A stretch of DNA of 64,000 bases, taken from Clostridia bacterium. Lineage in GTDB: Bacteria; Bacillota; Clostridia; Oscillospirales; CAG-272. Below are positions 1-64,000 of the stretch, one piece after another; the first letter of the stretch is position 1, and the number at the start of each line of letters is the position of its first letter. The stretch spans positions 10,060 through 74,059 of the forward strand of contig JAFQPI010000014.1 in assembly GCA_017411805.1 (NCBI GenBank), written 5' to 3'. The translations under genes were made by a program, and so were the position numbers. The notes beneath the pieces are model-generated. The model worked only from the letters and a program-made list of their open reading frames with translations, searched no databases and was not told the origin of the DNA.

Positions 1-1
1 T

Positions 2-865
2 GACGCCTCATCGGGTCTGAACGATAACCTCAGCGGACGCGAACGTCCCGTAGCATTTGATATGGGATATTCGGCGGGCGAGTTTGAGATCGTTCAGTCG
101 CTTGCAAAGTGGAAGAGAGTCGCGCTCAAGAAGTACGGCTTTGCTCCCGGCGAGGGACTTTATACCGATATGAACGCGATCAGACGCGACGAGGAGACCG
201 ACAATATCCACTCTGTTTTCGTTGATCAGTGGGACTGGGAGAAGATCATTCGCCCCACGGAGCGCACCGAGGAATACCTTCAGCGCACCGTCCGTTATAT
301 CTATGATGCTCTCCGCCAGACCGAGAATTACATAGCCGACGACTATAACTTCATAGGTCATTTGCTCCCCGAGGAGATCACGTTTGTTTCCTCTTTCGAG
401 CTTGAGGCTAAATATCCGACTCTGAGCGCAAAGGAGCGCGAATACCGCGCAGCAAAGGAGTACGGTGCCGTATTCATCTCGAAGATCGGCGGCGCAATGC
501 CTATCTCGGGCAAGCCGCACGACGGCCGCGCGCCCGACTACGACGACTGGGAACTCAACGGCGACATCATCGTTTACTACCCCGTACTTGATATGGCTCT
601 CGAACTTTCGAGCATGGGTATCCGTGTTGACGCCGAATCGCTTCGCCGTCAGCTTGATATCTCGGGCTTTACCGACCGCGCGAAGCTTCCTTACCACCGC
701 GACCTGCTTGAGGGCAAGCTTCCGCTGACGATCGGCGGCGGTATCGGTCAGTCGAGAATGTGTATGTTCTTCTTGCGCAAGGCTCATATCGGCGAGGTCC
801 AGGCATCCTGCTGGCCGAAGGATGACGTGGAGAGGTGCAAAGAAAACGGAATAATGCTTCTTTAA
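2..865 (+). CDS. asnA: aspartate--ammonia ligase (asparagine synthetase A), 5'-truncated by window edge
   Basis: The frame is open from nt 2. Blocks match E. coli AsnA: [41 protein letters not shown]. Stop TAA at 863-865. Confidence 0.9.
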
Positions 866-868
866 TAA

Positions 869-900
869 GAAAGAGCGAGCTCGTTTGAGCTCGCTCTTTG
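869..900. terminator. bidirectional rho-independent terminator between convergent genes
   Basis: AAGAGCGAGCTC-gttt-GAGCTCGCTCTT hairpin, flanked by an A-run and a T-run. Confidence 0.75.
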
Positions 901-905
901 TTACG

Positions 906-1919
906 TTAATTAAACTTCTTAGAATTTTCTTCTCTTATCGTGTCGAAATGTCTGGAGCGGACTCTTCTGAACGCCTCGCAGGTCGCAGCCCACGCGCGCT
1001 CGCAGCATTCGCTCTTGTACGTATTCGACTCGCTTCCGCGGAATGCCCAGGAAATGAGTGTGCGTGCGCCCGCGTCGTATGCGGCGTCTGCGGCAACGAT
1101 GATCTCGTCCTCGTGTCCGCGGGGAATGTCGTAGCCCTGGATCCAGATGTGATTCTGTTTTCCGATCGCGCTTGTCTCCTCGATAATTTGCTTCGAGGAC
1201 TTGTAAACGTACTCGTAAGGATCGCGTTTACCGCTCTTGGGATGCCAGTAGGGGTCGATTCCGAAGTCGTTGAGGGTCGGGATGGTCATTATCTTCTTCG
1301 CGTAATCAAGGGTGTGGAGCATTACGCAAACGCTGTTCTCGATGCCCATCGATGCCGCGTAGGAGCAGACGGTGTCAAAGTAGCGGAGAAGAGAATCAAT
1401 TCTGAATTCGCGCATCTCGTCGGTCATTTCGGTAGGCATAGGATGACCGTACTTTTCTTCAAATAGCTTTTGACAGGTCGGGCAGCAGCAGGAGAAAAGC
1501 TCTCCCTTCTGCTTGAAGTGGGGCTCGTCCCAGAAGATTTTCTTGCCGCCGAAGGATGCGACAGCTTCGATCCAATTTTTTGTGAAAGATACGAACGCGG
1601 GCGAGTTGTAGCAGGCGGAAACGGGGTCGATCGAGCCGTCCGAGTAGACCTGATGTGCCTCGGGATGGTACTGCAGAAAGTGCGATTTGTCACCGGGAGG
1701 GCCTCCGATGCCCCAGTTGTCGATCCAGACCTCGAGTCCGTTGTACTCCGAAATCTTGCATATCTCATTCATTACGCCAAGGTGGCGGTCCCAGTCGTTG
1801 TGCGAGAACATATGGACGACGACGTCCATATTCTGACGCGCCATTTCTGCCATATCGTCTGCGACGTGGCGCAGTATTCGGTTGCCGTGGTAAGCAGCGC
1901 CGGTTCTGATTCTTTCCAT
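906..1919 (-). CDS. hypothetical protein, possibly a glycoside-hydrolase-like TIM-barrel enzyme
   Basis: Long ORF with SD AAAGGAG before the ATG at 1919. The earlier ATG at 1952 would overlap the upstream gene. A CCCPTC cysteine cluster is present. I do not recognise the family with certainty. Confidence 0.6.
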   Translation of the reverse strand: MERIRTGAAYHGNRILRHVADDMAEMARQNMDVVVHMFSHNDWDRHLGVMNEICKISEYNGLEVWIDNWGIGGPPGDKSHFLQYHPEAHQVYSDGSIDPVSACYNSPAFVSFTKNWIEAVASFGGKKIFWDEPHFKQKGELFSCCCPTCQKLFEEKYGHPMPTEMTDEMREFRIDSLLRYFDTVCSYAASMGIENSVCVMLHTLDYAKKIMTIPTLNDFGIDPYWHPKSGKRDPYEYVYKSSKQIIEETSAIGKQNHIWIQGYDIPRGHEDEIIVAADAAYDAGARTLISWAFRGSESNTYKSECCERAWAATCEAFRRVRSRHFDTIREENSKKFN

Positions 1920-1932
1920 ACCCAAAACTCCT

Positions 1933-2697
1933 TTATTCTTCGTAGTCATCATAGGATTTCATTCCCTGCATCTTCGAGATCGGCTTGAAGCCGTCGATCT
2001 CGCCGCGCTGTATCGCGCCGAAGATTCGGTAACGCAGACCCTTATTATTGCGTTCGATCGAGGCGAGAAGCTGCTTCATATTCTCGCGCTCGGTATTGCC
2101 GTCCGCGGGACAGGTCGAGGTTACCACGGGAAGATCGGTCTTGGACGCAAAATATCGCACGTCCTTTTCGGGCATATAGATGAGGGGGCGGATGACGGTT
2201 ATATCCATTCTTGATAGGTAGGTCACGGGCGAGAACGTGCCGATGCGACCCTCAAAAAAGAGGTTCAGCATAAAGGTTTCGACTACGTCGTCAAAATGAT
2301 GACCGAGCGCCACTTTGTTGCACCCTGCCTCCACAGCGGCGGTGTTTAAAGCTCCGCGGCGCATTTTGGCGCAGAGAGAACAGGGATTCGGCTCTCGTCT
2401 GACGTTGAAGATGATTTTCGATATCTCGGTCTTGACGATCTTGTACTCAACGCCGAGCTTCTCGCAGTATTCGGCAACGGGAGAGAAATCCATTCCTTCG
2501 AGTCCCATATCGATGCTGATGCCGATGATCTCGAATCTCTTCGGATAGAAGCGTCTGAGCCCCGCAAGGGCGGTCAGGAGCGCGAGAGAATCCTTGCCTC
2601 CCGAGATACCGACGGCGATCCGATCGCCGTCCTCGATCATATTGTAATCGTCCACGGCGCGGCGCGCGTGGCTGAGAAGTCTTTTGGTCTCGCTCAT
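1933..2697 (-). CDS. ttcA: PP-loop ATPase, tRNA 2-thiocytidine biosynthesis TtcA family
   Basis: SGGKDS PP-loop motif, a PCSLCAKMRRG Cys motif, and a length of about 250 aa. Confidence 0.8.
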   Translation of the reverse strand: MSETKRLLSHARRAVDDYNMIEDGDRIAVGISGGKDSLALLTALAGLRRFYPKRFEIIGISIDMGLEGMDFSPVAEYCEKLGVEYKIVKTEISKIIFNVRREPNPCSLCAKMRRGALNTAAVEAGCNKVALGHHFDDVVETFMLNLFFEGRIGTFSPVTYLSRMDITVIRPLIYMPEKDVRYFASKTDLPVVTSTCPADGNTERENMKQLLASIERNNKGLRYRIFGAIQRGEIDGFKPISKMQGMKSYDDYEE

Positions 2698-3347
2698 TCA
2701 AAAAGATACCTTTCAAGAGCCGCCACGTCGTAAAAGCATACGTCGGCGTTATTTTCCATAAATTCACGGCAAAGCTTGCTCGGCTGTGCCCAGAGTGCGG
2801 CGGCAAAGGTTACGCCCGCGTTTCGCGCCATATCGTAGCCGTGCTTGAGGTCATCTATGACGATAAAATCGGAAAGTTCGAGTGAATACTTTTTCGCTAT
2901 CTCAAAAACGGCGTAGGGCGAGGGCTTGCGCTTGTCCGCGCCCGCGTCCCAACCGTAAATTTTATTGGGAGCGCAGTTGAAATTCGCCTTCCAGTCGCGG
3001 AGGATGTTTTCGGTCTCGGAATGCGATGCGACGCAGAGGATTCCGCCCTCGGCGCGATGACGCTCGATTATACGCGCCATACCGGGGCAGGCATGGGGCG
3101 TGATCTCGCGGACGAATTTCTTCCAGTTGTTATATTCGTATTTCATTTCCTCGCCATCAAGCGCGAGGATCTTTGTGCAATATTCAAAAAAGCCGGGCTC
3201 GAAGCAGTAATCCATAAATTTCTCATACTCCGGATGCATATCGGGGCGCAGATGCGAGAGCGTGTCGAGCAGGGCGGGATAGTTGACCTCGGCGGTGGAG
3301 TTTACCGTTGTGTCGTCGTGGTCAAGGATCAAACATTTGTATTTCAT
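2694..3347 (-). CDS. HAD-superfamily hydrolase (phosphatase-like)
   Basis: Motif I LILDHDDTTV lies near the N-terminus when the start is ATG 3347. A C-terminal IVIDD motif is present. The ORF-track start at 3380 would overlap the upstream gene by 26 nt. Confidence 0.7.
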   Translation of the reverse strand: MKYKCLILDHDDTTVNSTAEVNYPALLDTLSHLRPDMHPEYEKFMDYCFEPGFFEYCTKILALDGEEMKYEYNNWKKFVREITPHACPGMARIIERHRAEGGILCVASHSETENILRDWKANFNCAPNKIYGWDAGADKRKPSPYAVFEIAKKYSLELSDFIVIDDLKHGYDMARNAGVTFAAALWAQPSKLCREFMENNADVCFYDVAALERYLFE

Positions 3348-3354
3348 ATAATTT

Positions 3355-4113
3355 CTATACGTCAAATGACGTCTTTTCATAAATTTTTTCTATCCGCTCG
3401 GTGCGGATGCGGGGATTTACGATCTCATCCGTGTAAAGGAAGAGGGGCGGCTCGAATTCGAGCAGCGGAGCGCCGCCGGATTTCGCCTCTACGAGGACGA
3501 AGGCGGGCTTGGAGTTTGTGTCCGCATAAACGGTGCACATCTTCTTGGGCTCAAGCTTTGCGGCTCTCATAGCCTCAAAAAGGTCGACGAGTCTGTCGGG
3601 GCGGTAAACGCAGACGAAGGTTCCGCCGTAGCGGAGAAGTCTTGCCGCCGCGGCGCAGAAATCCGAGATGCCGCCATGGATCTCGTGGCGCGCCGACTGA
3701 CGGATCGAGTCGGGACTTTCGGGCCCGGGATGCGCAAAATAGGGCGGATTAGAAAAAACGCAGTCGAATTCGCCGCCGAGATCCTTCGGGTGCGCCTCGC
3801 GGATATCTATATTTTTTACGGTGACCTTATCGGAAAACGAGTTGAGTACGACGTTTCGCTCGGCAAGAGCGGCGCTCTCGGGCTCGACCTCAAGAGCGGT
3901 GACGTGGTTGAATTTATCAAACGCCGCCGCCAGAAGCGTGACGACTCCCGTGCCGCATCCGAGCTCGCAGGCTCTTTTGCCACGGCGAAGTCGCGCGGCA
4001 AGAAGGTAGGAGTCGGAGCCCCAGGCAAGACCCTTACCGTTCGATATCATTTTTACTCTGTCGCCGACGGCGACGATCGACTCATTTTCCGAAATAATCA
4101 AGTTTTTTTCCAT
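3355..4113 (-). CDS. SAM-dependent methyltransferase, tRNA1(Val) m6A37 TrmN6/YfiC-like
   Basis: ELGCGTG SAM-binding motif and NPPY catalytic motif. SD AAGGA lies before the ATG at 4113. The holB-ricT-...-methyltransferase order is typical of Firmicutes. Confidence 0.75.
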   Translation of the reverse strand: MEKNLIISENESIVAVGDRVKMISNGKGLAWGSDSYLLAARLRRGKRACELGCGTGVVTLLAAAFDKFNHVTALEVEPESAALAERNVVLNSFSDKVTVKNIDIREAHPKDLGGEFDCVFSNPPYFAHPGPESPDSIRQSARHEIHGGISDFCAAAARLLRYGGTFVCVYRPDRLVDLFEAMRAAKLEPKKMCTVYADTNSKPAFVLVEAKSGGAPLLEFEPPLFLYTDEIVNPRIRTERIEKIYEKTSFDV

Positions 4114-4132
4114 AATTCTGTTCCTTAGGGTC

Positions 4133-4162
4133 AAAAAAAGCGGAGCGTGTACTCCGCTTTTT
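4133..4162 (-). terminator. rho-independent terminator downstream of ferredoxin
   Basis: GCGGAG-cgtgta-CTCCGC hairpin with flanking A7 and T5 runs. It ends only about 20 nt before the methyltransferase start codon. Confidence 0.65.
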
Positions 4163-4179
4163 ATGTGTGACTGAATTAA

Positions 4180-4350
4180 TTACTCAGCCTTGGGAGCCTC
4201 AACAGGGCAAGTATCTGCGCAAGAACCGCAGTCAATGCACTTGTCGGGGTCAATTACGTACTTGCCGTCCTGCTCGCTGATAGCCTCAACGGGGCATTCC
4301 TCAGCGCAAGCGCCGCAAGCGATGCAATCATCAGTGATCTTGTATGCCAT
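4180..4350 (-). CDS. fdx: 2x[4Fe-4S] clostridial-type ferredoxin (56 aa)
   Basis: Absent from the ORF track because it is under 60 aa. Hand translation gives MAYKITDDCIACGACAEECPVEAISEQDGKYVIDPDKCIDCGSCADTCPVEAPKAE, with two CxxCxxCxxxCP motifs. SD GGAGGTG precedes the ATG. Confidence 0.9.
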   Translation of the reverse strand: MAYKITDDCIACGACAEECPVEAISEQDGKYVIDPDKCIDCGSCADTCPVEAPKAE

Positions 4351-4460
4351 TGTGACACCTCCGTATGTTGTGGTGGCTATATTGTATCACAAATTAAGTG
4401 AAAATGGAATAGGTTTTTCAAAAAAAGTTTGAAAAAAATCAAAAAAATTTTGGAAAGGTA

Positions 4461-5903
4461 TTATTCGTCGTCGGAGACGGCGGACTTTTGGCTCTCTGCT
4501 TTTGTAATTACACGGATGGTACTCATATGATAATTCTTTGGAGCTGCATCCTGCTTATCAATAAGCTTGACTTTTACGTTGCCGGAGATGGGGAAGATAT
4601 CCATAACGGTGCCGCGTCCGTCGGGCGTGTCTACTATAGAATCCGCGGGAGGCATGAGGGCGATCTCACGCTCGTAAGCCTCCTGTTCATAGCGCAGACA
4701 GCACATAAGTCTGCCGCAAGTGCCGGAGATCTTGGCGGCGTTGATAGAAAGACCCTGCTCCTTTGCCATCTTGATCGATACTTGAACAAAATTCGGAAGG
4801 AATCCCGCGCAGCATAGCTTGCGTCCGCAAACTCCGAAGCCGCCCACCATACGCGCCTCGTCACGGATACCGATCTGTCGCAGCTCGATTCGGGTGCGGA
4901 ATACCGATGCAAGATCCTTGACAAGGGCGCGGAAGTCAACGCGTCCGGCGGAGGTGAAGAAGAAGATGAGCTTTGAATTATCAAAGGTATATTGAGAATC
5001 TACAAGCTTCATATCGAGCCCGTGATCCGCGATCTTCGTAAGACAGATCTTGAAAGCCTCCTTCTGACGGCGGCGGTTATCCTCATGATGAGCCTCGTCC
5101 TCCTTGGTTGCGGGGCGGATAACGGGGCGGAGAGGAGCAACGATCTGATCCTCCGAGACTATACGGTTTGCAATAACGACCTCTCCGAATTCAAGTCCCT
5201 GAGCGGTCTCAACAATGGCGTGATTTCCAACGGTGAATTTCATATCGCAAGGATCGAAGTAATAGACCTTACTTCCGTGCTCAAAACGAATGCCGATGAT
5301 CTCGGGACCCTCGATGACCTTGGGCTCGGATGGAACAACGTCGGCAAAAACCGAATCAAGAGTGGGATCGGGAGGCATGGAATCAAGATAGCTGTCGTCG
5401 ATCTTTCCCAAAGAGAGAAAATCCGATTCGGATTTTGAACGCGAGGGGAGAAAATCAAGATCGTTTTCGGGAAGAGAGGTCAGAAGTTCTGCGGGCTCGC
5501 GGGTCTTCTGCTTGTCTCTTGAACGGTTGCGGCTCTGATTTCTTTGCTGATTCTGTGCCTTTGGCTCAGCGGACTGAGGCGGGGGTGTCTGCTCCTGCAC
5601 TGCGGGACGGCTTTCCTGCTCGGGGCGTCGATTCTGATTGTGATTCTGATTATTATGATGCTTTTTGTTTCTGTTTCTGTTGTTCTTATGAGGCTGACCC
5701 GATGGTTGGTTGGCCGGTGCGGCAGTTTCAGCGGGAGCTGCTGCCTCGGATTTTACCTGCTCGTTTGACTCCGGGGGCTTCTGCGGCTTATTTTGCTTGC
5801 TTCGACTGTGATGGTGCCTCTTATGATAGGGCTTCTTTCCGCCCTTGTTTTCCGAAGGCGCGCCGCCCCCGGGCTTTTTATTGTTGTTTTCGATGTTTTC
5901 CAA
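4461..5903 (-). CDS. ricT: PSP1-domain protein RicT/YaaT with a ~200-aa low-complexity N-terminal extension
   Basis: The C-terminal 280 aa match the YaaT/PSP1 family (GVCGRKLCC, GTCGRLMCCLRYE). It lies immediately downstream of holB, as in Bacillus. The N-terminus is rich in K/H/N/Q/P/R. Confidence 0.85.
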   Translation of the reverse strand: MENIENNNKKPGGGAPSENKGGKKPYHKRHHHSRSKQNKPQKPPESNEQVKSEAAAPAETAAPANQPSGQPHKNNRNRNKKHHNNQNHNQNRRPEQESRPAVQEQTPPPQSAEPKAQNQQRNQSRNRSRDKQKTREPAELLTSLPENDLDFLPSRSKSESDFLSLGKIDDSYLDSMPPDPTLDSVFADVVPSEPKVIEGPEIIGIRFEHGSKVYYFDPCDMKFTVGNHAIVETAQGLEFGEVVIANRIVSEDQIVAPLRPVIRPATKEDEAHHEDNRRRQKEAFKICLTKIADHGLDMKLVDSQYTFDNSKLIFFFTSAGRVDFRALVKDLASVFRTRIELRQIGIRDEARMVGGFGVCGRKLCCAGFLPNFVQVSIKMAKEQGLSINAAKISGTCGRLMCCLRYEQEAYEREIALMPPADSIVDTPDGRGTVMDIFPISGNVKVKLIDKQDAAPKNYHMSTIRVITKAESQKSAVSDDE

Positions 5904-5916
5904 GTTATATGTCTCC

Positions 5917-6996
5917 TTAGTTTAACATTCCGAAGCGCGAGAGCATCGAAATGAGGGTGAGTCTTGTGTTCATGTTGCGCTCGAGCGCGGAGATCGCCTC
6001 AAGCAGAGCGTCCGAAATGAGAAGCAGACGGCGGAGTGAGAATGAGTCCGAAAGATCTGTCGCGCGCTCGCGGTCGGAAAAGAATCTCAGAGGCGCATCC
6101 GAGTCGCGTTTGAGAAGTGTCAGATCTCGCACGGCGAGAGAGAAGGATTCGAGCTGATCCTTTGCCGTTTCGCGCGATTGCGTGCAGACTTCTGTGAGGT
6201 GAATGAGAAGTGCTGAGCTTTTTGCGGGGTTTGAAGCGAGAATACAGAATTTTTCGGACGCGCGGCGCATCTCGGCAATTCGCGCGGCTTCCTTGCCCGA
6301 AAGCAGATCGGAGGCAAGCCCCGCGGAGCCGTTTGCGCTCATGATGATATCGTCAAAGAGAGCAGGATCGCTGCGCTTTTTGGTTTCAAGAGAGGGGTCG
6401 GATGCGAGCATTGCGCGCTCGGTCTCCTCGGGCGAGAGCGGTTTCATTCTTATTGTCGGCGCGCGGCTCTTGATAGTTTCAAGAAGGAGAGCGGAATTCT
6501 CGCAGAGAAGCAGGATGAAGGCGTATGCCGGCGGCTCCTCGAGTGTGAGGAGAAGAGCATTTTGCGCCTGCGCGGTCATAGTGTGCGCGTCGTTGATAAT
6601 ATAGATCTTTCGGTCGAGGTCGTTCGGATAGATGTGGATATCGCGGCGGAGATCGCGGATAGCGTCAACGCCGACAGAAGCCTTTCCGTCCGTGCCGATC
6701 TCTATGACGTCGGGGCAGATTCCCTTTGCGATATTGCGGCAGGAGCGACAATTGTCGCAGGGAAGAGCCGATGCCGAGGGACTTGTCCGATTCTCACAGA
6801 CGAGAGCCTTGGCGAGCTCAATGGCAAGCGTGCGCTTACCCGTACCGTACGCGCCCTCGATGATGTAGGCGTGGGGCAGATCGGGATCCTCCGAGAGAAG
6901 CGATTTTGCAAGCCGCTCGCAAAGCTCGGAATTGCCGATTATCTTCGGGAAAACCTCTTTCAAAACCACACCGCCTTTCGATACAAAGTTATACAT
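5917..6996 (-). CDS. holB: DNA polymerase III subunit delta'
   Basis: GAYGTGKRT Walker A motif and a CDNCRSCRN zinc module. An alternative start is TTG at 6963, preceded by AAAGG. Confidence 0.85.
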   Translation of the reverse strand: MYNFVSKGGVVLKEVFPKIIGNSELCERLAKSLLSEDPDLPHAYIIEGAYGTGKRTLAIELAKALVCENRTSPSASALPCDNCRSCRNIAKGICPDVIEIGTDGKASVGVDAIRDLRRDIHIYPNDLDRKIYIINDAHTMTAQAQNALLLTLEEPPAYAFILLLCENSALLLETIKSRAPTIRMKPLSPEETERAMLASDPSLETKKRSDPALFDDIIMSANGSAGLASDLLSGKEAARIAEMRRASEKFCILASNPAKSSALLIHLTEVCTQSRETAKDQLESFSLAVRDLTLLKRDSDAPLRFFSDRERATDLSDSFSLRRLLLISDALLEAISALERNMNTRLTLISMLSRFGMLN

Positions 6997-7001
6997 AATA
7001 T

Positions 7002-7030
7002 ATTATATCATTAAATTGTTGATTTGTCAA
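7002..7030 (-). promoter_or_regulatory. consensus sigma-A promoter for holB operon
   Basis: On the minus strand: TTGACA, 17 nt, TATAAT. The -10 ends 6 nt before the ATG at 6996. Confidence 0.7.
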
Positions 7031-7226
7031 GGAGAAAGTGGACAGTGGTATTTTTAGTGCCTTTTTCTTTATACGATTATAAAATAAAATAGCGAAAAAG
7101 TTTTGATCGAACTTTTTCAAAAGTTCGCGGATTCTTAAGGCAGCGCCTTGAGCCGCACTCCGCAGAGCTCGAAAAACTTTTTTCGCTCCTTCACTCTAAA
7201 AACGAAAAATTCTGCGCCCTTTAATA

Positions 7227-7270
7227 GGGACCCACCCCCTCGCTCCCCCTCCCCTGAACGGGGCGGGGGA
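7227..7270. repeat. C-tract/G-tract hairpin element, copy 1
   Basis: GGGACC + CACCCCCTCGCTCCCCCTCCCC + loop + GGGGCGGGGGA. The minus strand carries four G3-5 runs. Confidence 0.5.
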
Positions 7271-7345
7271 CGCCTCGTTCCTGCGAAAATTATATTTACG
7301 AATAGAGATTTTGTCGATATCCATGTAATTTTGCATCTGCAAATC

Positions 7346-7388
7346 GGGACCTCCCTCCCGCCCTCCCTCCGTAAACCGGAGGGAGGAG
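7346..7388. repeat. C-tract/G-tract hairpin element, copy 2
   Basis: GGGACC + TCCCTCCCGCCCTCCCTCCG + taaac + CGGAGGGAGG. The minus strand reads GGAGGGAGGGCGGGAGGGAGG. Confidence 0.5.
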
Positions 7389-7446
7389 TTTAAGTGCGCG
7401 AACCATCAATTACGTTTTCTGTCGATTTTCAGCTGAATAAATAATG

Positions 7447-7494
7447 AAACTCCGCCTTTTGCACCCTACCGATTGAGTGAAAAAGACGGAGTTT
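7447..7494 (-). terminator. putative terminator hairpin downstream of the 7512-7925 gene
   Basis: AAACTCCGCCTTTT pairs with AAAAGACGGAGTTT across a 20-nt loop. The trailing T-run is weak. Confidence 0.4.
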
Positions 7495-7511
7495 TGAATT
7501 AATTTTTAGTT

Positions 7512-7925
7512 TTAATACCCTCTGTCAACTATGCGCCATTCTTCGCCCTCATTTCTGACGAGGATCCAGTTAAAATCTTCGTATTTTTGTCCTGCGCCCA
7601 TCGTTGGATTGTCCGAAAAATAGCTGATATAGAAATCCGAAAGAATGACGATGACCTCGTCTGCATCGTTGCGGTCTGCCCAATCCTGATACGAGTCAAG
7701 CCATTCGTCGCCGATATAGGAAAGCTCGAGAAGAGTCCAACGGTCTTCTATCTCAGCGATGTTCTGTTTCACTATATTTATTGCGGCTTCAATGTCCTCG
7801 TCCGAGTAAACGTCGGAGCTATATTCGGGAATTTCAACGAACGATACTACTGCGTGGCTGCAGGAGGAAAGCGAGAGCACTATTGCGCAGAGCAGAAAAA
7901 GTGAAAGAAATTTTCTAAAAATCAT
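7512..7925 (-). CDS. hypothetical lipoprotein
   Basis: Signal peptide with lipobox LSLSSC. AT-rich gene at the distal end of the GntR/ABC operon. Confidence 0.65.
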   Translation of the reverse strand: MIFRKFLSLFLLCAIVLSLSSCSHAVVSFVEIPEYSSDVYSDEDIEAAINIVKQNIAEIEDRWTLLELSYIGDEWLDSYQDWADRNDADEVIVILSDFYISYFSDNPTMGAGQKYEDFNWILVRNEGEEWRIVDRGY

Positions 7926-7940
7926 ACTTTGTCTGCTCCT

Positions 7941-8315
7941 TTACTCCTTGGGTTTGGGGTCGCCGATCTTCCAGATCACACAGAAAATTTTAGTATCGTG
8001 GTCTACATTTATTCTGTGAGTCTCGTTTTCAAATACATGTGTTGCCCCCAACTGGTCTGTTTTCGTATATCCACCGTGTAGCATCATGTATTCTTCTATG
8101 ACAGACATGCCGTCAGTATCGGTCATCAATATCTGTGGGGAATTCTCTATTTCAACGTAATCTGTATCCGCAACGCAAACGCTTGCCATTCCGTAGAGTA
8201 CGGCGATGAAATTCGGCGTTTGAAACTCTTCGTTTGATAGATAAGTCCCGAGAACTGTTGTTATAGCCAGAGCGGCTACAAGAACGATGATAACGATCTT
8301 AGATGAACTTTTCAT
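7941..8315 (-). CDS. hypothetical membrane-anchored or exported small protein
   Basis: N-terminal hydrophobic helix IVIIVLVAALAITTVLG. No family recognised. Confidence 0.6.
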   Translation of the reverse strand: MKSSSKIVIIVLVAALAITTVLGTYLSNEEFQTPNFIAVLYGMASVCVADTDYVEIENSPQILMTDTDGMSVIEEYMMLHGGYTKTDQLGATHVFENETHRINVDHDTKIFCVIWKIGDPKPKE

Positions 8316-8327
8316 AATTTTACCTCC

Positions 8328-9380
8328 TCACGCCATAAGTCCCATCACGAAGCAGGCGAAGCAAACACCGATGACAACGATATCGAAAGCCTTGAGTCTG
8401 ACTCCGCGGCGGTAGATGATGTAGCTGACGGTCGAGAAGATCATGGCGAAGAGAGAAACAATACCTCCGCCTCCTTCGAGCGCCCAATAGAGCAGCATTG
8501 CGGAGCATACGGGAATGAGTAACTTGTAGGATACCGCTGTGTTCGATATCTCCCCCGCGCTTTCTGCCCTTTTTCTGCCAAAGAAGAAGAGAGTGCCGAG
8601 GCAGAAGACGATTGCAAGCACGGAGACTACGATCGTGGTAATTACTATACCCTTTACATCTTCGTAAAATCCGCTGAAGCCTGCAGCCGCGTCACCGTAT
8701 GCTTCACTTATGACGCCCAATGGGTACCAGGCGATACCGAAAAATAAGACGTCGAGGTCAAAATTCTTAGCACTGATGTCAAACATATCGTAAAGAGTAA
8801 ACATGATCGGGCAGAGAATATGCTGCCAGGATAGAGCCGTGATCGTGCCGTCGACCGTTGAGTTGCAGAGAGAGAAGAAAAATGCGTTGAAGCAATAGAG
8901 AAACAGCGAGTAGAGCAGGGAAATTAAGAAGAAACCCCACAAAGGCACAAAATAGAGCTTATCGGCGCAAGGCGCAAGCCTTATAGCGTACCAGACGAAT
9001 GAAACGGTATAAGCGATCAGAAATTGCAGATATCCGTTGATCAGGTTGACCGAGAGCATGGATACCCGCGAGATCGGGAAGGAGAAAGCCGAGTCGAGAT
9101 ATTTGCGGTTGTTGAAGGCGGACATTTCGACCATCGGCAGACCCGTGCAGAGGATCGTGAGGATAAATACGTGTAAGCCGAGTCCGGGGCGGACGTACCA
9201 GTTGTAGGTATGGCCGTAATACTGCGAGTGCAGATAGGCATATTCACGGTCTCTGTGGTATTCGTCAAGAATACCCTGCGTCAGAAGCGTTATTGCAACC
9301 AGGCAGATAAAGGTGATGATCGCAAAGCGGATCAGAGTAGATCTCGAATGCTGCTTGAAATATCTTATAGTCATTTTCAT
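8328..9380 (-). CDS. multi-pass membrane protein, putative ABC-2-type permease partner
   Basis: Eight or more hydrophobic segments. The start overlaps the stop of the upstream ABC ATPase gene. Confidence 0.65.
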   Translation of the reverse strand: MKMTIRYFKQHSRSTLIRFAIITFICLVAITLLTQGILDEYHRDREYAYLHSQYYGHTYNWYVRPGLGLHVFILTILCTGLPMVEMSAFNNRKYLDSAFSFPISRVSMLSVNLINGYLQFLIAYTVSFVWYAIRLAPCADKLYFVPLWGFFLISLLYSLFLYCFNAFFFSLCNSTVDGTITALSWQHILCPIMFTLYDMFDISAKNFDLDVLFFGIAWYPLGVISEAYGDAAAGFSGFYEDVKGIVITTIVVSVLAIVFCLGTLFFFGRKRAESAGEISNTAVSYKLLIPVCSAMLLYWALEGGGGIVSLFAMIFSTVSYIIYRRGVRLKAFDIVVIGVCFACFVMGLMA

Positions 9381-10252
9381 GATCTGCCTCCTTTTACGTC
9401 GGTGATGAAGACGTCCTCGAAGCTGAGCTTTTCGCGGTCGATGACGGCGGGATTCAGCGCAAGGAGAGATTCGTAGAGCTTTTCGGGGTCGCCCTCAAGG
9501 GTGAGGGTGACGAATTTGCCGCGTACGTCGATGTCGCGCACGTTGAGATGCGAGAAGATAGCGGGGTTGGGTGCCTCGGTGAATGCGAGGGTATAACGGC
9601 TGTACTTTGCCGCGTGTTCCTCGAGTGAACCGTGCGACTTGATCGTTTGTCCTTCGATAAGCGCGTAAAGATCGCAGAAGGTCTCGAGCTCTGAGAGAGC
9701 GTGGGAGGAGATCACGACCGTCGAGCCGTTTTCCTCAACCGCGCGGTTGAGCTCGTCGATGACGGTCTTCTTCGTGAAGGCATCAAGACCGTCAAAGGCT
9801 TCGTCGAGCAGGAGATATTTGGGTCTTGCCGAAAGCGCGAGAGCGATATAGAACTGACGGCGCATACCCTTTGAGAAATTGCGCTGATGCGCCTTTTCGT
9901 CGAGCTTGAAGCGAGAAAGCAGCTCGCGGTAGAGCTCACGGTCGAGGTTGGGGTAGAATGTCTTGTATATGTCAAAAATTCCCGTGCCCGTTGACTGTCC
10001 CGCGTAATAGGGGTCGTCGGGCAGGAAAAAGATGTTTTCACGTACTGCGGGGATCGTCACGTTCTTGCCGTCGTACTGAACAGAGCCGCTGTCGGGAACG
10101 TAAACGCCCGACATCAAGCGCAGAAGGGTCGATTTGCCCGAGCCGTTCGTACCGACAAGACCGAGGATCTTGCCGTCCGGAACGGTCATCGAAATATCCT
10201 CGAGGATGACTCTGCCGCCGAGTGAATGTGAATTAATATTGATGTTGATCAT
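9377..10252 (-). CDS. ABC transporter ATP-binding protein
   Basis: Walker A GTNGSGKST, signature-like FSKGMRRQ, Walker B LLLDEAFDGLD. Confidence 0.85.
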   Translation of the reverse strand: MINININSHSLGGRVILEDISMTVPDGKILGLVGTNGSGKSTLLRLMSGVYVPDSGSVQYDGKNVTIPAVRENIFFLPDDPYYAGQSTGTGIFDIYKTFYPNLDRELYRELLSRFKLDEKAHQRNFSKGMRRQFYIALALSARPKYLLLDEAFDGLDAFTKKTVIDELNRAVEENGSTVVISSHALSELETFCDLYALIEGQTIKSHGSLEEHAAKYSRYTLAFTEAPNPAIFSHLNVRDIDVRGKFVTLTLEGDPEKLYESLLALNPAVIDREKLSFEDVFITDVKGGRS

Positions 10253-10605
10253 TTGCCGTACACCTCCGAGATAAGTGTGTCGAGTGCCTCGTGCGATAGT
10301 CCTTTTTCTTTGAGAGAAATGAGAATATCCCGCGCGTCGCTTGTGAGTGTGTCTTCTTTTTCTGCCTCTTCGTCAGGGCTTGCAACGTAAACGCCCTTTT
10401 TGGGCAGAGTATAGATCAGACCGCGCTCCTCAAGATACGAGTACGCGCGCGCCATAGTGTTAGGGTTGATGCCCATCTCCTGCGCCGCCGCTCTTACCGA
10501 GGGGAGCTTTTCGCCCGGCGAAAGAATGCCGAGGCGGATGTAGGATTCGAATTTTTCCGCGACCTCAAGATAGATTTCGCGTTTTCCGGAAAAATCCGGC
10601 TTCAT
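10249..10605 (-). CDS. GntR-family (YtrA-subfamily) transcriptional regulator
   Basis: Winged-HTH block LPSVRAAAQEMGINPNTMARAYSYLEERGLI. About 118 aa. SD GAGGTGG precedes the ATG at 10605. Confidence 0.85.
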   Translation of the reverse strand: MKPDFSGKREIYLEVAEKFESYIRLGILSPGEKLPSVRAAAQEMGINPNTMARAYSYLEERGLIYTLPKKGVYVASPDEEAEKEDTLTSDARDILISLKEKGLSHEALDTLISEVYGK

Positions 10606-10652
10606 GTATACCACCTCACTTCTGTGTGAACTGTGTTATCTGTACTAACTGT

Positions 10653-10681
10653 ATTATATCACAGGCATTGGAGTTTGTCAA
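10653..10681 (-). promoter_or_regulatory. consensus sigma-A promoter of the GntR/ABC operon
   Basis: Minus strand: TTGACA, 17 nt, TATAAT. Repeated ACAGTT motifs follow in the leader and are a possible operator. Confidence 0.7.
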
Positions 10682-10724
10682 TAGGGTTTGAGAAATTTTG
10701 TTTGGTGGATAGAGGAGAAATATA

Positions 10725-10792
10725 GCGACTAGTGACGGAAAAAGTGACCAGTGACTAGTGACTAGTGACTAGTGACTAGTGACTAGTGAATG
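10725..10792. repeat. heptad tandem array (GTGACTA)n, left
   Basis: Five perfect GTGACTA units at 10751-10785. Degenerate units flank them: GTGACCA, GTGAATG, and GCGACTAGTGACGG further left. Confidence 0.9.
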
Positions 10793-11022
10793 GTAATTTT
10801 CCTCGCGTTGCTCGGAAAATATTTCTATTGATAGTTTAATTTGGTGTTGATATACAAATGTTGAGTTGGATAATTAAATACAAACAAAAAAATCTCGGAT
10901 ATTATGAAGCAAAACTTCGTAGTATCCGAGATTTTTTTATTTGTTTTATTTTCGCACAGTACTAAATCTGATCAGCACTGCACAAAATTATTAATCGGTA
11001 ATTTTCGCTACAGCGAAAATTT
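10792..11022. mobile_element. candidate non-autonomous insert (MITE/PATE-like) bounded by two similar hairpins
   Basis: GGTAATTTTC plus a hairpin occurs at 10792-10820 and again at 10997-11022 in the same orientation. The core is AT-rich. There is no ORF, and heptad arrays flank both sides. Confidence 0.3.
10885..10939. terminator. bidirectional rho-independent terminator
   Basis: A8 run, then ATCTCGGATA...TATCCGAGAT hairpin, then T7 run. Confidence 0.75.
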
Positions 11023-11028
11023 TCCTTC

Positions 11029-11068
11029 CACTAGTGACTAGTGACTAGTCACTAGTCACTAGTCACTA
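11029..11068. repeat. heptad array (SACTAGT)n forming a perfect 34-bp palindrome, right
   Basis: CACTAGT GACTAGT GACTAGT CACTAGT CACTAGT CACTA. I checked the palindrome 11030-11063 base by base. It starts 10 bp after the stop codon of the 11074-12480 gene. Confidence 0.9.
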
Positions 11069-11073
11069 ATTAA

Positions 11074-12480
11074 TCAGTCTCTCTTCTTGAATACAATAGC
11101 GGTTCCGAGGATAGCAACGATCATAGCTGCGCCTGCAACGAATCCGCCGCAGCCCTTTTCTTCAGCGGGAGCCTCGGTGCCGGGAGCGGGAGTCTGCTCG
11201 GGAGCCGCTGTGGGAGCATCGGTAGCTTCGGGAGAATCGGTAGCTTCGGGAGCGTCCGTGGTGGCTTCGGGTGCCTTTGTGGCTTCGTCCGTTGTTGCGG
11301 GAGCCTCTGTGGTATCGGGAGCCTCAGTCTTTTCGGGGTAAGCTGCGGCAAGACGATCGTGGATGCCCTTAGCGCAAGCATCAACGACGGCTGCGGCATC
11401 AGCGGTAAGACCTACTGCAAAGATCTGGTCAAGTCCTGCCTGTCCGCTTCCCTGGTCACCGAGGAAGAGGATATCATTGACAACGGCTGCGTTGCAGAGG
11501 GAGTATACACCAACGGCGATAAGGATATCGTCACGTGAAATGGGAAGATTGGTGTTATCGGCTGTGACCTCGATATTTGCTACGGGAGTAAGAAGGGTCT
11601 TGTCGTAGATTCCTACCTTGCCGGTCTTCTGAGTGGTAACGAAAAGGTAGTTGTTCCAGATAGCAACGCCGTATGCAGTATCATGAGCGAACTCGTTGAG
11701 GATAAGAGAACCGTCAGAGGAGAGAACGAGAACCTTCGCACCGGCGGAATTGTTTCCTGCGAGGTAGATGGTGCCGTCGGTGTCAACGTCAAGGTAGTTG
11801 CCTTCCTTGAGGCTGTAGGGCTCCTTCTGAAGGTCGATGAGACCGCCTTCGCCGAAAGCTGTGTCGAGAACGGGATTTGCGGGATCTGTAACGTTGAAGC
11901 GAGCAAGATAGTCAACGTCGTAGTTTACAACAACGTATGCATAGTAGTTTCCGTTTAATTTTTCGACTGTAATACCGTTTACGCCGGTTTTTACGGAATC
12001 GCTGGTGGTAACGATATTTGCGTAGCCAATCTGTTTGATCGTGTTATTATCAAAAGTAAAGGCTGCAATGTCTGCTCTGCCGTAGTTGGGATACCATGCA
12101 AGTGCTGCATAGAGGTAACCTCTGTCATCGGTAGCAAGACCCTTGGGATAGGATACTGATCCGTCGGGCTGGACGAATTGAAATCCTGCAACTACCTTAC
12201 CGGTTGCGATCTCCGACATTTCGATAGCAGAGGATCCCTTGGGGTTGAGATATCCGCCGAATGCGTATTTGCCATCCTGAGAGATAGCCATGCCGCGCAT
12301 CTGGTACTTACCGTAGAAAAGTGAGTCATCTCCGGTATAGCTAAGTCCATTGCTGGACTGCATGATAAGGGTGTACTTGAATGCTGCTGCCTCAGTATCG
12401 GTAAGTGCCGCAGAGGGAAGAACGAATACTGACGCGAGGATCGTGAGTGTAAGTAAGAGTGTAATAAGCTTTTTCATCAT
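11074..12480 (-). CDS. secreted beta-propeller-like surface protein with T/P/A/E-rich linker and C-terminal membrane anchor
   Basis: Signal peptide MMKKLITLLLTLTILASVFVLPSAA. Beta-strand-rich body. Linker repeats of the form PEATDAPEATDSPEATD. C-terminus GCGGFVAGAAMIVAILGTAIVFKKRD. SD AAAGGAG. Confidence 0.7.
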   Translation of the reverse strand: MMKKLITLLLTLTILASVFVLPSAALTDTEAAAFKYTLIMQSSNGLSYTGDDSLFYGKYQMRGMAISQDGKYAFGGYLNPKGSSAIEMSEIATGKVVAGFQFVQPDGSVSYPKGLATDDRGYLYAALAWYPNYGRADIAAFTFDNNTIKQIGYANIVTTSDSVKTGVNGITVEKLNGNYYAYVVVNYDVDYLARFNVTDPANPVLDTAFGEGGLIDLQKEPYSLKEGNYLDVDTDGTIYLAGNNSAGAKVLVLSSDGSLILNEFAHDTAYGVAIWNNYLFVTTQKTGKVGIYDKTLLTPVANIEVTADNTNLPISRDDILIAVGVYSLCNAAVVNDILFLGDQGSGQAGLDQIFAVGLTADAAAVVDACAKGIHDRLAAAYPEKTEAPDTTEAPATTDEATKAPEATTDAPEATDSPEATDAPTAAPEQTPAPGTEAPAEEKGCGGFVAGAAMIVAILGTAIVFKKRD

Positions 12481-12565
12481 AATGCTCCTTTCATATTCGG
12501 AATTAACCGGTTAACAATATTATAGTATGTTTTTTCAATAATGTCAAGTGATTTTACAAAATGAC

Positions 12566-12594
12566 TTGATTTTTGCACCGAACTGAGATATAAT
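12566..12594 (+). promoter_or_regulatory. sigma-A promoter
   Basis: TTGATT, 17 nt, TATAAT, about 30 nt before the ATG at 12626. Confidence 0.6.
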
Positions 12595-12625
12595 TTAGAT
12601 AATAAATCGAAAGCGAGCGTAAAAA

Positions 12626-13510
12626 ATGAGAATTGCAGTATCTTCAAAGTTTGCAGAGAGAGCCCGAGAAGGCGTACTTGGATCGAAAGAAAGCTTTTCC
12701 CTCGTGAAAAATGCGGGCTTCGATGCTCTTGAGATAGATCTTTCAAGAGGGATCGGCGGCGCGGCTCTCCGGTCGGATAATTGGAAGGACGGGATGATCT
12801 CGATCCGAAATGCCGCAGAAGCTAATGGGTTGGAGATCGTTTCCGCGCATGCACCGCATGACCCGAGGTTATATATCCCCGAAACCGAACCGTCGGCTGA
12901 GGAAAGAGCTTGCTTTGACGCTCTGCTTGTTCGCTCAGCCGAGGCGGCAAAGCTTCTTGGCGCGGGTATTCTCGTCGTTCATCCTGTTGACGATCTGATA
13001 AATGCGGAGTACGACAGCACGGTAAATCTTGAAACGAATAAAAAATACCTCGGCGGAGTTGTTGCCGAGGCAGAGAAGTATGGAATAAAGATCGCGGTTG
13101 AGAACGTCTACTATTCGAGCGCGTATCGTCTTCGCCGCCGCTACGGTGAGAGCTCGGAGGACGTTATCAAGCTTGCGGACGCGTTAGGCGCGGGAATTTG
13201 CTGGAACTGCGGACACGCTCATCCGGTGACGATGGATCAGGCGCGTGCCGTCAAGAAGATCGGCGAGAGGATGATCCTTATGCACCTCAGCGACAGCCGC
13301 GGACATACGGACGCGGGACTGCCCCCGATGATCGGCGGCGGAAATATCAAATGGGAGCAGATCATGCCCGCGGTCGCCGAGATCGGATATGAGGGTTACG
13401 CGGTCCTTACCGCCGAAAGCTATCTTCCCATGATGCCAAGAGTACTCCAACCCGATGCCGCCGCTTTCGCAAGAACTGTTTGCCGCAGACTCGAGGAGTT
13501 GGCGAGATAA
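12626..13510 (+). CDS. sugar phosphate isomerase/epimerase (xylose isomerase-like TIM barrel)
   Basis: Family-typical blocks: GFDALEI, ILVVHP, IKIAVEN, HLSDS. Confidence 0.8.
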   Translation: MRIAVSSKFAERAREGVLGSKESFSLVKNAGFDALEIDLSRGIGGAALRSDNWKDGMISIRNAAEANGLEIVSAHAPHDPRLYIPETEPSAEERACFDALLVRSAEAAKLLGAGILVVHPVDDLINAEYDSTVNLETNKKYLGGVVAEAEKYGIKIAVENVYYSSAYRLRRRYGESSEDVIKLADALGAGICWNCGHAHPVTMDQARAVKKIGERMILMHLSDSRGHTDAGLPPMIGGGNIKWEQIMPAVAEIGYEGYAVLTAESYLPMMPRVLQPDAAAFARTVCRRLEELAR

Positions 13511-13548
13511 AACAAAATCACCGCGCGGAGCGCGGTGATTTTGTTTTT
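13506..13548. terminator. palindromic repeat T, copy T3 (bidirectional terminator)
   Basis: GATAAAACAAAATCACCGCGC-gga-GCGCGGTGATTTTGTTTTT. It overlaps the stop codons of both convergent genes and is identical over 43 nt to the copy at 15606-15648. Confidence 0.85.
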
Positions 13549-14656
13549 AGAATTCCTTTTTGTTTCCTATAAAGGGTTTGTATTTTGCGATGATTGCTTC
13601 CATTTGCGGCAAATCCTTCAATTTCTGATATGATGTGCTGCCAATAAGGTTATCAAGTTCACGTGCCACGTCGTTCTTTTCCGTTCCGGAGTTTATGTTG
13701 TGAGTGTCAAATACGTTACCTCTCACGAGAAAAGACGTGTGCTTGGTTGTTTGAGGCAGATCGTCGTATGCTTTAGCGTATTTCAGTCCTTTTTCGAAAT
13801 TTTCAAAAGCCGAATCATAATTATCCAAATACGTGTATCTGTGAGCTATCCAAATATGTAATTCGCTCAAATGATAATTCCAGAACCCGTAATCTTCGTC
13901 GTCAAATATCAGCTTAATCATTGAGATTGCTTTTTTTAGAATACGAATGGATTCGCGCGGTTCCTTCGTTTCCAAAGCCATATTGCGAATATCCACAAAA
14001 ATATCCTCAGCAAATTTTGCTATTTTGGTACGAACTTGCGCCCACCAATCATCGCTGCCTTTTTCAAAACATCCCAGAAGCTCTTCCTCCTGTGTGAATT
14101 CTAAACTCGGGAATCGTTTGGCGGTCTCAATGGCTTTGTCCATCCTACCGTCAATCACATATAAACTACCGAGAATTGACAGCGCGGAGTATCGCACTTG
14201 ATCTACCGCACATTCATCCAGCACCCGTTCGCAAAGACGGTAAAGTTCTTCCTTGTGTACTTCGTTACCGTATGGGTCAACGCAGTTGGGATCATAGTAG
14301 AGCTTCCACATATAATCCTCCACGATTCTCCAATCATTGGGAAACTCCTCGTAAGCGGACACGATCAGATCAAAAGCTTCGCTCTCTTTGCCAAGAGCGC
14401 AAAGCCTGTTTCGCTCATTTATGATTTCTTGGATTCTTGCTTCGGTTTTAGCGGCATCCAATCCGAGCAGTTCGTCGGTGGATACGCCGAAATAGGATGC
14501 AAGCGGTAGTACCATACTGATATCGGGAAGAGTTTCGTTACGCTCCCATTTAGAAACGGCGGTTGTTGAAATATGCATACGTTCCGCAAGCTTTTCCTGA
14601 GTAATACCCTTTTGTCTGCGAAGGCGTTTGATGTTTTCGCCAATGTAAAGATTCAT
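13547..14656 (-). CDS. XRE-family HTH regulator with C-terminal TPR-like helical repeat domain (RNPP-like architecture)
   Basis: N-terminal HTH_3 block IKRLRRQKGITQEKLAERMHISTTAVSKWERNETLPD. About 300 aa of Y/W/L-rich helical repeats follow. The gene is AT-rich. SD GAGGT. Confidence 0.8.
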   Translation of the reverse strand: MNLYIGENIKRLRRQKGITQEKLAERMHISTTAVSKWERNETLPDISMVLPLASYFGVSTDELLGLDAAKTEARIQEIINERNRLCALGKESEAFDLIVSAYEEFPNDWRIVEDYMWKLYYDPNCVDPYGNEVHKEELYRLCERVLDECAVDQVRYSALSILGSLYVIDGRMDKAIETAKRFPSLEFTQEEELLGCFEKGSDDWWAQVRTKIAKFAEDIFVDIRNMALETKEPRESIRILKKAISMIKLIFDDEDYGFWNYHLSELHIWIAHRYTYLDNYDSAFENFEKGLKYAKAYDDLPQTTKHTSFLVRGNVFDTHNINSGTEKNDVARELDNLIGSTSYQKLKDLPQMEAIIAKYKPFIGNKKEF

Positions 14657-14704
14657 CTTGTTTACCTCGTTTCACGAAAATTTGTCACCGGTGTTTTCGG
14701 ATAT

Positions 14705-14733
14705 ATTATACACCATTAATGAAATTTCCGCAA
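14705..14733 (-). promoter_or_regulatory. sigma-A promoter for the HTH-TPR gene
   Basis: Minus strand: TTGCGG, 17 nt, TATAAT. It lies within the decayed four-helix-bundle gene remnant. Confidence 0.55.
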
Positions 14734-14766
14734 GAGAAGGATACGCCATAGGATTTAACCGACGGT

Positions 14767-14844
14767 TTAATAATTCAAGCGTTGTTCTGCATAAATGTTC
14801 GCGAAAATGCTTGATGAATACACAAGTAACGGATTTTTTGCCAT
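14767..14844 (-). pseudogene. decayed copy of the four-helix-bundle protein gene
   Basis: Encodes MAKNPLLVYSSSIFANIYAEQRLNY followed by a stop. The first 10 codons and the SSS-FANI block align to the intact copy at 15068-15421, with about 28 codons deleted and downstream decay. Confidence 0.7.
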
Positions 14845-14866
14845 AGATATCGCCTCGCATCTTAAT

Positions 14867-15029
14867 CACGCGTAAGCGTGTATGGAATCCGCAGCTTGCT
14901 GCGGTATGGAATTGCGACGAAGTCGCGAATGGAATCAAGCCGCAGAGATAATACACCAAGGTGATGCCATACGGCTGCGCCGATGCCATACACGCTGAAG
15001 CGTGATTCCATACCAAGCCTGCGGCTTGG
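14867..15029. repeat. structured repeat R, copy A (hairpin ladder; candidate ncRNA or protein-binding array)
   Basis: Seven short GC hairpins are separated by 8-nt linkers: TATGGAAT x2 and AATGGAAT, then ATGCCATA x2 and ATTCCATA. Nearly identical to 15444-15606. Confidence 0.85.
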
Positions 15030-15068
15030 ATAAAACAAAATCACCGCGCGGAGCGCGGTGATTTGTTT
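15029..15068. terminator. palindromic repeat T, copy T2
   Basis: Same palindrome as T1 and T3, with a shortened T-run (TTTGTTTC). Confidence 0.8.
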
Positions 15069-15421
15069 CAACTTTGTTTTAATTTGTTTTCTATTGTAAT
15101 GCAGGAGGAGGTTAACATTCTGCGTATTCTACCGCAAAGATTACGGTATTCCTTAAAAGTCACTTCGTCGATGCCTCCGGAAGAAAGGATCAATTTGAGC
15201 CAACTCTCGGTTTCCATACATTCCTTTCGGGCAATTTCGAATTTTGAGAGCATATCGGCAAGACTCTGAGGATACTGTGCTTCCGAAATGTTGGCAAATA
15301 CGCTTGATGAAGACTTTTTGATCTGGTATGCAGCATTTGAATCTATTTTGTGATTATTACAAAGAGCCGCAATTTCACATGCCAGTACTTCTGAATACTC
15401 AAGTAACGGATTTTTTGCCAT
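15068..15421 (-). CDS. four-helix-bundle protein (23S rRNA intervening-sequence protein / Avd-like family)
   Basis: Family-typical core QIKKSSSSVFANISEAQYPQSLADMLSKFEIARKECMETESWLKLI. 117 aa. SD AGGTGA lies 5 nt before the ATG at 15421. Confidence 0.8.
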   Translation of the reverse strand: MAKNPLLEYSEVLACEIAALCNNHKIDSNAAYQIKKSSSSVFANISEAQYPQSLADMLSKFEIARKECMETESWLKLILSSGGIDEVTFKEYRNLCGRIRRMLTSSCITIENKLKQS

Positions 15422-15443
15422 AGATATCACCTCGCATCTTAAT

Positions 15444-15606
15444 CACGCGTAAGCGTGTATGGAATCCGCAGCTTGCTACGGTATGGAATTGCGACGAAGT
15501 CGCGAATGGAATCAAGCCGCAGAGAAAATACATCAAGGTGATGCCATACGGCTACGCCGATGCCATACACGCTGAAGCGTGATTCCATACCAAGCCTGCG
15601 GCTTGG
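15444..15606. repeat. structured repeat R, copy B
   Basis: Differs from copy A at 5 substitutions within R. The repeat unit actually spans 15392-15648 versus 14815-15068, a period of 577 bp. Confidence 0.85.
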
Positions 15607-15648
15607 ATAAAACAAAATCACCGCGCGGAGCGCGGTGATTTTGTTTTT
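15606..15648. terminator. palindromic repeat T, copy T1
   Basis: Its 43 nt are identical to T3. It directly abuts the partial tRNA 3'-end copy. Confidence 0.8.
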
Positions 15649-15674
15649 GGTGACCCATCGGAGACTCTGAACTC
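15648..15674 (-). repeat. partial duplicate of tRNA-Lys 3' end (T-arm plus acceptor plus CCA)
   Basis: TGGTGACCCATCGGAGACTC(T)GAACTC matches 15808-15833 with one inserted T, in the same orientation. Confidence 0.85.
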
Positions 15675-15769
15675 ATGTGTGCGGATTGAATTTGTGCGCA
15701 AGTGACATTGGTACTGCCGCACACTATGGCGAGCTAAAGCTCGCAGAGTTCTGAGTCTTTAGAGTTAGC

Positions 15770-15807
15770 AATAAGAAAACGCCTCGCTTTGCGAGGCGTT
15801 TTCTTAT
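15770..15807 (-). terminator. rho-independent terminator of tRNA-Lys
   Basis: AATAAGAAAACGCCTCGC-ttt-GCGAGGCGTTTTCTTATT, immediately after the CCA end. Confidence 0.8.
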
Positions 15808-15883
15808 TGGTGACCCATCGGAGACTCGAACTCCGGACACCTTGATTAAAAGTCAAGTGCTCTACCGTCTGAGCTAATGGGTC
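15808..15883 (-). tRNA. tRNA-Lys (anticodon UUU), CCA encoded
   Basis: Hand-folded cloverleaf GACCCATTAGCTCAGACGGTAGAGCACTTGACTTTTAATCAAGGTGTCCGGAGTTCGAGTCTCCGATGGGTCACCA. Anticodon stem is CTTGA/TCAAG and the loop is CTTTTAA. Confidence 0.9.
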
Positions 15884-15898
15884 ATTTGAGACCAATAT

Positions 15899-15927
15899 AT
15901 GATACCACATTTTGCCCCGTTTGTCAA
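15899..15927 (-). promoter_or_regulatory. sigma-A promoter of tRNA-Lys
   Basis: Minus strand: TTGACA, 17 nt, TATCAT, with TGG upstream giving an extended -10. It ends about 15 nt before the tRNA 5' end. Confidence 0.7.
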
Positions 15928-15979
15928 CACTTTTCAGAAAAAATATTCGTTTTTTTCTGAAAAAGGTGTAAAACGGGGC
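15914..15979 (-). terminator. long hairpin terminator downstream of the 15988-16881 gene
   Basis: GCCCCGTTT...AAACGGGGC encloses CTTTTCAGAAAAAA / TTTTTTTCTGAAAAG. It overlaps the tRNA promoter -35. Confidence 0.6.
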
Positions 15980-15987
15980 GGATTTTA

Positions 15988-16881
15988 TTAGTTTTTCTTA
16001 TAATAGTTTGATGCATCATATTTCCTGAGTCTTCCCGTATCTGCATAGATTTCGAAAACGACGAGCGCGGAAAACTCATTTTCCGTATCCGGATATACAA
16101 AACGATAGATGCCGCCGCCTTTTTTCGGTTTTACTTCACTTGATAGACGGAGTTTCTCTTTGGTTACTATCATATCTACGGTCCGCGCGGCTTCGCTCTC
16201 TGGGATCCGATAGTTTTCGTTGACGTCTCTGTCAAAGCAATACATCGTTACTCTTGCCCCCGTGCCTTCAACCGCCACAAAAATATTATCGCCCGAAAAG
16301 ATATGCGCACCTGTTCTGTCTGTTTGACATTCTTTAAAAACCGCATTCGGGCATGCGAATGCGGCAGCTCTTTTTGCTGCAAATTCCTTGCCGCCTTTGC
16401 CGATCTTTTTGAGGATCTGAGCGGAAATGAGCTCTTCGGTCGTTTCGTCTGTGCTATCTTCCGTACTTGTTTCGGGATCGCAGAGTGAGCGGAGTGCTTC
16501 GCCGCCGTCTCCATCAAGTGCTTTTTTGACGGCAAGGGAAAGCTTTTCTGCCATTACTGAGTCGTATTCGCCTTCGCATATACCGTTTATGATAGAGTAG
16601 ACAGTTCCGCAATCCTTAAGCCCTGATCGGGAGAGATAAGCTTCTGCTTGTCCCGCCGCACGGTTTATGGCAGGAATATCTCCTTCTTTTACCGCTTTCT
16701 CAAGCTTAGCCGAGGCATCTGCCAGATCCTTCACGACAAGCTTTTGCGAAGCGGCAATATATTCGTTTTTCTGTTTTTGCGATTTGCTGACCGCAAATGA
16801 GGTTGCCGACAGCAATAATCCGATGCCGATAGCCGCCAGAAGAGGAAGCAGGAGTCTGCCGGGCTGTTCTCTTTTTATCAT
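15988..16881 (-). CDS. membrane-anchored protein with C-terminal PepSY-like domain (YpeB-like)
   Basis: N-terminal TM segment LLLPLLAAIGIGLLLSA. The C-terminal pattern IYRFVYPD...VVFEIYADTGRLRKYD resembles PepSY. The functional call is weak. Confidence 0.55.
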   Translation of the reverse strand: MIKREQPGRLLLPLLAAIGIGLLLSATSFAVSKSQKQKNEYIAASQKLVVKDLADASAKLEKAVKEGDIPAINRAAGQAEAYLSRSGLKDCGTVYSIINGICEGEYDSVMAEKLSLAVKKALDGDGGEALRSLCDPETSTEDSTDETTEELISAQILKKIGKGGKEFAAKRAAAFACPNAVFKECQTDRTGAHIFSGDNIFVAVEGTGARVTMYCFDRDVNENYRIPESEAARTVDMIVTKEKLRLSSEVKPKKGGGIYRFVYPDTENEFSALVVFEIYADTGRLRKYDASNYYKKN

Positions 16882-16939
16882 CTTTTTGTGCCTCTTTGTT
16901 TTTTATGATTATTATACCTGATTAAAAACAAAATAAAAC

Positions 16940-16968
16940 TTGACAAAGATTGCTTTTTGTTGTATTAT
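16940..16968 (+). promoter_or_regulatory. sigma-A promoter
   Basis: TTGACA, 17 nt, TATTAT. Confidence 0.6.
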
Positions 16969-16992
16969 TTTCTTGAAGGGAGGTGTAACGGC

Positions 16993-17757
16993 ATGCTCGA
17001 ATGGCTGAAGAATAATCTTCATCCCATGGAACGCCCCGAGGCTTGGGGTGCGTTTCATACGTTGTTTTTTATTATTGGCATACCTGCGGCGATATTTGCG
17101 GCGTTTTTGCTTCGAAAGCTGTCTGACAGGGCGGAAAAGAGGCTCTACTTTGCGGTTGGCTCGCTTCTGATCATTTCCGAGATATTCAAACAACTTGCCT
17201 TTACCGCGGTCAACGGCGGATACCGTTTTGATCTGATACCCTTTCAGCTGTGCAGCATTCCCATGTACCTCTGCATACTTATCGCTATTCTGCCGGAGAA
17301 TGCTTTTTCGCGCGCCTCAAAGACCTTTATTGCTACTTTTGGGTTGATGGGTGGCGTTGCATCCTATATTGCGCCCGGAACGATGTGCCGCGATCATCTC
17401 GAGCTGACCCTTCATTCCTTTCTCTGGCATCTTACTTTGATATTCCTCGGATTCTTCGTGATTTTTTCCCTGAGATCAAGCTTTTGCCTGCGCGATCTGC
17501 GCAATGCGGTTTTGCTTTATTTTTCGCTTTGCTTGATCGCATTTTCGATAAATCTCATCTGCTTTGATGCTCCGGGCAGGGACGTTAATATGTTTTATAT
17601 CGGTCCGAAACCGTCAAATTTGCCGCTCTGCAAGGAAATAACGGAACTCTTTGGAGTCGCAGTAAATTCGGTGCTTTATATGTCGGCGTTATCCCTATGC
17701 GCAGGAGCGGTGTATTCTTTCGGTCAATTGATAAAAAAGAAATTATCGGATCGATAG
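16993..17757 (+). CDS. integral membrane protein, YwaF/TMEM164-like family
   Basis: SD GGGAGGTG precedes the ATG at 16993. About 7 TM segments. PFQLCS motif. Confidence 0.65.
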   Translation: MLEWLKNNLHPMERPEAWGAFHTLFFIIGIPAAIFAAFLLRKLSDRAEKRLYFAVGSLLIISEIFKQLAFTAVNGGYRFDLIPFQLCSIPMYLCILIAILPENAFSRASKTFIATFGLMGGVASYIAPGTMCRDHLELTLHSFLWHLTLIFLGFFVIFSLRSSFCLRDLRNAVLLYFSLCLIAFSINLICFDAPGRDVNMFYIGPKPSNLPLCKEITELFGVAVNSVLYMSALSLCAGAVYSFGQLIKKKLSDR

Positions 17758-17778
17758 GGCTACGCATACGATCATAGA

Positions 17779-17818
17779 ACAAAAATACGGTTGCACCGAG
17801 GCGCAACCGTATTTTTGT
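17779..17818. terminator. bidirectional terminator
   Basis: 16-bp perfect stem ACAAAAATACGGTTGC / GCAACCGTATTTTTGT. Confidence 0.8.
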
Positions 17819-19200
17819 TATTTTTTCTTTTTGTTTTTTGCTTTCTTGGCTTTTGCCGTTTTTTTTCGCTTGGGCTTCGGAGGCTCGGGCTCTTCTTGTT
17901 CGGAGGGAGTCTGCGGGATCGGTTCCGAGACCGGGGCGTCGGCTGCGGGAACGGGCGTCGGAGTTTTCGCCGAATCGAGCTTTTCGCTGATATCCTCTCC
18001 GATGAGCTTATAAGCCGCTGCTACTAGCGGAACTCCCACGAGCATTCCGAGAATACCCATCACTCCGCCTCCGATAGTGACGGCGGCAAGCACCCAGAGC
18101 CCGGGAAGACCTATGGATTCGCCTACGACCTTGGGATAGATCAGATTTCCTTCGAGCTGCTGAAGAACAACGAGGAAGATAATGAATAGAAATGCCTTGA
18201 AAGGGGATTCGGTCATGATCATGATAAATCCGACCGCACCGCCGATATAAGCACCCGCAACGGGAATGAGCGCGGTAAATCCGATCAGCGCGCCGATCAT
18301 GGTTGCGTATGGGAATCTGAATATCCACATTCCGAGAGCGCAAAGTACGCCGAGGATCACAGCTTCCTTACACTGACCGACTATGAAATCCTCGAAGCTC
18401 ACCTTGACTGTGTGAACGATGTGATTAAATTTCTTGCGCTTGGAGAATTTGAGGTAGCATTTTTCAAATCTTATGATCTGAGAGGCGATCTTTTCCTTGC
18501 CCGAGAGGATATAGATCGAGAAGATTATGCTGACTATCGCGGTAACGACTCCGGAAAAGACGGAAGTCAGCGTTGAGATCACGATGTCGAATACGCTTCC
18601 GATTCCAGAAGTTAGCAGGTCGAATATCTTTGTGATATTCGATTTCCAGTCGATGCCCGCAAGCTCTGCCATTATATCTTCGGGAAGCAGTTCGGTGTTC
18701 TGAAGCCATTTGATAACACTGCCAAAGAGGGGCGGTACTTCTGCGATTATGATCTCGATACAGGAAATAAGCTGAGGCGTGATCAGCCAAACGATGAGAG
18801 CAACGATGCTTATCAACAAAACAAACGCCAAAAGCATACATATCGTTCGTCGTGCGGCTATCAAAGCCTTCTTCTTTGCCTTTGGAAAGATGATCTTTTC
18901 GAGATTGCGCATGAGAATATTGACCAGAAAGGCGATCACGGCTCCGATGATCAGAGGCTCTGCCGCTTTAACGAGACCGGTTAAAAATTTTGCTACGTTA
19001 GGCCAATATCTGGTTGCGATATAAAGCATGAATATGGCAATGACGACCTTAACGCAGGTTGCCGTTTCGATTCGGAAGCTTGTTCTGATCTTCTTTATCG
19101 ATTCGTGGTCATGCCTGTCGCCGTCGAAAAACTGCTCGAACTTGGAATTGCCTTTCGCGTTGGTTTTTTCCGTGGTTGGGTTTTTATCTTTTTCGTCCAT
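17818..19200 (-). CDS. AI-2E family transporter (PerM/UPF0118) with Lys-rich C-terminal tail
   Basis: Multi-TM pattern typical of the family (LIPVAGAYIGG, LQQLEGNLIYPKVVG). The tail reads PKPKRKKTAKAKKAKNKKKK. Confidence 0.8.
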   Translation of the reverse strand: MDEKDKNPTTEKTNAKGNSKFEQFFDGDRHDHESIKKIRTSFRIETATCVKVVIAIFMLYIATRYWPNVAKFLTGLVKAAEPLIIGAVIAFLVNILMRNLEKIIFPKAKKKALIAARRTICMLLAFVLLISIVALIVWLITPQLISCIEIIIAEVPPLFGSVIKWLQNTELLPEDIMAELAGIDWKSNITKIFDLLTSGIGSVFDIVISTLTSVFSGVVTAIVSIIFSIYILSGKEKIASQIIRFEKCYLKFSKRKKFNHIVHTVKVSFEDFIVGQCKEAVILGVLCALGMWIFRFPYATMIGALIGFTALIPVAGAYIGGAVGFIMIMTESPFKAFLFIIFLVVLQQLEGNLIYPKVVGESIGLPGLWVLAAVTIGGGVMGILGMLVGVPLVAAAYKLIGEDISEKLDSAKTPTPVPAADAPVSEPIPQTPSEQEEPEPPKPKRKKTAKAKKAKNKKKK

Positions 19201-19216
19201 TTTATGATCCTTTCGG

Positions 19217-20632
19217 TCAGATCTGTCTTGTTATCTTTTCTGTGTTGGCGGCGCTTCCCTTGCCGCGGGGACCCGCAAGCTGGACCTCGCGCCATTTATT
19301 CTCAAACTCAAATATATTATCGCTTATTGATGCGGGAGCGGTTCTTCCGAAAAATTCGTCCTTGAAGGCAAGGGTCTGCGCAACCTGCGCCTCAATAAGA
19401 GACGCGGGAGAGATGCCCATAAGGTAATTTACCATTGCTATGCCTTCACCTGCACAAATGCGCTGAAGCTTGGGGAAATAATGAGTCAGGAGGAACTGAG
19501 CGTAATAAACGAGACGAAGGTCGCCGTAGCAACGATAGTGACGGGCGTATTCGTCACCCACAGCCTCGACCGCGACGGTTCTTCCGTCCTTCAGCGTGTC
19601 GATGATGGAATCAACACTATTCTCCTCGGCAAAGCAGATGGTGAAATAATGCGGGAAGGTAGGAGCACCGACGATGCCGTGAACGTCGCTCGAGCCTACG
19701 ACGGGCATTCTGAGTCCCTCGGCACGAAGCTCGGAGAAGAGGTTGACCGAGAAATTGATACCGATCTGCCCCATACCGCCGACGAGCTCGTATGCGTCGT
19801 AGAGTCCGCTTTTTAGGATGACTCTTGCAAATTCCTCTTTTACGTTGAAAACGCGTGATCCGCCCGGCTTCCAAAAGGGATGAGGGAAGATAGCGAGACC
19901 GCCCGCCTCGTGGATATGATCGGTGATCCACATAAGCCGCGAGAATCTCTCGCGGAAAGCCTCGGGAACCTCTGCGGGTACCTTGTCGAGGTATGAATCG
20001 GCTTCCGTACGGCATCCCTCCTCGTCCTTGCAGTAAAGAGCGGTGACGCTCGATTTACCGCCGACGTGGACGGTATGGATCATGCAGCCGGGAAAGTGAA
20101 CCTCTTCTCCGGGAACGTGGGTGATGCCGAGCTTGACACCTTCGAATGCCTCGTCCATCTCGTTGCCCGAATAGTAGCGGTTGTGGTCTGTCAGAGCCAT
20201 GAAATCGTAGCCCTGTTCTCGGTAATGACCGAGAAGCGCGGCGGGATCGCGGCGTCCGTCCGAGCGGTAGCTGTGACCGTGGAAATCTCCGCGAAGGGGA
20301 GTGAGCCTATATAGATCCTCTGCGAGCGAGTAGATGAAAAATTCGGCTACCTTCTTTTCGTCGCGCTCGAGTATGAGAAGATATTCCTGCTCGCGCACAA
20401 AGGTGTAGCTGAATCGGAGGATCCCATCCTCGGCAACAAGGTTTAGGGTATGTTTGGTAGTCGGTGTAAAATAATTCACCTCGTCATCGTCTGCGCAGAT
20501 GACGTGGAGAAGATATTCCGCACCGTCAAAGAAGAGAAAGGCGCGTTCGTTGGGAATGATCTTGATCTCTGTCTCGGTTCCTGCGGATACCACCGCGGGA
20601 ACAACTCTGTAATTTGTTGCGATCGGAAGCAT
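19217..20632 (-). CDS. PHP-domain (CehA/McbA-like) metal-dependent phosphoesterase
   Basis: GDFHGHSYRSDG and ALTDHN motifs. Later SSDVHG motif. Confidence 0.75.
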   Translation of the reverse strand: MLPIATNYRVVPAVVSAGTETEIKIIPNERAFLFFDGAEYLLHVICADDDEVNYFTPTTKHTLNLVAEDGILRFSYTFVREQEYLLILERDEKKVAEFFIYSLAEDLYRLTPLRGDFHGHSYRSDGRRDPAALLGHYREQGYDFMALTDHNRYYSGNEMDEAFEGVKLGITHVPGEEVHFPGCMIHTVHVGGKSSVTALYCKDEEGCRTEADSYLDKVPAEVPEAFRERFSRLMWITDHIHEAGGLAIFPHPFWKPGGSRVFNVKEEFARVILKSGLYDAYELVGGMGQIGINFSVNLFSELRAEGLRMPVVGSSDVHGIVGAPTFPHYFTICFAEENSVDSIIDTLKDGRTVAVEAVGDEYARHYRCYGDLRLVYYAQFLLTHYFPKLQRICAGEGIAMVNYLMGISPASLIEAQVAQTLAFKDEFFGRTAPASISDNIFEFENKWREVQLAGPRGKGSAANTEKITRQI

Positions 20633-20735
20633 GTCATCAACTCCTGAGACTAATTATTAAATTATATTATATCATTGATTTTCTTCAATGTCAATAAAAA
20701 GCAGAATAGTCAACAAAAATTAATTTTCTTCTTAC

Positions 20736-20764
20736 TTGACTTGATCAATATAATATGCTATAAT
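20736..20764 (+). promoter_or_regulatory. consensus sigma-A promoter
   Basis: TTGACT, 17 nt, TATAAT. Confidence 0.7.
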
Positions 20765-20811
20765 TGAGGTTAGTAAAAAATGCGGTCTTATTGCCGCTTG
20801 GAGGTATATAC

Positions 20812-21753
20812 ATGTCACAGAGATATCTTGCCGCCGTCGATATGGGCGGAACGAAGGCAGAGGGCGTTGTTTTCACAGAGGACGGAGCAGTCGTCTGCCG
20901 AGTAGTTGAAAAGGGCGGCGCACCCTTTGATAACGGAGTGGATTATTCGATAAATAATCTTTGCAAATGCGTTGACGCGCTCCTTGCCGTATCGCCCGAA
21001 AGACCTGTGGCGTTCTATCTCGGCGCAGCGGCGTGCGAATACTATATGCCGCAGTTTACCGGTGCTCTTGAGAAATACGGCTTCGAAAAGCTTCGCATTG
21101 AGGGGGACGGTCCCTCGCTTGTTTCGGGCGTTTTCGGTCACCGCGACGGCGCGGGAATGATCTGCGGTACCGGTTCTGCACTTTACGTCAGACAGGGCGA
21201 CGAATATTACCACATCGGCGGCGGAGGACATATGATCGACAGCTGCGGAAGCGGATACGTTCTCGGGCGCAAGGCGATACGTGCCGCACTGCGCTCAGTT
21301 GACGGCAGCGATCAGCCGACGATGCTTGTCGAGATGCTCGAGGAGGCTGCGGGTGTTCCGCTCTGGTACAGACTTGATAAGATCTACACTCTCGGACGCT
21401 CATACGTCGCGTCCTTCGCGCACGTTCTTTTTGAGGCAAGAAACAAGGGAGACGTCGTTGCCCGCCGCATATTCAACGAGTGTGCCTCCGATCTTGCCGA
21501 CGTGATCTGGGCGCAGTATAAGAAGAACGGCGGTGCCTTCGATCTCATTTTCAACGGAGGTATCTTCAAGAATTATCCGGAGTATGCGGATACCGTTAAA
21601 GCGATGGCACCGAAGGATATGCGTATCTTCTTTGCCGAAGTTCCTCCCGTTTACGGCGGCGCCGTTGAAGCACTCTACGACATCGGGATCGTTGCCGACG
21701 AAGCCTTCCGCGAGAGATTTCTGCATGACTATGAGGAAATAAAAAAGCAATAA
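20812..21753 (+). CDS. BadF/BadG/BcrA/BcrD-type ATPase (N-acetylglucosamine kinase-like)
   Basis: AVDMGGTK phosphate-1 motif and GTGS motif. SD GGAGGT precedes the ATG at 20812. Confidence 0.75.
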   Translation: MSQRYLAAVDMGGTKAEGVVFTEDGAVVCRVVEKGGAPFDNGVDYSINNLCKCVDALLAVSPERPVAFYLGAAACEYYMPQFTGALEKYGFEKLRIEGDGPSLVSGVFGHRDGAGMICGTGSALYVRQGDEYYHIGGGGHMIDSCGSGYVLGRKAIRAALRSVDGSDQPTMLVEMLEEAAGVPLWYRLDKIYTLGRSYVASFAHVLFEARNKGDVVARRIFNECASDLADVIWAQYKKNGGAFDLIFNGGIFKNYPEYADTVKAMAPKDMRIFFAEVPPVYGGAVEALYDIGIVADEAFRERFLHDYEEIKKQ

Positions 21754-21761
21754 AAGCAAAC

Positions 21762-21794
21762 AAATAAGCCGACTCATATGAGCCGGCTTATTTA
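21762..21794. terminator. bidirectional terminator between convergent genes
   Basis: AAATAAGCCGACTCA / TGAGCCGGCTTATTT hairpin with one mismatch. Confidence 0.75.
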
Positions 21795-21805
21795 TTATGT
21801 AAGTT

Positions 21806-23779
21806 TTATCCGTAAGAAATCTCCTCATCCACGGTGACTATCAGCTCCCCGCCGTCGCCCGTAGTGCAGACTCGCAGATAAGAGCCGGAGGCGAGGATCG
21901 AGACCTTTTGCAGCTCAAGCGTAAAGAGAGTCGAATCTTCCTTGATCAGCTTGCCCTGATAATACGAGCCGTCGCTGTGCTGAATACCCCAATACCCATA
22001 CGGCGAATTTGCTATAAGCTTGAAATCCTTATCGTAGCTTGAAATTCGGGTATAAACCGTGTCAATGGAGAGACCTTCACCCGCCACACGGATGACCTTC
22101 GCGCCCGGAGTAACGGGGATGAAACCCGTCGTCGTACTGCCCTTGAGCGTTCCGATCGTGCCGCTTGAATTGACGTAAGTACCGTTATCGTACCCGTCGC
22201 CGTCCACGTTGAAGTCAGAACCGTCCTTATTGATCGAAAGCGGAACAAGGTTCGTGAAATTCGGCGTTGCCTGAGCCTTTGCCGTGATCACGATATTGCC
22301 CGTGACAGCCGAGATCGAGACCGTGCCGTTCTTGTACGCCGCAGCCGTGATATCCTTGCCGTCCATCGTGACCGTCACGCTCTTGAAGCTGAAGCCCTCG
22401 GCGGGCGTGAGAGTCGCAGTATACGGCTTGCCCGATTCAACGCTCTTTGAGCCGTTCGAGCTTGTGACGTTCGAAAGCTTCGACGCAACACTGTAATAGA
22501 CCGCCGCACCGAATCCGATAACGCGGTCATATCCCGCGCCGTAGCAGAAGGAATAAATCTTTTCCTCGCTCGGATTTATGACGTTCACGACGAAGGAAGT
22601 GCCGTCAGCCGTGTTCGCTGTTTTCGGGTAGCTCACGTCCTCCGAAAAATCGATGTCGGGATAAGAGCCGACCGTCGTATAGTAGTTTTCACGGTTAAAC
22701 TGACCGTTCGGAATACATACTCTGTGCGCATCGTACTGAACGCCCGCGCCCGTTGCATAGCTGTAAAGCTTGTCGGTCTTGAAATTGTGGACATGACCGT
22801 GGAACTGAGCAATAAACTTCGCGCCGTTATTGCCCAAGAAATCAACCGTCTCGTCCGTGCCGTCACCGACGAAATACCCGCCCGAGGGATCGGTGATGTT
22901 GAAGCTCTCGCCCTCGACGTAAGCACGCAGAAGCTCGGAGAGCGGCATAGTTCCTCCGTAATCGGCGGGATAATGGCAGAGGATGATAAATCCCCATTCG
23001 ACCGCGTCAGCCTTTGAATTGAGGTCAAGCAGAGCATTCGCAAGCCATACCCTCTGCGCCCCGTAGGTGCATTGATCCGACTGCGCCGCCACAATCTTTT
23101 CCGAGGTATTGAGCATAATGACGCGGAGCTTCTTTTCGGGGAAATCACGGTAGCAATAGCCGCCGTTTTCCTCACCGCCGACAACGGTATCGCCGCTCTC
23201 GGAATGAGCCGTGAAATTGCGGTAAAGGTAATCACCGCTCAGAGTATGAACCGCGCCGTCGCTCTGCGTATCGTGGTAATAAATACCCGCGTCGTGGTTG
23301 CCGATGCAGATAAAAACGGGAAGGTCGCTCCGCGCTTCACGGAAATATGGAACGAATCCCTCGATCTGCGACTTGAGCATATCGGGAGTGGTAGAAGACG
23401 CTCCCGTTGCAACGTCGCCGAGATGCGCAAAGAAATCGGGTTTTAAAAGATAAGACAGAACTTTCGCCGCTTGATTGGCTTGCAGAGTGCTTGCCTCGGT
23501 CTCCTTGTCGTAGAAATTAAGAACCTGATCGGCGGTATAGTGGTTATCACTCATAGCGATAAAAACGATGCTGTCCTCACCGCGCACCGATCCGACACGC
23601 TCGACGATATCCATGACCTCGGGAGTGACGTAATCGGGATAGCCGCTTGCCGTCAACTGCTCGGAACGGGAGGACGCGGAAGGGACGGTCTCGCCGCCCT
23701 GATCCGCATCAAGCACCTTCACCGAGCTTGTCTTTATCCATTCCCCCGTTTCGGGGGATTTGTATTTTAGTACGCTCAT
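21806..23779 (-). CDS. phage-tail-fibre-like protein with calcineurin-like metallophosphoesterase core and C-terminal beta-rich binding-type domains
   Basis: N-terminus MSVLKYKSPETGEWIKTSSVKVL. Phosphoesterase motifs: MSDNHY, HLGDVATG, GNHD, and GHVHNF with CHYP. Ig-like and beta-sandwich-like tail. SD AAGGAGG. Confidence 0.7.
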   Translation of the reverse strand: MSVLKYKSPETGEWIKTSSVKVLDADQGGETVPSASSRSEQLTASGYPDYVTPEVMDIVERVGSVRGEDSIVFIAMSDNHYTADQVLNFYDKETEASTLQANQAAKVLSYLLKPDFFAHLGDVATGASSTTPDMLKSQIEGFVPYFREARSDLPVFICIGNHDAGIYYHDTQSDGAVHTLSGDYLYRNFTAHSESGDTVVGGEENGGYCYRDFPEKKLRVIMLNTSEKIVAAQSDQCTYGAQRVWLANALLDLNSKADAVEWGFIILCHYPADYGGTMPLSELLRAYVEGESFNITDPSGGYFVGDGTDETVDFLGNNGAKFIAQFHGHVHNFKTDKLYSYATGAGVQYDAHRVCIPNGQFNRENYYTTVGSYPDIDFSEDVSYPKTANTADGTSFVVNVINPSEEKIYSFCYGAGYDRVIGFGAAVYYSVASKLSNVTSSNGSKSVESGKPYTATLTPAEGFSFKSVTVTMDGKDITAAAYKNGTVSISAVTGNIVITAKAQATPNFTNLVPLSINKDGSDFNVDGDGYDNGTYVNSSGTIGTLKGSTTTGFIPVTPGAKVIRVAGEGLSIDTVYTRISSYDKDFKLIANSPYGYWGIQHSDGSYYQGKLIKEDSTLFTLELQKVSILASGSYLRVCTTGDGGELIVTVDEEISYG

Positions 23780-23792
23780 GGGTTAGTCCTCC

Positions 23793-26105
23793 TTAGTCGC
23801 CATACCCAAAGGTAGTAACACCATCTTTATCTCTCGCAATCGTTAAATGACTAATGGTGCCGCCGGAGCTGCCAAGATACACAAATTTAAGGCTACAATC
23901 TAACGAATTAGTGCCTATTTTCGCTTCTATACAAAGATAATTACTCATCTCATAATAAGTGAATGGATTGCCATACTGGTCATACTCATAATCGTCTGCC
24001 GCGATTCGCGCACAAATAAATTTCCCCGACTTTACCGCCTCGATGATATGTTCCCACGGAGTTAGTAGCGCAACATCAAATGTTGGAGCGTTTTTAATTC
24101 CAATTAACACATTGAGTACGCTCGGTGTTACATACTCTTCAGGGATTTTATTCGGTACGATTTTATCCTCTATAACTCTAACGGTATGTTCGTTAGAGTC
24201 AAAGGTCGCTACAATATACATTTTGTTTAAGAGTACCGTCGAGCTGTTGGATGACACCGCAATACCACCGACCATTATCGCAAACGGTTCTCCCGTGTTT
24301 TCACCCATCAATACACCATTGCCGATGAAAATACCCTCCATACCATCCAAGGTAGCCTGTTTTGCGGTGCAAGAATACTCAATTCCGTCAAAAATAACGG
24401 TATATGTCTTCCCTTCCACAAGTTCAAACGGAGCAAGAGGATGCTGATAAACTCCCATACTCTCATTCAAAATGGGAGTAAAAGTGAGTTCAGGCACAAT
24501 ATCTTCCTGTCCTTCCTCGCTCCAATGCGTCCTCGGCTGATAATCCGCGCTTTTCCACTTCGTCGGCTTGCCGTTTGCGTCCACTTCCTTGACGATGATG
24601 GTCTGACCGACGGAGGCGGTTGCGGGATTTAAGACCGCATCGGGAATATCGCTCTTTTTAGCTATATTGGGAGGAAGACGATTCGGCTCAAGCATAAGCT
24701 CGTCCGTGGGAGCATACAGCTTATAGGTGTAAGTTCCCGCCGAAGGAGCAGATACAGAAACTCCGGCGAAGTTGTATGTTACCCACTCGTTGCCGTCCTC
24801 GTCACACAGCACAGAGCCTAAAGTTATTCTTTCCCAATGACATTTGAGCAGTTCGCCGTTGACTTCGAGCCAATATACTGTATCAAGCATTGCCGTAACC
24901 GTTACATCCGTCAATTGTACGCCGCTTTTCGCCGCCGCGTCGGTTGCGAAGGTAGCCGTATGCTCAAAGAACGGCTCTCCCGCTCCCTCAATAAAAGGCT
25001 TGTCGGAAAGGGCGTTCCAACTCAGTACGCCGCCCTCACCCTTTACAACGCAATCGGGCAGAAATTCCTCAGGAAGCTTGTTGTATACCGTGTCCTGCCA
25101 ATCCGTGACCTTGATACCGATAGGCTCTTCCAAAGTGCCGTCATTGTAGAAAGTGCCGCCCGTTGTGCCGCCCATAAGCCACGCAATAGCGAACGGCTCA
25201 CCGTTGCCCTCCGTTGCGCCGAGAAGCGTTCCGTTACCGAGATACAGCGTTCCGTCACCGTCATTAAGACAAACGCATTTATACAGTATGCCTTTGACCT
25301 CTACGGCATAAATATTGCCCTCTACCAAATCCGCTTTAAGATCGCTCCAAAATCCATTCGACACAGCCTGTTCGGGAACGATAACGACCTTGCCGCCGCC
25401 TTCCTCGCTCGTCGCCATCCAATCTGCGTCGATATACTTGTTGTCGAGCTTGTGAACCACGCCGTCCTTGTCAACGTAGTGCGTGCGGTTGAGGATATGA
25501 CCCTCCTCGCCCTCGTTCGCCGCAAGATCGGGAACGACCGCCTCGGGCAGATCGACCGCCTTGTATTCCGTGGGCTTGCCCTCACTGTCAACCGCCTTGA
25601 CCGCGATCACTTGACCGACGGAGGCAATAACGTCGATCTGCGCCGAGTTCTCGCCCTCCTCATCCGTGTCGATCCATACGAGCTGACCTTCCGCGGGAGC
25701 CTCGGTTCCGATATGAACGCCGGGTGCACCGGTTTCGCCTTTTTCGCCGGTTGCGCCCTTAGCACCCTGCGGTCCGCGTGCTCCCGTGTCACCTGTCTCG
25801 CCTTTCTCACCCTGCGGACCCTGCTCGCCCTTCTCACCGGGATCACCCTTGTCTCCCTTAAATTCTCCGCTTGCTTTTGCCTTTTCGAGTGCGGAATCAA
25901 CCGCTTCCTCGATCTTATCCTCGCTGACGGCAGAGTTCAGCGCATCCCTGAGTCCTTCGATCGCGGCTATGGAATGCTGATTGGGAAGATCACGGTCCTC
26001 AAGCTCCGAGTGGGAAGTAATGACCTTATTTGTGTTTACTATGGTGTTCCCGAGAGATACGTGGATCGTCGGAAACTCGTTGAGCTTTACGTTTATCTCT
26101 CGCAT
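23793..26105 (-). CDS. phage tail-fibre-like protein with collagen-like triple-helix segment and duplicated distal modules
   Basis: N-terminal SHSELEDRDLPNQHSIAAIEGL motif is common in prophage fibres. There are 15 G-X-Y triplets. Its ATG overlaps the TGA of the upstream gene. Confidence 0.8.
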   Translation of the reverse strand: MREINVKLNEFPTIHVSLGNTIVNTNKVITSHSELEDRDLPNQHSIAAIEGLRDALNSAVSEDKIEEAVDSALEKAKASGEFKGDKGDPGEKGEQGPQGEKGETGDTGARGPQGAKGATGEKGETGAPGVHIGTEAPAEGQLVWIDTDEEGENSAQIDVIASVGQVIAVKAVDSEGKPTEYKAVDLPEAVVPDLAANEGEEGHILNRTHYVDKDGVVHKLDNKYIDADWMATSEEGGGKVVIVPEQAVSNGFWSDLKADLVEGNIYAVEVKGILYKCVCLNDGDGTLYLGNGTLLGATEGNGEPFAIAWLMGGTTGGTFYNDGTLEEPIGIKVTDWQDTVYNKLPEEFLPDCVVKGEGGVLSWNALSDKPFIEGAGEPFFEHTATFATDAAAKSGVQLTDVTVTAMLDTVYWLEVNGELLKCHWERITLGSVLCDEDGNEWVTYNFAGVSVSAPSAGTYTYKLYAPTDELMLEPNRLPPNIAKKSDIPDAVLNPATASVGQTIIVKEVDANGKPTKWKSADYQPRTHWSEEGQEDIVPELTFTPILNESMGVYQHPLAPFELVEGKTYTVIFDGIEYSCTAKQATLDGMEGIFIGNGVLMGENTGEPFAIMVGGIAVSSNSSTVLLNKMYIVATFDSNEHTVRVIEDKIVPNKIPEEYVTPSVLNVLIGIKNAPTFDVALLTPWEHIIEAVKSGKFICARIAADDYEYDQYGNPFTYYEMSNYLCIEAKIGTNSLDCSLKFVYLGSSGGTISHLTIARDKDGVTTFGYGD
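25719..25856 (-). repeat. collagen-like Gly-X-Y coding repeat within the fibre gene
   Basis: GDKGDPGEKGEQGPQGEKGETGDTGARGPQGAKGATGEKGETGAPG. Confidence 0.9.
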
Positions 26106-26413
26106 CAAAGCACCTCCCTTGAGAGTGCGGGGGAGAACTCGATTATCCCGAGGTCAATTCCGATGACGTCACCGCTTGCGTATTTGCAGCGGACGTTCAC
26201 TCGCGCTCTTCCTCTAAGTGAGAAGGTTTCTTTCTGCGTAAGAGGAACGAGAAAGAGAGACCTTTCCGAGTCGAATTTTATCTCGCCCGAGGAAAGTGTT
26301 TTGCGTATGCCGTTTCCAATGCAGACCTCGACCTCCTTGAAGCTTTCTGCGTTTGCGTTTCCGATATCTGTTGAGATGCTTATAGGCAGGTTGTATGCGT
26401 CGCCTCTCATCAT
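26105..26413 (-). CDS. small phage-type beta-sandwich protein (BppU-N/Ig-like pattern)
   Basis: The pattern RGDAYNLPISI...VPLTQKETFSLRG...YASGDVIG resembles N-terminal domains of siphophage baseplate and fibre proteins. SD GGGAGG lies 9 nt before the ATG at 26413. Confidence 0.55.
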   Translation of the reverse strand: MMRGDAYNLPISISTDIGNANAESFKEVEVCIGNGIRKTLSSGEIKFDSERSLFLVPLTQKETFSLRGRARVNVRCKYASGDVIGIDLGIIEFSPALSREVL

Positions 26414-26586
26414 GCGCATCCACCTCCCGCGAACTTTACTTTGAGAAAATAAATATTAAGCCTTTTGCTTATTTCAATAATGAATCTTTTCATGAAAATT
26501 TTCCTTTCAGATATATTCCGAAGCCAAGCCTCATCGCGGATTCCCGACATACCGCGAGGGGAATGACTTTTCGGTCAATATATAAA

Positions 26587-26602
26587 TAGAACAAATGTTC
26601 TA
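26587..26602. promoter_or_regulatory. putative LexA (Cheo/SOS) box
   Basis: TAGAACAAATGTTCTA contains a perfect GAAC-N4-GTTC palindrome. It lies about 175 bp upstream of the fibre operon start and about 170 bp upstream of the ACT-gene promoter. Confidence 0.4.
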
Positions 26603-26767
26603 TTTGAGAAAATTATACCATGAATTCAAGGAAAAGTCAAGCAATATTTGCCGCTTTTCCGACATTTCATCACTGTAAACAATAGAATGACGGATAATGG
26701 GGATAAGGTATAGGTCAGATTCAACAATGAAACACCTTTGCGCTATCGAGAAATAATGTTATTTATC

Positions 26768-26796
26768 TTGACAAATCCCGACAAAAATATTATAAT
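26768..26796 (+). promoter_or_regulatory. consensus sigma-A promoter
   Basis: TTGACA, 17 nt, TATAAT. Confidence 0.75.
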
Positions 26797-26830
26797 ATAT
26801 AATACCTATTCTTTTTTTCGGAGGTACATC

Positions 26831-27100
26831 ATGAAGGCAGTAATTACCGTTACGGGTAAGGACAACGTAGGAATCGTTGCAAAGGTCGCAACAGAGTGCT
26901 CGGCTTTGGGCGCGAACATTATCGATATTTCGCAGAGCGTTCTGCGCGAGTATTTCGCTATGATCGTTCTTGTCGACATCGACGGGCTTTCCTGCGCTTT
27001 CGGTGATTTCGTTGATAAAATGAGCGCGCTCGGTGACGCAAGCGGTCTCCGTATCGCAACTATGCACGAGGATATTTTCAATTCGATGCACCGCATCTGA
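26831..27100 (+). CDS. ACT-domain protein (UPF0237 family)
   Basis: MKAVITVTGKDNVGIVAKV... 89 aa. It precedes a UPF0210 gene, a conserved pairing. SD GGAGGT. Confidence 0.8.
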   Translation: MKAVITVTGKDNVGIVAKVATECSALGANIIDISQSVLREYFAMIVLVDIDGLSCAFGDFVDKMSALGDASGLRIATMHEDIFNSMHRI

Positions 27101-27112
27101 TCGGAGTTCGCT

Positions 27113-28471
27113 ATGCTTAATATAAACGATATTCTTGAAACCATAAATATGATACGCGAGGAGAATCTCGATATACGTACCATCACGATGGGTATATCGC
27201 TGATCGACTGCGCGGGCGATGATATTAATGCCGTCTGCGACCGCGTATACGATAAGATCACAAAGAAGGCGGAGCGCCTTGTTTCGGTTGGCGACGATAT
27301 CGAGAAGCAGTACGGTATCCCGATCGTCAACCGCCGCGTTGCCGTGACGCCTATTTCTATCCTCGGCGGAAGATTTTCATCCGAGGACTACATAAAGCTT
27401 GCAAAAACTCTTGACCGTGCCGCCGATACACTCGGTATCAACTTCATCGGAGGCTTTGGTGCGCTCGTTCAGAAGGGCTGCACCGTTGGTGACAACGCGC
27501 TGATAGAGTCGATCCCCTATGCGCTTGCCGAGACAGAGCGCGTTTGCTCGTCTGTCAACGTAGCGTCGACCAAGGCGGGCATCAATATGGATGCCATTCA
27601 GCGTATGGGCGATATCATCGTAAAGACTGCTGAACTTACAGCTGACCGCGATTCGATCGGTTGTGCGAAGTTCGTCGTGTTTGCAAACGTACCCGAGGAC
27701 AACCCCTTTATGGCGGGCGCGTTCCACGGCGTTTCCGAGCCCGAGTGCGTCGTCAGCGTCGGAGTTTCGGGTCCCGGTGCTGTTGCCTCTGCAATTCAGC
27801 GCACGGGCGACTGCAATCTTACCGCGCTTGCCGAGACCGTCAAGAAGACGGCTTTCAAGATCACTCGCGTAGGTCAGCTCGTTGCTCTCGAGGCGTCGAA
27901 GAGACTTGACGTTCCCTTCGGAATCGTCGATCTTTCCCTCGCGCCTACACCCGCGATCGGTGACTCGGTTGCTCACATTCTCGAAAATATGGGTCTTGAG
28001 ACCTGCGGATGCCCCGGCACCACCGCGGCTCTCGCGCTCCTCAACGACGCGGTCAAGAAGGGCGGCGTTATGGCTTCCTCGCACGTCGGCGGACTTTCGG
28101 GCGCATTCATTCCCGTTTCCGAGGATGCGGGTATGATCCACGCCGCACGCATCGGTGCGCTCACTCTCGAAAAGCTCGAGGCTATGACGGCTGTTTGCTC
28201 GGTCGGTCTCGATATGATAGCCATCCCCGGTGACACTCCCGCGGCTACAATTTGCGGCATCATCGCGGACGAGATCTCGATTGGTGTTGCCAATACCAAG
28301 ACTACAGCGGTCAGAGTCATTCCCGCCGTCGGCAAGAAGGTCGGAGACGAGGTCGTATTCGGCGGTCTGCTCGGAAGCGCGCCCATTATGCCCGTAAACA
28401 CCTATTCCCCCGCAAAATTCATCGCGCGCGGCGGACGTATTCCCGCGCCGATCCACAGCCTTAAGAACTGA
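27113..28471 (+). CDS. UPF0210 (DUF711) family protein
   Basis: 452 aa. The N-terminal [16 protein letters not shown] block is typical of the family. Confidence 0.8.
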
Positions 28472-29283
28472 TGATAATAGATTTCCACACGCACGCGTTC
28501 CCCGAAAAGATCGCGGCGCGCACGATCGAGGCTCTTATCTCGAATGTTTCGCGTATCAGCGACTATCCGATGCGGAACTGCACCGACGGTACCGCAAGCG
28601 GTCTGCTTGACGTCGAGAAGAGAGCGGGAGTCGATCTTGCGGTCGTCCTGCCGATCGTGACCAATCCGAAGCAGACTGAGACTGTCAACCGCGTTGCCCG
28701 TGAGACCAACGAGGCAAATTGCGGACTTTATTCCTTCGGCTCGATCCACCCCGCCGACCCCGATGCGATCGCGTGGATCGACAGACTCGCAAAGGAGGGC
28801 TTCAAGGGAATCAAGCTCCATCCCGAATTTCAGGGATACTACGCCGACGAGATGATCGAGGTATATCGCCGTGCCGCAGAGCACGGAATGACGGTCGTCT
28901 TTCATGCGGGACGCGATATCGGTTATCCGCCTCCCGCAAAGACCACGCCCGATATGCTCCTCCGTATCGTCGATAAGATCCCCGATATTAAGCTTGTCGC
29001 CGCGCATCTCGGCTCTTGGATGATGTGGGATGAGGTTGCCGCGAAGCTTTGCGGAACTCCGATATATTTCGACACCGCATTCATTGCCGATTTTATCGAC
29101 AAGTCTCTGGCGCGCGATATTATCGTCAACCACGGCGCGGACAAGATCCTTTTCGGCAGCGATTGCCCCTGGGAGAACCCCGCGCACACGCTTGATTTTT
29201 TGAATTCCTTGGATATTGACCCGAATGATCTCAATAAAATATGCGGCAAAAATGCCGCAGGATTGCTTGGTATTGAAAAATGA
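28471..29283 (+). CDS. amidohydrolase-family TIM-barrel metal hydrolase
   Basis: IIDFHTHAFP N-terminal metal motif, then HLG and FGSDCPW motifs. Confidence 0.75.
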   Translation: MIIDFHTHAFPEKIAARTIEALISNVSRISDYPMRNCTDGTASGLLDVEKRAGVDLAVVLPIVTNPKQTETVNRVARETNEANCGLYSFGSIHPADPDAIAWIDRLAKEGFKGIKLHPEFQGYYADEMIEVYRRAAEHGMTVVFHAGRDIGYPPPAKTTPDMLLRIVDKIPDIKLVAAHLGSWMMWDEVAAKLCGTPIYFDTAFIADFIDKSLARDIIVNHGADKILFGSDCPWENPAHTLDFLNSLDIDPNDLNKICGKNAAGLLGIEK

Positions 29284-30146
29284 CAGAAAGAAAGCTTTAC
29301 GAAAACATAACCACGGGTGAGGAGCGCGCGCTTTACGGCTTGCGCCACGCCGACGTTATCGCTTGCAATTTTGAGGGTGAGGAGGACGGAGAATCCGCAC
29401 TCAAGGAGTGCATTGACATAAACGTACGAAATTGCAATTTCCGCCTGCGCTATCCCTTCTGGCATTGCACGGATTTCACTGTCCGCGATTCGAAGCTTGA
29501 CCGTGGTGTCCGCGCGCCTATCTGGTACGCGAAGAACGGAAGCTTTGAGGATTGCGAGATCCTCGACGTCAAGGCTCTGCGCGAGTGTGAGAATATGAGC
29601 TTACGCAAATGCACCGCGATCTCAACCGAGTTCGGTTGGAGATGCCGAGGCATACGTATCGATGAATCCGAGGTCACGGGCGAGTATTTCCTCTTTGAAA
29701 GCCGCGATATCAAGCTTGATAACTTCACGCTGAGCGGAAAATATTCCTTCCAATATACCGAGAACGTCGAGATCTCGAATTCGACTCTCAACACCAAGGA
29801 CGCTTTCTGGCACGCGAAGAACGTCACAGTCCGCGACAGCACCGTTAAGGGCGAGTACCTCGCGTGGTATTCGGAAAACGTCACCTTCATCAACTGCCAT
29901 ATCGTCGGCACACAGCCGCTCTGCTATTGTAAGGGACTCAAGCTTATAAACTGCACGACCGAGGGCTGCGACCTCTCCTTCGAATATTCCGAGGTCGATG
30001 CAACCGTCAAGGGCAATATCGTCTCGGTCAAAAATCCGCTTTCGGGCAAGATCGTCGCAGATTCCATCGGCGAGATCGTCAAAGAGGGAAGCGTGAAGGA
30101 ATGTGATTGTGAGGTAATTACAACAGCACCGGATTGGGCAAAATAG
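29280..30146 (+). CDS. right-handed beta-helix repeat protein (DUF3737-like)
   Basis: Repeated units of about 22 aa with an N/C/V ladder (NCNF, RDSKL, VRDSTV, INCH, INCT). Confidence 0.6.
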   Translation: MTERKLYENITTGEERALYGLRHADVIACNFEGEEDGESALKECIDINVRNCNFRLRYPFWHCTDFTVRDSKLDRGVRAPIWYAKNGSFEDCEILDVKALRECENMSLRKCTAISTEFGWRCRGIRIDESEVTGEYFLFESRDIKLDNFTLSGKYSFQYTENVEISNSTLNTKDAFWHAKNVTVRDSTVKGEYLAWYSENVTFINCHIVGTQPLCYCKGLKLINCTTEGCDLSFEYSEVDATVKGNIVSVKNPLSGKIVADSIGEIVKEGSVKECDCEVITTAPDWAK

Positions 30147-30290
30147 CCAAAAACGATTATTGAAATTTGTGTAACTATACAAAAGGTTACGCTACACGAA
30201 AAAAGTCTTCGAAATAGTGTAACTTTTTACTCATATTTGGTGTCTTATTATATGAAGGGCAAAATATCTAATTTATTCGGGAGGGCAAAA

Positions 30291-30860
30291 ATGAAATACC
30301 GTATCAAAAATTCAAAGCGTTTGATCTCGATCATTTTACTTTTTATTGTGTCTACTATGCTGATCGGTATTTTTTCTGCATGCGAGGGGATAGGCAATGA
30401 TCCGGGAACGGAATATGCAGACGTCTTCTGGAAATACACCCCCGAGCTTGAACCGCTTACACAGAGTCAGGCGGATGCCTTTAACCGAGCGCGTTTTATA
30501 CACGCCACCGGAATGACGCCCGAAGAATACATCGAATCGGCATCGGAAGAAGAAAAAGAAAGAGCGAAAGATATTGTCGAATCATCGAAGTATCTTTCTT
30601 CTAAAAAAGAAAAAACTCGTGTTTATTTGGGAACCTTTAACGGTAGTATAGTGGTTGTAGAAATAGGGGATCTAATGGAAGGAACTGTATATAGATTGGG
30701 TGAGTATACTTTCGAAACTGATCAAAACAGTACCGATTATGTGTATAATAACGGAAAAATATTAGGTATAGAAGAAGCCTATGAGAGCGGCATATTAACC
30801 GATGAAGATGCAGCGATAATGGTAGGGCGCATGAAAAAATACTATGAAATGATAAATTGA
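30291..30860 (+). CDS. lipoprotein; its C-terminal domain is paralogous to the anti-sigma-like protein at 37358-38089
   Basis: Lipobox IFSAC. The C-terminal VYLGTFNGSIVV...EEAYESGILTDED aligns with CYFGKFENSIVI...DEAYELGFITEKD. SD GGGAGGG. Confidence 0.7.
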   Translation: MKYRIKNSKRLISIILLFIVSTMLIGIFSACEGIGNDPGTEYADVFWKYTPELEPLTQSQADAFNRARFIHATGMTPEEYIESASEEEKERAKDIVESSKYLSSKKEKTRVYLGTFNGSIVVVEIGDLMEGTVYRLGEYTFETDQNSTDYVYNNGKILGIEEAYESGILTDEDAAIMVGRMKKYYEMIN

Positions 30861-31070
30861 GGAATACTTTGTTGGGGTCACAATGCAACATGTTTATATT
30901 GCAATTTCAGCGATTTTTATGAGCATAACTGGGTCTGGATACCACACATCGCATGTCCTCAGACGACAGCTATTATCCCTACTCCCGGCATAAACTCAAT
31001 TCCGGGCGATAGCGAAGAACTTATTGTTGCGCTTCCTCCGTCTGATGACAAAGAGGAAATGGCAGAATAA
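30861..31070 (+). pseudogene. remnant of the C-terminal Cys/His-rich tail of an S8-protease-like gene
   Basis: 70 stop-free codons with no start codon. HNATCLYCNFSDFYEHNWVW aligns with HRQYCSHCGYTTTSYHTWIAF, and LIVALPPSDDKEEMAE aligns with VTALLPPENEDELSGE, of the 38103-40058 protein. Confidence 0.45.
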
Positions 31071-31085
31071 AATCACTTAATACTT

Positions 31086-31118
31086 TCGGGTCAGGCTCAA
31101 TTGCTGAGTCTGACCCGA
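31086..31118. terminator. bidirectional terminator
   Basis: TCGGGTCAGGCTCA-attgc-TGAGTCTGACCCGA. Confidence 0.7.
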
Positions 31119-31137
31119 TTATTAATCCTATATCAAA

Positions 31138-31932
31138 TTATTTCTCAAATCCAAGCTGCGTAAACACGTCGGGGGTGACGTTGCCCTTTACTTTGCCTGC
31201 GGCTACGCGCTCTTCGTAGTTATCAACGTGGTGGGGGCAATGATCCTTGTATTCGTAGCCGGGGGTGATGGGAGCTGCCCAGTAAACGGCGTTGGTAATG
31301 ATACGCTGAACGTAGGGGTTATGGAAGGAGGGGCAGGTCTCGTGACCGGGTTGGAAGTAGAAGATCTTGCCAGCGTCGCGCAGATAGGTCATACCCGAGC
31401 GGAAGATGTAGCCGTCCTCGTACCATCCGCCGAAGATGAGCTCGGTCGGCTGAGGAACGAAGAAGGGCTCTGCGTAAAGCTCCTCGGATTCGATGAAGAA
31501 CTTGTCGGGAATGCCCGCCGCGATCGGGTGAGTGGGGAGCATATTCCACATGATCTCTCTCTGCTCGCGTCCCCAGGTAAGATTGCCCATAGTTCCGACG
31601 ATCGCGCGGAAGGGCTTGGAGTGGTGAGCCGAATGGAGCGCGATGAAGCCCATCTTGCCCATATAAACGCGGCGTTGGATCTTGGTTACGAGCGCGTCGT
31701 TTACCTCTCCGTGTGCCATATGTCCCCACCAGATGAGAACGTCGGTGTTGTTCAGTACTTCATCGGGAAGACCCTGATCGGGGTCGTCGAGAGCGGCAAG
31801 AGTTACCTCGATATCATCGTTCTTCGAAAGAAATTCGCCGATGGTGGCGTGAAGACCGTTCGGATAGATAGCCTTGCAGGTCTCGTTCGTCTTTTCGTGT
31901 CTGAATTCGTTCCAGATAGTTACTCTGATCAT
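31138..31932 (-). CDS. ThuA-domain protein (trehalose-utilisation-like)
   Basis: IRVTIWNEFRHE start, VLIWWGHMAH, and FFQPGHE-like motifs typical of ThuA. Confidence 0.8.
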   Translation of the reverse strand: MIRVTIWNEFRHEKTNETCKAIYPNGLHATIGEFLSKNDDIEVTLAALDDPDQGLPDEVLNNTDVLIWWGHMAHGEVNDALVTKIQRRVYMGKMGFIALHSAHHSKPFRAIVGTMGNLTWGREQREIMWNMLPTHPIAAGIPDKFFIESEELYAEPFFVPQPTELIFGGWYEDGYIFRSGMTYLRDAGKIFYFQPGHETCPSFHNPYVQRIITNAVYWAAPITPGYEYKDHCPHHVDNYEERVAAGKVKGNVTPDVFTQLGFEK

Positions 31933-32119
31933 GGTTTATGTACTCCTTAAATTAAATTTCATTTCATTAATAAATAATAATCGTTTTTTCGGTGGCTTTG
32001 CCGACGGAAAAACACCTCATAGACGAGCCTTTGCGAGTCCGCGCGCCGAGGGGAGCTGCCAAAATCGAAGATTTTGGCAAGTGGCGATAAGCGCGCGTAA
32101 TCAAGTGTAAAACGGAGTT

Positions 32120-32908
32120 TTACACTTGGATTTTTAAGCCGTCGTATGCGGGAGTGACTCCGAAGGGTGCAAGCCGTGCGGCGGTGTCCTCGTGAGTCGT
32201 GTGTAGGGTGCGCGCCATATGGGTCGCGTAATATTTGCAATCGTCGGCAGTCGCCTTTTGCGCCACGATCGACTCCATCATAATGCCGATCATAGCGATA
32301 TTGGTGTGACCGAAAACGCGCTCGTCGCCGGGAGCGTAGCCCGTGGTGCACTCGAATATCATCGCGTTCGGCTTTGCCTTCTTGATCTTCTTGTATGTCT
32401 CGTACATCAGCCAACCGCTGTCCGAGCCGTAGAAGAAGGAGCGGTCGCCCTGCTTTACGATGAAGTTCAGCGGAATCTCGCCTGCGGGTAGGTCGCCGTG
32501 ATTGGCATAGCAAGGAAGGACTTCATAGTCGCCGATAATCACACCCGCCATCGGTGTCAGAGGATGGAATACGGGGAGCACGTCAGAGTCGCTTGCCGCC
32601 GCCTTAAGCTTTTCGTAAGCCGCGGGCTGTGCCCAGAAATGAAGCTCGAAGCTCGATTCCTTAGTCAGCCTGATAAGCGTTTGAGCGTTGAAATGGTCGC
32701 TGTGCGAGTGGGTGAGAATGACGTTCTTTACATTTTTATATAAGTCGGGTTTGCCGTAGTCTTCGGCAAAATCATAAATGCAGGGACCCGGATCGATCAG
32801 AAGATCGTCGCCGACGAGTGCAGATGAAAGACGGCGGTAGAGCGAGCCGCCCTTGTGCTTTGGGGACCAGTCAGCCGCGCCCGTGCCGAGAAAGAGAAGT
32901 TCCATCAT
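32120..32908 (-). CDS. MBL-fold metallo-hydrolase
   Basis: THSHSDH metal-binding motif. 262 aa. Confidence 0.8.
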   Translation of the reverse strand: MMELLFLGTGAADWSPKHKGGSLYRRLSSALVGDDLLIDPGPCIYDFAEDYGKPDLYKNVKNVILTHSHSDHFNAQTLIRLTKESSFELHFWAQPAAYEKLKAAASDSDVLPVFHPLTPMAGVIIGDYEVLPCYANHGDLPAGEIPLNFIVKQGDRSFFYGSDSGWLMYETYKKIKKAKPNAMIFECTTGYAPGDERVFGHTNIAMIGIMMESIVAQKATADDCKYYATHMARTLHTTHEDTAARLAPFGVTPAYDGLKIQV

Positions 32909-32915
32909 ATACTCC

Positions 32916-33614
32916 TTATTGAGGTTTATCGTTATCCTTGATCATCTCGAAATTGCCCGAACGGAGAATTTCGAGAAGCTGCTCGTTCGATGTGATGGGC
33001 TCGTCGGTCAGAATACCGCCGGCAAATCCGCCCTCTATTGTACGATGATAGTCGCTTCCCGAGGTGCCGATGAGTCCGAAACGCTCAGCCCAGATGCGGG
33101 CGATGTCGTTGCGGCTGTCCTGCGTGGGGTTGCCGTTGAATACCTCGATTCCGTCGAGGTACTGAGGATTGACCATCTGCATGTGGTCACGGAAGGGATG
33201 AGCCTGCAAAAAGAGGAATCCCGCCTCGCGTACTCTTGCGGAGACCTCGGGGGTGGGGACGTCGTAAAGATCCTCATTGCGGCGGAGGAAATCCTCGTCG
33301 AGACCGTAGATGAGGTAGTCGTTTTCGTCAAGATTTGAACGAAGCTCACAGCCGAAGATGACGTTTATCTTGCCCTCGGCGGATTCCTTCAGCTCGTGAT
33401 AGCCTTTCATATAGTAATCGACCTTTTCCTGCCAGGGAAGAGCGGAGAGGTCGCCCATGCGCTTGTTTTTGAAGGTGAAGCGGGAAAAATGATTTGTGAG
33501 CACGATCGTGTGGTAGCCGTGCGCGATGTGATCCCGCACTATCTCCTCGGGAAACGCCTTGGCGCAAGCCGAAACGGGAGCGGAGTGACAGTGCAGTTCG
33601 GTTTTGAATTTCAT
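32916..33614 (-). CDS. PHP-domain protein
   Basis: ELHCHS N-terminal motif and GSDYH near the C-terminus. SD GAAAGG precedes the ATG at 33614. Confidence 0.7.
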   Translation of the reverse strand: MKFKTELHCHSAPVSACAKAFPEEIVRDHIAHGYHTIVLTNHFSRFTFKNKRMGDLSALPWQEKVDYYMKGYHELKESAEGKINVIFGCELRSNLDENDYLIYGLDEDFLRRNEDLYDVPTPEVSARVREAGFLFLQAHPFRDHMQMVNPQYLDGIEVFNGNPTQDSRNDIARIWAERFGLIGTSGSDYHRTIEGGFAGGILTDEPITSNEQLLEILRSGNFEMIKDNDKPQ

Positions 33615-33728
33615 AATAATGCCTTTCGTTTTTTGCTGATTATCACATATAATGATACTACATTTTCCCGATTTTTTCAAGTATTTGAGCAATTTTTTGC
33701 AAAAACTTTTTTCAATTTTGAATTATAC

Positions 33729-33757
33729 TTGAATTTGAATTAAATGTATGATATAAT
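33729..33757 (+). promoter_or_regulatory. sigma-A promoter
   Basis: TTGAAT, 17 nt, TATAAT. Confidence 0.65.
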
Positions 33758-33789
33758 TTAATCAAATTAACCTTATTGCGAGGTACAAT

Positions 33790-34626
33790 ATGGAAAAATT
33801 CAGACTTTGCGCATTTGCCGACGAGGCTGACAAGGCGATATCGGGTCAAGTCAAGGCGTTGCATGAAAACGAAATAAAGCTCATCGAGCTTCGCGGAGTT
33901 GACGGCAAGAACGTCGCCGATCTCATTCCATCCGAGGCGCAGGGGCTCAAAAAGAGATTCGACTGCGAGGGCATTGCCGTTTGGTCGATCGGATCGCCTA
34001 TCGGAAAGGTCGATATAACCTCTCCCGCCGCGGATGAGCTCGATCGCTTCAAGAGAGTTCTTGAGACCGCGAATATCCTTTCCGCTGAAAATATCAGAAT
34101 GTTCAGCTTTTACAAGACCGATTCCTCGTCAGCTTGCTTTGACGAGATCTGCCGCCGACTCGACGATATGATAGCCGCGGCAAAGGGCTCGGGCGTTGAT
34201 CTTTGCCACGAAAACGAAAAGGGCATCTTCGGCGATACCGCGGAGCATTGTTATAAGCTCCACGCGGCACTCCCCGCATTCCGCGGAGTTTTCGATCCCG
34301 CAAACTTCGTTCAGTGCGGCGAGGATACTCTCGTTGCCTGGGAGCTCCTTAAACCCTTTATGAAATACGCGCATATCAAGGACGCCAAAGAGGACGGCAA
34401 GGTCGTTCCTCCGGGTGTTGGAATCGGACATGTGCCCGAGCTTCTGCCGAAATTTGCGGAGTCGGGAATCGAGGTCCTGACACTCGAGCCGCATCTCAAA
34501 TCCTTTGTCGGACTTGCCGCTCTCGAGGGCGGTGATACACAGCACGTCGGTTCATCCTTTAAGGACAACCGCGAGGCGTTCGATTACGCCGTAAATACTT
34601 TGAAAAAATTAATTTCCGAATGTTAA
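33790..34626 (+). CDS. sugar phosphate isomerase/epimerase (xylose isomerase-like TIM barrel)
   Basis: Family blocks IKLIELR, VDLCHENE, HIKDA. Confidence 0.8.
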   Translation: MEKFRLCAFADEADKAISGQVKALHENEIKLIELRGVDGKNVADLIPSEAQGLKKRFDCEGIAVWSIGSPIGKVDITSPAADELDRFKRVLETANILSAENIRMFSFYKTDSSSACFDEICRRLDDMIAAAKGSGVDLCHENEKGIFGDTAEHCYKLHAALPAFRGVFDPANFVQCGEDTLVAWELLKPFMKYAHIKDAKEDGKVVPPGVGIGHVPELLPKFAESGIEVLTLEPHLKSFVGLAALEGGDTQHVGSSFKDNREAFDYAVNTLKKLISEC

Positions 34627-34641
34627 GGGAGGAACAGAAAA

Positions 34642-35418
34642 ATGATTGCAGGTGCACAGCTTTATACTCTGAGAGATTACTGCAAAACGACCGAGGATCT
34701 TGAGTCCACTATCCGCCGTATGGCAGAGATAGGCTACAAGGCGGTCCAGCTTTCGGGCGTTTGCGAATTTGATGCCAAGTGGATGCGCGATCTCCTCAAG
34801 GATTGCGGTCTCGTCGCGCCCCTCACTCACACAGGCTACAAGCGCATCGTCGAGGACACCGACCGTGTTATCGAGGAGCATATTACATATGGCGCGGGAT
34901 ACGTCGGACTCGGCTCGATGCCGAATTTCAAGAAGTCGAATTGCGACCTTGAGGTTTATGATAACTACTGCCGCGAGATCGCTCCCGCAGTTGAAAAGAT
35001 CGCCGCCGCAGGTCTGAAATTCATGTACCACAACCATAATATGGAGTTTATGAAGCTGCCAAGCGGCAAGGTTCTGCTTGAGGATATGGCTGAACGCTTC
35101 GACACTCCCGCATACGGATTTACCGTTGATACATATTGGGTCCAGGCGGGCGGCGCAGACCCCGCAGAGTGGCTGCAGAAGCTTGCGGGACGCATAGACA
35201 CCATTCATTTCAAGGATATGGTCTACGATCCGAACGATCTTGCCGTAAGAATGGCACCCGTCGGATGGGGTAATATCAACCACGTTTCCGCCGCGCGTGC
35301 CGCAGAGGCGGGCGGAACGAAGTACGTCTTCGTCGAGCAGGACCGCTGCTATGACGAGGATCCCTTCGTTTGCATGAAGAAAAGCTATGATTATCTTAAG
35401 GAGATCGGACTCGAATGA
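34642..35418 (+). CDS. sugar phosphate isomerase/epimerase (xylose isomerase-like TIM barrel)
   Basis: Family blocks GYKAVQLSG, MYHNH, HFKD, VEQD. Confidence 0.8.
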   Translation: MIAGAQLYTLRDYCKTTEDLESTIRRMAEIGYKAVQLSGVCEFDAKWMRDLLKDCGLVAPLTHTGYKRIVEDTDRVIEEHITYGAGYVGLGSMPNFKKSNCDLEVYDNYCREIAPAVEKIAAAGLKFMYHNHNMEFMKLPSGKVLLEDMAERFDTPAYGFTVDTYWVQAGGADPAEWLQKLAGRIDTIHFKDMVYDPNDLAVRMAPVGWGNINHVSAARAAEAGGTKYVFVEQDRCYDEDPFVCMKKSYDYLKEIGLE

Positions 35419-36599
35419 GAAAGCTGAAATTAGGTATTATCGGAGTCGGTAACATCGGCTCGAAGCATTACGGACACGTGCTTGACGGAAAGTGCCCCGA
35501 TATTGAGATCACAGCCATAGCCGACCGTCGCAAGGTGCGCCGTGATTGGGCTATGGAAAAGTATGCCGAGGCAAAGGCAAAGGGATACTCCGCCGAGGCT
35601 CCCGCAGTTTTCACCGAGGGTGACGACCTTGTAGCGTCGGGACTTTGCGAGGCTGTCCTTATCGCGGTTCCTCATTACGATCATCCTCATTTTGCAATAG
35701 AAGCCTTCCGTCACGGACAGCACGTTATGTGCGAGAAGCCCGCGGGCGTTTATACGCTTCAGGTCCGCGAGATGATCGCGGAGGCGGATAAGCATCCCGA
35801 GCTCGTCTTTGGCATGATGTTCAATCAGCGCACCAATCCCGTTTACCGCAAGATGCACGATATAATCGCGTCGGGCGAGATTGGTCAGATCAGAAGAACA
35901 AGCTGGCTCATTACCGATTGGTATCGCTCGCAGTATTATTATGACTCGGGCGATTGGCGCGCAACATGGAGCGGAGAGGGCGGAGGCGTCCTTCTTAATC
36001 AGTGCCCGCATCAGCTCGATCTCTGGCAGTGGATCTGCGGACTTCCCGTAAAGGTCCATGCAAAGATGAAGTACGGAAAGTGGCATAATATCGAGGTCGA
36101 GGACGACGTAAGCTGCTGGTGTGAGTATGAAAACGGTGCAACGGGTACCTTCATTACAACCACGGGTGACTGCCCCGGCACGAACCGCTTTGAGATCGTC
36201 TGCGACGGCGGTACGCTCGTCTGCGACAAGACTTCGCTCAAGCTATACAGACTTAATCCTTGGGAGCCCGAGTATTCGAAGACGACAAAGAAGGTCTTCG
36301 GCAAACCCGAGGTCACCGAGGAGATCCCTGTGCTTGAGGGCGAGAACTCACAGCACGTCGGTGTACTTAACGCTTTTGCCGATGCTATTCTGAACGGGGG
36401 CAAGCTCGTAGCCGACGGACGCGAGGGAATCCGCGGACTTATGATCTCGAACGCAATGCATCTTTCGGATTGGCTTAATAAGGAAGTTGAGCTTCCCTTC
36501 GACGAGGAGCTTTATTACAACCTGCTCAAGGAAAAGATTGCAACCTCAAGAAAGAAGACCGCCGAGACGGTTGACGGCGATACGGAAGGAAGCTATTGA
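35415..36599 (+). CDS. Gfo/Idh/MocA-family NAD(P)-dependent oxidoreductase
   Basis: N-terminal Rossmann motif LGIIGVGNIGSKH and an EKP catalytic-region motif. Confidence 0.85.
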   Translation: MRKLKLGIIGVGNIGSKHYGHVLDGKCPDIEITAIADRRKVRRDWAMEKYAEAKAKGYSAEAPAVFTEGDDLVASGLCEAVLIAVPHYDHPHFAIEAFRHGQHVMCEKPAGVYTLQVREMIAEADKHPELVFGMMFNQRTNPVYRKMHDIIASGEIGQIRRTSWLITDWYRSQYYYDSGDWRATWSGEGGGVLLNQCPHQLDLWQWICGLPVKVHAKMKYGKWHNIEVEDDVSCWCEYENGATGTFITTTGDCPGTNRFEIVCDGGTLVCDKTSLKLYRLNPWEPEYSKTTKKVFGKPEVTEEIPVLEGENSQHVGVLNAFADAILNGGKLVADGREGIRGLMISNAMHLSDWLNKEVELPFDEELYYNLLKEKIATSRKKTAETVDGDTEGSY

Positions 36600-36614
36600 T
36601 CTAATATCTGAAAC

Positions 36615-36652
36615 GGGGATGATTCGTCAAAATGAGTCATCCCCTTGGTTTT
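36615..36652 (+). terminator. rho-independent terminator
   Basis: GGGGATGA.TC...GA.TCATCCCC hairpin followed by TTGGTTTT. Confidence 0.7.
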
Positions 36653-36653
36653 C

Positions 36654-36697
36654 GTATGATTGCACAAAAATCGAGCGTGCTTTTTGTGCAATCATAC
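36654..36697. other. perfect 17-bp inverted repeat with 10-nt spacer (no flanking T-run)
   Basis: GTATGATTGCACAAAAA-N10-TTTTTGTGCAATCATAC, about 105 bp upstream of the sigma gene start. Confidence 0.8.
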
Positions 36698-36803
36698 AAA
36701 AATAAAAAACTTCCCGAAATCGTGCGACGATTTGGCATGTTTTGGGTACTTAAGGGATGAAAGCGCTTTTCAGTAAAAATACGACGAAAGGAGTTGAAGG
36801 CTT

Positions 36804-37361
36804 TTGAATGATGATAGAATTGTAGAGATGATATATGAGAACGACGAGCAAGGTCTGCGCGAGGCAGAGGCGAAGTATCGAGGTCTTTGCTATTCGATAG
36901 CGGAGAATATTCTGACGCAGAACGAGGACCGTGAGGAATGCGTAAGCGACGCGATGCTCGCCCTCTGGAACAGTATTCCGCCGGAAAGGCCTCAGAATCT
37001 GCGTGCCTATATAGCAAGGCTGGTAAAAAACAGCGCGCTTAAAAAATCGCGGGCAAACAATATGTGGAAGAGGTGCGCCAATTATACGGCGGCGGGGAAT
37101 GATCTGCTTGACCTCATTCCTGACGGCATGAGCGTTGCGGAAGGCTACGAGATATCGATGATCGGAAAGATCATCAACGAATTCCTCGCCGGCATGACCC
37201 AGAGAGACCGCGATATTTTCGTGCTCCGCTATTGGTACCGCGACACGGTGCCGCAGATCAGCAAAAAAACAGGCTGCTCCGAAAGCCTGATCAAATCCCT
37301 TATTGCAAGACTCAAAAACAGACTCCGTGAGGAGCTCAGGAAGGAAGGTATTATAGTATGA
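36804..37361 (+). CDS. sigma-70 family (ECF-like) RNA polymerase sigma factor
   Basis: TTG start 10 nt after AAAGGAG. Regions 2 and 4 are recognisable (FVLRYWYRDTVPQISKKTGCSESLIKSLIARLKNRL). Confidence 0.8.
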   Translation: MNDDRIVEMIYENDEQGLREAEAKYRGLCYSIAENILTQNEDREECVSDAMLALWNSIPPERPQNLRAYIARLVKNSALKKSRANNMWKRCANYTAAGNDLLDLIPDGMSVAEGYEISMIGKIINEFLAGMTQRDRDIFVLRYWYRDTVPQISKKTGCSESLIKSLIARLKNRLREELRKEGIIV

Positions 37362-38089
37362 ACGCAGAAGTATTCAAGGATACAAGATTGCTCGAGGCGC
37401 TTGAGCTTATAGACGATAAATATATCGCCGACGCAGCAAGATACAATATGGACTATGTTCCGAGAGCAAATGAAGTGCCCGTCCGCACTTGGAAGACACC
37501 CTTCAAGTATTGGAAGCAATTCACCGCCCTCGCGGCATGCGTGGTCTTGTTTGCCTTTTCGGCACCGATATTCAGTTACTTTTCAAAAGTGATCGGCAAC
37601 TGGGGCGCCGCCGCGGGAAGCGAAAATTCAACCGAAATAGCAGAAACACCTGAAACCACAAACGGAATGTATGACGAGTATATTCTGACCGAAGAAGATC
37701 TGGCAGAGCTTAATGAGGCGTATTTTAAGAGGAATATTTTAGATAATCCAGAACATACCAATATGAATGAGGAAGAACTCAACAGGGTCAAAAATAGTAA
37801 ATATGGAAAATTTGCAGAAACGGTCGAGCAGGCAATGATAAGAATAATCGTCGGAGGCCCATGTTATTTTGGGAAATTCGAGAATAGCATTGTAATAGCA
37901 TATACCGGAAGAAGTTTTCATTGTAGCTATGTTATCGGTAATGACGTTTTTGAATTTCCTACTCAAAATATATTAGTTTGTTATGACTCTACTTTCTATG
38001 AACTCGATGAGGCTTATGAATTGGGTTTTATAACTGAAAAAGATGTAAAGAAGATATACGAATTATCCAAAACTTATTATTACAACTAA
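37358..38089 (+). CDS. single-pass membrane protein, putative anti-sigma factor
   Basis: Overlaps the sigma gene stop. The N-terminal LLEALELIDDKYIADAA block is typical of sigma-adjacent proteins in Clostridia. One TM helix. Confidence 0.6.
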   Translation: MNAEVFKDTRLLEALELIDDKYIADAARYNMDYVPRANEVPVRTWKTPFKYWKQFTALAACVVLFAFSAPIFSYFSKVIGNWGAAAGSENSTEIAETPETTNGMYDEYILTEEDLAELNEAYFKRNILDNPEHTNMNEEELNRVKNSKYGKFAETVEQAMIRIIVGGPCYFGKFENSIVIAYTGRSFHCSYVIGNDVFEFPTQNILVCYDSTFYELDEAYELGFITEKDVKKIYELSKTYYYN

Positions 38090-38102
38090 AGAGGTAAAGA
38101 AT

Positions 38103-40058
38103 ATGAGAAAAATAATTAGTTTATTATTGTGTTTTATAATTACTCTGTCGGCGTCTTATAACACTTGCTATGCAATTGAAACTGAAGATGAGTATAGTAT
38201 TTCACCGGAAGAAGATTTTTCGGATAATCGAATTATTGTTGTTTTAGACAACAAAACCAGTTTGAATTTTAATCAATACGGAACATCCGACTTTTCAATA
38301 ATTGATTGCAAACAAGTGTTAGATATTTCTGATACTGCAGGAATAGAAGTAAAAAATGACATTGAAAATGTTAAACTCAATTTAAATAATCAAGAACCTC
38401 TTCAAGAATATAACGGAGTTTCATTAAGTGAGTATCATCAAATACTGTGCCTCGAATTAAGCAATCCGGGAAAAGATACAGTAATAGAGGCTATAGAAAA
38501 AATCGAAAAAATGGAAGGCGTACTTTACGCAATTCCGGATTATAAAATTATGGCTATGCGTACTACTAATGATCCTATCCTGTCAGATAACGAGGTTGAC
38601 TGTAGTTATTTGGATGTCATAGACTTATATGATGCATGGAACATTACTACAGGATCAGATAATGTCAAAGTAGGAATTATTGATTCCGGAGTAGACGCTT
38701 ATCACGAAGATTTATTCGGTAATGTCAATACTTTACTAGCCAAATCTTACACCAGCGGTTGGGAGGTGGAGAGTGACGGAATGGATAATTCTGGGCATGG
38801 AAGTCATGTAGCTGGTATTATTGGTGCTAAAGGTAACAATAATATTGGTATAAGTGGTGTTTGTTGGGATGTTGAGATGACTTCACTGGTTGTTTTAACA
38901 TCAGATGGTGATGGATATGCTTCAAATTTGATTCAGGCTCTAAATTATGCAAATAATAAATTTGATATAATAAATTTAAGTGCTGGTTGGTACTTACATA
39001 AAACAAACGCCGATGGAGCATTAATATACAATAGTAATTATGATGCAGTATTCTCTGCGGCCATTAGTAATTTTAACGGTCTTGTGGTTTGTTCAGCGGG
39101 TAATTCTAACTACAACATTGATGAAAGAGCAATATATCCTTCATGGTATCATTGCTCAAATGTAATTACTGTCGGCGCAAGCACAAACAATGATCAAATA
39201 TGGATACATGATTCAAAAAATGGCTCCAATTATGGCAAAACAAATGTTGATCTATTTGCGCCGGGAGTGTCAATTCTATCAACTACTCCTTACAGCGTAT
39301 GCGATGATTATGATGATTATGATGTAAACTCACATTATAGTTCATATTATCATTACGAAACCGGTACATCAATGGCTGCTCCATTCGTCACCGGCGTAGC
39401 CGCGCTGATGCTTTCTGTAAACCCCAATTTGAGTGCGACACAATTAAAGGACATCATAGTACGAAGCGTAGATGTTATTCCCGCTTTGGAGGATTACTGC
39501 GTAAGCGGCGGAAGACTAAATGCATACAAAGCGGTTCGCACTGCAGAAATGTACCGATGGGCAAATAATATCTCCTATGAGGAGCTATCTCAGGACGATA
39601 CTCTTTATACTAAGGCGCACGGCGTTTGGTATGATAATTGTGAGTGCAGTTGCCGTAATGATGACCTTTCTTGCGGAGATGATTATTGTGAATACTATTG
39701 CGACCCTTGCGAAGGATGTCATTACTACTTTACCGAATTGCACAGTTGGAGTTATTCCCCGGGTCACCCAACTAATTATAATACTCACCGTCAGTATTGC
39801 TCGCATTGCGGCTATACAACTACAAGTTATCACACTTGGATAGCATTTGAAGGAGGTGTCATATGTTCAGATTGCGGTCAGGAAGAAGATTTCGGATCTG
39901 TCGTTATGAGCCTTTCCGACGCCGAGCTTACTTCATATCTTTCAACACTATCGGATGAAGAGCTTGGCTCGTTCATCGCCTCTCTCCCCGAGGATCAGCT
40001 TGACCGCGTGACGGCACTTCTTCCGCCCGAGAATGAAGATGAGCTTTCAGGCGAATAA
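38103..40058 (+). CDS. S8-family (subtilisin-like) serine peptidase with Cys/His-rich C-terminal extension and acidic tail
   Basis: Signal peptide. Catalytic D (IIDSGVDAYHEDL), H (GHGSHVAGII) and S (GTSMAAPFVTG). The C-terminus carries many CxxC and HxW motifs. The gene is markedly AT-rich. Confidence 0.85.
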   Translation: MRKIISLLLCFIITLSASYNTCYAIETEDEYSISPEEDFSDNRIIVVLDNKTSLNFNQYGTSDFSIIDCKQVLDISDTAGIEVKNDIENVKLNLNNQEPLQEYNGVSLSEYHQILCLELSNPGKDTVIEAIEKIEKMEGVLYAIPDYKIMAMRTTNDPILSDNEVDCSYLDVIDLYDAWNITTGSDNVKVGIIDSGVDAYHEDLFGNVNTLLAKSYTSGWEVESDGMDNSGHGSHVAGIIGAKGNNNIGISGVCWDVEMTSLVVLTSDGDGYASNLIQALNYANNKFDIINLSAGWYLHKTNADGALIYNSNYDAVFSAAISNFNGLVVCSAGNSNYNIDERAIYPSWYHCSNVITVGASTNNDQIWIHDSKNGSNYGKTNVDLFAPGVSILSTTPYSVCDDYDDYDVNSHYSSYYHYETGTSMAAPFVTGVAALMLSVNPNLSATQLKDIIVRSVDVIPALEDYCVSGGRLNAYKAVRTAEMYRWANNISYEELSQDDTLYTKAHGVWYDNCECSCRNDDLSCGDDYCEYYCDPCEGCHYYFTELHSWSYSPGHPTNYNTHRQYCSHCGYTTTSYHTWIAFEGGVICSDCGQEEDFGSVVMSLSDAELTSYLSTLSDEELGSFIASLPEDQLDRVTALLPPENEDELSGE

Positions 40059-40074
40059 ATCTTTAAATAATTAA

Positions 40075-40128
40075 TAAAAAACACATAATCCGCATCCGAA
40101 TGATCCGGGTGCGGATTATGTGTTTTTG
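40075..40128. terminator. bidirectional terminator
   Basis: A-run, ACACATAATCCGCA...TGCGGATTATGTGT, then T-run. Confidence 0.8.
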
Positions 40129-40131
40129 ATA

Positions 40132-42117
40132 TTATTTAAAGAATTCTCCGATATTTACTATCTCGGTGCCGACGTAATAAGCACGGATGATCTGATCGTA
40201 GGTTGCTCCTGCTTTTGCAAGGTGGAGGATTCCGTACTGGCTCGCTCCGACTCCGTGGCCCCTGCCCATGCCGGCAAGAACGTAATTATCGGGATCGCCG
40301 GCCTTGATGGTGTCAACGATATCACGCACCTCGGAAATGATAAGGAAATCTCCGAAGTTCGATACGATCGTGTAATATCCGTTTGCGTCCGGCATTGTTG
40401 AGACCGGGATATCTACGTCAGACGCCGTAAGCACGGCAGTTCCGTCCTTGGTCTTCGCAAAAAGGGCGGCGGAGGCATCGTCGATGGCTTTTCCTATATC
40501 GGTAAAGAAGTTGAGAAGAGAAATCTCTCCCTTTACGGTTCCTTTATCCGTATAGACACTGACCTCTCCTGTATAAGTGCCCTTGAGATTGACTATGGTG
40601 TTCTCGATAACGTCCGTACGTTTGTATGTAAGCTCGCCTTTGGCTATGGTGAAATTTGCCGATCTGACGTAAGAGCCAAAGAGGGATTTTACCCTTGCGC
40701 TTCGCGTGGCTGTGGCGCTATTGCCCTTTTCATCGATTCCCGTGAAGCTGTAGAGATAGGGAGAGTCGTCGCTTGTCTGATAGGAAATCTCAACGATTTT
40801 GTTACCTTGGATCGATGAATAGCCGGCGTTTTTGAATTGTGCGGCAAGCTCCTCGGGGGTAAGCTCGGCGGTCCACGTACCGTTTTTGATATCGCAGTAG
40901 TCTTCCCAAGGGGTCGGTTGGTTGGTCAGATAATCAAGAGTTCCGCCCCAGGCGTATTGAGATGCTACCGAATATCCGCCCTGCGACGAAGAATACGACG
41001 CGGTCGCAATTTTGTTGCCGTGGACCATTATCTGATTCTTCGTTGCTTCTACCGCCTCGATTACCGAGTTTGTGACGAGTCTGCGTCCTTGATATACCTG
41101 ACAGCAGGAGGTGCAGCAGATATCAAAGCCGTAGGCAGAATAGTGATGGTTCAGATTTGCCATGGCAAAGGAACGTACCATGATCGAAAACGCCTTGAGG
41201 CTCTCAAGCGGCCAGGTGCTCGAGATCTCATGAGGAACGACGCCCTCGACGTACGCTTGCATTTCAACGAGGTTGATCATTGAAAGGCCTTCGTTTCCCT
41301 CGGACAGGTATCTCTTGAAGCAGAAGACTCCGTCGTAAAGATATGAGGTCTGCGAATAGTAAAGGTACGAATAATCGGTGTTTTCCTTTTGTACGGCAGC
41401 TACACCGCTGCAGAAGCCGTCGCTTCCTGAATATTCGAAAAGAATGGTATCGTAATCCGAATTAAGATAGCATACGCCGGAGGACGAGGGGGACGCAACG
41501 GAGATCTTGAATCCGTCAAGCATCGTTGCTACTGCTGCTGCGGCGGCGTTGGCTTCGGAATAATTCGGAAAAGCTCCGATGCGCAGAGTTTTCTTTCCGT
41601 TGATATAGGCAGGAAAAACGTGACCGTAATCCGCGGAGAAGATATCGGTAAGGTCGCCGAGATTTTTCCAGATCTCTCCTTCTGCGAGAGAAAGCTCAAC
41701 GTGGTAGCCGCCGATATCGGTCTCTTCCTCGCTTTTTGCGATCTCACAGGTCTCGTATCCGACGGTAAGGTTAGTGTCCACCACGGCTGCGATGTCTGTT
41801 TCCGTTATCGAATAAACGGGCGTGAAGTTATGCGCGGTTTTGCTGATTTCAGCCTCACCGAATACGAATCCGTTCGGAGAGGTTATGGGGTGAAGCGGAA
41901 ATGCGCTCGTGCCGTATCTGATTCCGACGGCGATACGGAAATCCTGAGACGTCTTTTCGGTACTGAATTTGTAGCTATCAAGCGGGAGCGCGGAGGTGCT
42001 GAGCGAAAACGCCATAGCTACGTACACGGCGCCAATGAGTGTCACGAGTGAAAGCATACATGCTAATATGCGTATGGCAAGCCTCCTGCCCCTTGCGCGT
42101 TTATTACGGCTTGACAA
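40132..42117 (-). CDS. SpoIID/LytB-domain protein
   Basis: SpoIID core YVEGVVPHEISSTWPLESLKAFSIMVRSFA...CCQVYQG. The preferred start is TTG at 42117, 9 nt after GGGAGGTG. The ORF-track start is 42156. Confidence 0.8.
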   Translation of the reverse strand: MSSRNKRARGRRLAIRILACMLSLVTLIGAVYVAMAFSLSTSALPLDSYKFSTEKTSQDFRIAVGIRYGTSAFPLHPITSPNGFVFGEAEISKTAHNFTPVYSITETDIAAVVDTNLTVGYETCEIAKSEEETDIGGYHVELSLAEGEIWKNLGDLTDIFSADYGHVFPAYINGKKTLRIGAFPNYSEANAAAAAVATMLDGFKISVASPSSSGVCYLNSDYDTILFEYSGSDGFCSGVAAVQKENTDYSYLYYSQTSYLYDGVFCFKRYLSEGNEGLSMINLVEMQAYVEGVVPHEISSTWPLESLKAFSIMVRSFAMANLNHHYSAYGFDICCTSCCQVYQGRRLVTNSVIEAVEATKNQIMVHGNKIATASYSSSQGGYSVASQYAWGGTLDYLTNQPTPWEDYCDIKNGTWTAELTPEELAAQFKNAGYSSIQGNKIVEISYQTSDDSPYLYSFTGIDEKGNSATATRSARVKSLFGSYVRSANFTIAKGELTYKRTDVIENTIVNLKGTYTGEVSVYTDKGTVKGEISLLNFFTDIGKAIDDASAALFAKTKDGTAVLTASDVDIPVSTMPDANGYYTIVSNFGDFLIISEVRDIVDTIKAGDPDNYVLAGMGRGHGVGASQYGILHLAKAGATYDQIIRAYYVGTEIVNIGEFFK

Positions 42118-43072
42118 TTGTATAGTCACCTCCCAGCATGAAATACGCTCCTTCAAGCGAGGTTACGGTTACGCCTCTGCCGTCCTTACCGCCTCGCGGT
42201 ATCATTATACTGTTGAAAAGCGGAATATTATCACCGTTGTAAAGATCTTTTCCGTCGGTAAGGTCGTTAAGTCCCTGCATGGTTCCGGGATCGGTGTAGG
42301 GAGAGACCGCAACTGCGGAGCCTGAGCGGAGAATGAGCATTACTGTGTCGTCGCTGTCGGAAGCTATAACGGTCGCTCCATAGGGAACGAATACCGATTC
42401 ATATACCTTTCCGAGTTCGGCAAGAACGTTGCTCAGCTGATTCTGAAGCTCCTTGACCTGATTCTTGAGCACGGTTATATCACCCTTTGAGGAGGTAAGA
42501 TTGTTGACCTTGTAGGTTACCGTTTCAAGCTTGGTCGAAATATCCGCGATCTGCTGGAAGTTCTTTTCAAGTGTGATCAGATCGTTCTTCGTGGAAGTGA
42601 TCTGATTCTGGAGATTCGTGATATCGGACGAAAGTGCCGATATCGAATTTTTCATGGTCTCGTAATCGGTGGAAAGCTCGTCAATAAGAGAGAGAAGCTC
42701 GTTTTTGGCATTCTTGATATCGTTTTTGAGCGAGCCGTTTTCTGCTTCAAGCTCCTCGTTTGCCTTTTCAAGCTCTTCAATACGCCTGAGTATGTCGGCA
42801 AGCTGTTCCGCGCTGATATTCGCGCCGGTAGATTCACCCTCGGAAGGTCCTGCTATTTCAAGCAGAGTTAAGCGTGAATCAAGCGAATTGATGGATTCGC
42901 GGATGGTCTTTATAACTGAGTCTACGTATGCGACCATTCCGGAATACGCAACGACCGGATCCTTCGAGCTGTCATAGCTGACTGCGGCGTAAACCGCAAG
43001 AGAAGAAACCGATGCAAGCATCAGCGCGAGAAGGAGAATGGCTCCTCTTTTGAATTTGTTTTTAAACTTCAT
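42104..43072 (-). CDS. secreted coiled-coil protein, function unknown
   Basis: Signal peptide followed by a long heptad-rich segment (LEKANEELEAENGSLKNDIKNAKNELLSLIDEL...). The C-terminal domain is globular. Confidence 0.65.
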   Translation of the reverse strand: MKFKNKFKRGAILLLALMLASVSSLAVYAAVSYDSSKDPVVAYSGMVAYVDSVIKTIRESINSLDSRLTLLEIAGPSEGESTGANISAEQLADILRRIEELEKANEELEAENGSLKNDIKNAKNELLSLIDELSTDYETMKNSISALSSDITNLQNQITSTKNDLITLEKNFQQIADISTKLETVTYKVNNLTSSKGDITVLKNQVKELQNQLSNVLAELGKVYESVFVPYGATVIASDSDDTVMLILRSGSAVAVSPYTDPGTMQGLNDLTDGKDLYNGDNIPLFNSIMIPRGGKDGRGVTVTSLEGAYFMLGGDYTIVKP

Positions 43073-43093
43073 ATTTTACCTCGGTTTTGTGGT

Positions 43094-45331
43094 TCAGATG
43101 TCGAGCTTGATCTGCATCTTGTCGATGTCCTTCTCAACTAAGAGAACGGGGGTTGCGGGGATCTTGGTCTTTTTGTATCCCTTTGTGGATTCGAATTTAT
43201 CTCCAAAGTCCTTCAGTACGCTTGCGACGGTCGCATCCTTCTTGAGAAGCAGGAGCTGCGAGCCTGCGGCGGTTCGGGTGGTCTTGAGCGGGATGAGATT
43301 GGTAGAGAGGACTATTGCACGGTCGGCTGTTGTGATGATGAGCAACTCGAAGGGAGTCTTATACTCCTCAAAGATGCCGACGATGGGCGAGACTGCGGAA
43401 TATGCACCCGTCATCTTGCGGCGCGTGCCCTTCACGGCGTAAGCCGAGAGAGGAACCTTTACGCCCTTACCGTTTTCAAATACGAAGACCATGTTTCTCT
43501 TGTCGTCCCAATCCTTATCCTCGCGGATATAGATCGGTTTTTCGCCGTCCTCGAATTTGAGCTTGGCGGGAAGGAATTCACCCATTTCGCTTGCCTTGCA
43601 GGGAGCGATATCGGCTGCCTTGAATCGGTAGAGCTGCGCCTTGTTTGTAAATACGGCGAGCTCTGTGATATTCTCACCGTCAAATTCGGCAAGTAGGCGG
43701 TCGCCTTCCTTATATCTCTGCTCGTCGTTTCCGCGGAGAGATTTATCGGTGATCTTCTTGAAATATCCCTCTGCGGTGAGGAAGAAGTGCGCGGTGTAAT
43801 TCTCAACGTGCTCCTCGGGACGGTAGACGTCGATGCTTTCGGCATTTGTGATCGTCGAGCGACGGGGCTGAGAATACTTTTTCTTGATCTCTCCGAGCTG
43901 CTTTGCGATCAGACGCTTCAGCTTGATCTCGTCTGCGAGAGTTTCCTCGAGGTCTGCAATCTCTTTGCGGAGAGAGTCGATCTCGTTGATGCGGTTGATG
44001 AGATATTCGCGGTTGAGGTAGCGGAGCTTGATCTCGGCGATATACTCTGCCTGACGCTCGTCGATCGAGAAACCACGGCAGAGGTTTGCAATGACCTCGG
44101 ATTCCTTCTGCGTGTTGCGGATGATCTTGATCGCCTTGTCGATGTCAAGGAGGATCTTTCCGAGACCGAGAAGGAGGTGGAGCTTATCCTTTTTCTTGTT
44201 AAGCTCAAATGTCAGCTCGCGCGAGAGACAGCCCTTGCGGAAGTTGATCCACTCGCGCAGAAGAGGAAGGACGCCGAGGGTCATGGGCGTTGAATTTATA
44301 ATGACGTTGAAATTGCAGGAGAAATTATCCTCAAGAGAGGTGGACTTGAAGAGCTTGAGCATGATAGCGTCGGGATCTGCACCGCGGCGGAGGTCGAGAG
44401 TCAGCTTGAAGCCCGAGAGGTCGATCTCGTCGCGGAAGTCGGTGACGTCGCGGAGTTGATTTGCTTTCATCATCTCGGCGATCTTCTTCATTATGATCTC
44501 GATCGAGGTCGAATAGGGGATCTCGAGGATGTCTATGCAGTTGGCTTCCTTGTCATAGCGGTATTTCGCGCGGATCTTTACGGGGCCTTCGCCTGTCTCA
44601 TAGACCTTCTTCATCGTATCGCGGTCGTAGATGATCTCTCCGCCTCCCGGGAAATCGGGCGCGGGCATGATCTCAAGAAGCTCGTCGACCGTAAGCTTGG
44701 GCGAGCGGAGAAGAGCGATAGTCGCGTCGCAGACCTCGGCAAGGTTGAAGGAGCAGATCCTCGATGCCATACCGACCGCGATACCCATATTGGGAGTTAC
44801 GAGGATATTCGGGAAGGTCGTGGGGAGAAGAACGGGCTCCTTGGTCGTGCTGTCGTAGTTGTCGACCATTTCGACGGCGTCCTTGTCGATGCCGACGAAG
44901 AGCTCAGAGGCGAATTTCTCGAGGCGAACTTCGGTATAACGCGATGCGGAGGGAGCCATATTCGAGCTGTACTGCTTACCGAACGCACCCTTTGAGTCAA
45001 CGAAGGGGTGGAGAAGCGCGGCATTATCGCGGGTCAGACGGACCATGGTGTCGTAGATCGCGGCGTCACCGTGCGGATTCAGACGCATCGTCTGTCCTAC
45101 GACGTTCGCGCTCTTGGTTCGCGGACCCGAGAGCAGACCCATCTTGTACATCGTGTAGAGCAGCTTTCTGTGCGAGGGCTTGAAGCCGTCGATCTCGGGG
45201 ATCGCACGCGACACGATAACGCTCATTACGTAGGGCATATAGTTTTTTTCTATCGTTTCAGTTATAGGCTGATCTGTGGCGGGGGCGGGAGGAAGCACCT
45301 CTGCGACTTCCGCTTTTTTCTTTCTTGCCAT
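43094..45331 (-). CDS. type IIA topoisomerase subunit A (ParC/GyrA family)
   Basis: FKPSHRKLLY, NPHGD and ASRYTE (active-site Tyr) motifs. 745 aa. No B-subunit gene is adjacent. Confidence 0.85.
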   Translation of the reverse strand: MARKKKAEVAEVLPPAPATDQPITETIEKNYMPYVMSVIVSRAIPEIDGFKPSHRKLLYTMYKMGLLSGPRTKSANVVGQTMRLNPHGDAAIYDTMVRLTRDNAALLHPFVDSKGAFGKQYSSNMAPSASRYTEVRLEKFASELFVGIDKDAVEMVDNYDSTTKEPVLLPTTFPNILVTPNMGIAVGMASRICSFNLAEVCDATIALLRSPKLTVDELLEIMPAPDFPGGGEIIYDRDTMKKVYETGEGPVKIRAKYRYDKEANCIDILEIPYSTSIEIIMKKIAEMMKANQLRDVTDFRDEIDLSGFKLTLDLRRGADPDAIMLKLFKSTSLEDNFSCNFNVIINSTPMTLGVLPLLREWINFRKGCLSRELTFELNKKKDKLHLLLGLGKILLDIDKAIKIIRNTQKESEVIANLCRGFSIDERQAEYIAEIKLRYLNREYLINRINEIDSLRKEIADLEETLADEIKLKRLIAKQLGEIKKKYSQPRRSTITNAESIDVYRPEEHVENYTAHFFLTAEGYFKKITDKSLRGNDEQRYKEGDRLLAEFDGENITELAVFTNKAQLYRFKAADIAPCKASEMGEFLPAKLKFEDGEKPIYIREDKDWDDKRNMVFVFENGKGVKVPLSAYAVKGTRRKMTGAYSAVSPIVGIFEEYKTPFELLIITTADRAIVLSTNLIPLKTTRTAAGSQLLLLKKDATVASVLKDFGDKFESTKGYKKTKIPATPVLLVEKDIDKMQIKLDI

Positions 45332-45368
45332 GTGTTACCTCAAAATCTATATAATCAAGTAATTGTTT

Positions 45369-46412
45369 TCAAAGTTGATCGGGATAAACGACGGTATGCG
45401 CGGCGGCGCGGATCAGGCGGTTATAGAGTGCCAGACCGAAGCCGTCGGTAGAGGGAAGATTGGCGTATACGCATCTGCCCTCGAGAGAATCACATTCGCG
45501 AAGCGCGGCAAAGAGACGGTGACCCTGAGCCTCAAGATCGTCCTTTTTGCCGACAGTAATGACGGAATGAGATTCAAGGTGCTCTGCCTGCTCGTCATAA
45601 CATATGATGACTGCGCCTTCCTTTTGCCTTTCGGCAAAGTAAGAGATACGCGCTTCTTCAGAACCACCGACGAGAGTCAGCGGTTTTTCCGGAGCGTAGT
45701 GTCGGTATTTTGATCCGGGACAGAGCGGACGTTCGTTTTCCTTGAGTTTGTTCATTACCGTGTCGGAAACTGTAACGTCGGAGCACACGCAGCAGAGCGC
45801 GTCGTAAGTGACCGCACCGGGGCGGAGAAGAATGAGAGAATCCTCGCCCGTGATCTTGACGATCGTCGATTCAACGCCGAAGGTGCATTCGCCGCCGTCT
45901 ATGATGCAGTCGACACGTCCGTCGAGATCCTCGATGACGTGCGCGGCGCAGGTTGGTGAGGGCTTGCCCGAGATGTTAGCGGACGGTGCGGCAACGGGAA
46001 GTCCCGTGAGCTCTATGAGCTTGAGCGCGACGGGATGGGCGGGACAGCGTACAGCGACGCTGTCAAGTCCGCCCGTTACCGTCAGCGGGATGGTGTCCTT
46101 TTTCGGAAGGATAACTGTCAAAGGACCCGGCATAAAATGGCGCGCAAGCCTATGCCAGAGCTTGTTTGTCTCGGCGTAGGGCTCAGCCTCCTCGGGCTTC
46201 GAGATATGAATGATGAGAGGGTTATCCGAGGGGCGTCCCTTTGCGGCGTATATCTTTTCCGCGCTTTCGCTGTGCGTGGCATCGCCGCCGAGACCGTAAA
46301 CGGTTTCGGTCGGGAAAACCACGGTTCCGCCGCGCTTCAGAATTTCGGCAGCGGGCGCCAGGGCTTCCGCGCTCGGATTTTCGGGGTCGACTTTGATCAG
46401 TAAGGTCTTCAT
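45369..46412 (-). CDS. tsaC: L-threonylcarbamoyladenylate synthase (Sua5/YwlC/TsaC)
   Basis: PTETVYGLG, KGRPSDNPLI and SANISG motifs, plus a Sua5 C-terminal domain. Confidence 0.85.
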   Translation of the reverse strand: MKTLLIKVDPENPSAEALAPAAEILKRGGTVVFPTETVYGLGGDATHSESAEKIYAAKGRPSDNPLIIHISKPEEAEPYAETNKLWHRLARHFMPGPLTVILPKKDTIPLTVTGGLDSVAVRCPAHPVALKLIELTGLPVAAPSANISGKPSPTCAAHVIEDLDGRVDCIIDGGECTFGVESTIVKITGEDSLILLRPGAVTYDALCCVCSDVTVSDTVMNKLKENERPLCPGSKYRHYAPEKPLTLVGGSEEARISYFAERQKEGAVIICYDEQAEHLESHSVITVGKKDDLEAQGHRLFAALRECDSLEGRCVYANLPSTDGFGLALYNRLIRAAAHTVVYPDQL

Positions 46413-46436
46413 AAAAAACTTCCGTAAATAATTGAT

Positions 46437-47507
46437 TTATTGATTTTCTCCGCGCAGTCTTTCGGCTGTGTCGGCGGCGATCAGAGCGTCGATCATCTCG
46501 CCGATATTGCCGTCCACGTAGGTGTCAAGGCTATGGAGAGTCAGACCGATCCTATGATCGGTGACGCGGTTCTGCGGGTAATTGTAGGTGCGGATCTTTT
46601 CGCTTCGGTCTCCGCTTCCGACCATCGAGCGGCGTGCGCCCGCGATAGCGTTTTCCTGCTCGGTGCGCTTCATATCGTAGAGCTTTGCGCGGAGCATAGC
46701 GAGGGCTTTGTCCTTGTTCTGGAACTGCGAGCGCTCCTGCTGGCACTCGATGACGATGCCCGTGGGCTTGTGAGTCAGACGGACGGCGGATTCGGTCTTG
46801 TTGATATGCTGACCGCCCGCGCCGCTCGACTTGCAGGATTCAAAGATGAGGTCGGCGGGGAGGATCTCGACCTCGACCGCGTCAGCCTCGGGAAGAACTG
46901 CAACGGTTGCCGCCGAGGTATGGATGCGTCCCTGCGATTCAGTCTCGGGAACACGCTGAACGCGGTGAACTCCCGATTCGAACTTGAATCGCGAGTATGC
47001 GCCGTCGCCCTCGATGGAGAAGGTGATCTCCTTGAAGCCGCCGCGGTCGGTCTCGTTGGCGTTGGCAACAGAGATCTTGAAGCCGCAGCTGTCGCAGTAC
47101 ATCGAATACATTCTGAAAAGCACCGCCGCAAAGAGCGCGGCCTCGTCGCCACCCGTGCCCGCGCGGATCTCGACGATGACGTTCTTGTCGTCGTTCGGGT
47201 CGCGGGGGAGGAGAAGGATCTTCAGCTTTCCGATCGAATCCTCAATCGTGGCCTTGGCTTCCGTGAATTCCTCTTGCGCAAGCTCGTGGAGCTCGGAAGC
47301 GGAGGAATCGTCAAGGATGGTGCGAGCCTCCTTTTCCGACTCAACAGCCGCGAGATAACGGCGGTATTCGTCGATTATGGGGGTGAGATTCTTGTATTCC
47401 TTGAGTAATTTGGTATAGCCTTCGATATCCGAGATCACCGCGGGATCCTCGAGGGATGCGGAGATCTCGGTATATTTTTCGTTTAATTTAGCGAGTCGCT
47501 CGAGCAT
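46437..47507 (-). CDS. prfA: peptide chain release factor 1
   Basis: GGQHINKTESAVRLTH (GGQ motif) and a PxT-type recognition region. Confidence 0.9.
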   Translation of the reverse strand: MLERLAKLNEKYTEISASLEDPAVISDIEGYTKLLKEYKNLTPIIDEYRRYLAAVESEKEARTILDDSSASELHELAQEEFTEAKATIEDSIGKLKILLLPRDPNDDKNVIVEIRAGTGGDEAALFAAVLFRMYSMYCDSCGFKISVANANETDRGGFKEITFSIEGDGAYSRFKFESGVHRVQRVPETESQGRIHTSAATVAVLPEADAVEVEILPADLIFESCKSSGAGGQHINKTESAVRLTHKPTGIVIECQQERSQFQNKDKALAMLRAKLYDMKRTEQENAIAGARRSMVGSGDRSEKIRTYNYPQNRVTDHRIGLTLHSLDTYVDGNIGEMIDALIAADTAERLRGENQ

Positions 47508-47510
47508 ATC

Positions 47511-48911
47511 TTAATAGCGATTGAATGCCGAGAAGCCGCGGTGTGCCTCGTAGAGGTCGACCTTCGAGATAACCTCGTAGGGAGCGTGCATAGCGATTAC
47601 GGGAACGCCGAGGTCAACGACCTCGATATTGTGCTTGGAGATGAATTTTGCAACGGTTCCTCCGCCGCCGAAATCGACCTTGCCGAGCTCGCCTGCCTGC
47701 CATACGACGTCGTCCTTAGCCATCATAGCGCGGAGTCTGCCGATGAACTCAGCCGATGCGTCGTTTGTGCCGCCCTTGCCGCGGGAGCCCGTGTACTTGG
47801 TTAGTACTACGCCGCAGGACATGAGGGAGGAATTGCGCTTCTCGAATGCTTCGCCGAAGTTGGGATCGAATGCCGCGGAAACGTCAGCGGAGAGACAGAT
47901 CGAAGCCGCGCGAACTGCCGCGGGAGATTCGTTCTGAGACTCGCAGACAGCGTCGATGAGGTCGAGGATGAGATCGCACTGCATACCCGAGTTGCCGTCG
48001 CTTCCGGTCTCTTCCTTATCAGCGAGGATGCACATCATAGTGTGGGGAGTGCCCATCTTGAGTGCCTCGAACATAGCGGTCATCGCGGGATAAGCGCAAA
48101 CGCGGTCGTCGTGGCCGTAAGCGCAGATCATCGAGCGGTCTAGTCCGACGTCGCGCGCGTTTCCTACGGGAACTGCGGAAAGCTCTGCGGAGAGGAAGTC
48201 CTCCTCGCAGATGCCGTACTTCTCGTTGAGAATGCGGAGGACGTTGAGCTTGATTCCGTCAGCCTCGTTTACGAGAGGACGGCTGCCGACGAGGAGATTG
48301 AGCTTTTCGCCGGGAATAGCCTCGCCGAGGGGCTTGCGGTCGTCATTGTGACCGAGGTGGGGAAGAAGATCGTTGATATAGAGAACGGGATCTGCGGGAT
48401 CCTCACCGATGGATACCCATACGCTCTCACCGTCAGCCTTGACTACAACGCCGTGGAGCGCGAGGGGAGTTGCTACCCACTGGTACTTTCTGATACCGCC
48501 GTAGTAATGTGTCTTGAGGAATGCCATGCCGCTGTCCTCATAGAGGGGAACCTGCTTGAGGTCAATGCGAGGGGAGTCGATATGTGCCGCGGAGATGCGG
48601 ATACCCTCGGTAAGAGACTCTTCGCCGATAGAGAAGAGGAAAAGATTCTTGCCGCGGTTGTTGTAATAGTACTTGCCGCCCTTCTTGATCTCGTCGCCGA
48701 AGGAATAGGGAACGAATCCCTCAGCCTCTGCGAGAGCGATGGAGGTGAGGACAGCCTCGCGCTCGGTCTTAGCGGCGTCAAGGTACTTTGCGTAGCCTAC
48801 TGCATAGTCGTAAGCAGCCTCGACGGCAGCCTCGTCACGGCGCTCGTAGACGGTTTTCTTTTTGTAGAGAAGCTCGCGTGCGGCTTCTGCGGAAGTTTTG
48901 AGTTCGCTCAT
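47511..48911 (-). CDS. M18-family aminopeptidase
   Basis: 466 aa. AHIDSP and GHDDR motifs typical of the M18/M42 fold. Confidence 0.75.
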   Translation of the reverse strand: MSELKTSAEAARELLYKKKTVYERRDEAAVEAAYDYAVGYAKYLDAAKTEREAVLTSIALAEAEGFVPYSFGDEIKKGGKYYYNNRGKNLFLFSIGEESLTEGIRISAAHIDSPRIDLKQVPLYEDSGMAFLKTHYYGGIRKYQWVATPLALHGVVVKADGESVWVSIGEDPADPVLYINDLLPHLGHNDDRKPLGEAIPGEKLNLLVGSRPLVNEADGIKLNVLRILNEKYGICEEDFLSAELSAVPVGNARDVGLDRSMICAYGHDDRVCAYPAMTAMFEALKMGTPHTMMCILADKEETGSDGNSGMQCDLILDLIDAVCESQNESPAAVRAASICLSADVSAAFDPNFGEAFEKRNSSLMSCGVVLTKYTGSRGKGGTNDASAEFIGRLRAMMAKDDVVWQAGELGKVDFGGGGTVAKFISKHNIEVVDLGVPVIAMHAPYEVISKVDLYEAHRGFSAFNRY

Positions 48912-48942
48912 GGTTTTATTTTCCTTTCAATTGATTCAAAAA

Positions 48943-49512
48943 TTAATTTGCGGATTCATATAGATCGCGGTAGATCTCTACCGTTTTTTCAAATTTGTCA
49001 ACGTATTTTTCGGTCTCGGGATCGGGAATGACCAGATCTCCCGCTTCATCGAGATTATCGGTATCCGAGAGCCAACCGTCAACCGTATCCTCACCTGCGA
49101 AAAGCGCGGAGAAAACGGTTCGCCAACTCTGATACTTTTCATAAAGCTTTGAGAGGCGATATGTGCCGAGATTGAGGTTTGTCTCGGGCTCGAAGAGAAG
49201 TCCCGAATCCTTTTGAATTCCGAGCTCTGCGGAAAGGATATCATATTCGTCTCTCGTAAGCTGCATCAGACCTATCCTGCCGTCATCCGAGACAAGGCTT
49301 GAATCGTAATCGCTTTCCATTTTTACGGTTGCATAAATGACAGAAACGGGTACGGCGTATTCGTAATAGCAGGATATGACGGTGTCGTTATACTGCCTCG
49401 GATATTCCTTCAAGCGGTATTGCGTGAATAATATGTCGTAGAGAAATCCGCATCCGACCGAGAGAATGAGGATCAGGAGGACGACGAGTGAATTTAGAAA
49501 TTTTCTGCTCAT
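48943..49512 (-). CDS. lytic transglycosylase (SLT) domain protein
   Basis: N-terminal TM helix. The catalytic block MESDYDSSLVSDDGRIGLMQL is present. Confidence 0.75.
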   Translation of the reverse strand: MSRKFLNSLVVLLILILSVGCGFLYDILFTQYRLKEYPRQYNDTVISCYYEYAVPVSVIYATVKMESDYDSSLVSDDGRIGLMQLTRDEYDILSAELGIQKDSGLLFEPETNLNLGTYRLSKLYEKYQSWRTVFSALFAGEDTVDGWLSDTDNLDEAGDLVIPDPETEKYVDKFEKTVEIYRDLYESAN

Positions 49513-50096
49513 TTGATTTCGTTCAGTATTTTCATTGCGGCTGCGCTGAGCTTGTCCGAGTCGCCGTTGTTGATGACGGTAAGGCTTGCGCGGGAAGAAT
49601 AAAATTCATCGCTCGGGGCGGCTGCCATTCTTGCGCGGAGGGCTTCAACCGGTCGGTTATCGCGCGCCCTGAGACGCTCAAGTCTTTCTTCGTAGGGCGC
49701 GAGAAGCGCGATTGTGAGATTGCATTCCTTTTCGTAACCCGCCTCAAAGAGAAGGGGAGCGTCGATGACGGCGCATTTTTTGTCAGTGCTGTTTATCGCT
49801 TTTCTCACCTCGGCGAGAACGAAGGCGTGCGTGATCTTGTTGAGCTTAGCTCGAAGCTTGTCCGCACCGGGAGCAAATACGATCTCGGCAAGCGCGGGAC
49901 GGCAGAGGCTTCCGTCCGGGTTGATGACGGAGGAGTCGAATTCCGCCTCAAGCGCGCGAGTGCAGTCGGAGGGAGAATCGACGAGGGTATGGTAAATTTT
50001 ATCGCAATCGAGATGCAGACAGCCGGCTTCCTCAAAGTATGAGCAAAAAAGCGATTTTCCCGCTCCGCTCGGTCCGGTTACTCCGATGACGGTCAT
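49509..50096 (-). CDS. coaE: dephospho-CoA kinase
   Basis: P-loop VIGVTGPSGAGKS. 195 aa. Confidence 0.85.
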   Translation of the reverse strand: MTVIGVTGPSGAGKSLFCSYFEEAGCLHLDCDKIYHTLVDSPSDCTRALEAEFDSSVINPDGSLCRPALAEIVFAPGADKLRAKLNKITHAFVLAEVRKAINSTDKKCAVIDAPLLFEAGYEKECNLTIALLAPYEERLERLRARDNRPVEALRARMAAAPSDEFYSSRASLTVINNGDSDKLSAAAMKILNEIK

Positions 50097-50767
50097 TGCT
50101 TGTCTCCTTTTTTGCTGAATTCTATCGTGCTGATTCCCGAACGCGGAATGAAAGTTTTGTTTTTGAATCCTTCGAATGCGTCGGGCAGAATGTATGCGGT
50201 TTTTTTATCGTCAGATAAAGTTCCAAGCTTCTTTATTACTCGCACCAATGCATTGAACTCCCGTGTTACCGCTTTTGATTGGGGAGGTGATTTGCTGTCC
50301 GCGTCATAAAAAACCGACGGACACCAGAATCTTCCGTGCTCATAGCCGTTTTCGACATACTGAGGATTTGGAATATATATCGGATTCTTCTCGTATTCGC
50401 GAAGCAATTCAAAATACTTATCCGAGTCGGATATTACGGTATAACCATTTATCTGAAAATGTTTGTGTACCGGAGACATATCAACGGTTTTTTCGGGAAT
50501 TTTGCGACATATCGATACTTCGATCGCTTCCGAATCTAACTGATTGACAAATCCGTTCGAGAACGCGATTCTCCAACCGTCCTTTACAATATAAAAGTGA
50601 TGCAGAAAATTTTCTGTAGTGTACGAATCGAAAATATTCTCCTTGATACTTTCAAGCGAAAGTTTGTTTCCCGAATGGTCAAGCACGTATGCTCCGCGGC
50701 TGTATATAATATCAAGGATCTGATGAAAGTCGGATGCTGTGGCAAAAAAGCGAATCTGTCTTCCCAT
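50093..50767 (-). CDS. hypothetical cytoplasmic protein, no recognised family
   Basis: 224-aa ORF. Its stop overlaps the coaE ATG (ATGA). It is AT-richer than its neighbours. Confidence 0.6.
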   Translation of the reverse strand: MGRQIRFFATASDFHQILDIIYSRGAYVLDHSGNKLSLESIKENIFDSYTTENFLHHFYIVKDGWRIAFSNGFVNQLDSEAIEVSICRKIPEKTVDMSPVHKHFQINGYTVISDSDKYFELLREYEKNPIYIPNPQYVENGYEHGRFWCPSVFYDADSKSPPQSKAVTREFNALVRVIKKLGTLSDDKKTAYILPDAFEGFKNKTFIPRSGISTIEFSKKGDKQ

Positions 50768-50897
50768 AACTTATACTCCTAAAAATAAGCAAACTTTTGC
50801 ATTATATTATTATACATAGTACATTATAGCACATTTGAGATAAAAATGCAAGAGTTATTTTTGCGTTACGCGTTTTTGACGTTTTTTGTTTAAGCTG

Positions 50898-50926
50898 TTG
50901 CATTTTCTAAAAAAATGTAGTATAAT
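50898..50926 (+). promoter_or_regulatory. sigma-A promoter
   Basis: TTGCAT, 17 nt, TATAAT. Confidence 0.65.
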
Positions 50927-50955
50927 ATAATTTAATGACTGTGGAGGTGACTGTT

Positions 50956-52572
50956 GTGAAATCAAATAAAAAAACAATGATGAGGCTCGGCGGTTTTATG
51001 CTCACGCTCTGCATAATGATCGGTGCGCTCGGAATTTACGTAAATGCCGCGGGCGTTGACCTGAAAGAGGGAAACCATGAAAAATGGATAGACAGGATCG
51101 ATCTTACCGGCTCGGACAGTGCCGCTGATTTTTATGATTGGCTCGTGGAAAACAGCGACGGAGACGGAAAGAACGATGCTCTGATAGATCCCGCGCATGC
51201 ATCCAATCTGGACGGCAGTTACGTCTATATTATCAAAGAACTTAAAGGAACTGCCGAGTTCAGTTATCAGACGGGAGGCAACGTATCATCCGCGGCAAAG
51301 AAGGCCGCCGAGGCTGCGGTCCTTCAAGCAACCGAACCCGCTGATGACGACCAGCCCATCCTCAATGCTGCCTTTGACGCATTTGAACGCGATCATCCGG
51401 AGGTCTTCTGGCTGAGCGGAAGCAGAGTTTTCAATACGAGAACCACATACTCCTACTCTTACGGAGGAGGTAGCGGAAGCGTTGACTATCAGTGCTGTTT
51501 TTATTTTGCTTTGAAGAGCTCGACCTTTGATATACGCCTGAAGGATCTCTATCCGAGCGTTTCCTCGATTAAAACCGCCATTGCGGCGCGCGATGCCGCC
51601 GTTGATGCTATTATCGGTTCTATGAGCGCAGAGACCGATTATGACCGTATCGTATATCTGAACAATTGGCTTACGACAAATAACTGCTATAACGCGAATA
51701 TTTCCACGGCTACCAAGAATGCATGGAAGTGTATAAGCGCGCTTACGGGTTATGCGGGTAACAATAAAAATGCTCCGGTATGTGAGGGCTACGCAAGGGC
51801 GCTGAAGGTGCTTTGCGACAAGATAGATATCCCCTGCGTACTTGTCAACGGAGACGCGCTGGATAACGACGGAAACGCAGGCGCGCATATGTGGAATTAC
51901 GTTGAGCTTGACGGTGCCTGGTATGCCGTTGACGTGACGTGGAACGATCCCACGGTATACGGTGTTACAAAGAAAGCTTCGGGATACGAGCGAGAAGACT
52001 ATTTGCTTGTCGGAAGCAAAACGCTGGTAAGCGGCAATACAAGTTTTTCGGAAAATCATATAATTGACAATACCGCAAGCGTGGGTGGTACGTCATTTGT
52101 CAACGGTCCCGTGCTTTCCGAGAACGAGTATACTCTACCCATTGAAACAGGCGTAAAGGTTAATACTTATTCTGCGGGCGTAACCTATTCCGCAGAGGAG
52201 CAGATCGTTACCGTGACTCATTCATCCGCATGCCGGGTGGGTTATCTCAAGGACGGAGAGTACGTAACGCTTACCGCTTGTCAGAATCCCGACGGCAGTT
52301 ATAGCTTTGAGGTACCCGAGGACGTAAAAAGCGTGCTGCTTATCGTCATAGGAGACGTGGATTTTGACGGAGATCTTGATGCGGAAGACAATGCCGTTAT
52401 TGCAAGATCGCTGTTGCCGTCGTCAAGCGATGCGTATGTACCCATGGGAGCCGAACAATGCTTTGCCGCGGACGTCAACGGCAACGGAGAGATAAACTCC
52501 GCGGATAAGATTCTGATTGCGCGCAGCTACCTTGACACTACACATCCTCTTCATTTGCCCATTTCATGGTAA
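50956..52572 (+). CDS. secreted transglutaminase-like cysteine-protease-fold protein with C-terminal dockerin
   Basis: GTG start 6 nt after GGAGGTG. Signal peptide. Core CEGYARALKVLC...AHMWNYV...AVDVTWND (Cys-His-Asp). Dockerin repeats GDVDFDGDLDAEDN and DVNGNGEINSADK. Confidence 0.8.
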   Translation: MKSNKKTMMRLGGFMLTLCIMIGALGIYVNAAGVDLKEGNHEKWIDRIDLTGSDSAADFYDWLVENSDGDGKNDALIDPAHASNLDGSYVYIIKELKGTAEFSYQTGGNVSSAAKKAAEAAVLQATEPADDDQPILNAAFDAFERDHPEVFWLSGSRVFNTRTTYSYSYGGGSGSVDYQCCFYFALKSSTFDIRLKDLYPSVSSIKTAIAARDAAVDAIIGSMSAETDYDRIVYLNNWLTTNNCYNANISTATKNAWKCISALTGYAGNNKNAPVCEGYARALKVLCDKIDIPCVLVNGDALDNDGNAGAHMWNYVELDGAWYAVDVTWNDPTVYGVTKKASGYEREDYLLVGSKTLVSGNTSFSENHIIDNTASVGGTSFVNGPVLSENEYTLPIETGVKVNTYSAGVTYSAEEQIVTVTHSSACRVGYLKDGEYVTLTACQNPDGSYSFEVPEDVKSVLLIVIGDVDFDGDLDAEDNAVIARSLLPSSSDAYVPMGAEQCFAADVNGNGEINSADKILIARSYLDTTHPLHLPISW

Positions 52573-52578
52573 AATTTC

Positions 52579-52620
52579 AAACTGCAGAGCCGATTTCGGT
52601 TCTGCAGTTTATATTTTTTC
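52579..52620 (+). terminator. rho-independent terminator
   Basis: AAACTGCAGA...TCTGCAGTTT hairpin followed by a T-rich run. Confidence 0.75.
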
Positions 52621-52638
52621 CCGATTTGTTTTTTTCTG

Positions 52639-52667
52639 TTGCAAATTCCTAAAAATTGTTGTATAAT
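52639..52667 (+). promoter_or_regulatory. sigma-A promoter
   Basis: TTGCAA, 17 nt, TATAAT. About 40 nt closely resemble the promoter at 50898-50926. Confidence 0.65.
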
Positions 52668-52697
52668 ATAATTTGAGAAAGTATGGAGGTACGTAAA

Positions 52698-53387
52698 ATG
52701 TCCTTAGAATATAAATGGCTTCTTTTCGATGCAGACGATACTCTGCTTGATTTCAAGCTCGGAGAAAAGAGAGCGATCACCGCTACCTTTGAGTCGGTAG
52801 GCCTGCCGACAGATGATGAGGTCATCGAAACCTACAGCCAAATCAACGACAATCTCTGGAAGATGCTTGAGCGCGGAGAGGTGACCAAGGATCGCCTCAA
52901 GGTCCTTCGTTTCGAGCGGTTCTGCGAGCATTACGGCTTTGATCTTGACGGTGCGATGCTTGCCGATGCTTACGTCGGCAATCTGATGAAGCAGACGGTG
53001 CTCCTCGACGGTGCGGAGGAGGTCTGTCGCGCACTTTACGGCAAGTATAAAATGTACATCATCACCAACGGTATCGAGGCGGTACAGAAGGCTCGCTTCG
53101 GCGGTTGCGCGATCAGGGATTATTTCGATAAATGCTACATCTCGGACACCATCGGCGTTGCAAAGCCGAAGAAGGGATTCTTCGACGCGGTAGCGGCGGA
53201 TATTCCCGATTTCGATAAGTCGCAGGCTCTCGTAATCGGCGATTCGCTTACCTCGGATATCAAGGGCGGCGTCGAGTACGGAATCGACACCTGCTGGCTC
53301 AACCCCAAGGGAAAGGAAGTTCCCGAGGGAATGAACATCACCTACGTTATCAAGGACATCCGCGATGTTCTTGAAATTTTGGAGTAA
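52698..53387 (+). CDS. HAD-IA hydrolase, YjjG-like nucleotidase
   Basis: LLFDADDTLLDF motif I and GDSLTSDIKGG motif. SD GGAGGT. Confidence 0.75.
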   Translation: MSLEYKWLLFDADDTLLDFKLGEKRAITATFESVGLPTDDEVIETYSQINDNLWKMLERGEVTKDRLKVLRFERFCEHYGFDLDGAMLADAYVGNLMKQTVLLDGAEEVCRALYGKYKMYIITNGIEAVQKARFGGCAIRDYFDKCYISDTIGVAKPKKGFFDAVAADIPDFDKSQALVIGDSLTSDIKGGVEYGIDTCWLNPKGKEVPEGMNITYVIKDIRDVLEILE

Positions 53388-53389
53388 AT

Positions 53390-54319
53390 ATGGACAGAGA
53401 TCTTGTTTTGTTGTCGCTTATGCGAAAATATGAAAAAGAGGGAATAGAATGCCAGAATGCGCTGCCGCTTTCCTCGAAATCAAGCTTCAAAATCGGCGGA
53501 AAAGCCGATCTTGCAGTCTTTCCGAAGAATACGTCGGAGCTTGAATATGTCGTTGCGTATCTTACGGATCGCGAGATCCCCTACATCATCGTCGGCAACG
53601 GCTCGAATATCCTTTTTGAGGACGAGGGATACCGCGGATGCGTGATCTTCACCGAGAAGATGAATGATGTGAAAATCGAGGGCAACCGTATTTATGCGGG
53701 TGTGGGAACGTCGTTTACCGCTCTTGCTTCGAAGGCGAAAGCGGCTTCGCTGACGGGACTTGAATTTGCTTACGGCATCCCCGGAAGCGTGGGCGGTGCG
53801 GTCGTAATGAACGCGGGCGCGTACGGCGGACAGACTGCCGACGTGCTTGAATCCTGCGATGTGTTCGATGCGGAAAAATGCGAATTATATACGCTTACAA
53901 AGGACGAAATGAAGCTTTCTTACCGCCACAGCGTTTTGTCGGAAAATAAGAATCTTATCTGTGTCGGCGCGACCTTTACCCTCAAAGAGGGTAATAAGGA
54001 GGAGATCGACGCCGTTATGCGCGATCTTATGCAGAGAAGAATATCAAAACAGCCGCTCGAATATCCGAGCGCGGGAAGCGTTTTCAAGCGTCCCGCCCCC
54101 GATCTGTTCGTCGGCAAAATGATCGAGGATTCAGGACTCAAGGGATACACCGTGGGCGGTGCGCAGGTCTCGGAAAAGCACGCGGGATTTATTATCAACG
54201 TCGGCGGAGCTACCGCCAAAGACGTCCTCGGTCTCGTTGAGCATATCCAATCGGTTATCAAGAAGAATTACGGCGTCGAGCTCGAATGTGAGATACGCAG
54301 GGTAGGTACCGGCGAATGA
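53390..54319 (+). CDS. murB: UDP-N-acetylmuramate dehydrogenase
   Basis: FAD-binding VVGNGSNIL, and GAGASV-like plus SAGSVFKRP blocks. Confidence 0.85.
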   Translation: MDRDLVLLSLMRKYEKEGIECQNALPLSSKSSFKIGGKADLAVFPKNTSELEYVVAYLTDREIPYIIVGNGSNILFEDEGYRGCVIFTEKMNDVKIEGNRIYAGVGTSFTALASKAKAASLTGLEFAYGIPGSVGGAVVMNAGAYGGQTADVLESCDVFDAEKCELYTLTKDEMKLSYRHSVLSENKNLICVGATFTLKEGNKEEIDAVMRDLMQRRISKQPLEYPSAGSVFKRPAPDLFVGKMIEDSGLKGYTVGGAQVSEKHAGFIINVGGATAKDVLGLVEHIQSVIKKNYGVELECEIRRVGTGE

Positions 54320-55194
54320 AGAGCTTTACCGAGCGCGTAAGAGAGGAGCTGGCGGATAATCTGCATTCGCCGCAGTGCTGCCGCCGATCAATGCTCTTCG
54401 GCATACTCATAAACGCAGATCGCTCGCCGGACGGCGGAGTTTACGCCAAGCTTTCGGGCAGGACGTCGTCCGAACTGATGCTAAGGCTTCTCCGTGAGAC
54501 ATACGGAAGGGAAGCGGCAGCGGAATATTCGAACAGCTACGGCCGCGTGTCTGCCGAGATAGGTTTTTCATCGGAAAAGCTTGCAGATAAGCTTCGAGAA
54601 CTTTCTTCGGGTGACGTGACGCCTCTTTTCAGATGTGCCGACTGTACCGCAGCTTTTCTCGCGGGAGTCCTGCTTTCGTCGGCAAATTTCTCAAATCCCG
54701 ACCGCGAATCGCGGATCGAGATCAGAATAAACGACCCTGCACGTGCGGAAACGTTGGCAAATTTCTTCTCCGAGCTCGGACACACTCCGTCGAGGTCGGA
54801 AAGAGACGGTCTTTCCTCGCTGATCTTCAAAAGATCGGAGGACGTTGAGGATATTCTGACTATCGCGGGCGCAGTCTCGTCGGTCATGGAGCTGATGCAG
54901 GGCAAGCTGATGCGCGAGCTCCGCGGTCAGATCAACCGCAATTCTAACTGCGAGATCAGAAATATCGGACGCGCCGCCGTTGCCGCAAAGGCACAAGTGG
55001 AAGCGATAAAGGAGATACGCGCGAGCGGACTCTTTGCCGCGCTTCCCGATGAGCTCAAGGAGACCGCAACTTTGCGCGAGGATTTTCCCGAGATATCTCT
55101 CTCCGAGCTTGCGGCAAAGCATTCGCCGGCTATAACTAAGTCGGGTCTGAATCACAGACTCAAAAAGCTTCTCGCGCTGGCGGGAAAAGATTAA
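54316..55194 (+). CDS. whiA: DNA-binding protein WhiA
   Basis: N-terminal SFTERVREEL...CCRRSML pattern and C-terminal HTH (SELAAKHSPAITKSGLNHRLKKL). Confidence 0.8.
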   Translation: MKSFTERVREELADNLHSPQCCRRSMLFGILINADRSPDGGVYAKLSGRTSSELMLRLLRETYGREAAAEYSNSYGRVSAEIGFSSEKLADKLRELSSGDVTPLFRCADCTAAFLAGVLLSSANFSNPDRESRIEIRINDPARAETLANFFSELGHTPSRSERDGLSSLIFKRSEDVEDILTIAGAVSSVMELMQGKLMRELRGQINRNSNCEIRNIGRAAVAAKAQVEAIKEIRASGLFAALPDELKETATLREDFPEISLSELAAKHSPAITKSGLNHRLKKLLALAGKD

Positions 55195-55214
55195 AATTAT
55201 AAGGAGGTGCGGTG

Positions 55215-58200
55215 ATGGGAGATTTCGTTCATCTGCATCTGCATACCGAATACAGTCTTCTTGACGGCGCGTGCCGTATCAAGGATATCCCCGAGGCGGT
55301 CATCGCGGCGGGGCATTCTGCCGTTGCAATGACCGATCACGGCGGAATGTACGGCACTATGCAATTCTACCGTACCTGCCGCGAAAAGGGTATCAAGCCC
55401 ATTATCGGATGCGAGGTCTACGTCGCGCCCGGATCGCGCTTTGACAGAGTTCCGGGGCGAGAGGGAGGTTCGCATCATCTCGTTCTCCTTTGCGAAAACG
55501 AGACGGGCTACAGAAACCTCACGTATATGGTCTCAAAGGCGTTTACCGAGGGATTTTACTCTCGCCCGAGAGTTGATCTTGACCTTCTGAGACACCACAG
55601 CGAGGGGATCATCGCGCTCTCTGCGTGTCTCTCGGGCGAGATACCGTCCGCTCTTTCCGCGGGCGACCGCGAGAGAGCCGAGACGATCGCAAAGACATAT
55701 AAGCAGATCTTTGGCAAGGATCATTTCTATATCGAGCTCCAAAACCACGGTATTGCCGAGGAAAGACAGATCTTGCCCGATCTTTACGAAATGGCGCGTG
55801 AGCTCGACATTCCCGTTGTTGCGACCAACGACGTTCATTATCTGCGCAAGAGCGACGCACGAGCGCAGACGGTCCTTATGTGCATCCAGACCAACACAAC
55901 GATGGCGGACGGCGCGAGACCCGGCTTTGAAACCGAAGAATTTTACTATAAATCCACCGCCGAGATGGAGCGCCTTTTCGGCGGCTTTGAGGGCGCGATC
56001 GAGAATACCGTGAAGATCGCGGAAAGATGCGGGCTCGAGCTTGAGCACGAGGGATATCTCCTGCCAACTTATCCTCTTAATGAGGGTGAAAACGCGGCGG
56101 ATATTCTCCGTCTGCGTACCTACGAGGGCATCGAAAGGCTTATGCTCGCGGGCAGAATTCCCGCGGAAGGCTTTGAACTCAAGGATTACATCGAGCGCGC
56201 AGATTACGAGCTTGACGTTATCCATTCTATGGGCTTTGACGACTACTTTCTGATCGTTTCCGACTACGTCGGATTTGCAAAGGGCGCGGGTATTCCCGTC
56301 GGTCCCGGAAGAGGCTCGGGATGCGGAAGCCTCGTTGCTTTCGGAACGGGGATCACGGATATCGACCCGCTTCGCTTTGATCTGCTCTTTGAGCGTTTCC
56401 TCAATCCCGAGCGTGTCAGTATGCCCGATATCGATATCGACTTTTGCTACAACCGTCGCGACGAGGTCCTGGCTTACGTCAAGGATAAGTACGGTTCGGA
56501 CCGCGTTTCGCAGATCATAACCTTCGGCACACTTGCCGCGCGTGCCGCCATCCGCGATTGCGGACGCGCACTCGGTATGAGTTATGCCGACGTCGACGAG
56601 ATCGCAAAGCTCGTTCCGCGCGAGCTTGACGTGACGATAGATCAGGCTCTGATCGTTCCCGCGCTGAAGGAAAAATACAATTCCTCGGACGAGATACGCG
56701 AGCTGATCGACACTGCGCGCCTGCTTGAGGGAATGCCGAGAAACGTCTCGATCCACGCTGCGGGCGTCGTTATAACAAAGCGTCCCGTCTATGAATATCT
56801 GCCGCTTGCGGTATCGAGCGGAAATACCGTGACACAATTCGATATGGACACGGTAGCCTCGCTCGGGCTACTGAAATTCGACTTCCTTGCGCTGCGTTAT
56901 CTGACGATAATCGACGACGCGGTGAAGATGATCAAGGAGAGAAGACCCGATTTCGATATTGAAAAAGTAGATCTCTCTGACAAAAAGACCTATGAGCTGA
57001 TCTCATCGGGTCAGACGAGCGGAGTATTTCAGCTTGAATCCTCGGGAATGAGGGCGATGCTGACTAATCTCTGTCCCGAATCGATCGACGATATTCTTGC
57101 GGCGATAGCACTCTACCGCCCGGGACCTATGGAGTCGATCCCGAAATATATCGAGGGTAAGAACAACCCCGAAAAGGTTGAATACGCCCATCCGCTCCTC
57201 GAGCCGATACTCCGTCCTACCTACGGTTGCATTGTTTATCAGGAGCAGGTTATGAATATCTTCCGCACGGTCGCGGGCTTCTCCTTCGGACGTGCCGATA
57301 TCGTGCGCCGCGCGATGTCGAAGAAAAAGGCATCCGCGCTTGCGGCGGAGAGGGATAATTTTGTCAACGGTGCAGCAGAGAGGGGAATAGATCGTGAGAC
57401 CGCCGAAAAACTCTTCGAGGATATGTCGAGCTTTGCTTCATACGCCTTCAACAAGAGCCATGCCGCGGCTTACGCTATGCTCTCCTTCAGGACCGCGTAT
57501 CTGAAGGCTCATTATCCGCGCGAGTATTTCTCGGCACTGCTGACCTCGGTGCTCGGAAATGCCGATAAGATTGCGGAGTATATCGCCGAGGCAAACCGCG
57601 CGGGAATACGTGTCCTTCCTCCGGATATCAACCGCAGTATGCTTGATTTCCACGTCAGCGGAGATGATATCACCTTCGGTCTGCTGGCACTTAAAAACGT
57701 CGGACGTCAGTTCGTCGATAAGCTCATCCTCGAGCGCATAGACAGACCCTTTGCATCATTCTCGGATTTTATCGAGAGAATGTCGGAGAATGACCTCAAC
57801 CGCCGTATGGTCGAGTCGCTGATCAAGGCGGGCGCGTTCGATTCGCTCGGAGTTTACCGTTCGAGGCTGCTTGCAACGCTCGATGAGGCTCTTATGGCGA
57901 TCTCGCGCAAGAATAAGGGCAACATTTCGGGGCAGATGGATATGTTCTCTATGCCCGATTCGGTTGCGGGCGGCGGCGAGAGCATAGTTTATCCCGAGAT
58001 CCCCGAGTTTTCAACCAAGGATCTGCTCTATATGGAGCGCGAGGCGGCGGGACTCTTCTTCTCGGGTCATCTGCTTGACGGCTACGGGCTTCATATCAAG
58101 TCGCTTAATCCGCAGAGTATCGTAGAGATCACGGGCAGCGAGGATGAGGAAGACCCCGATACGCTCGAGGACGGCGCAAAGGTCTGCGTCTGCGGAATTG

Positions 58201-58736
58201 TTTCATCGGTAACGCAAAAAACGACCCGCAAGGGCGACGGCATGGCTTTTGCCACCCTTGAGGACCGTTCGGGCTCGCTTGAGCTTGTTGTGTTTTCAAA
58301 GCAATATGAAGCTTACCGCAGGCATATCGAGGAGGATAACGCCGTCTGCGTGACGGGGACGGTATCGCGCCGCGAGGGCGAGAGAGGAAAGATCCTCGTC
58401 AACACAGCCGCGATGCTTCTGACCGACGAGGAATTCAAGCGCAGACAGGCAAAGCCGACTCCCGCGCCGACACCGGTTCGGCAGGTCAAGCAGACTCCCG
58501 TTCAGGCACAGAAAAAGGCACCGAGCGTGGTCTATATCCGCGTCCCGTCGAAGAACTCCGAGATCTACAAAAAATGCGAAAATATCGTGGAGATCTTCGA
58601 GGGCTTCACCCGCGTCAGCTTCTATTTTGCCGATACGAAAAAGTATGCCGATCATCCGCATGGAATGGTTATCGGAGAGGTTCAGATAGCCGAGCTATGC
58701 CGCCTTGCGGGAAAAGATTCGGTAGTAATCAAATAA
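55215..58736 (+). CDS. dnaE: DNA polymerase III alpha subunit (DnaE type)
   Basis: PHP N-terminus FVHLHLHTEYSLLDG, with palm and finger blocks. About 1170 aa. SD AAGGAGGTG. Confidence 0.9.
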   Translation: MGDFVHLHLHTEYSLLDGACRIKDIPEAVIAAGHSAVAMTDHGGMYGTMQFYRTCREKGIKPIIGCEVYVAPGSRFDRVPGREGGSHHLVLLCENETGYRNLTYMVSKAFTEGFYSRPRVDLDLLRHHSEGIIALSACLSGEIPSALSAGDRERAETIAKTYKQIFGKDHFYIELQNHGIAEERQILPDLYEMARELDIPVVATNDVHYLRKSDARAQTVLMCIQTNTTMADGARPGFETEEFYYKSTAEMERLFGGFEGAIENTVKIAERCGLELEHEGYLLPTYPLNEGENAADILRLRTYEGIERLMLAGRIPAEGFELKDYIERADYELDVIHSMGFDDYFLIVSDYVGFAKGAGIPVGPGRGSGCGSLVAFGTGITDIDPLRFDLLFERFLNPERVSMPDIDIDFCYNRRDEVLAYVKDKYGSDRVSQIITFGTLAARAAIRDCGRALGMSYADVDEIAKLVPRELDVTIDQALIVPALKEKYNSSDEIRELIDTARLLEGMPRNVSIHAAGVVITKRPVYEYLPLAVSSGNTVTQFDMDTVASLGLLKFDFLALRYLTIIDDAVKMIKERRPDFDIEKVDLSDKKTYELISSGQTSGVFQLESSGMRAMLTNLCPESIDDILAAIALYRPGPMESIPKYIEGKNNPEKVEYAHPLLEPILRPTYGCIVYQEQVMNIFRTVAGFSFGRADIVRRAMSKKKASALAAERDNFVNGAAERGIDRETAEKLFEDMSSFASYAFNKSHAAAYAMLSFRTAYLKAHYPREYFSALLTSVLGNADKIAEYIAEANRAGIRVLPPDINRSMLDFHVSGDDITFGLLALKNVGRQFVDKLILERIDRPFASFSDFIERMSENDLNRRMVESLIKAGAFDSLGVYRSRLLATLDEALMAISRKNKGNISGQMDMFSMPDSVAGGGESIVYPEIPEFSTKDLLYMEREAAGLFFSGHLLDGYGLHIKSLNPQSIVEITGSEDEEDPDTLEDGAKVCVCGIVSSVTQKTTRKGDGMAFATLEDRSGSLELVVFSKQYEAYRRHIEEDNAVCVTGTVSRREGERGKILVNTAAMLLTDEEFKRRQAKPTPAPTPVRQVKQTPVQAQKKAPSVVYIRVPSKNSEIYKKCENIVEIFEGFTRVSFYFADTKKYADHPHGMVIGEVQIAELCRLAGKDSVVIK

Positions 58737-58748
58737 TATCTATGGTTT

Positions 58749-59252
58749 TTATGAAATGAGGTCGTAAATCGCTTCCATCGCGCTCTCAGGGTCGGAAAAA
58801 GCTATTCCTTTGATAAGTGTTTCCCGATCCTTCGGGTGAAGCGCGGAGGTGTCGGCTATTCTTTCGTATATCTTGTTGCCGAGGCTGTCGGTTATGACCA
58901 ATCGGTCTCCCGAAATCGAAAGGATGAAGCTTTCCTCATATACGGTGGTATCATCGGAGGACTCATTCTCGGTGTTATCCTCCTTGATTGTTTCTGATTG
59001 GTCTGCTTTCGAGATCTCGGTCATATCTGTTTGCTCGGTGAGATTGCTTTCGGTGCTTGCGGTCGTCTCGTCAATCGAGGTTTGCTCGGGCGGTTTACAA
59101 GCCATTTCCGTAACCGAGACGGTTTCCCCCGCCTCATCGGTCACAAGTGCGGCGCTGTAGGTCCGCGCGACCGAGAAAACAGCGAACGCCGAAACGACAA
59201 GGGATGCCACCGATACCACGACTAAGGATACTATCAGATTTTTGCTGTTCAT
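58749..59252 (-). CDS. membrane-anchored hypothetical protein with acidic S/T/E-rich linker
   Basis: N-terminal TM helix LIVSLVVVSVASLVVSAFAVF. No family recognised. Confidence 0.55.
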   Translation of the reverse strand: MNSKNLIVSLVVVSVASLVVSAFAVFSVARTYSAALVTDEAGETVSVTEMACKPPEQTSIDETTASTESNLTEQTDMTEISKADQSETIKEDNTENESSDDTTVYEESFILSISGDRLVITDSLGNKIYERIADTSALHPKDRETLIKGIAFSDPESAMEAIYDLIS

Positions 59253-59375
59253 TTTTTATCCTTTACAAATATTTTTTGCTTACGCTAAAGATATTATCGA
59301 CCGATATTCATAAAATATTCAAAAACGTATGATAATATGGTATAAGAACCAACGCTCAACAAATGGAGACACTAT

Positions 59376-62051
59376 ATGGCAAGTAAAAAGATAAATTGGG
59401 GAGAGGAACTGAAGACGGCGGGCAGGGTCGCGCTTCGCGCTGCCGGCAAATTCTTTCAGATATTTGCGAATATTTTGATCACGCTTCTCCTGATCGTTGC
59501 CCTTACGGGTATAATAGTTGTATGTGCTTTCTCGGTATATATAAACAATTACGTTGAGACCGAGATAGACGCGGAACTTTTCCGTATCGACGTCTCGAGC
59601 TCGACCACGACTCATATGTATCGCTATGAGTTTACCGACCGTGCAAACCGCGTCGGAAAAGAGATCCCGATGGATTCCGCGGCGGATAAGCAGCTTCAGG
59701 GCGAGGTCGACCAGATGTACGTTCCGATCGACAAGATACCCGATAATATGATAAATGCCGTCATCGCGATCGAGGACAAGCGTTTTATGACGCACAGCGG
59801 CGTTGACTGGAAGCGCACCGCGGGTGCGGGTCTGACCTTCTTTACAGGCGGCGGAGAAGGATTCGGCGGATCGTCGATCACTCAGCAGCTTATAAAGAAC
59901 GTAACCGGAAACGACGAGTATTCGATACAGCGTAAGATCCAGGAGATCTTCTGGGCGCTCGACCTTGAGACGAAGATGGACAAGGAAGAGATCATCGAGC
60001 TTTACCTCAATATCGTAAACTTCGGAAACGGCTCAAACGGAGTTCAGGCTGCGGCTTACAATTACTTTTCGAAGGATGTTTCCGAGCTGACGCTTATCGA
60101 GTGCGCGGCGATTGCGTGTATTACAAAGAATCCCTCGCGCTTCAACCCCGTAGTATATCCCGAATATAACGCGGAAAGAAGAGATATCGTCCTTTATGAG
60201 ATGTATGATCAGGGACTTATCACATACCGCGAATTTGAGGAGGCTTATGAAAAGGAGCTCGTGCTCAATCTTCCCGGAAGCCGCGAGGAAGAGGATGACA
60301 CCGACACCGATCTTTCGGGCATAAACTCCTGGTATGCGGATATGGTAATCGAGGACGTTATCAAGGATCTTATGAAGGAGTACAATTATTCCGAAAAGAT
60401 GGCGTCGATCCTCGTTTATAACGGCGGTCTCAATATCTATTCTCTTGTGGATCCCGAAATACAGACAATTCTGGAGGAAGCCTTCAAGAACGAGTCCAAT
60501 TTCCCCGAGACCGGCTCGGGAATCATGCCCCAATGCTCTGCGATCGTTATAGATCCCTATACAGGCGACGTCCTCGGTGTTGTCGGCGCAAGAGGAGAGA
60601 AGACCGCGAACAGAGTGCTGAATTTTGCTACTCAGTCAAAGAGACCTCCCGGATCCGCTATCAAGCCGCTGGCGGTTTATTCTCCTGCGTTTGAGCAGGG
60701 AATACTGACTTGGTCAACGGTGCTTGAGGATACTCCTCACAGCTTTCTTCCCGATGCTTCGGGAAAGCTTTACGCCTGGCCGAGAAACTCGACCAGAACC
60801 TATCGCGGATATATCAACGTGGCATATGCACTTAAGGTTTCGACGAATACCGTTGCCGTAAAGCTCCTTGAGAAGGTAGGACTTGAGAATGCATTCGATT
60901 TTTGCTATGATACGCTTAATATGAAGAGCATGATCGAATACGGCGAGTTTTCGGACGGTACGGCATATTCCGACATCGGACTTGCCTCGCTCGCTCTCGG
61001 TCAGCTTAACTACGGCGTTACCGTCCGCGAGATCACCGCGGCTTACTCGATGTTCGTAAACAGCGGAATATACAGCGACTCTAATTCCTATCTGAAGGTC
61101 ACAGACTCGAGCGGAAATATTCTTCTTGAAAACGGATACGAGGGTACCGTTGCCATCAGCGAGGAAACCGCTTCGATCATGAACATGCTTCTTGAGAGCG
61201 TCCCGAGATCCGGCGGTACTGCATCTGCGATCGAATTTGACAGCAAATACGATATCGATGTTGCGGGTAAGACGGGTTCCGCGGGTGACTATTACGACAG
61301 ATGGTTTATCGGCTATACTCCCTATTATATTTGCGGAGTATGGTACGGTTATGAATATCCAAAGCCCATCAGCGCATCATCGAACCCTTGCGTTAAGGTC
61401 TGGGATGCTGTTATGGGCAAAATCCATGAGGACAAGGTAATTGCCAATATGCAAGAGGGGGACGAGTATCTCGAATTTAACGTTTCAAACAATTTGGTGC
61501 AAGCTACCTTCTGCAAGGACTCGGGTCTTCTCATGAGCGAGGCTTGCTCGCACGACCCGAGAGGAAATCGCGCAGAAACGGGCTGGTTCGTCAAGGGTAC
61601 CGAGCCCACGACCTACTGCGAGACTCACGTAATGGTTGATTATGACTTTGTTGAGGGCGCGATGGCTTGCGAGTGGTGCCCGCCGCAAAACATCAAGCAG
61701 GTCGCGCTTGTTAAGGTGGACAGAAAGTTCCCGATCGCGGTTACCGTTGTTGATGCTCAGTATGCATATGTTGAGCTTCCTTTTGACGTTATGCCTTATC
61801 AGACCGTATATCGACCCTATTATTACAACCTCGGAGGTAAAGATTATTATTGCGGATACACCGACAACGTAAGACAGTATAACCGCACCTGTATGGCACA
61901 TTTCAATAAAACGGAATGGCAGAAAAAGGTCGCCGATATAATCGCGGGAATGGAAACGACAGCACCCGAGCCCGAAGTTACCGCCGCTCCGGTGGATCTC
62001 AGACGCCGTATTTTCGATTTGTTTTCTTTACCCAAAAATTGCAAATGGTAA
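59376..62051 (+). CDS. class A penicillin-binding protein (transglycosylase/transpeptidase)
   Basis: GT51 motif IAIEDKRFMTHSGVD. Transpeptidase motifs SAIKP (SxxK), STN and KTGSA. Confidence 0.85.
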   Translation: MASKKINWGEELKTAGRVALRAAGKFFQIFANILITLLLIVALTGIIVVCAFSVYINNYVETEIDAELFRIDVSSSTTTHMYRYEFTDRANRVGKEIPMDSAADKQLQGEVDQMYVPIDKIPDNMINAVIAIEDKRFMTHSGVDWKRTAGAGLTFFTGGGEGFGGSSITQQLIKNVTGNDEYSIQRKIQEIFWALDLETKMDKEEIIELYLNIVNFGNGSNGVQAAAYNYFSKDVSELTLIECAAIACITKNPSRFNPVVYPEYNAERRDIVLYEMYDQGLITYREFEEAYEKELVLNLPGSREEEDDTDTDLSGINSWYADMVIEDVIKDLMKEYNYSEKMASILVYNGGLNIYSLVDPEIQTILEEAFKNESNFPETGSGIMPQCSAIVIDPYTGDVLGVVGARGEKTANRVLNFATQSKRPPGSAIKPLAVYSPAFEQGILTWSTVLEDTPHSFLPDASGKLYAWPRNSTRTYRGYINVAYALKVSTNTVAVKLLEKVGLENAFDFCYDTLNMKSMIEYGEFSDGTAYSDIGLASLALGQLNYGVTVREITAAYSMFVNSGIYSDSNSYLKVTDSSGNILLENGYEGTVAISEETASIMNMLLESVPRSGGTASAIEFDSKYDIDVAGKTGSAGDYYDRWFIGYTPYYICGVWYGYEYPKPISASSNPCVKVWDAVMGKIHEDKVIANMQEGDEYLEFNVSNNLVQATFCKDSGLLMSEACSHDPRGNRAETGWFVKGTEPTTYCETHVMVDYDFVEGAMACEWCPPQNIKQVALVKVDRKFPIAVTVVDAQYAYVELPFDVMPYQTVYRPYYYNLGGKDYYCGYTDNVRQYNRTCMAHFNKTEWQKKVADIIAGMETTAPEPEVTAAPVDLRRRIFDLFSLPKNCKW

Positions 62052-62071
62052 AGATAAATTTACAAAAACTG

Positions 62072-62100
62072 TTGACAAAGCCCAAGCATTGTTGTATAAT
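62072..62100 (+). promoter_or_regulatory. consensus sigma-A promoter
   Basis: TTGACA, 17 nt, TATAAT. Confidence 0.7.
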
Positions 62101-62135
62101 ATGTATACCACTTCAAACGGAGGAATAACGAAATT

Positions 62136-62639
62136 ATGAAAAAATTCAGATCTTTGATTGCACTTCTTCTCGCGCTTCTCGCGCTTCCCATGTGTCTGTT
62201 TGCATGTGATAAAGGCTCCGGCGACGCAGAATCCGAGAATCCCGATGATACCACAGACGGCATCGCAGTAACTATCGTTGTCAACGGGCTTGTATCTTCC
62301 GACGGAACGGATAACCCCTTCCTCAAGACCAGAGATAATGAAGTATTCCGTGTTGCTCCCGGTACAACTCTTAAGGATGCTCTTACCGCACTTTGCGCAG
62401 CAAGAGAAGAGGCTTCCTACACTCTCGAGAATACAGGCAGATTCTCTACCTTCACCTTTGGCTCCGATAAGCTCGAGGCTAAGGCTGAAAAGCAGAGCGA
62501 TGATACCTATATCGACTACTATTTCGAGACCACAGTTAACGGAACTGCTCTCGTTAAGGAAGAAGCCGCATCTTATGTGATCAATCATAAGGACGTAATC
62601 AAGATCACACTTACCAAGGGTACTCCTTACACCCCGTAA
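62136..62639 (+). CDS. lipoprotein, DUF4430-like (weak assignment)
   Basis: Lipobox LFAC. The C-terminal pattern VNGTALVKEEAASYVINHKDVIKITL resembles DUF4430. Confidence 0.55.
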   Translation: MKKFRSLIALLLALLALPMCLFACDKGSGDAESENPDDTTDGIAVTIVVNGLVSSDGTDNPFLKTRDNEVFRVAPGTTLKDALTALCAAREEASYTLENTGRFSTFTFGSDKLEAKAEKQSDDTYIDYYFETTVNGTALVKEEAASYVINHKDVIKITLTKGTPYTP

Positions 62640-62656
62640 TCAATTATCAATTTATT

Positions 62657-62692
62657 AAAAAACAACCGATCGCCTGCGATCGGTTGTTTTTT
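62657..62692. terminator. bidirectional terminator
   Basis: A-run, AACCGATCGC / GCGATCGGTT hairpin, T-run. It overlaps the mnmA stop. Confidence 0.8.
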
Positions 62693-63728
62693 ATTCCGAA
62701 TAAGCTATTATTCCTCCGCCGAGAAGATCGTCGCCGTCGAAGAAAACGGCGGATTGACCGGGTGCGGGTGCTCTTTGAGGTGTGTCAAACTCGATCAGTG
62801 CCTTTCCTTCAGAGATGTATGTGACCTTTGCTCTGCCCGGCTTTTTTGTGTAGCGCAGGCTGACGCTTGCTTCGAATGAATAAGAGGGGAATTCACCGGC
62901 AAAATATCTGCAATTCTCAGCGTAAACACGAGTCCGGTAGAGCTCGTTTTCGCGGCAGAGAGTGATATTGCGGCTCTCGGGATCGATATTTCCGACGTAA
63001 AGCGGAGCGGTCGATGCGATGCCGAGACCCTTGCGCTGACCTATCGTGTACGCGCTGATTCCTTTGTGCTTGCCGAGGAATTTTCCCTCCGTATCAATAA
63101 AATTGCCAAGCTTCGGCGGCTCTTTTGACCTGCCCGCGACGAAATCCGCACAGGAAATATCCTTGATAAAGCAGATGTCCTGACTGTCGGGGGATGATGC
63201 CGAGGGGATGCCGAGCTCCTTTGCGATCGCGCGGATCTCGGGTTTCGTCATTCCCGAGAGGGGGAAGAGAAGACGCGAGAGAATGTCCTCGCCGAGCATA
63301 TAGAGGAAGTAGCTCTGATCCTTTGCTTTGTCGGTTGCGGCGGTTATGACGGGATGACCGTCGCGGATGCCGATCGCGGCGTAGTGCCCCGTTGAGATAA
63401 ACTCGCATCCGAGACTGTCTGCCGTTTTGATGAGCGCGGGAAACTTGATATAACCGTTGCAGAGCACGCATGGGTTGGGTGTTCTGCCCTTTTCATATTC
63501 CGAAACAAAGCGCGAGAGGACGAATCGCTCAAAATCACCGCGCATATCGACGGTCACGTGCGGGATTCCGATTGTATCCGCAACCGTCTTTGCCGCCTTT
63601 GCGTCGTATTCGTGTATATCGTGCATGACGAGCGTTGCGCCCGTGACCTCGTGTCCCGCGCGCATAAGAAGTGCCGCCGCAGTCGAGCTGTCAACGCCTC
63701 CGCTCATTCCGAGTAAAACCCTTGCCAT
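62691..63728 (-). CDS. mnmA: tRNA 2-thiouridine(34) synthase
   Basis: PP-loop LLGMSGGVDSS and catalytic Cys blocks. 345 aa. Confidence 0.9.
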   Translation of the reverse strand: MARVLLGMSGGVDSSTAAALLMRAGHEVTGATLVMHDIHEYDAKAAKTVADTIGIPHVTVDMRGDFERFVLSRFVSEYEKGRTPNPCVLCNGYIKFPALIKTADSLGCEFISTGHYAAIGIRDGHPVITAATDKAKDQSYFLYMLGEDILSRLLFPLSGMTKPEIRAIAKELGIPSASSPDSQDICFIKDISCADFVAGRSKEPPKLGNFIDTEGKFLGKHKGISAYTIGQRKGLGIASTAPLYVGNIDPESRNITLCRENELYRTRVYAENCRYFAGEFPSYSFEASVSLRYTKKPGRAKVTYISEGKALIEFDTPQRAPAPGQSAVFFDGDDLLGGGIIAYSE

Positions 63729-63737
63729 TTTCAGTAC

Positions 63738-64000
63738 CTATATCCTTTCAAGCAGTTCGGAGGGCTTGATTGCGGGAACGGAGCTGCTTTTGAAATCTTT
63801 TATATTTCTCGTAACGATATAATTCACCTTGGTTCTTGACGCGCAAACCGATTGCAGGGCGTCCTCGTAATCGGAAAAGTCGAGGTCAGCTGCCTTTATC
63901 AGGTCCGTCCCGCGCAGATCGACTACGGTGAATATTGACGTCAGCACGGTAAGAATTTCCTTGATCCTTTCACTATCCAGCTCTTTGCGCATAATATAGA
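63738..64000 (-). CDS. PIN-domain protein (VapC-like), 5' end beyond window
   Basis: The frame stays open to the window edge. The C-terminal pattern YEDALQSVCA...YIVTRNIKDF is typical of PIN toxins. Confidence 0.55.
   Translation of the reverse strand, partial: YIMRKELDSERIKEILTVLTSIFTVVDLRGTDLIKAADLDFSDYEDALQSVCASRTKVNYIVTRNIKDFKSSSVPAIKPSELLERI

Follow-up and report, generated by a model that had tools for sequence, protein, structure and literature searches.

The window, by which we mean the whole 64-kb stretch of DNA analyzed, contains a tRNA-Lys operon with two tandem modules in its trailer. Read along the minus strand, the block runs from the tRNA-Lys gene (anticodon UUU, 15808..15883; found by ARAGORN and by the Rfam tRNA model at 70.9 bits) through the tRNA's own terminator and a 160-bp segment into the palindrome T1, the structured element R_B and an intact four-helix-bundle gene, 4HB1, then T2, R_A and the remnant of a second such gene, 4HB2, and finally an HTH-TPR regulator gene and T3. 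Repeat searches, ARAGORN, Rfam and Pfam recovered every element of the array that the initial annotation had listed, and its remark that the segment is AT-richer than its flanks describes a modest but real difference, since GC content is 0.44, compared with 0.50 across the window and 0.55 in the isomerase gene. The reported absence of integrase, transposase, reverse transcriptase and cas genes was upheld, with no match to these families among the 55 window ORFs of at least 120 amino acids, 13 of which lack a Pfam match at E<=1e-5 (12 at E 0.01). An Rfam scan detected no rRNA within the window and no family matching R or the array, and the sole match to the block in phage and plasmid records was the tRNA itself, in agreement with the earlier statement that the block fits no described system. 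Readings of the block as a DGR, retron, integron or CRISPR array were rejected, as they had been at the outset.

A sigma-70-type promoter precedes the tRNA-Lys gene on the minus strand (15899..15927; TTGACA, 17 nt, TATCAT, with a TG upstream; 11/12 in the promoter scan). Of 11 related loci, 9 have a consensus promoter upstream of the tRNA, and in all 11 the scan found no promoter-like site between the end of the tRNA and the ATG of the 4HB gene. Immediately 3' of the tRNA, a palindromic terminator (15764..15814, minus strand; inverted-repeat arms 15764-15787 and 15791-15814, also detected by the terminator scan) forms the first part of the 160-bp insert; its sequence is only 43-55% conserved against L074, L021 and L252, with a hairpin in every case. 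The insert also holds, on the same strand, a spacer of ~90 nt in which two hairpins can be read (15675..15763), common to L085, L074, L021 and L252 at 66-94% identity, and a 27-nt direct-repeat copy of the tRNA-Lys 3' end, from T-arm to CCA (15648..15674), which is 96-100% conserved among relatives and which we read as the mark of the ancestral tRNA/T1 junction; T directly adjoins the intact tRNA in L001, L071 and L029. The duplicated 3' end resembles the scar of an old attachment site, and to that extent the attachment site proposed earlier stands, but the copy flanks only the insert upstream and not the array.

Repeat searches placed three copies of T in the block: T1 (15606..15648), an A-tract, 18-bp perfect hairpin and T-tract with the shape of a bidirectional intrinsic terminator, recovered as both a direct and an inverted repeat; T2 (15029..15071), which overlaps the 4HB1 stop codon and scored 12 pairs in the terminator scan; and T3 (13506..13548), which lies between the stop codons of the convergent HTH-TPR and isomerase genes, a position that T occupies in L253 and L085 too. 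The 18-nt arms are perfectly complementary around a 3-nt loop, and the T core occurs nowhere else in the 64 kb, with no matches in shuffled sequence. The description of the three as one perfect palindrome holds for T1 and T3, which are 100% identical over 43 nt, but T2 is 88% identical to the other copies, the differences being confined to one A/T-tract end. Between genomes the hairpin shape is kept at only 47-61% sequence conservation, as expected of an ordinary intrinsic terminator, and the idea of T as a conserved recombination site fails on this variability.

R_B (15438..15609) and R_A (14861..15032), both on the minus strand, are 98% identical and score 188.3 and 194.9 bits, respectively, with the covariance model R1. 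Both sit in a larger direct repeat of 250 nt (14815-15064 and 15392-15641; 98% identity, period 577), which reaches from T across R to codon 10 of the 4HB gene, confirming R_A and R_B as one element in a 577-bp unit. Each R is ~170 nt long and modular: a helix X:X' surrounds three hairpins with invariant YAUGGMAU linkers, and the 3' part carries three to five further hairpins (three in R_B) spaced by AUUCCAUAC, the reverse complement of the 5' linker. The linkers are invariant within the R family, and the scheme by which they would pair is putative; X:X' and a local hairpin, P0, share one 5' arm. Both the hairpins and X:X' carry compensatory changes, the latter in L071, L073, L105, L079 and L125. 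Sixty-five pair cells have changed on both sides, a count reached by 0 of 500 shuffles, and 91-94% of cells are paired compared with 22-44% when the partners are slid. Covariation does not fix the strand of R, because stem mismatches after manual curation comprise about 5 G.U to 5 A.C (raw counts, 7 and 16). Folding is strong on either strand (z -7.2 for the tRNA strand, -6.6 for the opposite one). R1 gives 188-195 bits on the tRNA strand and 57-58 on its complement (56.7 for the plus strand of R_B), and R keeps one orientation with respect to the tRNA and the 4HB gene.

The intact gene 4HB1 (15068..15421, minus strand; alternatively readable from a GTG at 15430) encodes 117 amino acids, and the proposal that it belongs to the 23S-IVS type was borne out by HMM matches to PF05635 (E 7e-18) and TIGR02436 (E 3e-19), the family of DGR Avd and of ORFs inside 23S rRNA intervening sequences. 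Its structure model (pLDDT 95) matches first the pentameric 2rld (TM 0.82) and 2gsc, and then Avd (4dwl, TM 0.73-0.76) and the DGR RNP. Judged from dN/dS ratios of 0.02-0.09, with dS saturated against L001, L024 and L005, the gene is under strong purifying selection. The annotated decay of the second gene is also genuine: by alignment with the intact gene of L253, 4HB2 (14793..14844, minus strand) retains its start and 10 codons, followed by an 84-bp deletion, 22 kept nucleotides and a deletion of ~266 bp that removed the gene's terminator too. Beyond it lies a gene for a 369-residue regulator (13547..14656, minus strand), whose XRE-type HTH assignment is firm (HTH_3, E 1e-16) but whose TPR_8 and TPR_2 matches are weak and under the Pfam cut-offs. 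Its probable promoter (14705..14733, minus strand; TTGCGG, 17 nt, TATAAT), read from the sequence and identical in L253, falls below the 4/6 first-hexamer requirement of our scan. The regulator had been taken as the end of the array, a view that needs revision, as the gene has a promoter of its own and is an optional neighbor. It is 95% identical in L253, and analogues of 27-33% identity lie 3' of the 4HB gene in L001 and L024.

The T-R-4HB module is a previously uncatalogued one that recurs in uncultured gut and rumen Clostridia. Members of the R family occur in ~30 metagenome-assembled genomes (MAGs) of Oscillospiraceae-like Clostridia, where first copies lie just downstream of a tRNA gene and its terminator, on the same strand, at 22 of 26 assessable loci, at a distance of 31-43 nt, or ~200 nt where the 160-bp insert shared by tRNA-Lys loci intervenes. 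Seven anticodons are represented upstream (Lys-UUU, Met-CAU, Glu-UUC, Glu-CUC, His-GUG, Ser-UGA and Ala-CGC), and in 15 of 28 loci R is followed within 8-80 nt by the start of an intact 4HB gene. R is tied more tightly to tRNA genes than to 4HB genes; the tRNA-linked array of the initial annotation is supported, whereas its self-duplicating cassette, as a peculiarity of one locus, gives way to a family found behind at least seven anticodon types. Copies of R without a 4HB gene (L064, L021 and L074) score 206-210 bits with R1, as high as any, so R is more than a mere 4HB leader. As the comparison of close relatives proposed at the outset shows, unit content at the tRNA-Lys locus varies: L253 has two intact units and the HTH-TPR gene, L085 has one unit without that gene, and L065 has neither.

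R is far better conserved than its non-coding neighbors and the synonymous sites of the adjacent gene, being 82-90% identical at orthologous tRNA-Lys loci, where the adjacent terminators and spacer are 43-71% identical, and 84-85% identical to R in L001, L024 and L005 despite saturated 4HB dS. Behind a rumA-type gene, and ahead of a 4HB subfamily that is 40% identical, lies R'', an array of the same architecture but unrelated sequence. It comprises X (AAGUUUGCC), linkers GUGAAGUU and AACUUCAC, and X' (GGCAAACUU), with a U-A to C-G swap in X:X', and its hairpins hold tandem G.A/A.G, which on the other strand would give C.U/U.C.

The closest known systems each share part of this organization. 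The 23S IVS of Leptospira and Coxiella burnetii carry an ORF of the same protein family, PF05635 ('S23p'), and in Coxiella burnetii the element has been called selfish and its ORF prone to decay (PMC4990558). Like the window, the IVS places a promoter-less gene in a stable-RNA transcription unit beside strongly paired sequence, and the 4HB2 remnant and R-only loci recall the decay of the Coxiella ORF. The window element differs in lying in a tRNA trailer behind a terminator rather than within a 23S rRNA helix, in having a multi-hairpin ladder upstream of the ORF rather than a single flanking stem, and in the strong purifying selection on its 4HB gene. Avd (4dwl; DGR RNP 8ub7) forms a pentamer and binds structured RNA from the sequence adjoining its gene, and the resemblance of 4HB1 to it is one of fold. 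The 4HB protein is roughly neutral by a hand count of residues, unlike the basic Avd, and shares only ~15% identity with it; moreover, unlike a DGR, the window has no reverse transcriptase and no template/variable repeat pair, and R_A and R_B do not differ specifically at adenines. In the E. coli tyrT trailer, a tRNA gene is followed by tandem 178-bp repeats that contain the tRNA 3' end, specify rtT RNA (Rfam RtT, RF00391) and include the small tpr ORF. The window likewise combines a tRNA gene, tandem repeats, a tRNA 3' copy, structured RNA and a small ORF, and the tyrT repeats are co-transcribed with the tRNA, as is predicted here, but the two show no sequence similarity, the ORF proteins are unrelated, the tRNA 3' copy of the window sits in the separate 160-bp insert, and the RtT model found no match in the window even at E up to 10.

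We hold, with confidence evenly balanced, that the module corresponds, in tRNA operons, to the 23S IVS, with R, a structured leader, and a promoter-less 4HB gene expressed by read-through of T, the tRNA's palindromic intrinsic terminator. The strong tRNA promoter would drive R and 4HB past T, and R would act in cis on the tRNA-sense RNA, as a leader of the 4HB message that serves its processing and stability; efficient termination at T would leave R and 4HB poorly transcribed from this promoter. R may also double as a binding platform for the 4HB protein, in autoregulation or as an RNP, an idea that we draw by analogy from the RNA binding of pentameric Avd. Recombination between the repeated copies of T and R would expand and shrink the arrays, and the window would therefore differ from its relatives.

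A tentative alternative, which we consider unlikely but serious, is that R is a selfish modular DNA repeat gathering behind tRNA terminators, its hairpins mattering in single-stranded DNA or only as passive stabilizers of RNA ends. The 4HB gene would then be a hitch-hiker in a shared safe niche or the cargo of an autonomous form, and the structurally intact R-only copies would be derivatives like solo LTRs or MITEs. Models for such an element exist in pneumococcal BOX (boxA-(boxB)n-boxC) and enterobacterial REP/BIME/REPIN sequences, which resemble R in being modular, with varying numbers of hairpin units, in lying near terminators and the 3' ends of genes, and in having several partly homogenized copies per genome. 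Several properties of R fit this description: unit number varies from 3 to 5, with tandem half-arrays and one-directional arrays (L067, L098); copies within a genome share private variants (L059a with L074, L103 with L107); R-4HB-R arrangements recur in the window, L059, L076 and L029/L067; and most 4HB homologues lie on contigs <3 kb, as expected of assembly-breaking repeats. The two halves of R also mirror each other down to their loops (GAA versus UUC), a symmetry that could reflect DNA-level palindrome dynamics, with G.U not above A.C. Yet R, unlike BOX and REP, is bound to tRNA and 4HB genes in fixed orientation, and its hairpin sequences vary around invariant linkers, the reverse of REP elements. 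No terminal inverted repeats or target-site duplications can be seen at its borders, neither the vicinity of R nor the window contains a transposase or RAYT gene, and R1 detected no copy elsewhere in the 64 kb. The presence of R at orthologous tRNA loci in many genomes, its conservation beyond that of neutral neighbors, and the sequence-unrelated R'' of like architecture at a syntenic rumA-4HB locus likewise weigh against a selfish repeat.

Following the initial annotation, the block could instead be a decayed mini-island at a tRNA attachment site or a site-specific cassette array; T or R would then be a recombination site, and R-4HB(-HTH-TPR) units would be inserted and excised in the manner of integron cassettes, a reading that we regard as improbable. 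The block that the window and L253 have and L085 lacks is indeed bounded exactly by direct repeats of T, but homologous recombination between 43-nt repeats explains presence and absence equally well. A copy of the tRNA 3' end does lie 160 bp downstream of the real end, and in L076 a fragment of a tRNA T-arm stands ahead of the second array; the former, however, flanks an old shared insert only. Integron cassettes too are promoter-less genes, each with a folded, imperfectly palindromic site, standing in tandem behind a fixed platform with content that varies among relatives. The window has no IntI gene or other recombinase among its 55 ORFs and no attI, R lacks the R/L box layout of attC, and the repeated T, unlike integron sites, is a terminator of the ordinary kind, without sequence conservation from genome to genome.

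Less probable still is a small RNA antisense to the tRNA and 4HB gene and ended by a symmetric T. Such an RNA would accord with the A-tract as well as T-tract of T at every locus and with the strong folding of both strands, but the promoter scan found no promoter-like site on the plus strand downstream of R, R1 gives only 57 bits on the antisense strand against 190 on the other, and the tandem G.A of R'' fits the sense strand only. The tRNA's own terminator, unlinked to R, shows the same symmetry, so the symmetry of T is a matter of local terminator style. That the 577-bp repeat is an assembly duplication, as the 98% identity of R_A and R_B might suggest, can be dismissed almost entirely, as the units differ downstream (an intact gene versus a deletion remnant), the two-unit order recurs, with both genes intact, on L253, an independent metagenome contig, and tandem R-4HB-R arrangements occur in unrelated MAGs.

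Returning to the counterpart of the 23S IVS, we conclude that these uncultured Clostridia harbor, in the trailers of their tRNA operons, a module that probably rides on tRNA transcription.

The array behind the tRNA-Lys gene is built around R, a hairpin ladder of ~170 nt. R is a conserved structured element under strong constraint, as yet uncatalogued, and linked to tRNA genes as well as to genes of the Avd family. All elements listed in the initial annotation are present on the minus strand, where a near-consensus promoter (15927-15899) is followed by tRNA-Lys(UUU) (15883-15808), the palindromic terminator of this tRNA (15814-15764), a spacer of ~90 nt with hairpins, and a 27-nt copy of the tRNA 3' end (15674-15648). 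There follow, in order, the palindrome T1, the R copy R_B (15441-15605) and an intact PF05635/TIGR02436 gene encoding a four-helix-bundle protein (4HB1, 15421-15068); T2, the second R copy R_A (14864-15028) and a 4HB gene remnant (4HB2); and a promoter with an HTH_3/TPR-like gene (14656-13547), with T3 lying between the converging stop codons of this gene and a xylose-isomerase-like gene. T1 and T3 agree at all 43 nt, T2 deviates at one end only, and the T core has no further copy in the window and likewise none in shuffles. A 250-nt repeat with 98% identity and a period of 577 includes T, R and the opening ten codons of the 4HB gene, and the segment is indeed AT-rich, as had been judged by eye (GC 0.44 versus 0.50 for the window). 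A terminator scan called T2 with 12 pairs, a sequence that T1 and T3 share, and T combines the G+C-rich hairpin and T-run of an intrinsic terminator at the end of a transcription unit; a hairpin of the same shape and of other sequence lies 3' of the tRNA at every related locus. The 55 window ORFs of at least 120 aa include no match to recombinase, transposase, reverse transcriptase or cas families, in agreement with the initial reading; those with Pfam matches are ordinary chromosomal genes, including DnaE, PrfA, MurB, WhiA and HolB, and 13 of the 55 have no Pfam match at E<=1e-5 (12 at 0.01). Elsewhere in the window, between a GntR gene and a gene for a 468-aa secreted protein, tandem heptamer arrays of (ACTAGTG)n and its reverse complement (10728-10789 and 11029-11068), the latter changing to (ACTAGTC)n, enclose a 240-bp AT-rich hairpin segment (GC ~0.34).

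The module is not confined to this locus and stands behind many tRNA genes in other genomes. Longer contigs with 4HB homologues keep a constant order of promoter, tRNA gene or genes, palindromic terminator, R and 4HB gene, with the module behind tRNA-Lys in L001 and behind tRNA-Met and tRNA-Glu in L005-L010 (L-numbers denote related loci or contigs in other genomes, MAGs or metagenomes), and R is 85% identical to the window copy, the coding region lower at 75%. A harvest of R by pattern scan (one genome per species), then BLAST and a covariance model, yielded ~35 copies, all carried by uncultured Clostridia, Oscillospiraceae or 'Eubacteriales' MAGs from ruminant and other animal guts. The linkage of R to tRNA genes holds across genomes: among the 26 first copies having enough upstream sequence, 22 have a same-strand tRNA gene upstream, and the linked tRNAs represent seven anticodon types. 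The distance from tRNA to R is 31-43 nt in 16 loci and ~200 nt in six, namely five tRNA-Lys loci with the same 160-bp insert between and one tRNA-Glu locus (L126). An intact 4HB gene begins 8-80 nt past R in 15 of 28 cases, and several R loci lacking one retain a decayed gene start (L064, L074). A metagenome scan returned three loci, including the decisive L253. BLAST of the 1.2-kb unit against phage and plasmid collections matched over the tRNA only, and in viral contigs one linker pattern gave a single chance match, within a coding repeat, and a looser one gave noise only.

Read in the tRNA sense, the 5' part of R consists of AUC, the arm X (CCAAGCCGCAG), GGCUUGG and three short hairpins with an 8-nt linker before each (YAUGGAAU, YAUGGCAU, UAUGGCAU); the 3' part consists of a U-rich joint, the arm X' (CUGCGGCUUG), three to five hairpins with AUUCCAUAC in front of each, and then GAUU and a Shine-Dalgarno sequence. 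The linker AUUCCAUAC is the reverse complement of GUAUGGAAU, and the linkers are nearly invariant, whereas the hairpin stems vary yet remain paired. In 22 canonical copies, 91-94% of cells are paired, as against 22-44% with slid partners, 65 cells have changed on both sides, and the observed covariation was reached by none of 500 shuffles. Divergent copies show compensatory changes in the long-range helix X:X', with X and X' reading CAAGCCGAC and GUCGGCUUG in L071, CAAGACCGAAG and CUUCGGUCUUG in L073 and L105, CAAUCCAAAGG and CCUUCGGAUUG in L079, and CAAGCCGACGG and CCGUCGGCUUG in L125. The 5' arm of X can alternatively pair locally with GGCUUGG to form a hairpin, P0, which covaries in L040 and L079, so that two mutually exclusive pairings are both kept.

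We compared the free energies of three folds of R: local hairpins only, X:X' with hairpins, and P0 with a ladder of linker pairings. The last two lie within a few kcal/mol of each other, and all three lie ~20 kcal/mol above the minimum free energy structure, whose pairing of hairpins hp1 and hpC is disfavoured by covariation in L001/L032, L029 and L089. RNAalifold proposes still other linker pairings (L1:L2', L2:L3), and together with the energy evaluation it would be compatible with several linker pairing schemes, among which covariation does not discriminate because the linkers are invariant within a family. Pairing of AUCACCU in hp3 with the Shine-Dalgarno sequence AGGUGAU is available in the window and absent from other loci, and was discarded as a general feature. 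R_B and R_A differ by four substitutions within R proper, one turning a C-G pair into U.G in hpB, one breaking a pair in hp3 and two falling in a loop or joint; a fifth, outside R, lies in the Shine-Dalgarno region (GAGGUGAU before the intact gene, GAGGCGAU before the remnant).

Comparison of the window tRNA-Lys locus with the same locus in L074, L021 and L252 gave identities of 96% for the tRNA, 96-100% for the tRNA 3' copy and 82-90% for R, against 43-61% for the two terminators, 66-71% for the spacer and 54-62% for the sequence after R. The 4HB gene has a dN/dS of 0.02-0.09 and synonymous sites that are saturated relative to L001, L024 and L005, to which R is nevertheless still 84-85% identical; together, these values argue that the 4HB protein is functional and that R is under a constraint of its own. 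The protein itself is a clear member of PF05635/TIGR02436, and the family assignment suggested earlier is borne out by profile scores of 65.2 bits (cut-off 33.8) and 69.1 bits (cut-off 24), respectively. Its structure, modelled as a monomer, has four helices (pLDDT 95.4) and TM-scores of 0.82 to 2rld, 0.83 to 2gsc and 0.73-0.76 to Avd, both alone (4dwl) and in the DGR RNP; the PDB entries nearest to this monomer model comprise five chains (2rld and 2gsc, pentameric). The family motif R/K-x3-S-x3-N-x2-E (PMC3936711) occurs in the window protein as KKSSSSVFANISEA, with S, N and E invariant in our alignments A4 and A5, and PADLOC returned no match for the protein. Close homologues (78-91% identity) are very numerous and mostly on short contigs, a bias expected if a repeated element, the adjacent tRNA or R breaks short-read assemblies. 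Across both 4HB subfamilies, thousands of near-identical relatives were seen, the majority on contigs <3 kb.

For the 369-aa neighbour, the HTH_3 domain of the initial annotation was confirmed (61 bits) and its TPR assignment was not, the matches being weak and below cut-offs. Peptide-sensing regulators of the RNPP type, with which it was compared, join an XRE HTH at the N-terminus to a TPR array at the C-terminus and have a cognate peptide gene. In three different tRNA contexts (window 13547-14656; L253 808-1914; L001 3712-4779; L024 3869 onward), an XRE-HTH gene with TPR-like sequence lies 3' of the 4HB gene, and across these contexts the XRE-HTH genes are only 27-33% identical to one another, the accompanying 4HB proteins being 87-89% identical to that of the window.

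A second 4HB subfamily, at just 40% identity to the protein of the window and also very abundant, has a conserved position downstream of a rumA/TrmA-type m5U methyltransferase gene in L126, L254, L255, L260, L264, L265 and L267. Its leader, R'', follows the plan of R and shares no sequence with it: X (AAGUUUGCC), a loop, GGCAA and three hairpins with GUGAAGUU linkers make up the 5' part, and X' (GGCAAACUU), three to four hairpins with AACUUCAC linkers and a Shine-Dalgarno sequence the 3' part. As in R, the linkers AACUUCAC and GUGAAGUU are reverse complements, and X:X' shows a U-A to C-G swap in L254 and extensions in L126 and L267. Two arrays that lie downstream of 4HB genes (L076 2948-3165; L005 4430-4560) carry a third linker pair, GUAUAUCAU / AUGAUAUAC; the L005 array is a 3'-type half only and the L076 array, preceded by a tRNA-Glu T-arm fragment, holds the position of an R-type array in L059. 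Since all three linker pairs are complementary, complementarity between 5' and 3' linkers has been maintained in three lineages. Three further arrangements were seen: in L263 the second-subfamily 4HB gene and R'' follow a serine recombinase gene rather than a rumA/TrmA-type gene; in L260 a short HTH gene and an AP_endonuc_2 gene lie 3' of the R''-linked 4HB gene; and L098 (1900-2450, minus strand) carries, downstream of a protein-coding gene and with no tRNA or 4HB gene nearby, two one-directional arrays of 5 and ~10 units, each unit a variable hairpin plus UAUGGMAU or UAUAUCAU, with no reverse-complement half.

In nine of 11 loci the tRNA is closely preceded by a promoter with a score of 11-12 out of 12, and in all 11 the stretch from the tRNA end up to the 4HB start codon is free of promoter-like sites. 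R adjoins T and, at its other border, the ribosome-binding site, and R'' loci have no terminator between rumA and the array. The simplest reading of this arrangement is that the 4HB gene would be transcribed from the upstream unit, through T where R is present. Evidence on the strand comes from the fixed orientation of R relative to its neighbours and from tandem G.A/A.G in the stems of R''; the covariance model R1 scores 188-195 bits on the tRNA-sense strand versus 57-58 on the opposite one. Stem mismatches in R do not fix the transcribed strand, because G.U and A.C are about equally frequent (~5 to 5 after manual curation, 7 to 16 raw).

The tRNA-Lys locus differs in unit content among close relatives, as the comparison proposed initially revealed. 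L253, 93-95% identical to the window, contains 4HB1, T, R, an intact 4HB2, a normal terminator, the HTH-TPR gene, T and the isomerase gene, and relative to it the window has two deletions inside 4HB2. The closest genome, L085, contains tRNA-Lys, the 160-bp insert, T, R, 4HB1, T and the isomerase gene, and the 1.5-kb block of R_A, remnant and HTH-TPR gene is exactly bounded in the window by the direct repeats T2 and T3. L065 retains a truncated R only, adjoining the isomerase gene, and L074, L021 and L252 have R and then other genes. This variation marks the locus as a hot spot, with gain or loss of units between the repeated copies of T and R. The two R copies are 98% identical, while the 4HB remnant matches 4HB1 at only 77%, so that R_A and R_B were probably homogenised. 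The 27-nt tRNA 3' copy lies directly against T1, a position taken by the intact tRNA in L001, L071 and L029; this identifies the 160 bp upstream as an old insertion into the 3' end of the tRNA, one that restored a complete tRNA. The insertion, an apparent attachment-site scar, is common to five relatives. The insert (15648-15814) comprises a new 3' end with terminator, the hairpin spacer and the 27-nt old 3' end, and is common to L085, L074, L021 and L252 and partly to L065. The 27-nt copy, 96-100% conserved against 43-71% for the surrounding non-coding DNA, could owe its preservation to conversion by the genuine tRNA end or to a role as a tRNA-like processing signal, for which the E. coli tyrT/rtT repeats are a precedent.

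Among genetic arrangements on record, the nearest is the 23S rRNA intervening sequence (IVS) with an S23p ORF, described as selfish, cut out by RNase III and prone to ORF decay (PMC4990558). Both combine a promoter-less gene, a stable-RNA unit, strongly paired adjacent RNA and decaying copies. The two ends of an IVS form a stem at which RNase III excises it; in the module, T is an 18-bp perfect hairpin and R is highly paired. Unlike the module, the IVS has its defining site inside a 23S rRNA helix, and the window is without rRNA, its only Rfam match being the tRNA. Reports of PF05635 genes also include some that interrupt cas operons (PMC3936711), which fits a small hitch-hiking gene. Several exclusions made at the outset hold. 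The locus is not a DGR, with no reverse transcriptase among the 55 ORFs and differences between R_A and R_B (C/T, G/A, A/T, C/T, C/T) that are not adenine-specific. CRISPR arrays have conserved 23-47 nt repeats with unique spacers between them and usually cas genes; the locus is not one, its conserved units being linkers of 8-9 nt, its variable parts palindromes of 11-18 nt and cas genes absent, and the best CRISPR-DR score (22.6 bits, gathering 37) falls outside R. A search of 14600-15950 against Rfam 15 gave no match to R at gathering scores and none credible at E up to 10. The trailer of E. coli tyrT, with its repeats of the tRNA 3' end, rtT RNA and tpr ORF, is the nearest analogue for the tRNA-linked repeat, and pneumococcal BOX for the modular build, neither with shared sequence or model match. 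ROOL and GOLLD RNAs are placed next to tRNA genes, and R likewise sits beside them. In the literature on PF05635, TIGR02436 and IVS proteins we found no account of such arrays.

Our preferred reading, to which we give about even odds, is that R would act as RNA leader to a 4HB gene that lacks its own promoter and rides on tRNA transcription. That the 4HB protein might bind R, by analogy with Avd, is doubtful. The main rival explanation, rather unlikely in our view, is that R is a selfish BOX/REPIN-like DNA repeat, as intact R-only copies, the one-directional arrays of L098 and the mirror symmetry of its halves would suggest; measured against MITE, BOX and REPIN elements, R has no terminal inverted repeat or target-site duplication at its borders and a sole locus in the 64 kb, and the several copies found per MAG are all behind tRNA genes or 4HB genes. 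An integron-like cassette is very unlikely, and the locus, as first stated, is not an integron: the window has no recombinase and the T sequence is unconserved between genomes.

Beyond the leader reading, R-type arrays and PF05635 proteins could represent an unrecognised RNP or gene-cassette class on stable-RNA units with co-evolving linkers, a proposal that is tentative and quite improbable. In this scheme a pentamer resembling Avd would bind an RNA of modular build and possibly two states (P0 and linker pairing versus X:X'), the cassette would ride tRNA trailers at loci such as this one, IVSs of 23S rRNA in other settings and, for R'', the rumA operon, and protein subfamily and linker sequence would co-evolve. 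PF05635 proteins are widespread, with >10,000 relatives of the two subfamilies in our searches; we know of no function for them outside DGRs, and their odd homes in rRNA intervening sequences and in the middle of cas operons have, to our knowledge, never been explained. A constrained element with a sequence-unrelated twin at a distant subfamily offers a concrete, testable handle on these proteins, and raises the questions of leader binding by 4HB, read-through of stable-RNA terminators and mobility of the element. R is also a candidate RNA family, absent from Rfam, from abundant uncultured Clostridia of the gut and rumen.

Follow-up and report, generated by a model that had tools for sequence, protein, structure and literature searches.

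R, a repeat present twice in the window (the whole stretch of 64,000 nucleotides analysed here), belongs to a previously undescribed family of hairpin-rich intergenic modules of gut and rumen Clostridia. It has a defined anatomy, is conserved with covariation, is set in a particular place relative to tRNA genes, a terminator hairpin T and a promoter P, and undergoes rapid modular turnover. With about even confidence, we take R to be the core of a new REP/BIME/BOX-like dispersed modular intergenic DNA repeat of Oscillospirales-type gut and rumen Clostridia. The full module runs in the order T (a perfect palindromic terminator, usually at the CCA of a co-oriented tRNA gene or remnant), R, often a sigma-70-type P, and a cargo gene; R itself is built of two mirror-image arms of units, each an 8-nt linker plus a short G+C hairpin, with a 10–12-nt inverted repeat bracketing the T-proximal arm.

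Architecture of R in the window

Copy A (14867–15029, minus strand) and copy B (15444–15606, minus strand) scored 112.1 and 114.6 bits, respectively, with the covariance model. An earlier note on this DNA had given the coordinates and sequences of R, and all of these were confirmed to the base level, including hairpins HP1, HP2, HP3, HP5, HP6 and HP7, linkers L1–L3 (TATGGAAT, TATGGAAT and AATGGAAT) and L4–L6 (ATGCCATA, ATGCCATA and ATTCCATA), and the exact complementarity of CAAGCCGCAG in the centre to CTGCGGCTTG in HP7. The hairpin set stands as it was listed, with the addition of a fourth small hairpin, CACCAAGGTG, in the centre. Read on the minus strand, copy B opens with hairpin Ha (equal to HP7), followed by three units of TATGGMAT plus hairpin and a TAT-rich spacer; it continues with CTGCGGCTTG, which pairs with the 5′ arm plus loop of Ha, and ends with three units of ATTCCATN plus hairpin, 22 nt and the ATG of a four-helix-bundle (4HB) protein gene.

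The two copies had been described correctly but their extent underestimated, as they are parts of a 250-nt direct repeat (14815–15064 and 15392–15641, 98% identity, spacing 577 nt) that takes in T and the opening codons of the 4HB gene. Six substitutions, four of them within R, distinguish the repeat copies (A to B on the plus strand: A>T, G>A, G>A, T>A, C>T and G>A). The change said to break a pair of HP2 in copy B is present, but gives a G-U wobble on the gene-sense (minus) strand; copy B also differs in the centre hairpin, where it is on the plus strand that a wobble results. A repeat of the DGR style was considered and rejected: R has no template/variable repeat pair, the six differences are not adenine-specific and no reverse transcriptase is found among the neighbours. 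The pattern ATGGAAT-N10-20-ATGGAAT occurs four times in the window versus 0.03 expected by chance, and when folding of the two strands of R was compared, as had been proposed, both folded far more stably than shuffled sequences (z = −8.1 and −7.0). The open reading frames that cross R are made of hairpin sequence and, as judged before, do not look credible.

The module and its neighbours

In the window, the R module lies downstream of a tRNA-Lys(UUU) gene (15808..15883, minus strand; ARAGORN, Rfam tRNA 70.9 bits) on the same strand, the promoter scan placing the tRNA promoter TTGACA-17-TATCAT at 15927..15899, minus strand. The tRNA gene is separated from T-R by an insertion (15645..15812, minus strand), recognised by a direct repeat, folding and comparison with relatives, which begins with a terminator hairpin immediately after the tRNA CCA and continues with a strongly structured spacer of ~100 nt (fold z = −9.5) and then a 27-nt duplicate of the tRNA-Lys 3′ end (15648–15674). 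The insertion is conserved in the related loci L193 and L016, and missing from the syntenic relative L191, where tRNA, T and R are directly joined.

T is found three times in the window (starts 13506, 15029 and 15606). The copy at R_B (15606..15648, no strand), a perfect palindrome of 18 bp between an A-run and a T-run, is therefore terminator-like both ways; it lies between R and the duplicated tRNA CCA end, abutting both. The copy at R_A (15029..15071, no strand), which is called by the terminator scan, follows the 4HB stop codon without a gap, at the point where the two halves of a local tandem duplication meet. The third copy (13506..13548, no strand), 100% identical to that at 15606, lies between the convergent ends of an HTH-TPR gene and an AP-endonuclease-family gene.

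The 4HB gene (15068..15421, minus strand, 117 aa) encodes a protein of PF05635 / TIGR02436 (Pfam 7.4e-18, NCBIfam 3.2e-19, PDB 2rld 1.4e-10), the family to which 23S rRNA intervening-sequence proteins and the DGR protein Avd belong. Translation and the repeat revealed the remnant of a second 4HB gene at 14770..14846, minus strand (MAKNPLL, internal deletion, stop); this decayed 4HB start, which follows copy A, shows that T-R-4HB was duplicated in tandem and one copy decayed. L193 has the same layout. Recent horizontal transfer of the 4HB gene to this place was rejected, as it is no more or less similar to its counterparts in the syntenic relatives (87% and 96% identity) than the neighbouring genes are.

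A conserved and covarying family

About 170 homologous R copies were gathered from gut and rumen Clostridia. R-like elements stand upstream of 4HB homologues at ~74 of 85 loci from different species, and 95 metagenome loci were found with a 27-nt pattern representing the HP7/first-linker end of R; this pattern has three exact matches on one 120-kb contig, and several loci carry two R copies. That R is structured and conserved, as had been suggested, was borne out by strong covariation of the hairpins and of the HP7-centre pairing, with many compensatory changes. In the covariance-model alignments, 93.6% of cells were paired, compared to 66.8% in shuffled controls and 30–40% when partners were slid, and 689 cells were changed on both sides versus 188 in the control (independent set: 96.6% versus 81.5% paired, 266 versus 67 changed on both sides). 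At least 192 distinct R hairpin sequences were recorded, about 94–96% Watson-Crick, and the HP7-centre helix shows at least five compensated variants among homologues. Covariation is seen both in this long-range helix and in the local hairpin of HP7 with which it competes.

The linkers of the two halves occur as matching types (GGAA/TTCC, GTAA/TTAC, ATCA/TGAT and GTCA/TGAC) that switch together, being co-typed in 119 of 133 copies. Of 109 copies folded to minimum energy, 93 form the linker-linker pairing proposed earlier, and the ‘ladder’ is therefore a reasonable fold.

In the Rfam check of the window (Rfam 15), tRNA alone passed the gathering threshold and R had no family match; within 14600–16000 at E ≤ 10, the best non-tRNA score was 26 bits against a 55-bit threshold, and this was on T. 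At five related loci, Rfam detected nothing apart from tRNA and a TPP riboswitch that has no connection with R. A phage or plasmid origin was rejected, R being unmatched in phage records, plasmid records and viral contigs; plasmid matches to a related locus spanned its tRNA only. Literature searches on the PF05635-type family with tRNA, or on tRNA-linked repeats in Clostridia, returned nothing relevant.

Placement at tRNA ends and turnover

T precedes R in 112 of 142 copies, and in 89 copies of this set CCA stands at the first base of T. A full tRNA gene ending −2 to +3 nt from the start of T was found for 64 copies, covering 14 amino-acid types; these tRNA genes are co-oriented with the module, and identical T sequences are found behind different tRNAs. 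At the other end, a promoter P (TTGATT-17-TATAMT) begins in the last bases of R in ~30 of 149 copies; its −35 box (TTGATT) is made by the terminal bases of R, and it fires away from R. Promoter scans and inspection by eye gave no conserved promoter for either strand of R, inside R or antisense to P.

Cargo genes after R are diverse. The PF05635 4HB gene is the commonest in the sample, but R is not specific to it as first supposed, since such a gene follows just 18 of the 78 copies that were sampled independently. The window's own clade has 22–39 nt from R to the 4HB ATG with no detectable promoter between, and R abuts the ribosome-binding site, so that any expression of the 4HB gene there must include transcription of part of R. 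Elsewhere, in the second 4HB clade and before other genes, a promoter stands between R and the gene, giving a leader of ~25 nt. The segment between the 10–12-nt inverted repeats is very short (75–95 bp), and the idea that it is an invertible promoter segment was abandoned, as none of ~74 4HB-selected loci was flipped.

The module changes rapidly. Tandem R-gene-R arrays were found in the window and at five other loci (L193, L036, L037, L076 and L079), and L036 includes a chimeric R carrying two linker types. Unit number in the promoter-proximal arm varies from 2 to 8, with one 19-nt unit triplicated in L024. Comparison of L009 with L010 revealed a rearrangement breakpoint exactly at the array end, and in L037 a 4HB unit of ~605 bp lies between direct repeats of tRNA 3′ end, T and R. 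Between the window and its syntenic orthologue L191, hairpins have been replaced while flanking proteins are 63–88% identical; in L191 several R hairpins have decayed and the 4HB gene is intact.

Wobble and symmetry evidence

The 126 distinct T stems are 97% Watson-Crick, with 36 G-T against 5 A-C on the gene-sense (tRNA-sense) strand. Such an excess is expected of an RNA hairpin, and T has the features of an intrinsic terminator. The interiors of R hairpins, on the other hand, contained 14 G-T and 13 A-C, i.e. no G-U excess, whereas structured RNAs usually contain several percent G-U pairs; T serves as the internal control. The arms of R are mirror images in linkers, loops (GAA/GCA/GTAA versus TTC/TGC/TTAC) and wobble preference, and a covariance model of the first arm was matched by the antisense strand of the second. 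The T-proximal arm has a weak sense-strand wobble bias (interior 6:0, outer U-G pairs frequent). UUCG tetraloops were discarded as an RNA signature, as they are actually 3-nt UUC loops closed by C-G. An RNA role for R is putative and somewhat disfavoured: R is enclosed by a terminator and a promoter that fires outward, its hairpins lack the G-U excess of T, and neither of its strands has a conserved promoter.

A proposed modular DNA repeat compared with known systems

The wobble counts and the mirror symmetry suggest a constraint on foldable DNA (cruciforms or single strands), of the kind seen in REP/BIME/REPIN and BOX elements, and not on a single transcript. Such a module would persist and spread by recombination between copies and by unit slippage, and since it carries its own terminator and promoter, it would leave its neighbours undisturbed. 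In the window, it lies behind tRNA-Lys and was duplicated once in tandem, one of the 4HB copies having decayed, and an insertion of 160 nt later parted it from the tRNA. The examined neighbours are housekeeping genes, with no mobilising enzyme among them, and no empty site or target-site duplication was captured among the loci. Counting against a DNA element, besides the promoterless R of the window's clade and the wobble bias of the T-proximal arm, are the three-way complementarity of the HP7 arm, its own partner and the centre, which resembles an RNA switch, and the need for a so far hypothetical mechanism that would select many tiny hairpins on DNA.

REP/BIME/REPIN elements are short palindromic units in intergenic DNA, typically downstream of genes, whose structure is kept as the sequence drifts and which show vertical inheritance and within-genome turnover (PMC3116915, PMC3337134, PMC3733652). 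R resembles them as a cluster of short palindromic units, inverted groups of which can form a larger hairpin, and its arms are inverted with co-typed, pairing linkers as expected of inverted units. A REP is an imperfect palindrome of 20–40 bp, one end of which carries a conserved tag, GTAG or CGTC (PMC3733652); R has no such tag, and its units are hairpins of 10–20 nt flanked by YATGKMAT / ATKMCATR linkers. Its hairpins are also much shorter (4–8 bp) and diverse, the conserved part being the 8-nt linkers, and R alone has a fixed architecture of bracketing inverted repeat, three units, centre and 3–8 units, placement behind tRNA genes at nucleotide precision, and a terminator and promoter of its own. 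REPs also number tens to hundreds of copies per genome and have a cognate gene for a RAYT transposase; no such gene was identified with R.

The BOX element of Streptococcus pneumoniae (boxA-boxB(n)-boxC) is a modular intergenic repeat with constant ends and variable internal modules; its ends can pair, it encodes no transposase and it can influence the expression of neighbouring genes. R shares these features and differs in having no sequence kinship, modules of ~20–24 nt versus 45–59 nt, mirror-image arms, co-typed linkers and an association with tRNA ends and the 4HB gene. The 23S rRNA intervening sequences and Avd likewise present a PF05635 protein in structured non-coding DNA at stable-RNA genes; there the gene is tied to rRNA, whereas here it goes with tRNA, outside the stable RNA and behind a terminator.

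Alternative explanations

The best surviving alternative, which we nevertheless consider unlikely, is that the gene-sense (minus) strand of R forms a leader RNA that controls the 4HB gene in cis, as could apply in the window's clade. It would switch between a fold with the local HP7 hairpin and the linker-linker ‘ladder’, and one with the long-range HP7-centre helix and free linkers, and the 4HB protein might bind as a candidate autoregulator. The short promoterless distance from R to the ATG in this clade is consistent with such a leader, as are the covariation of both competing helices, the ladder as minimum-energy fold in most copies, and the weak sense-strand wobble bias, seen in the T-proximal arm and at the distal end of the long helix. 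The 4HB family, moreover, includes the nucleic-acid-binding DGR protein Avd (PMC10053308). Riboswitch and attenuator leaders resemble R in that, ahead of a coding region, one strand can enter either of two helices that exclude each other; unlike them, R has no Rfam match and no G-U enrichment, is multi-copy before unrelated genes and often has its promoter downstream. The leader reading is further weakened by the 60 of 78 unbiased copies that have no 4HB gene downstream, the promoter that separates R from its gene outside the window's clade, both at other 4HB genes and at unrelated ones, the strong terminator upstream of R, the missing G-U excess that T displays, and the partial decay of hairpins in L191 beside an intact 4HB gene.

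Decidedly doubtful is an attC-like role, in which R would be a folded-DNA recombination site for cassettes at tRNA gene ends, its linkers and hairpins being recognised in single-stranded DNA by a recombinase proposed to be encoded elsewhere. Like integron attC, R is a foldable structure with paired short boxes that occurs at the boundaries of small cassettes and in arrays. R-gene-R arrays with differing cargo, the repeat-flanked 4HB unit of L037, the chimeric R of L036 and the array-end breakpoint between L009 and L010 would all suit such a site, as would a structure kept more than its sequence with complementary 8-nt boxes, which is the logic of attC. R nevertheless differs in its boxes, the R″/R′ core boxes (RYYYAAC / GTTRRRY) being absent from T and R, in having many small side hairpins versus one bulged stem, and in lying upstream of its gene, often with a promoter. 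No integrase or recombinase domain occurs among the listed neighbours in any examined neighbourhood, homologous recombination between repeats could equally give the arrays, and no circular or empty-site forms were observed.

That R is a small RNA of the plus strand, the orientation used in the earlier note, running antisense to the 4HB gene and terminating at T, is very improbable. The symmetric T directly 3′ of R on the plus strand would suit it, together with a GNRA-type loop on that strand in the window and a promoter-like TTGTCA-16-TATTAT at 14682–14709 upstream of copy A. Copy B, however, has no promoter and none is conserved among homologues, the sequence on the upstream side of such an RNA is whichever cargo gene follows R, the wobble bias of T is on the opposite strand, and family-wide the GNRA loops of the T-proximal arm are all on the minus strand (9 versus 0).

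We give only a slim chance to arrival of T-R units at tRNA gene ends via an RNA intermediate. A plus-strand R transcript would end in the U-tail of T, the mature tRNA 3′-CCA-OH would prime its reverse transcription, and the tRNA-cDNA chimera would recombine into the tRNA gene, with the Avd-like 4HB protein as possible cofactor of a reverse transcriptase encoded elsewhere. Such a route would explain why CCA and the A-run of T meet at one precise position in at least 14 tRNA types, why T travels with R and not with the tRNA, and the 27-nt tRNA 3′ fragments in older units. If true, bacteria would have their own equivalent of tRNA-linked retroposons.

A PlcR-type operator array for the adjacent HTH-TPR regulator can be practically dismissed: TATGGA and TCCATA do resemble halves of the PlcR box and the regulator gene adjoins R in the window and close relatives, but a regulator homologue occurs in the vicinity of no more than 4 loci in one set of 80 related loci and 1 in another of 95, no full box (TATGNAN4TNCATR, up to one mismatch) occurs in R or anywhere in 14800–15650, the linker types GTAA and ATCA are unlike the box, and the spacers are selected as palindromes of any sequence, which a double-stranded operator does not need.

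Implications

If R is a modular DNA repeat, it represents a previously unrecognised, abundant repeat family of uncultured gut and rumen Clostridia, which would extend the REP/BIME/BOX concept to a group with no described examples. It would mark the ends of tRNA operons at nucleotide precision, move terminator-promoter modules and small cargo genes around, and provide a way to study how elements of this kind find the ends of tRNA genes; it would also break metagenome assemblies, and most 4HB homologues are indeed on contigs of 0.5–3 kb. If R instead acts as RNA, it would found a new class of structured RNA, notable for its unusual ‘ladder’ and for an alternative helix built into the same sequence. 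On either reading, the enigmatic PF05635 proteins are tied to a second kind of stable-RNA gene.

R is a strongly structured repeat with a constant architecture

Re-reading of the sequence confirmed the layout of the repeat R described in the earlier note, with its hairpins and all six 8-nt linkers, in copy A (R_A, 14867–15029) and copy B (R_B, 15444–15606), both gene-sense on the minus strand, as well as the exact complementarity of the central CAAGCCGCAG to CTGCGGCTTG in hairpin HP7. Both copies are enclosed by a direct repeat of 250 nt (14815–15064 and 15392–15641; spacing 577 nt, 98% identity, six substitutions), and T, a terminator-like palindrome adjoining R, occurs three times in the window (at 13506, 15029 and 15606). 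The linker pair motif was found 4 times in the window versus 0.03 expected, and the fold z-scores of R on the two strands were −8.1 and −7.0; the linker/hairpin pattern exceeds chance. Rfam gave no family match to R at gathering or permissive thresholds.

Close relatives of the four-helix-bundle (4HB) protein encoded beside R number >3000, mainly on very short contigs. A 4HB-selected sample of 80 loci was taken from metagenome-assembled genomes of different GTDB species (rumen and gut Oscillospiraceae, Acutalibacteraceae and Christensenellaceae), and in most of them an R-like element lies immediately 5′ of 4HB on the same strand. An independent sample of metagenome copies was fetched by a 27-nt pattern, not via the 4HB protein. 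The architecture is constant: T, AT, the hairpin Ha (HP7 read on the minus strand; CCAAGCC-GCA-GGCTTGG), three units of YATGKMAT plus hairpin, a TAT-rich spacer, a 10–12-nt segment complementary to the 5′ arm plus loop of Ha, and a second arm of 2–8 (usually 3 or 4) units of ATKMCATN plus hairpin, ending in GATT. R is a genuine, strongly structured and previously uncatalogued element.

The structure of R is under selection

The hairpin segments delimited by linkers comprised 192–369 distinct sequences with ~94–96% Watson-Crick pairing, counts that are independent of any model. A covariance model was also built for the T-proximal domain, the half of R next to T; in the alignment of its 145 matches, which is fitted to the model, 93.6% of cells were paired (66.8% in shuffles, 30–40% with slid partners) and both sides had changed in 689 versus 188 cells, while the likewise fitted independent metagenome set gave 96.6% versus 81.5% and 266 versus 67, respectively. 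Compensated variants of the long-range helix were observed as well (GCCGCAG, GCCGACAG, GACCGAAGG, AACTGAAAG, ATCCGAAGGA and AGTCGCAGA), for which the local hairpin alone cannot account, since some of the changed positions are its loop bases. These data show that the structure of R is under selection.

The linker types switch jointly in both arms (TATGGAAT/ATTCCATA, TATGTAAT/ATTACATA, TATGTCAT/ATGACATA and TATATCAT/ATGATATA), with concordance between arms in 119/133 copies. One contig (L036) carries two linker types, which favours complementarity within the element over a single shared binding protein. The linker–linker ladder proposed earlier was found as pairing in the minimum-energy folds of 93 of 109 copies. 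Only 10 of the 109 folds used the long-range helix; ladder and helix are therefore alternative states. Two features argue against a strict ladder: the T-proximal arm almost invariably has TATGGCAT or TATGTCAT as its third linker, regardless of the partner, and unit numbers frequently differ between the arms.

R as foldable DNA or as RNA

Strand wobble was evaluated with T as the internal control. On the tRNA-sense strand, T stems had 36 G-T versus 5 A-C, as expected of an RNA hairpin, whereas the interiors of R hairpins had 14 versus 13 (6:0 in the T-proximal arm, 8:13 in the other). In addition, each arm of R is the mirror image of the other as regards loop composition and a conserved outer U-G pair, the first-arm model gives a weak match to the second arm on its antisense strand, and promoter scans found no conserved promoter for R on either strand. 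Taken together, these observations make it more likely that the constraint acts on DNA able to fold, or on both strands, than on one functional transcript. The clade of the window is the exception to this: R adjoins the ribosome-binding site there. That R acts as a bistable leader RNA, the stronger of the two main rivals, is unlikely.

R usually lies between tRNA-end terminators and outward promoters

T precedes R in 112 of 142 distinct copies. The first base of T coincides with CCA in 89 of the 142, and in 64 a complete co-oriented tRNA gene ends −2 to +3 nt from the start of T; these genes represent 14 amino-acid types, different tRNAs are followed by identical T sequences, and a further 30 copies retain only CCA and tRNA-like remnants. 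At the other end, a canonical sigma-70-type promoter (TTGATT-17-TATAMT; leader ~25 nt) starts in the last bases of R in ~30/149 copies, including a second 4HB clade. R thus usually has a terminator on one side and, on the other, a promoter that fires away from it. When copies were sampled without reference to the protein, 4HB was downstream in only 18/78; other cargo consisted of small membrane proteins, lipoproteins, hypothetical proteins, a tRNA or just another terminator.

History of the locus

In the window, tRNA-Lys (15883–15808, minus strand) is the first gene after its promoter (15927–15899, minus strand), and a promoter scan from there to the 4HB ATG detected no further promoter. A 160-nt insertion (15645–15812, minus strand) separates tRNA-Lys from T. 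Its components are a new terminator hairpin directly at CCA, a strongly structured spacer of ~100 nt and a second copy of 27 nt from the 3′ end of the tRNA. Folding of the insertion is very strong (z = −9.5), and part of the duplicated T-arm supplies one strand of a 12-bp stem. The minus-strand order continues with T, R_B, the 4HB gene (117 aa; PF05635/TIGR02436), T, R_A, a decayed second 4HB start (14770–14846), the regulator gene HTH-TPR and T. The syntenic locus L191 has a simpler state (tRNA-Lys, T, R, 4HB, HTH-TPR) and lacks the insertion, which is kept in L193, together with the tandem copy, and in L016; between the window and L191, T and several hairpins have been replaced or have decayed. 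Since 4HB identity to the syntenic relatives (87% and 96%) matches that of neighbour genes, the module is vertically inherited at this locus.

Several other features were recorded. An analogous GC-rich insertion of 290 nt lies at tRNA-Glu in L015. A promoter-like site rated good (TTGTCA-16-TATTAT, 14682–14709, plus strand), in the divergent region upstream of HTH-TPR, is aimed through the 4HB remnant into R_A. Upstream of tRNA-Lys, a 297-aa protein without Pfam matches (15988–16881, minus strand) evolves much faster than its neighbours (53–63% identity in relatives versus 73–93% for flanking proteins). Just downstream of a 468-aa gene (11074–12480), two heptamer arrays ~240 nt apart (AGTGACT ×6.7, 10743–10789; CACTAGT ×5.7, 11029–11068) appear by eye to be mutual reverse complements in register.

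Rearrangement and nature of R

R-gene-R tandem arrays recur across loci. In L037, a unit of ~605 bp comprising T, R, 4HB and a terminator has direct repeats on both sides, each made up of a tRNA 3′ end, T and R. The second R of L036 (2895–3110) is a two-type chimera, with TATATCAT/ATGATATA linkers and a first unit of TATGGAA type. In L024, a 19-nt unit, TATGGCAT-CACCGAAGGTG, is repeated three times in tandem within R. One linker of this R is interrupted by an insertion sequence (414–2500), which codes for a transposase-like protein of 516 aa and has a duplicated TTCCAT at each junction. The insertion leaves the T-proximal domain on one side and the last unit with 4HB on the other. Downstream of 4HB and upstream of a promoter, L009 (4430–4555) and L010 (2520–2645) carry a second array of five hairpin plus TGATGATATACA units without the T-proximal domain; the two loci are identical until this array ends, to the base, and show no relationship from there on. 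Behind the second R of L076 lies a gene (3182–5266) for a protein of 694 aa, in which a candidate GIY-YIG-like motif (KGIYILCL...GYYVGKA) was recognized by eye.

The other main rival, that R is an attC-like recombination site, we regard as improbable, more so than the leader RNA. The link of HTH-TPR to R suggested in the earlier note did not hold, a homologue being nearby in only 4/80 and 1/95 loci, and a PlcR-type operator was rejected because R has no PlcR-type box and HTH-TPR is rarely nearby. The substitutions that separate the window copies do not match DGR-type mutagenesis, and no relationship of R was found in phage and plasmid records or viral contigs.

The best-supported reading is that R is a REP/BIME/BOX-like modular DNA repeat, consisting of terminator, R and promoter, at the ends of tRNA genes. 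How it spreads, and what it may do for its host, we can only infer; the 4HB gene is best explained as a frequent passenger of this module.
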